Source: Fibrobacteria bacterium
Lineage (GTDB): Bacteria; Fibrobacterota; Fibrobacteria; UBA11236
Reading direction: 5' to 3'
NCBI GenBank assembly: GCA_043732185.1
Contig: JAYTHY010000055.1
Span: 1-12,864 of the forward strand
Length of the DNA stretch: 12,864 nt
In this document: piece by piece, positions 1-12,864 of the stretch
How positions within the stretch are numbered: position 1 is the first letter of the stretch
Layout of the letters: each line of letters starts with the position of its first letter
Notes under the pieces: model-generated
Database searches by the model: none
Told to the model about the DNA's origin: nothing
Seen by the model: only the letters and a program-made list of their open reading frames with translations
Translations under genes and position numbers: made by a program

Positions 1-272
1 TTTTTTTTCAATCTAAACCACCCTTTTGGAATTTTTCCATCGCCCTTTTGGAAGCCCTCGAAAGCTTCCTTACCATTACCCGTTACTACTCCATCCATAT
101 GCTCTTTAAAAGAAACAACGGCACCGATAAGACGAAACTAGTTCCAATTTTTGCATGTTGGCCGACAAAAAACCCTAATAATCGGAGACATTGGTCCCAT
201 TTGATAAGGTGATGTACCAAACAGAACACAACCGACCTTCCAATCGAATGTCATAGATTAGGTAGGCCAATT

Positions 273-869
273 TTAAAAAGTAACTACCAGCATCGCGGCT
301 CCAAAAATTACGGTGGTGGCATAACCGGAAGCCAAGTGAATCAATTTCAGTTCCTTCTGATTGTCGGCCACCAGCGTCCCAAGGATGGGTGTAATTATCA
401 TGCCCGTCAGGTGCAAAGAACCCAATAATTTGTGAGTGGAGATGGTGCTCCATTCGTTTCGTCGCACCAAAGGGGGAGGGGTGAAAATACTTAGAGCTGC
501 AGTGGTGGAATATGCTCCAATTGTCGTCCATGCCATGGCTCTGTGCATTTGCGAAAGATCATTTTTTCCATTGTACACCTTCTGTCCCAAAACCACCGTG
601 CCTACCATTGTCGCCAGGGTGACAATACCACCGAGTTGATGGAGGCCAAGCATATTACGCCGCAAATGCATTTCGTTAGTCCGTCCAGCCTCGGTAAGAG
701 GAAAGTCGAATATTTTGCGCATGGCACCATTCCTGTCCCACATTACGGACTCCATTGGCCCCATAAGATCGGGTAACAAATTCGTGGTTTGGAGGGTGTC
801 CTGGGCATGCAGAGAAACGACCCCTATAAAAGTCAAAAGGGCAATGCGCACGCCCATCAATCGGTCCAT
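273..869 (-). CDS. His-rich ~4-TM membrane protein, cytochrome b-like (putative di-heme), with N-terminal signal/anchor
   Basis: 3' part of ORF 273..1034. Likely start is ATG 869 (purine-rich GGGGGGAAGGC upstream) or ATG 857 (TGATG overlap with the upstream stop). Signal-like N-terminus (RIALLTFIGVVSLHA|QDT), then four hydrophobic helices each starting near a His: LGLHQLGG, QMHRAMAW, STHKLLGSLHLTG, LIHLASGY. CDS is solid; heme b binding is inference. Confidence 0.7.
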   Translation of the reverse strand: MDRLMGVRIALLTFIGVVSLHAQDTLQTTNLLPDLMGPMESVMWDRNGAMRKIFDFPLTEAGRTNEMHLRRNMLGLHQLGGIVTLATMVGTVVLGQKVYNGKNDLSQMHRAMAWTTIGAYSTTAALSIFTPPPLVRRNEWSTISTHKLLGSLHLTGMIITPILGTLVADNQKELKLIHLASGYATTVIFGAAMLVVTF

Positions 870-1729
870 GCCTTCCCCCCTTTTCCAATGCCAATTCCAA
901 AGCCATACCGGTAGCCCAAACCAAGTCGCCATTCCATCATCCGCAGGGCGGTCGGCGCATCGGCACCGGCAAGGAAGTTCGCATATTGCATCGAAGTGGT
1001 GTTGGTGATCAATACGTCCAAGATTCCCCTCCACAGCTGGAAACCGGCACCAAAGGCCATAGGTGGTATTCCATCAGGCGCGCGGGCGCCATATGTATTC
1101 CGGTATCCATAACCGCCTTGATGTAATGGAAAAAGTACGTCCCCGAATGTTGTGATGGAGGTTCCTTGGCGAATGATTCCCATTCCAACGGCGAACGAAT
1201 GTCTGGGTTGGACCGAAAGAATTTCCAAATTGGTATGGCTTTGTCCCAAAGCGGAGACTGCAAGCATCCAGTGATTGTCGAATAGCGAACGCTGAAGCGT
1301 CAGGGAGCCTCCGGCGGAATACCTATCGCCTTTTTCCACACCCCGGTTACGCATGGCCAAATTGGCTGACAAGACCAGGGAAATTGGTAACCTATACCGA
1401 TTTTGGCGGAGCGCCGAAATTTTTGTGCCGACTTCAGCCGATTGAAGGCGGCTTTCCCATGCCAAGGAACCCAGCACATTGGACCATATACCGGCGGACA
1501 GTTCCATTGCCGTATTTCCAAATTGATCCATTCCCAAAGCATGGCGGAACAGATTTGGCTCGCCAATGGGGGCTATAGAACCCGCGAAGCGATGGGATTC
1601 ACTCACAGAAAACTCTCCCGACTGGAGCATGGCGACAGTTGGTTGGAAAGGGAGCCGTAGCCTTTCCTGCCCAAAAACTAAAATCCCCAGCCAAGGGACA
1701 ACGGCGCAAAGGAATACGTTGCGATTCAC
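857..1729 (-). CDS. DUF5777-like outer-membrane beta-barrel protein
   Basis: 290 aa; GTG start overlaps the upstream TGA (GTGA 1726-1729). Signal peptide, QPTVAML..GEF..SHRF motif, LGMDQFGN, alternating amphipathic strands, and ITNTTSMQ..FL and LGLGYRYGF near the C-terminus resemble the DUF5777 pattern as I recall it. Confidence 0.7.
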   Translation of the reverse strand: MNRNVFLCAVVPWLGILVFGQERLRLPFQPTVAMLQSGEFSVSESHRFAGSIAPIGEPNLFRHALGMDQFGNTAMELSAGIWSNVLGSLAWESRLQSAEVGTKISALRQNRYRLPISLVLSANLAMRNRGVEKGDRYSAGGSLTLQRSLFDNHWMLAVSALGQSHTNLEILSVQPRHSFAVGMGIIRQGTSITTFGDVLFPLHQGGYGYRNTYGARAPDGIPPMAFGAGFQLWRGILDVLITNTTSMQYANFLAGADAPTALRMMEWRLGLGYRYGFGIGIGKGGKAWTD

Positions 1730-2910
1730 AGGCCGTCCACGCTATTGGGGGAGCCCCGGGTCAGCCAGTCTATCACGAGTTTGCGTTCTGCCAAGGTGAT
1801 TTGGTTTCCAAAAGATTCCGGTGGCATGGGCCCTTGCTGGTACTTCGACACGCTATCCAAATCCAGGCGCCTCAAGGTGATGCGTGTGGGGATGGACTTC
1901 CACGCCGCATAGGTGTCAATGCGTAAAGCAAAATAAGCATCGGGTTGGTCCCGGTTGAGACCGACTTCCGCGTGACAGTCCGCGCAGTATCGGTTAAGGA
2001 TATTGAAGGCTTGAGTGTATACCAATCCTTGCATGGCACCTGAAGTGACAATGCCTCCTGAAAAAACACTATCGCCCATTCCACTTCCATCCGGAGTGTT
2101 GGGCGAAAACCGATCGATCCACTCCAGCATTCGACGACGTTCCTCTAGGGTCGGTTTTTTTTCAGATGGCATACTGTCAGGCGGCATGACTTGTATGGCG
2201 GTAGGGTCCGCCGCCGTGTCAATCCGGCTTTTGATTTTCCCCCCACGTTTATGCCATTGATCATAGGTGTCGAGGATAAGTTAAAGCATGGCCTGAACCT
2301 GTTGCGGGTCCCGGCCTCCAGGTGCATGGCAATCGGCGCAATACTTACGCACGAAATTCTCCGCTTCCGGCCATCGGTACCCGACCAACCTGACTGTTTG
2401 GGCCGAATCAGCCCATGCGGCCAAATAAGCCTGGGCGCGACCCAGCACATCGTCAGGGACAGGTAAGGCCGGGGCCAAGGGCATACCGCCCCCGCGCGCA
2501 GACAGGATCAGGCGCTCTGCTCCGTAGGATTGGATTTCCTGCCAAGTATCGATTCGTATTGCTTTCCGAGCTTTTCCCGCTAGGTCACTTTTACCAAGGC
2601 TGGAATGGCAGTTGGAACAGTAGCGCCAAAATTGTCGATAGGCGGGAGGAAAGTCCATGAAGGGTGGGCCGTAACTCCAGGATCCAGTCCGCGCATCAAA
2701 GTTCGTCGTAGCCAAATCGCGCCATATTCCCAATGTGTCCAGCAGCATTCCGTTTACGGAATCTTTGAGCACGACAATTGATTTACCGTCTCCGAAGGCT
2801 AATGTATCCGAGTACAATCCGTACCGGGAATAGAGCTCGGGCGGTGAGGGCAATTGGCTACAACCCAAAAGCAAAGCGCCGATAACCATAGCGGAATGGA
2901 ACACTCTCAT
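1726..2910 (-). pseudogene. Three-heme c-type cytochrome lipoprotein (three Planctomycete-cytochrome-C-like His/Met domains) interrupted by one in-frame TAA; pseudogene or sequence error
   Basis: ORFs 2281..2931 and 1726..2187 are in the same frame. The 31 intervening codons are open (LILDTYDQWHKRGGKIKSRIDTAADPTAIQV). ATG 2910 overlaps the upstream TGA (ATGA). Lipobox LLLG|C17. CSNCH at 2605-2619, CADCH at 2326-2340 and CADCH at 1972-1986 are each followed by xxDT(Y/W), an MP(P/L) distal-Met motif and a Trp-containing helix. The TAA at 2281-2283 is codon 210 of 394. Confidence 0.85.
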
Positions 2911-3542
2911 GCCGGTGACTTTTTCTTCCACACCAAGGGTATAAGTATGTCTAAACTCATATCAGCCCAGGTCAGTCGCGAAGTGGGATAAGGGGAGAAA
3001 AGATTGTAAACCCAATGCCCACGGATGCAGAGGCCCCATGGGAGCTGGTATTGCAGCCCGCCCCCCAAGCCCATGTTGAAAAGGGTGCGCAGGGATTGTG
3101 TGGCCGCGACCTTGCCGCTGAGCCTAGACGTGGAAACCATGTCCAAGGTGTATCCTGGGGTCCATAGTGCCAAAATTTCCAGACGTTTATGGAAGGGTAG
3201 GCTGCCGTGGAAAATAAAAGGCATTTGCAAATCGGTGAAGACATCCCGACCGAACCAATCGGAAAATCCAATCGTGGCAGTGCGAAGACTCAAGCCGATT
3301 TCCAAGGGAAGCGTCATTTCACCGACGAGTAAAGAAGTGGGAAAAGCCAAACCCAAACGGGTTCCGTAGTCTCCATGAGAATTGGACGGTTTAAATGGGG
3401 CGGATCGAGACCCACCCAGCACTAATAACATTTCTGGTTCAGCTACGGAATGGCACAGTACCAAAGCCAGACAAACTAAAAACGCCTTCCCGCAACCTTT
3501 ACAACCATGAAATGCTCGCAACAATCTGAAGCAGAAACCCAT
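2907..3542 (-). CDS. Small outer-membrane beta-barrel protein (OMP_b-brl_2/PorT-like)
   Basis: 211 aa; hydrophobic signal ending HSVA|E. Strands DLQMPFIF, WTPGY and FNMGLGGGLQYQL...RGHWVYNL resemble 8-stranded OM barrels. Stop overlaps the start of the cytochrome gene. Confidence 0.6.
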   Translation of the reverse strand: MGFCFRLLRAFHGCKGCGKAFLVCLALVLCHSVAEPEMLLVLGGSRSAPFKPSNSHGDYGTRLGLAFPTSLLVGEMTLPLEIGLSLRTATIGFSDWFGRDVFTDLQMPFIFHGSLPFHKRLEILALWTPGYTLDMVSTSRLSGKVAATQSLRTLFNMGLGGGLQYQLPWGLCIRGHWVYNLFSPYPTSRLTWADMSLDILIPLVWKKKSPA

Positions 3543-3564
3543 CTATTTCATTCGCCTGGAACCG

Positions 3565-4128
3565 CTAGGGTCGCTCAATCTGGAATACCATCCGGGGATG
3601 AAGTTTGGCGGAGGGCTCACGGTACAACATTCTGCCGTCAAGTTGGGCCATCAACACTCGTGAAGAGGAGGATCCCCAACGGACCGCCGCAGGATTAGCG
3701 GTAATTTGAGTGGTCGCACCTGTAACGGTAAAGTTACGGCTTACCAAGACGTAAAAAGTAGTGGTATCGCCAGCAGCAGTGTTTCCAGGCTCACCGGTAG
3801 CCTTCTGCCAAACCCGAAGTCGAACCATGGAATTGGTCGACATGTTGGAAGGAACTATCCATGCCGTATCCATGGGCTGATTGAATCTGGCGCCCGAATT
3901 TCTCAAACCATCATAAATTACCACCCACGTGGCCGGAGCAGTTGAGTAAGAAATTTGATAACTCCCGCTATGTTCTTGCTCAATCATCCAGTGAATGGGA
4001 ACCCTTGCGCCCGCCTTAAAGGTTTCCCCTCCGGCTGGAAGCAGGGACCCTGCCACTAGATGGGCGGAGGCATCATAGACCATCAAGCCCATCAAAACAC
4101 CTAACAAGCTTTTAAAATTCTGCTGCAT
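3565..4128 (-). CDS. Secreted protein with predicted mature N-terminal His (histidine-brace-like, putative Cu-binding beta-sandwich) and short basic C-terminal sorting-like tail
   Basis: 187 aa; GGGGAG RBS upstream of ATG 4128. Signal peptide ends ASA|H23. PAGGETFKAG..V.I.W Ig-like start, further His46 and His53 (IHWMIEQEH), WIVP..VRLRVWQ, FY..SRNFTV, and a tail with LDGR. Metal binding is inference. Confidence 0.7.
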   Translation of the reverse strand: MQQNFKSLLGVLMGLMVYDASAHLVAGSLLPAGGETFKAGARVPIHWMIEQEHSGSYQISYSTAPATWVVIYDGLRNSGARFNQPMDTAWIVPSNMSTNSMVRLRVWQKATGEPGNTAAGDTTTFYVLVSRNFTVTGATTQITANPAAVRWGSSSSRVLMAQLDGRMLYREPSAKLHPRMVFQIERP

Positions 4129-4239
4129 ATTCTCCCCCGGACTTTACGGAATGTTTGATTACCAAGTGTATGGTACCAGCCTCAGAAAGGCAATCGATTT
4201 TCGTTCAGGATGGTTTTAAAGGAGTCCAAATGATTTCCT

Positions 4240-4255
4240 TGTACCAAATGGTACA
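4240..4255. promoter_or_regulatory. Perfect inverted repeat TGTACCA-AA-TGGTACA, candidate operator in the divergent promoter region
   Basis: Read directly from the sequence, about midway between the divergent starts (4128 and 4381). A related TACCA-N6-TGGTA/TGGTACCA lies at 4160-4178. The regulator is unknown. Confidence 0.4.
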
Positions 4256-4380
4256 TACCTATGGCAGGAAACATGTCGTCGGCTTAATGCTTATCACCAT
4301 GCGGTCGGAAAATATTTATTGAATCATAATGAAGCAAAATGTGATGCTTCTTTTCAGAACACATTACATGGAATCAGGAA

Positions 4381-7300
4381 ATGTTTACTGCCAGTCGTAA
4401 AGATCAAAAGCCTCGATTTCCAAATGCTATTCTGCTCCTTTTCCTTTTAACAAATTCCACGCAACTATTTGCCCATATTAACGGTGGCACAGGAAATGCC
4501 CTGCAGCTATATAGTTATCGGCTCTCTTCACCCGCCAACAAGCCGGTAATCAATGGAACCATCCTTTCCAAAACTGTAGGTAGCACTATTGGTACCGAAT
4601 CCCCGGACGAGTGGAAGGATGCCTACACGCGCGCCATCACTTTGAATGACAATACCACAGCCACAATTTTTCTCGTCAATGACGACGATTCGCTTTACGT
4701 GGCATTATTACGACCGGATAACAACAATGGAGACGGGATCGGCACCTTCCTCTACTTCGACCAAGGGATAGGTGGCGCAGGCAGTCATGATGGCCTCCTT
4801 ACGGGAAATGCCAGCACCGTGCGCAACGAGGCAGGTTATGGGATAATTAGACAGGCAGGCTCTTTCATCAATCAGGATCTTTCTTGGACCGGTACGGCGT
4901 GGTCCGCGGACGCGGATGGTGCCACAGATTTCAATGGGGCGGCCTCGATTCTCGGCAGTGCCACCAAAGTGGAAGCTTTCGAATTCGCCATACCTTTACA
5001 TAATTCCAAGGGGTTTTCCTCGGGAAATGCGGACCTGCAGGTTACATCCTTGCAACAGGAACTGGGACTGTATATACGCGTTTCCCGTGGGGGTGCCGAT
5101 TGTGATTCCTGCTACTGGAACCAAACCAACGGCAACTCGGGTGAAGCCCAGACCGGGGTGGGATGGGCGGATGTGCAACTCAATGTCTCCCGAAACTTCA
5201 CCACTTTTTATAGCACTTTCGCCAAAAACGGAAATCCAACCGTGGATGGTTCCATCACTGAAGATGCCTGGCGCGGCAGCTACCGTCGGGATATCTACTT
5301 GACCAACTTCAATGGCAAGGTTCTGCCCACCACCGTTTACTGCGTTCAAAGCCATATCGACAAGACTATTTTCCTGGGTCTAAAGGTCAGGGATACATTA
5401 AGCAACGCTTCCGATTCCCTCCAGGTCTATTATGAGGAAAAATCCGGTGATAATACCACGGCTCGCGACTACCTGCTCGAAACAGGTGCGGAAGATGCAG
5501 TCAGTGCGAAAGGCGCCACGGCCCGAGATTTGCAATGGAACGGCACCGCGTGGGTGGCAGATGTCGAAGCGGCCGATACCCATCAAGCCAGCGGAACCTT
5601 TGCGGCATCTATGCACCAGTATGAAATGCGTATTCCTTATCAAGGAGGGGCCCAGGATATCGGGGTTACAGATAATGGCCTGCCGGGTTTTTTAATACGC
5701 TATCACGATGCGGACCAGCCTGTCGGTAGTCAAGATTTCTACTGGGAGTACACGGTCAATTCCGATGCGGTCCGCGTAAATCAACAAGCCACACCTGCAA
5801 TTTTTGTTACATCGGGCTGGGCGAATTTCCAATTAGGGGCACCGTATACTCAATTGGTTTTTCCTTTAGATAGCGCCGCTGTTGAAGGTGCTGTCAACCT
5901 CCGCCTTTATGCCGAAGATGAAGATGGGGTAACGGGCGTGGACTCGGTAAAATATTTCCGGGCTTCGGATACCACCTCCAAAACCAAACTCACCAAGATT
6001 GCCAATACAGGCGAATGGTCCGGGGCCTGGAACGTGGGCAATCTGACAAATGGCCTGGACACATTGATTTTCCGCACCTTCGACAATGATGGGGTCTTCG
6101 TGGATCGGCTGGTGGTTTTGACGATCGCTAACGGAAACTCACCGGCAGCTCCACCTACCATTGCCTTTGTTTCACCTTTAGCGGGCACCACTTTGTCTGG
6201 TCTACAGACCTTTCAGTTTACAGCTAACGGTGGTGGCGGTGTCATTCGTAAGACCTATGTGATTATCGATGGCGCGGATACGCTGGCTACCACTACCGCG
6301 TCCACTCATGTTCTCAATACCGTTCCTTTGGTGGAGGGTGCGCATACCCTTCAATTCCTGGCATACAATACGAACGGTGCCAAGGCCCAAACGCAATTTT
6401 TAACTTTCCAGGTTGCCAACAGTCCCACGGTATCCTGGCTGAGTCCGGCCGGCGGTACGGTGGCGGGCGGACGCCTCATTCTTGACTATGACGCAACTCC
6501 CCTGGGCCAGGCTACGATTGTATCCGATTCTCTTTGGCTCGACGGCCAAGGCTATGCCGTTCTCAATCTTCCCGATGGGCCCGGCACCTTGGATATATTC
6601 ACGCTGGCTGAGGGCGCCCACACCTTCCAGGTCAAGACTACGGACAATGCCGGTAAGACAGGCTTTTCGAAGGAAGTGACGCTTTTGGTGCGCAACGGTC
6701 CTTGGGTCACGCTCACTTCGCCCCTGGGTAACGCCAACGTGTCCGGTAAGGTGGCGCTGGCCTACCACGACAGCACCTTGGTTTTGGCAACCGTGGCCGC
6801 CGATTCCCTGTTGTTGAATGGCAAAGGCTATCAAAGTCTATCGCTAAGCGGTGTGGATACTCTGAACAGTTCGGTTTTGCTGGACGGGGAGTATACATTG
6901 CAGGTCAAGACCACGGACAGCCATGGGCATGTGGGTTATTCGTCCCTGATCACGGTGCTGGTACGCAATAACCCTTTAGCCAGAATCGACAGTCTGCTGG
7001 CGGACTCGACGGTGTCGGGCACTCTTGTCATCCGCTTCGCTGTATCTGCCGTGGCCCCGGCGACAGTGGCCCAGCGCCTCGTGTCCATTGATGGGGCAGG
7101 CTTTCGTGTTACCTCAGGAACATCTACGGATACCTTGGACACGCGCAAGCTGAGCGAAGGGGCGCATACGGCGGAAGTGAAAATGGTGGATAGCCAAGGC
7201 AAGGAAGCGTATTCGCGCCTGGTTAAATTCAACGTTCGCAATGCGCCTAATGTGAGCATCCAGTCGCCTGCAGTGGACGTGTTTGTGCGAGGAATTGTAA

Positions 7301-8910
7301 CGGTGCGTTTCACGGCCTCGGCAGTGGCTCCCGATAGCATCGCCAAGGCGGAGATATCGATTGGGGGAGGAGATTGGATGTCGACGACGACAGATTCGAC
7401 TTATGCCCTGGATACGCGATTGTTCAAGGATGGAGATCTTCTCGTTCAAATCCGGGTAGTCGATGGAAGTAGCAAGGCGGATACAACCCTGGCACGGGAA
7501 ATCGTGGTGGACAACGCGGCACCGAAGGTCAGTTATCCAACTGTGACCTACGGCGAATGGGTTCAGGGGCGGTCCGGGGCAAGATTATTGGTCACGGCTC
7601 AGGCGCTGGATTTCGGTTCGGGAATGAATCGCGATTCGGCAATGGTTCTTTCTTCAAAAGTGTTGACCCTGGATTCGGCGGTTCTGATGCGCGATGATGG
7701 TCTGGCTGCGGATGAAGTAGCCGGAGATAATGTATTCAGCGCCTACCTTTCCCTGATGGCGGATACAGCCGGACCCATTCCCTTTGTATTAAGAGGGCGT
7801 GATGTCCTGGGAAATGACACGATAGTAGTGGGTGGCGTAGTACTCGACAGAACCGCTCCCAGGGTTTACCTGAATGCAAAACCCTTGCCTCAAGGTGCCG
7901 ATAGTTTGAATGGTACCGTTTATGTACCGCGAATCATACTTAAAGGCAATTTTTCAGATGACCAAGGTTCTGGACTCTCGGCCGTGACGTTGGTTTCCCT
8001 AAATGGCAACGGACAACATATTATGAACAGTCCGGTAACGCTTCCAGTTTCACATCCAAGCTTCAGCCGTTTGCTTTCCCTGGTTCCCGGTCTGAATACA
8101 CTGATGTTGATCGTCGTCGATAAGGCTGGAAACGTGGACACTGCACGAGCCGCCATCACCTATGTAGTTCCAAAGACTACCCAGGTGGTTGGAAGCGATG
8201 GGGGACTAGTCGTCAGTCCCAACGGAAGCAGTATCCGGATTCCCGCCGGCGCGTTGAATTTGGCTAAAGAAATCTCCATCCGGCCCGTCGACCCATCCAT
8301 GGAGGTGAAACCGCTGGATGCAACTTTAAAACTGCTAGGGATCCCACAAGAATTTGGCCCCGACCATACCGTATTTCGCTTACCCGCCATCCTGACTATC
8401 ACCTATTCGGAAGCGGATTTGGATCCCAACCAAGATGGCACCGCCGATATTCAGCCTGAAGATCTGAATATTGTATTCTGGGATGGACGAACGTGGGTAA
8501 GGGCAGGTCAAGCGGAACTTGACAAGGCAAACCATACCCTGACGGTTGCAGTAAACCATTTTACCATGTTCGATTTGGCCGAAGACAAGTCGGTGGTTCC
8601 TACCAAAGTCGTGGCCTTTTGGAATTCAAATCCCATACGCCAAAGCCAAGGTGGCGTCTTCCGGTTTAAACTTCCGGAACCGGGATTTGTTTCATTGCAC
8701 ATCTTGGACATGAGCGGCGACTTGGTCAATACCTTGATTCCAGAGCGTACCACTCGTGGAAATGGGGAATGGAGCTGGATTTGGAACGGCGAAAATGTGT
8801 CCGGACGATTTGCCGGGGCCGGATTATACCTATACGTTTTCCGGTTTGAACCGGCCAGCGGAAACGCCCAAACTTTGATCCGGAAACCCCTGGGTCTGGT
8901 CAAGAAATAA
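4381..8910 (+). CDS. Large secreted surface protein: two CBM9/DOMON-like domains, about six tandem bacterial Ig repeats, choice-of-anchor-X-like domain, Ig, ZU5-like domain, FlgD-Ig/T9SS-type C-terminal domain
   Basis: 1509 aa; signal peptide ends QLFA|H32. Head repeats PVINGTI..DEWKDA..FEFAIPL and PTVDGSITEDAWRGS..YEMRIPY. Ig repeats PT(I/V)..SP..G..G..L.EGAHT..V. LMRDDGLAADEVAGDNVFSA; GGLV..IPAGAL..FGP..NHFT; tail VSLHILDMSGDLVNTL..WNGEN.SGRFAGAGLYLY. Confidence 0.85.
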   Translation: MFTASRKDQKPRFPNAILLLFLLTNSTQLFAHINGGTGNALQLYSYRLSSPANKPVINGTILSKTVGSTIGTESPDEWKDAYTRAITLNDNTTATIFLVNDDDSLYVALLRPDNNNGDGIGTFLYFDQGIGGAGSHDGLLTGNASTVRNEAGYGIIRQAGSFINQDLSWTGTAWSADADGATDFNGAASILGSATKVEAFEFAIPLHNSKGFSSGNADLQVTSLQQELGLYIRVSRGGADCDSCYWNQTNGNSGEAQTGVGWADVQLNVSRNFTTFYSTFAKNGNPTVDGSITEDAWRGSYRRDIYLTNFNGKVLPTTVYCVQSHIDKTIFLGLKVRDTLSNASDSLQVYYEEKSGDNTTARDYLLETGAEDAVSAKGATARDLQWNGTAWVADVEAADTHQASGTFAASMHQYEMRIPYQGGAQDIGVTDNGLPGFLIRYHDADQPVGSQDFYWEYTVNSDAVRVNQQATPAIFVTSGWANFQLGAPYTQLVFPLDSAAVEGAVNLRLYAEDEDGVTGVDSVKYFRASDTTSKTKLTKIANTGEWSGAWNVGNLTNGLDTLIFRTFDNDGVFVDRLVVLTIANGNSPAAPPTIAFVSPLAGTTLSGLQTFQFTANGGGGVIRKTYVIIDGADTLATTTASTHVLNTVPLVEGAHTLQFLAYNTNGAKAQTQFLTFQVANSPTVSWLSPAGGTVAGGRLILDYDATPLGQATIVSDSLWLDGQGYAVLNLPDGPGTLDIFTLAEGAHTFQVKTTDNAGKTGFSKEVTLLVRNGPWVTLTSPLGNANVSGKVALAYHDSTLVLATVAADSLLLNGKGYQSLSLSGVDTLNSSVLLDGEYTLQVKTTDSHGHVGYSSLITVLVRNNPLARIDSLLADSTVSGTLVIRFAVSAVAPATVAQRLVSIDGAGFRVTSGTSTDTLDTRKLSEGAHTAEVKMVDSQGKEAYSRLVKFNVRNAPNVSIQSPAVDVFVRGIVTVRFTASAVAPDSIAKAEISIGGGDWMSTTTDSTYALDTRLFKDGDLLVQIRVVDGSSKADTTLAREIVVDNAAPKVSYPTVTYGEWVQGRSGARLLVTAQALDFGSGMNRDSAMVLSSKVLTLDSAVLMRDDGLAADEVAGDNVFSAYLSLMADTAGPIPFVLRGRDVLGNDTIVVGGVVLDRTAPRVYLNAKPLPQGADSLNGTVYVPRIILKGNFSDDQGSGLSAVTLVSLNGNGQHIMNSPVTLPVSHPSFSRLLSLVPGLNTLMLIVVDKAGNVDTARAAITYVVPKTTQVVGSDGGLVVSPNGSSIRIPAGALNLAKEISIRPVDPSMEVKPLDATLKLLGIPQEFGPDHTVFRLPAILTITYSEADLDPNQDGTADIQPEDLNIVFWDGRTWVRAGQAELDKANHTLTVAVNHFTMFDLAEDKSVVPTKVVAFWNSNPIRQSQGGVFRFKLPEPGFVSLHILDMSGDLVNTLIPERTTRGNGEWSWIWNGENVSGRFAGAGLYLYVFRFEPASGNAQTLIRKPLGLVKK
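6417..7439 (+). repeat. Copy 1 of ~1.02-kb direct repeat (Ig repeats 3-6 of the first surface protein)
   Basis: Aligns without gaps to 9587-10609 at a constant offset of 3170; about 92 mismatches over 1020 nt by manual count (~91%). Confidence 0.95.
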
Positions 8911-8912
8911 TG

Positions 8913-8918
8913 AGGAGG
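8913..8918 (+). promoter_or_regulatory. Shine-Dalgarno AGGAGG for the second surface protein
   Basis: Perfect AGGAGG 6 nt upstream of ATG 8925. Confidence 0.75.
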
Positions 8919-8924
8919 TCAGCC

Positions 8925-11900
8925 ATGCATCTGAATCTTTCCAGAGCGGTTTACGCTGCCTGCCTGGTATGCCTCCTGGCGATAATACCGGGTCAGGCTA
9001 CTCCGACCATACAGGTTATATATCCCCGTAGTGGGGCAGAAATCGAAGGGTCCGTTAACTTGCGGGTCTTTGCGTATGAAGGCTTGATTCAAACCCAGAC
9101 CTCCCAAATTGATACGGTAAAGTTTTTCCGCAAAGCGGATTCCGCAGTGAAAATATCTCTTATCCGCATTGCCTCTTCGGGGGAATGGTCCGGAGTTTGG
9201 AATGCCGCAGGTCTAACCTCTGGGCTTGATACCTTAGTATTTCGCGCTATCAATAGTGGGGCTGCGACCCGGACCGATAGTAGCATAGTCGTCACCATTG
9301 TCAGCAATGGTACTGTCGCACTTCCAACCGTTGAAATCACCTCGCCCACGGCTGGTGGTATCATTTCCGGCTTACAAACCATTGCCTTCACAGCCACCGC
9401 CGGAGCCGGCACGATAGCCAATCGGGAAATATCCGTGGATGGCGGTGCATACTTAGTTACTTCAGCCGCTTCCAGCCACGCACTAAATACCGTGCCATTG
9501 ACTGAAGGCAGCCATACGGTGCGGATTCGCATTACAAATACGAACGGCGCGGCCATGGAATCCCGAATCGTCAGCTATTTCGTAGTCAACAGTCCCACGG
9601 TATCTTGGCTGAGTCCGGCCGGCGGTATCGTGGCGGGCGGACGCCTCATCTTCAACTATGACGCAACTCCCATGGGCCAAGCTACGATTGTATCCGATTC
9701 TCTTTGGCTCGACGGCCAAGGCTATGCCGTTCTCAATCTTCCCGATGGGCCCGACACCTTGGATATATTCTCGCTGGCAGAGGGCGCCCACACCTTCCAG
9801 GTCAAGACTACGGACAATGCCGGCAAGACAGGGTTCTCGAAGGAAGTGACGCTTCTGGTGCGCAACGGTCCTTGGGTCACGATCACTTCACCCCTAGGTA
9901 ACGCCAAGGTGTCCGGGAAAGTGGCGCTGGCCTACCATGATAGCACCGTGGTTTTGGCAACCGTGGCTTCCGATTCCCTGTTGGTGAATGGCAAAGGCTA
10001 TCAAGGGCTATCACTAAGCGGTGTGGATACCCTGAACAGTTCCGTTTTTCTAGACGGGGAGTATACTTTGCAGGTCAAGTCCACGGACAGCCATGGCCAT
10101 GTGGGTTATTCGTCCCTGATCACGGTGCTGATACGCAATAACCCTTCAGCCAGTATCGACAGCCTGCTTGCGGACTCAACGGTGTCGGGAACTCTAGTCC
10201 TTCGCTTCTCGGTATCAGCCGTGGCCCCGGCGACAGTGGCCCAGCGTCTCGTGTCCATCGATGGGGCAGGATTTCGTGTTACCTCCGGCACTTCGACTGA
10301 TTCCTTGGACACGCGCAAGCTGAGCGAAGGGGCGCATACGGCGGAAGTGAAAGCCATAGATAGCCAAGGCAAGGAAGCGTATTCGCGCCTGGTGAAATTC
10401 AACATCCGCAATGCGCCCAATGTAAGCATTCAGTCACCGGCAGTCGACGTGTTTGTGCGGGGAATTGTAACGGTGCGCTTCACGGCCTCGGCAGTATCTC
10501 CCGACACCATTGCTCGAACAGAGATATCGATTGGGGGAGGAGATTGGATGTCGACGACGACTGATTCGACCTATACCCTGGATACGCGATTGTTTAAGGA
10601 TGGAGATCTGCGCATTCAAGTACGAGCGATTGATGGCAATGGAAAAGCCGCCCAGACCCTAGCCCGTGAATTTGTAATCGACAATACCGCTCCGAAAATT
10701 AGCTATCCAGGTGTTGTCTATCCAGACAATGCGCCTTCGGCCCGAAAAGGGACCCAAATTTTTGTAACCGCCCAAGGTTTGGATTTGGGTTCCGGCATGG
10801 CGAAGGATTCGGCCATGGTCCTAGTTTTCCCGGACTTCTCAAGCGGGCCCATGATCATGCTCGACAATGGCCAGGGCGGCGACAAGGTCGCGGGAGATAA
10901 TGTCTACACAAAATCCCTGGATATTGATGTGGACAAAAGCGGAAAGGTCAATTTCACCGTAACCGGTAGCGACGCCTTGGGGAATAGCCACGTGGTTACC
11001 GCAACCTTGACCTTGGACAATATTTCTCCGGTACTCAGTTTTATCCTCGAACCGGCTCCCGGCAATATCGTCGGTTCGGTCTCCGGTGTAGTTTACGTTT
11101 CCCGTATTTTAATGCAAGGCGCATTCGCCGATTCGGGAGGGGCCGGTATGAAAAGCCTCAGCCTAGTTGTGAGAAATGACAGCGGCGACCATGTGAACAA
11201 CAGTCCGGAGGTTATCCCCTTATTGGATGGCATGTTCCGGCGTGTGGTAGAATTGGTTCCTGGTCCTAATCGATTGTACTTGATCGGCATGGACCAAGCC
11301 GGGAATCTGGACACAGTTTCCGGGCTGGTTACTTACGTGGTACCTAAAGAAACCCAGGTAGTCACCGGATCAGGTGGTGCGGTTATAGCTCCGGATGGAA
11401 GCGGTGTTTCGGTGCCAGTGGGAGTGCTCGACCGGGCACGGGAAATAACCGTTACGGTAGTTGACAAATCCTTGGAGCCAAAACCATTGGATGACAATGT
11501 GCGACTGATGGGAGTTCCCCATGAATTTGGACCTGATGGACTGACTTTTTCATCCCCCGTGACTCTCACCTTGCCCTACACGTCGGCGGATATGGATCCC
11601 AACCAAGACGGCACGCCCGATTTCGACGAAAGCAAACTCACCATCGTATTCTGGAACGGCGCTTCATGGATTAAGGCCGGCGATGCCAAAATCGATATGC
11701 TGCATAAGACGGTGAGCGTAGCCGTGAACCATTTCACATTGTTCGACATAGCCGAGGATGTTTCACCACAGGCCTCGAAGGTTGTAGCGTTCTGGGTACG
11801 CAATCCCGTACCCGGGAGTTCAGATTTCATTTTTAAAGTCCCGTCTACGGGCCAGATTTCCCTTTACCTGTTGGATATGGGCGGTGACATTGTAAAAACG

Positions 11901-12074
11901 CTGATACAACCTGGAACAAGTGTTTCTGCAACCGGTAGTGTGCGTTGGGACGGCAGCAATGTGCGTGGGCGCTTCGCCGGCGCAGGGTTGTACGTATATG
12001 TTTTTAAATACAAATCAGACGATGGGAAAGTGGAGAAATTGATCCGCAAGCCCGTTGGCCTGGTAGGAAAGTAA
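8925..12074 (+). CDS. Paralogous secreted surface protein lacking the CBM9/DOMON-like head: Ig repeats, choice-of-anchor-X-like, ZU5-like, FlgD-Ig/T9SS-type C-terminal domain
   Basis: ORF 8910..12074. ATG 8925 is preferred because of the AGGAGG (1049 aa); ATG 8910 overlaps the upstream TAA. Signal ends PGQA|TPT. Collinear with residues ~487-1509 of the upstream protein (MLDNGQGGDKVAGDNVYT, DPNQDGT, AVNHFTLFD, GRFAGAGLYVYVF, LIRKPVGLVGK). Confidence 0.85.
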   Translation: MHLNLSRAVYAACLVCLLAIIPGQATPTIQVIYPRSGAEIEGSVNLRVFAYEGLIQTQTSQIDTVKFFRKADSAVKISLIRIASSGEWSGVWNAAGLTSGLDTLVFRAINSGAATRTDSSIVVTIVSNGTVALPTVEITSPTAGGIISGLQTIAFTATAGAGTIANREISVDGGAYLVTSAASSHALNTVPLTEGSHTVRIRITNTNGAAMESRIVSYFVVNSPTVSWLSPAGGIVAGGRLIFNYDATPMGQATIVSDSLWLDGQGYAVLNLPDGPDTLDIFSLAEGAHTFQVKTTDNAGKTGFSKEVTLLVRNGPWVTITSPLGNAKVSGKVALAYHDSTVVLATVASDSLLVNGKGYQGLSLSGVDTLNSSVFLDGEYTLQVKSTDSHGHVGYSSLITVLIRNNPSASIDSLLADSTVSGTLVLRFSVSAVAPATVAQRLVSIDGAGFRVTSGTSTDSLDTRKLSEGAHTAEVKAIDSQGKEAYSRLVKFNIRNAPNVSIQSPAVDVFVRGIVTVRFTASAVSPDTIARTEISIGGGDWMSTTTDSTYTLDTRLFKDGDLRIQVRAIDGNGKAAQTLAREFVIDNTAPKISYPGVVYPDNAPSARKGTQIFVTAQGLDLGSGMAKDSAMVLVFPDFSSGPMIMLDNGQGGDKVAGDNVYTKSLDIDVDKSGKVNFTVTGSDALGNSHVVTATLTLDNISPVLSFILEPAPGNIVGSVSGVVYVSRILMQGAFADSGGAGMKSLSLVVRNDSGDHVNNSPEVIPLLDGMFRRVVELVPGPNRLYLIGMDQAGNLDTVSGLVTYVVPKETQVVTGSGGAVIAPDGSGVSVPVGVLDRAREITVTVVDKSLEPKPLDDNVRLMGVPHEFGPDGLTFSSPVTLTLPYTSADMDPNQDGTPDFDESKLTIVFWNGASWIKAGDAKIDMLHKTVSVAVNHFTLFDIAEDVSPQASKVVAFWVRNPVPGSSDFIFKVPSTGQISLYLLDMGGDIVKTLIQPGTSVSATGSVRWDGSNVRGRFAGAGLYVYVFKYKSDDGKVEKLIRKPVGLVGK
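9587..10609 (+). repeat. Copy 2 of ~1.02-kb direct repeat
   Basis: Ungapped match to 6417-7439, in the same codon phase relative to its gene. Confidence 0.95.
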
Positions 12075-12087
12075 GGAGGGTCACTCT

Positions 12088-12864
12088 ATGTATAAGATCC
12101 GTACCAAAAATATTTCTGTGGTCGCCATGGCATTTTCTGCCACGGTTATATTGGGAAAACCTTTGGATCTCCAGATGGGTTCGCGCGGCTTTGGAATGGG
12201 AGGGGCCTTCGTCGCCATTTCCGACGATGCCAGCGCCACCTATTGGAATCCAGCCGGATTGTCCCAGCTATCCTCCCTGACGTTGTCGGAGACGAACTGG
12301 ATCCTAAAGGATGTTTCCAATGTAAACGTCAATTATTTGACCGGAGCGATTCCAATTTCCAAGGTGGGTACGGTATCTGGTGGTTGGTTGATGCAATATG
12401 CCAATTTGGAACAGGGCGAACCGGGAACGGCTCTGCATTCCGAAAGCAGTTGGTATGAACACGCTTTTTCCTTAGCTGCCGGTCGTGAATTGTGGAAGAA
12501 ACTTTGGATATTCGAAAACACCAGTCTCGGCTTCAGCCTGGATAGATACGTTCTCAACAGTGGAGAACTAAATGGGGCAGGAACCGGATTTGATCTAGGC
12601 TTTCTAACCCGCTTTCCATATGGAATGCGCATGGGTCTCACGATGCGATCCTTAGGCGCGGACATGATGGGCGAAAAAATCGATCCCGAGTACCGAATGG
12701 GGTTTGGATATGTGTGGCTGGCCCGAGATCAGCAACGGATAACCGTGGCAATGGATGTGGCAACTAAGGAAAACATTGAATACAGCAATTCCAGTGATGG
12801 AGTCAGCCGAAACTATCGCGGGTTTGTGGGAGTGGAATATGCCTTCCATCAGCAGGACTGGACG
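12088..12864 (+). CDS. PorV/PorQ-like (FadL-superfamily, UPF0164-type) outer-membrane beta-barrel, 3'-truncated by window edge
   Basis: Absent from the ORF track because there is no stop in the window. AAGGAGG at 12073-12079, ATG 12088, open for 259 codons: MYKIRTKNISVVAMAFSATVILGKPLDLQMGSRGFGMGGAFVAISDDASATYWNPAGLSQL..., the G.R..GMGGA..A..DD.SA.YWNPAGL signature, followed by barrel strands (GTGFDLGFL, YRMGFGY, FVGVEY). Confidence 0.85.
   Translation, partial: MYKIRTKNISVVAMAFSATVILGKPLDLQMGSRGFGMGGAFVAISDDASATYWNPAGLSQLSSLTLSETNWILKDVSNVNVNYLTGAIPISKVGTVSGGWLMQYANLEQGEPGTALHSESSWYEHAFSLAAGRELWKKLWIFENTSLGFSLDRYVLNSGELNGAGTGFDLGFLTRFPYGMRMGLTMRSLGADMMGEKIDPEYRMGFGYVWLARDQQRITVAMDVATKENIEYSNSSDGVSRNYRGFVGVEYAFHQQDWT

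Follow-up and report, generated by a model that had tools for sequence, protein, structure and literature searches.

A compact five-gene cluster of an uncultured Fibrobacterota bacterium encodes a candidate extracytoplasmic electron-transfer module

A compact, all-exported gene cluster

The ORF list of a 12,864-nucleotide window, the whole stretch of DNA that was analysed, contains an unstudied compact cluster of five co-oriented minus-strand genes (A-B-C-D-E) from an uncultured sediment Fibrobacterota bacterium. As read from their sequences, the products most likely move electrons across the cell envelope. The idea that the cluster is compact, exports all of its products and carries conserved haem and metal-ligand motifs held up at the sequence level. 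Genes A and B are separated by a gap of 22 nt (3543-3564), the B stop and C start overlap in ATGA (2907-2910), and the C stop and D start overlap in GTGA (1726-1729). The D/E junction reads ATGGACCGATTGATG at 855-869, with the D stop at 857-859 and the E start at either 869 or 857. The ORFs and junction sequences therefore bear out the co-orientation, gap and overlaps described in the earlier note. Counts from a promoter and terminator scan of the locus stayed at chance level, so it is the gene overlaps that point to co-transcription.

Pfam and NCBIfam searches at E <= 0.1 found no Mtr or other porin-cytochrome family among the cluster products, in agreement with the previous observation that no part resembles the Mtr or Pcc families. 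The coding capacity of the genome includes cytochrome c assembly, haem-copper oxidases and ApbE.

Gene C and its in-frame stop codon

Gene C (minus strand, 1726-2910) encodes a predicted trihaem c-type lipoprotein, with a lipobox cysteine (Cys17, 2860-2862) and CxxCH motifs at residues 98, 191 and 309 (2605-2619, 2326-2340 and 1972-1986). Orthologues at loci L009, L010, L016, L191 and L192 are single ORFs of 362-392 residues with three CxxCH motifs; all three motifs are kept in three aligned full-length relatives, and a shorter relative at L012 has two. C scored 25.6 bits against Pfam Cytochrome_CBB3, slightly below the cut-off of 27. When a profile combining four full-length relatives with the two-haem protein of L012 was searched against solved chains, every match at E <= 1 was a c-type cytochrome, the best being CcoP (E 7.3e-4).

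The description of C as a triheme lipoprotein stands as far as its three CxxCH motifs and lipobox go, but C is not one open frame here. An in-frame TAA at codon 210 (minus strand, 2281-2283) interrupts it in this assembly, splitting the frame into 209 and 184 codons. The stop sits past the second haem motif, within a conserved 'L.LDTY' stretch, and aligns with His or Ile of the relatives. The contig of X1, the probable source, keeps T at position 2281 (depth 10.2). Contigs of runs X3, X4 and X5, which represent near-identical strains, have G for T, giving TAC (Tyr), and the gene is thus intact elsewhere in the population.

Because this TAA lies within C, this strain may lack a working module. 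Decay of the locus, with the nonsense codon leaving the module non-functional here whatever its role elsewhere, is a possible though disfavoured explanation: the probable source contig agrees with the stop, and the downstream half of C lacks a separate signal peptide, but the lesion is a single base change absent from the three other runs and all other genes are intact. The comparison is one of assembled contigs, so the TAA may also stem from an error in assembly or consensus calling, or from a mixed source population.

Genes B, D and E

Gene B (minus strand, 2907-3542) encodes an exported protein of 211 residues from a very small family, with only 10 proteins recovered in a search of 5.8 billion. 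The outer-membrane barrel attributed to B in the earlier note is a putative one. It matched no family in Pfam or NCBIfam and no PDB sequence, and showed no profile similarity to DUF5777. B orthologues precede C at the same five loci that hold single-ORF copies of C.

Gene D (minus strand, 857-1729; 290 residues) encodes a signal peptide and a DUF5777 membrane beta-barrel domain (PF19089). Its score of 38.9 bits passed the Pfam cut-off of 23.1, confirming the initial assignment to DUF5777, and a whole-genome family search found the domain as a single copy (37 bits). D orthologues share 27-48% identity. No paper on DUF5777 was found in a literature search.

The neighbourhood check suggested at the outset revealed a persistent link between DUF5777 and small redox proteins, with cytochromes c, Rieske proteins, cupredoxin-like proteins or YceI adjoining it in 21 of 26 Fibrobacterota loci; electron carriers (the first three of these) are neighbours in 19. 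In 12 loci the gene immediately upstream encodes a CxxCH protein, and in nine a Rieske protein lies within two genes, plus L010 from a separate reading. Cupredoxin-like proteins adjoin DUF5777 in six loci and YceI in two, and five loci have none of these neighbours.

Gene E (minus strand, 273-869; 198 residues) encodes a putative b-type cytochrome, an assignment based on conserved histidines and a four-helix model. Its predicted layout comprises an N-terminal signal or anchor helix, a conserved periplasmic segment and four membrane helices, modelled at residues 60-99, 103-128, 142-168 and 172-197 (pLDDT 90.2). Across 24 sequences, His77 (639-641), His146 (432-434) and His178 (336-338) are invariant and His153 (411-413) is kept in at least 90%, which upholds, at sequence level, the ligand claim made for E. 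His146 and His153 are seven residues apart on the same helix, a spacing unlike the usual two-haem arrangement. E reached the cut-off of no Pfam family and lies outside the CybB/LcoA family; a weak match to DUF4079 gave 21.3 bits against a cut-off of 31.4. Fold matches were generic four-helix bundles, with cytochrome b561 ranked 47th (Z 10.2), and an atlas neighbour cluster of E carries the automatic name 'putative Cytochrome b561 domain-containing protein' (score 0.96).

Recurrence of the module and the place of gene A

The proposed co-occurrence of five genes was realised in part. B-C-D-E recurs on L191, an independent metagenome contig, on one strand and followed by the start of a YceI gene (47-65% identity), but the full A-E set was found in the window only. 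L192 has B-C-E without D and a different gene upstream of B, and L016, also without D, has B-C divergent from two E copies and YceI. The DUF5777 barrel is therefore not obligatory for B-C-E, as D is absent from two of the four B-C-E loci. Nor did E prove to be a fixed partner, since a Rieske protein takes its place in other relatives: at L009, L010 and L012 a B-like gene, C and D are joined by a Tat-Rieske gene where the window has E, and L014 carries a five-haem protein, D and Rieske. Most of the compared loci come from related genomes, so these counts overstate independence.

Gene A does not belong to the conserved part of this operon. It adjoins B-C-D-E only in the window, and no A is present at L192, L009, L010 or L016, where the upstream gene is visible. 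A may thus be a mere neighbour from a multi-copy family of secreted Ig-like proteins that landed alongside a B-C-(D)-E periplasmic electron chain without a surface copper protein, an account that we find credible but rather doubtful. Its absence from every other module locus with a visible upstream gene fits this account, as do the multiple copies of the A family in 14 of 14 sister genomes of the genus (DUF5777 occurs in 2 of the 14) and the A-B junction, which is a gap and not an overlap. However, the gap is just 22 nt on the same strand, and orthologues of A (P0005) and B (P0209) share their source and a longest contig of 1713 bp, suggesting adjacency in a relative.

A-like genes are also independently linked to another cytochrome/barrel-type redox cassette, which argues against a chance neighbour. 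This cassette, consisting of dihaem cytochrome, DUF4266, DUF3570 and thioredoxin-like (AhpC/TSA, Redoxin) genes, lies within 1.5 kb of A-like genes in 14 of 24 strong loci, and A-like paralogues adjoining DUF4266, DUF3570 and a thioredoxin-like gene include one in this genome (C129:15265-16029). The cassette is outside the window and is tied to the window operon solely via the A family. DUF3570 has been described as an ApbE-flavinylated extracytosolic electron carrier in a DsbD/thioredoxin-like/DUF4266/DUF3570 system (Meheust et al. 2021, PMC8238504). Unlike that system, the cassette of this genome includes a dihaem cytochrome c, with ApbE encoded on another contig.

A conserved histidine pair in gene A

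Gene A (minus strand, 3565-4128; 187 residues) encodes a signal peptide and a Kre9/KNH-like Ig/FN3 sandwich, modelled as a beta sandwich (pLDDT 78.8) with a short C-terminal tail of low model confidence. The mature N-terminal residue is His23 (4060-4062), and a second histidine is His53 (3970-3972). Each is kept in 35 of 36 A sequences, the sole sequence without His23 also lacking His53. Further homologues have the N-terminal His in 13 of 13 and the second in 12 of 13, making 48 and 47 of 49 in total. The His-brace-like ligands attributed to A are thus strongly conserved, and the protein would probably bind metal, copper being the probable one, through this pair.

The LPMO-like reading of A found no support in Pfam or fold searches. 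A has no Pfam or NCBIfam match, LPMO_10 and CopC included, and the genome has no LPMO_10 match. Fold matches were generic Ig/FN3 domains, with LPMOs only at ranks 25 and 28 of the Foldseek list, amid antibodies, and absent from the top 50 of a wide fold search. In a profile search the A-type domain recurred as a repeat in giant proteins matching Kre9_KNH, and it also forms internal repeats that lack the N-terminal His; two of six giant A-domain proteins scanned reached the Por_Secre_tail cut-off. The full T9SS tail of longer homologues is missing from A, so the protein may remain periplasmic, and the surface location once given to it is putative.

A resembles CopC and LPMOs (AA9/AA10/AA11) in its mature N-terminal His, second conserved His, beta sandwich and nearby c-type cytochrome gene; a small c-type cytochrome domain, CjX183 (Cbp2D), reduces bacterial LPMOs (PMC8981238). 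It differs from both in that its domain is a Kre9/KNH-like Ig module, and from CopC in that the second His is 30 residues past the first.

These likenesses bear on whether the cluster could handle copper or another metal, with A as a CopC-like periplasmic Cu(II) binder, E as the counterpart of CopD, a His-rich metal transporter of the inner membrane, B and D as outer-membrane metal channels, and C as a reductase of Cu(II) or Fe(III) serving uptake or detoxification. Among solved sequences CopC is the best match of A, with the His of A aligned to the first mature His of CopC, and E has conserved histidines on its membrane helices. A-like genes adjoin thioredoxin-like genes, and TlpA-type thioredoxin-like proteins serve copper-centre assembly. 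DUF3570 systems have been tentatively tied to iron assimilation in 25 clusters (PMC8238504). We nevertheless consider metal handling unlikely. The CopC match is weak (E 0.011) and covers the signal peptide in part. No CopD match to E came up in Pfam at E <= 0.1, the proteins that usually accompany E are YceI and Rieske proteins rather than metal carriers, and the neighbours of DUF5777 are mostly electron carriers. The window ORFs include no metal regulator or P-type ATPase.

Pairing of E-type genes with YceI

Of 80 E-family loci, 71 have YceI directly downstream of the E-family gene and 33 have a Rieske gene before it. E-type genes hold the position of cytochrome b561 in known LcoA-BcnA pairs, whose cytochrome b561/YceI counterpart in E. 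coli is yceJ-yceI. LcoA is a cytochrome b561 and BcnA a YceI lipocalin (PMC9113575). E shares with LcoA the character of a small His-bearing helical membrane protein encoded directly upstream of YceI, and on L191 E and then YceI stand behind B-C-D. Unlike LcoA, E has four helices, no Pfam match to CybB or Ni_hydr_CYTB, and translational coupling to a barrel and a cytochrome c, an arrangement not described for LcoA in the abstract of PMC9113575. Window E also differs in having no YceI start in the following 272 bp, all that remains of the contig in the window. It is a third paralogue; the C30 paralogue has its own YceI directly downstream and the C61 paralogue does not.

An envelope defence against oxidative stress, in which the E-type protein and YceI would act on lipid peroxyl radicals as the LcoA-BcnA detoxification pair does (PMC9113575) and the cytochrome and barrels would feed or drain them, draws on this frequent pairing but is quite unlikely, given the missing YceI start, the C30 copy that keeps its own YceI, the lack of a stress regulator in the window and the position of E outside the CybB/LcoA family.

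Comparison with porin-cytochrome conduits and proposed working

As in MtrAB/MtrCAB, PioAB/MtoAB and Pcc systems, a barrel gene adjoins a c-type cytochrome gene, a membrane or periplasmic redox partner is in the operon, and all products are exported. Unlike in Mtr-type conduits, the cytochrome is a lipoprotein, with three haems instead of ten; unlike in porin-cytochrome conduits generally, the cluster includes a second exported protein, B. At ~250 positions, the DUF5777 domain would be too small to sheathe a cytochrome in the manner of MtrB. D is also set apart by architecture from the fused cytochrome-porin Cyc2, being a separate, unfused gene. Cyc2 reportedly illustrates that redox enzyme activity is possible for a small barrel holding a single haem.

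For electron transfer across the envelope, the reading we prefer, E would sit in the inner membrane, its four conserved histidines holding b-type haem and exchanging electrons with the quinone pool. C, lipid-anchored, could relay electrons across the periplasm as far as the outer membrane, where the D barrel, and perhaps B too, may let a small substrate or an external partner reach the haems. In this lineage secreted A, with its histidine-brace-like pair and probable copper, would be the best candidate for terminal partner or metal carrier, and a Tat-exported Rieske lipoprotein may substitute for E in sister lineages. B-C-D-E would then serve a small Fibrobacterota clade as a module for extracytoplasmic electron transfer, with A as a lineage-specific add-on, a proposal for which we regard the case as about evenly balanced.

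Operon layout and genomic setting

Positions 273-4128 of the window are filled by five minus-strand open reading frames, A (3565-4128), B (2907-3542), C (1726-2910), D (857-1729) and E (273-869). Re-reading the sequence recovered every junction described in the earlier note: a 22-nt gap between A and B, an ATGA overlap at 2907-2910 between B and C, a GTGA overlap at 1726-1729 joining C and D, and the stop codon of D (857-859) overlapping the start of E (869 or 857). Promoter-like sites (2 versus 5.4 expected) and terminator-like sites (7 versus 5.5 expected) occurred at chance level in the respective scans. The host genome, G000, is metagenome-assembled and comprises 4.46 Mb in 139 contigs, the window being one entire contig (C55), and the listed sequencing runs that contain this stretch are sediment metagenomes, with no RNA run among them. 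For the genes of the window, the closest named records belong to Fibrobacteria/Fibrobacterota MAGs.

Divergent from A, across 252 bp, lies a plus-strand pair of paralogous giant surface proteins of 1509 aa (4381-8910) and 1054 aa (8910-12074), which carry Big_7/Big_13 Ig repeats, choice-of-anchor X, ZU5 and an FlgD_ig/T9SS-type C-terminus. A plus-strand PorV/PorQ-family barrel (12088-12864) follows and is cut by the contig end. At the opposite end, public data include the gene that follows E, on a 7560-bp contig of run X1, the probable source of the assembly, which reaches about 1 kb past window base 1 (record positions 1-1020).

Genes B, C and D

The product of gene C starts with a lipobox (LLGC, with Cys17) and has three CxxCH motifs at residues 98, 191 and 309, which are also present in three full-length aligned relatives. 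Behind every motif comes a conserved segment of the '(L/I)D(T)(Y/W)...MPP/MPL' type. Pfam returned only sub-threshold cytochrome matches (Cytochrome_CBB3, 25.6 bits versus a cut-off of 27). When a profile of four full-length relatives plus the shorter two-haem protein of locus L012 was compared with the sequences of solved chains, all matches at E <= 1 were c-type cytochromes, the best being CcoP (E 7.3e-4). With conserved CxxCH motifs in an exported protein, C is a predicted c-type cytochrome, and G000 has two above-cut-off matches to cytochrome c assembly proteins of the CcsA/CcmF type. Elsewhere in this genome, contig C114 (1189-2094, locus L190) encodes a 150-aa lipoprotein that has a 'GHIHVFLD' motif and a weak DUF6130 match and resembles the DUF4399-repeat protein of locus L009. 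Directly after it, the stretch 1768-2094 has 44% identity over 111 aa to the third haem domain of C, with no open frame on that strand in the filtered ORF list.

The earlier assignment of D to DUF5777 was borne out by a Pfam match above cut-off (PF19089, 38.9 bits versus 23.1, residues 28-256). DUF5777 is single-copy in G000 (37 bits in a six-frame genome search) and was found in 41 of the 296 Fibrobacterota genomes searched, 38 of them above cut-off, with only 2 of the 14 other genomes of the window's genus having it. The D profile found nothing meaningful among PDB sequences, and a full-text literature search found no paper naming DUF5777. We compared 26 DUF5777 loci, made up of 19 of 20 newly fetched regions (L131 had no DUF5777 ORF), six earlier loci and the window. 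In 12 of them the gene immediately upstream, on the same strand, encodes a CxxCH protein, and a Rieske protein lies within two genes in nine, to which L010 is added through a 142-aa Rieske ORF hidden by the overlap filter; a cupredoxin-like protein adjoins DUF5777 in six loci and YceI in two, and five have no neighbour of these four kinds. Since the genomes are mutually related, these counts are not independent events. Loci L011 and L162 come from an unpublished genome, G011.

The cupredoxin-like neighbours (L138, L139, L141, L142, L143 and L146) are proteins of about 217-227 aa with a C..H....M motif, for which the plastocyanin/azurin family Copper-bind scored 20.2 versus 21.2 bits and the T9SS sorting tail Por_Secre_tail 23 versus 27. 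They may be secreted blue-copper proteins, and three of the six loci also hold a Rieske protein. In D itself, run X3 differs by an insertion of six bases (TTCCAA, plus strand) in its contig behind window position 882, which adds two codons in frame near the Gly-rich C-terminus.

Gene B, a putative outer-membrane barrel in the earlier note, encodes a 211-aa protein with a signal peptide that matched no Pfam or NCBIfam family above cut-off and had no solved relative in a PDB profile search. Among 5.8 billion clustered proteins, its profile found only 10 family members, the query set included. A relationship of B to DUF5777 was rejected (hhalign probability 0.15).

The claim that these genes do not resemble Mtr-type families held up on both components. 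There is no decahaem MtrA-type cytochrome, as C has three CxxCH motifs and matches no multihaem family above cut-off, and no large MtrB/PioB-type porin, as the 290-aa D matches only DUF5777 and B matches no family above cut-off. The module thus differs from MtrAB, PioAB and MtoAB by its three haems, its small barrel and the lack of a family match. Cyc2 is one polypeptide in which an N-terminal monohaem domain is fused to a barrel, whereas here C and D are separate genes and D contains no CxxCH. At best, the cluster would work like a porin-cytochrome system, set apart from Cyc2 by the lack of fusion.

Gene A and its histidine pair

A has four close homologues and no Pfam family at E <= 0.1, and hence no LPMO_10 match. 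A profile search of 1.84 billion representatives returned 322 proteins at E <= 0.001. In the large members, the match begins at about profile position 29 and is repeated up to 21 times; these proteins also match Kre9_KNH and Big_7, and two of the six scanned reached the Por_Secre_tail cut-off, with one more just below it.

In A, His23 follows the predicted cleavage site ASA. An alignment of 36 rows (the window protein, three close homologues and 32 single-stretch hits of 169-247 aa; 22-66% identity to A) has His as the first residue after predicted cleavage in 35 rows and a second His, at the position of His53, also in 35, the lone exception for both being P0173, with Gln and Asn. As the 32 hits had been picked by eye, the other single-stretch hits no longer than 290 aa in the list of 150 were also read; of these 13 proteins, all kept the N-terminal His and 12 the second His, giving totals of 48/49 and 47/49. 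A histidine brace is typically formed by the mature N-terminus and a second His, here a covarying pair, so the His-brace-like character proposed earlier for A is matched at the level of sequence. We infer that His23 and His53 may form one metal site.

In the model of A (pLDDT 78.8), an Ig/FN3 sandwich is followed by a disordered tail, and both fold searches returned generic Ig/FN3 sandwiches only. With Foldseek, an AA11 LPMO (9exj) ranked 25th and an AA9 LPMO (4qi8) 28th, at E ~3e-3, among antibodies and unrelated Ig domains, and the wide fold search had no LPMO in its top 50. One homologue, P0092, has a sub-threshold LPMO_10 match (20.4 versus 23 bits), and a search of G000 for LPMO_10 gave no match. 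The best PDB sequence match of A is CopC (6nfq, 6nfr), at a weak E of 0.011; it aligns the His of A to the first mature His of CopC and covers the signal peptide and first strands only. Copper handling is a rival, less favoured explanation of the locus.

The tail of A is short and of low confidence in the model. A has no Por_Secre_tail or FlgD_ig match in Pfam and keeps only the 'RVL.AQ.DGR' piece of the sorting domain, to which longer homologues have weak matches. With its sorting tail incomplete, A may be periplasmic and not at the surface. A literature search combining histidine brace with type IX secretion found no related paper.

A second redox setting of the A family

Of 296 genomes of the phylum, 82 have members of the A family, among them every one of the 14 sister genomes in the genus; several copies often lie in tandem. 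Fourteen of the 24 strong A loci (L147-L170, 1.5 kb each side) hold at least one gene of a cassette encoding a dihaem cytochrome c, a DUF4266 protein, a DUF3570 protein and a thioredoxin-like protein, compared with none of six weaker loci. In wider regions, A-like genes are convergent with, divergent from or even inside the cassette. Most cassette-linked A loci come from one genus, and G027, a genome of another family, has the same arrangement (L181).

G000 itself has such a cassette on contig C129 (12596-15258, locus L189), with a dihaem cytochrome c of 217 aa, a DUF4266 protein of 81 aa ending in GGGCGC, a DUF3570 protein of 394 aa and a thioredoxin-like protein of 181 aa. Convergent to it lies a 254-aa paralogue of A with 34% identity (C129:15265-16029; cassette and paralogue together span L189 597-3961). 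DUF3570 proteins are described as flavinylated by ApbE and as part of a system for extracytosolic electron transfer, to which DUF4266 and a thioredoxin-like protein also belong (PMC8238504). ApbE is encoded in G000 on a different contig from the cassette.

Gene E and its partners

Searches with E found 52 homologues, all unnamed. An alignment of 24 sequences shows no variation at His77, His146 and His178, and His153 in at least 90% of them. In the AlphaFold model (pLDDT 90.2), a helix at the N-terminus and a conserved periplasmic segment precede four long helices, on three of which the four conserved histidines are predicted to sit, with a spacing that we take to be unusual. Foldseek against the PDB and a wide VIA fold search returned generic four-helix bundles only, cytochrome b561 (4o6y) ranking 47th with a Z of 10.2, which is not distinctive, and the E profile found nothing meaningful among PDB sequences. 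Two annotations serve as leads only: a Pfam DUF4079 score of 21.3 bits versus a cut-off of 31.4, and an atlas neighbour cluster auto-named 'putative Cytochrome b561 domain-containing protein'. Precomputed annotation places PF13301 on two E homologues.

Genomic context is stronger evidence on E than either the DUF4079 score or the atlas name. We compared 80 E loci from species-representative genomes, which include Fibrobacterota, Ignavibacteriota, Bacteroidota and Chloroherpetonaceae. In 71 of the 80, the gene after E on the same strand encodes a protein of about 182 aa, and a Rieske protein of about 138 aa precedes E in 33; in Pfam scans of members, the former is YceI (75.6 bits) and the latter Rieske (43.5 bits). 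The published LcoA-BcnA pair has a membrane cytochrome b561 gene upstream of a YceI lipocalin gene (PMC9113575). The E family resembles it through the downstream YceI gene, which is also found in the metagenome locus L191. An oxidative-stress system of the LcoA-BcnA kind is a rival, rather unlikely explanation of the window's locus. After the window's own E, the 272 bp left before the contig end contain no YceI start and no suitable open frame in any of the three minus-strand frames (1-272). Among the three E paralogues of G000, the copy on C30 is directly followed by YceI and the copy on C61 has none after it; C93 carries a second YceI gene close to its contig end. In locus L192, the usual place of YceI is taken by a 118-aa protein directly after E (7793-8149, plus strand), which has a twin-arginine-like signal, a lipobox and 'GAHSH'/'GHSH' motifs.

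Co-occurrence of the five genes

Co-occurrence of the five genes in other loci was sustained in part. L191, a 3.5-kb metagenome contig, holds B-C-D-E and then the start of YceI on one strand, with identities to the window of 56% for B, 57-61% for C, 48% for D and 65% for E, and its C is intact with three haem motifs. D is missing from two loci. L192 has B-C-E, with a 610-aa protein other than A encoded upstream of B, and L016 has B-C on one strand and two E copies with YceI on the other; at the place of D, after the trihaem cytochrome, L016 encodes a 469-aa glucose/sorbosone dehydrogenase family protein (6778-8187, minus strand; GSDH, 131 bits). In L009, L010 and L012, a B-like gene occurs with C and D, followed by a Tat-signal Rieske protein at the place of E, and the contig of L011 begins with C-D. 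The module is adjoined by a DUF4399-repeat lipoprotein in L009, L010 and L011, and ECF sigma genes do so in L009, L010 and L012. The loci compared thus make B-C the constant pair and D a usual but not obligatory member, and E(-YceI) and Rieske look like alternative partners.

Among the module loci examined, A lies next to the module in the window only. The only hint of adjacency elsewhere comes from P0005, orthologous to A, and P0209, orthologous to B, whose longest contigs are 1713 bp each, from the same source, and a metagenome scan for A orthologues gave 236 pattern matches, none confirmed. That A is a mere neighbour of the module is a rival, less favoured explanation.

A stop codon polymorphism in gene C

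The earlier description of C as a triheme lipoprotein stands for its three CxxCH motifs and lipobox but not for an open frame in this assembly. Codon 210 is an in-frame TAA (2281-2283), leaving pieces of 209 and 184 codons in the same frame, whereas relatives have a single ORF of 362-392 aa. In the alignment, the TAA column corresponds to His or Ile in relatives, within a conserved 'L.LDTY' stretch after the second haem motif. We compared assembled contigs of four runs over window positions 1-4400. X3, from another study, X4 and X5 have G for T at 2281, giving TAC (Tyr) on the coding strand, and X1 has T at a depth of 10.2. C is therefore intact in three of the four runs, all near-identical strains.

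We read the C of this assembly as a nonsense allele, a consensus error being less likely, and since the comparison covers contigs only, the source sample may hold mixed alleles. Recoding at the TAA, by readthrough or another genetic code, was rejected because near-identical strains have an ordinary TAC. A decaying locus is a further rival explanation. The polymorphism means that a switched-off copy may occur in single strains.

A proposed electron-transfer module

Taken together, an extracytoplasmic electron-transfer module of B, C, D and E, with A as an add-on, is the best-supported reading, its cofactors and contacts being predicted. In this proposal, E would sit in the inner membrane and provide a connection to quinones, with C as the haem carrier of the periplasm. 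Access across the outer membrane would come from D, perhaps with B, and A would serve this lineage as the terminal metal protein. G000 encodes haem-copper oxidases, which makes a respiratory quinone pool plausible. The weak points of the proposal are the histidine spacing of E, the dispensability of D in two loci, the possibly periplasmic place of A and the broken C of this assembly. Four aspects are new. One is the form that the module takes in Fibrobacterota, which includes B and couples translation of E to that of the barrel; another is the exchange of E for Rieske. The other two are the covariation of the two His in the A family, together with the family's link to the DUF3570 cassette, and the TAA/TAC polymorphism in C.

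A bolder proposal, which we think improbable, is that the A family is a new histidine-brace copper family on a Kre9/KNH-like Ig fold that is fed by dedicated electron-transfer cassettes, namely cytochrome c/DUF5777 with a b-type membrane protein here and dihaem/DUF4266/DUF3570/thioredoxin-like elsewhere in the same genomes. In polymer-degrading Fibrobacterota, the respiratory chain would then be the direct source of power for an LPMO-like oxidative or metal-redox chemistry located at the outer membrane or outside it.

Should the proposed working of the module be right, Fibrobacterota, a phylum noted for degrading polymers and not for respiring metals, would have a very small link, of neither the Mtr nor the Cyc2 type, from the quinone pool to the outer membrane. 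The redox context found for the frequent DUF5777 family makes its function testable, and the A family, in which the two His covary and which is linked to electron-transfer cassettes in two independent genomic settings, is a specific candidate for a histidine-brace metal site of a new kind.
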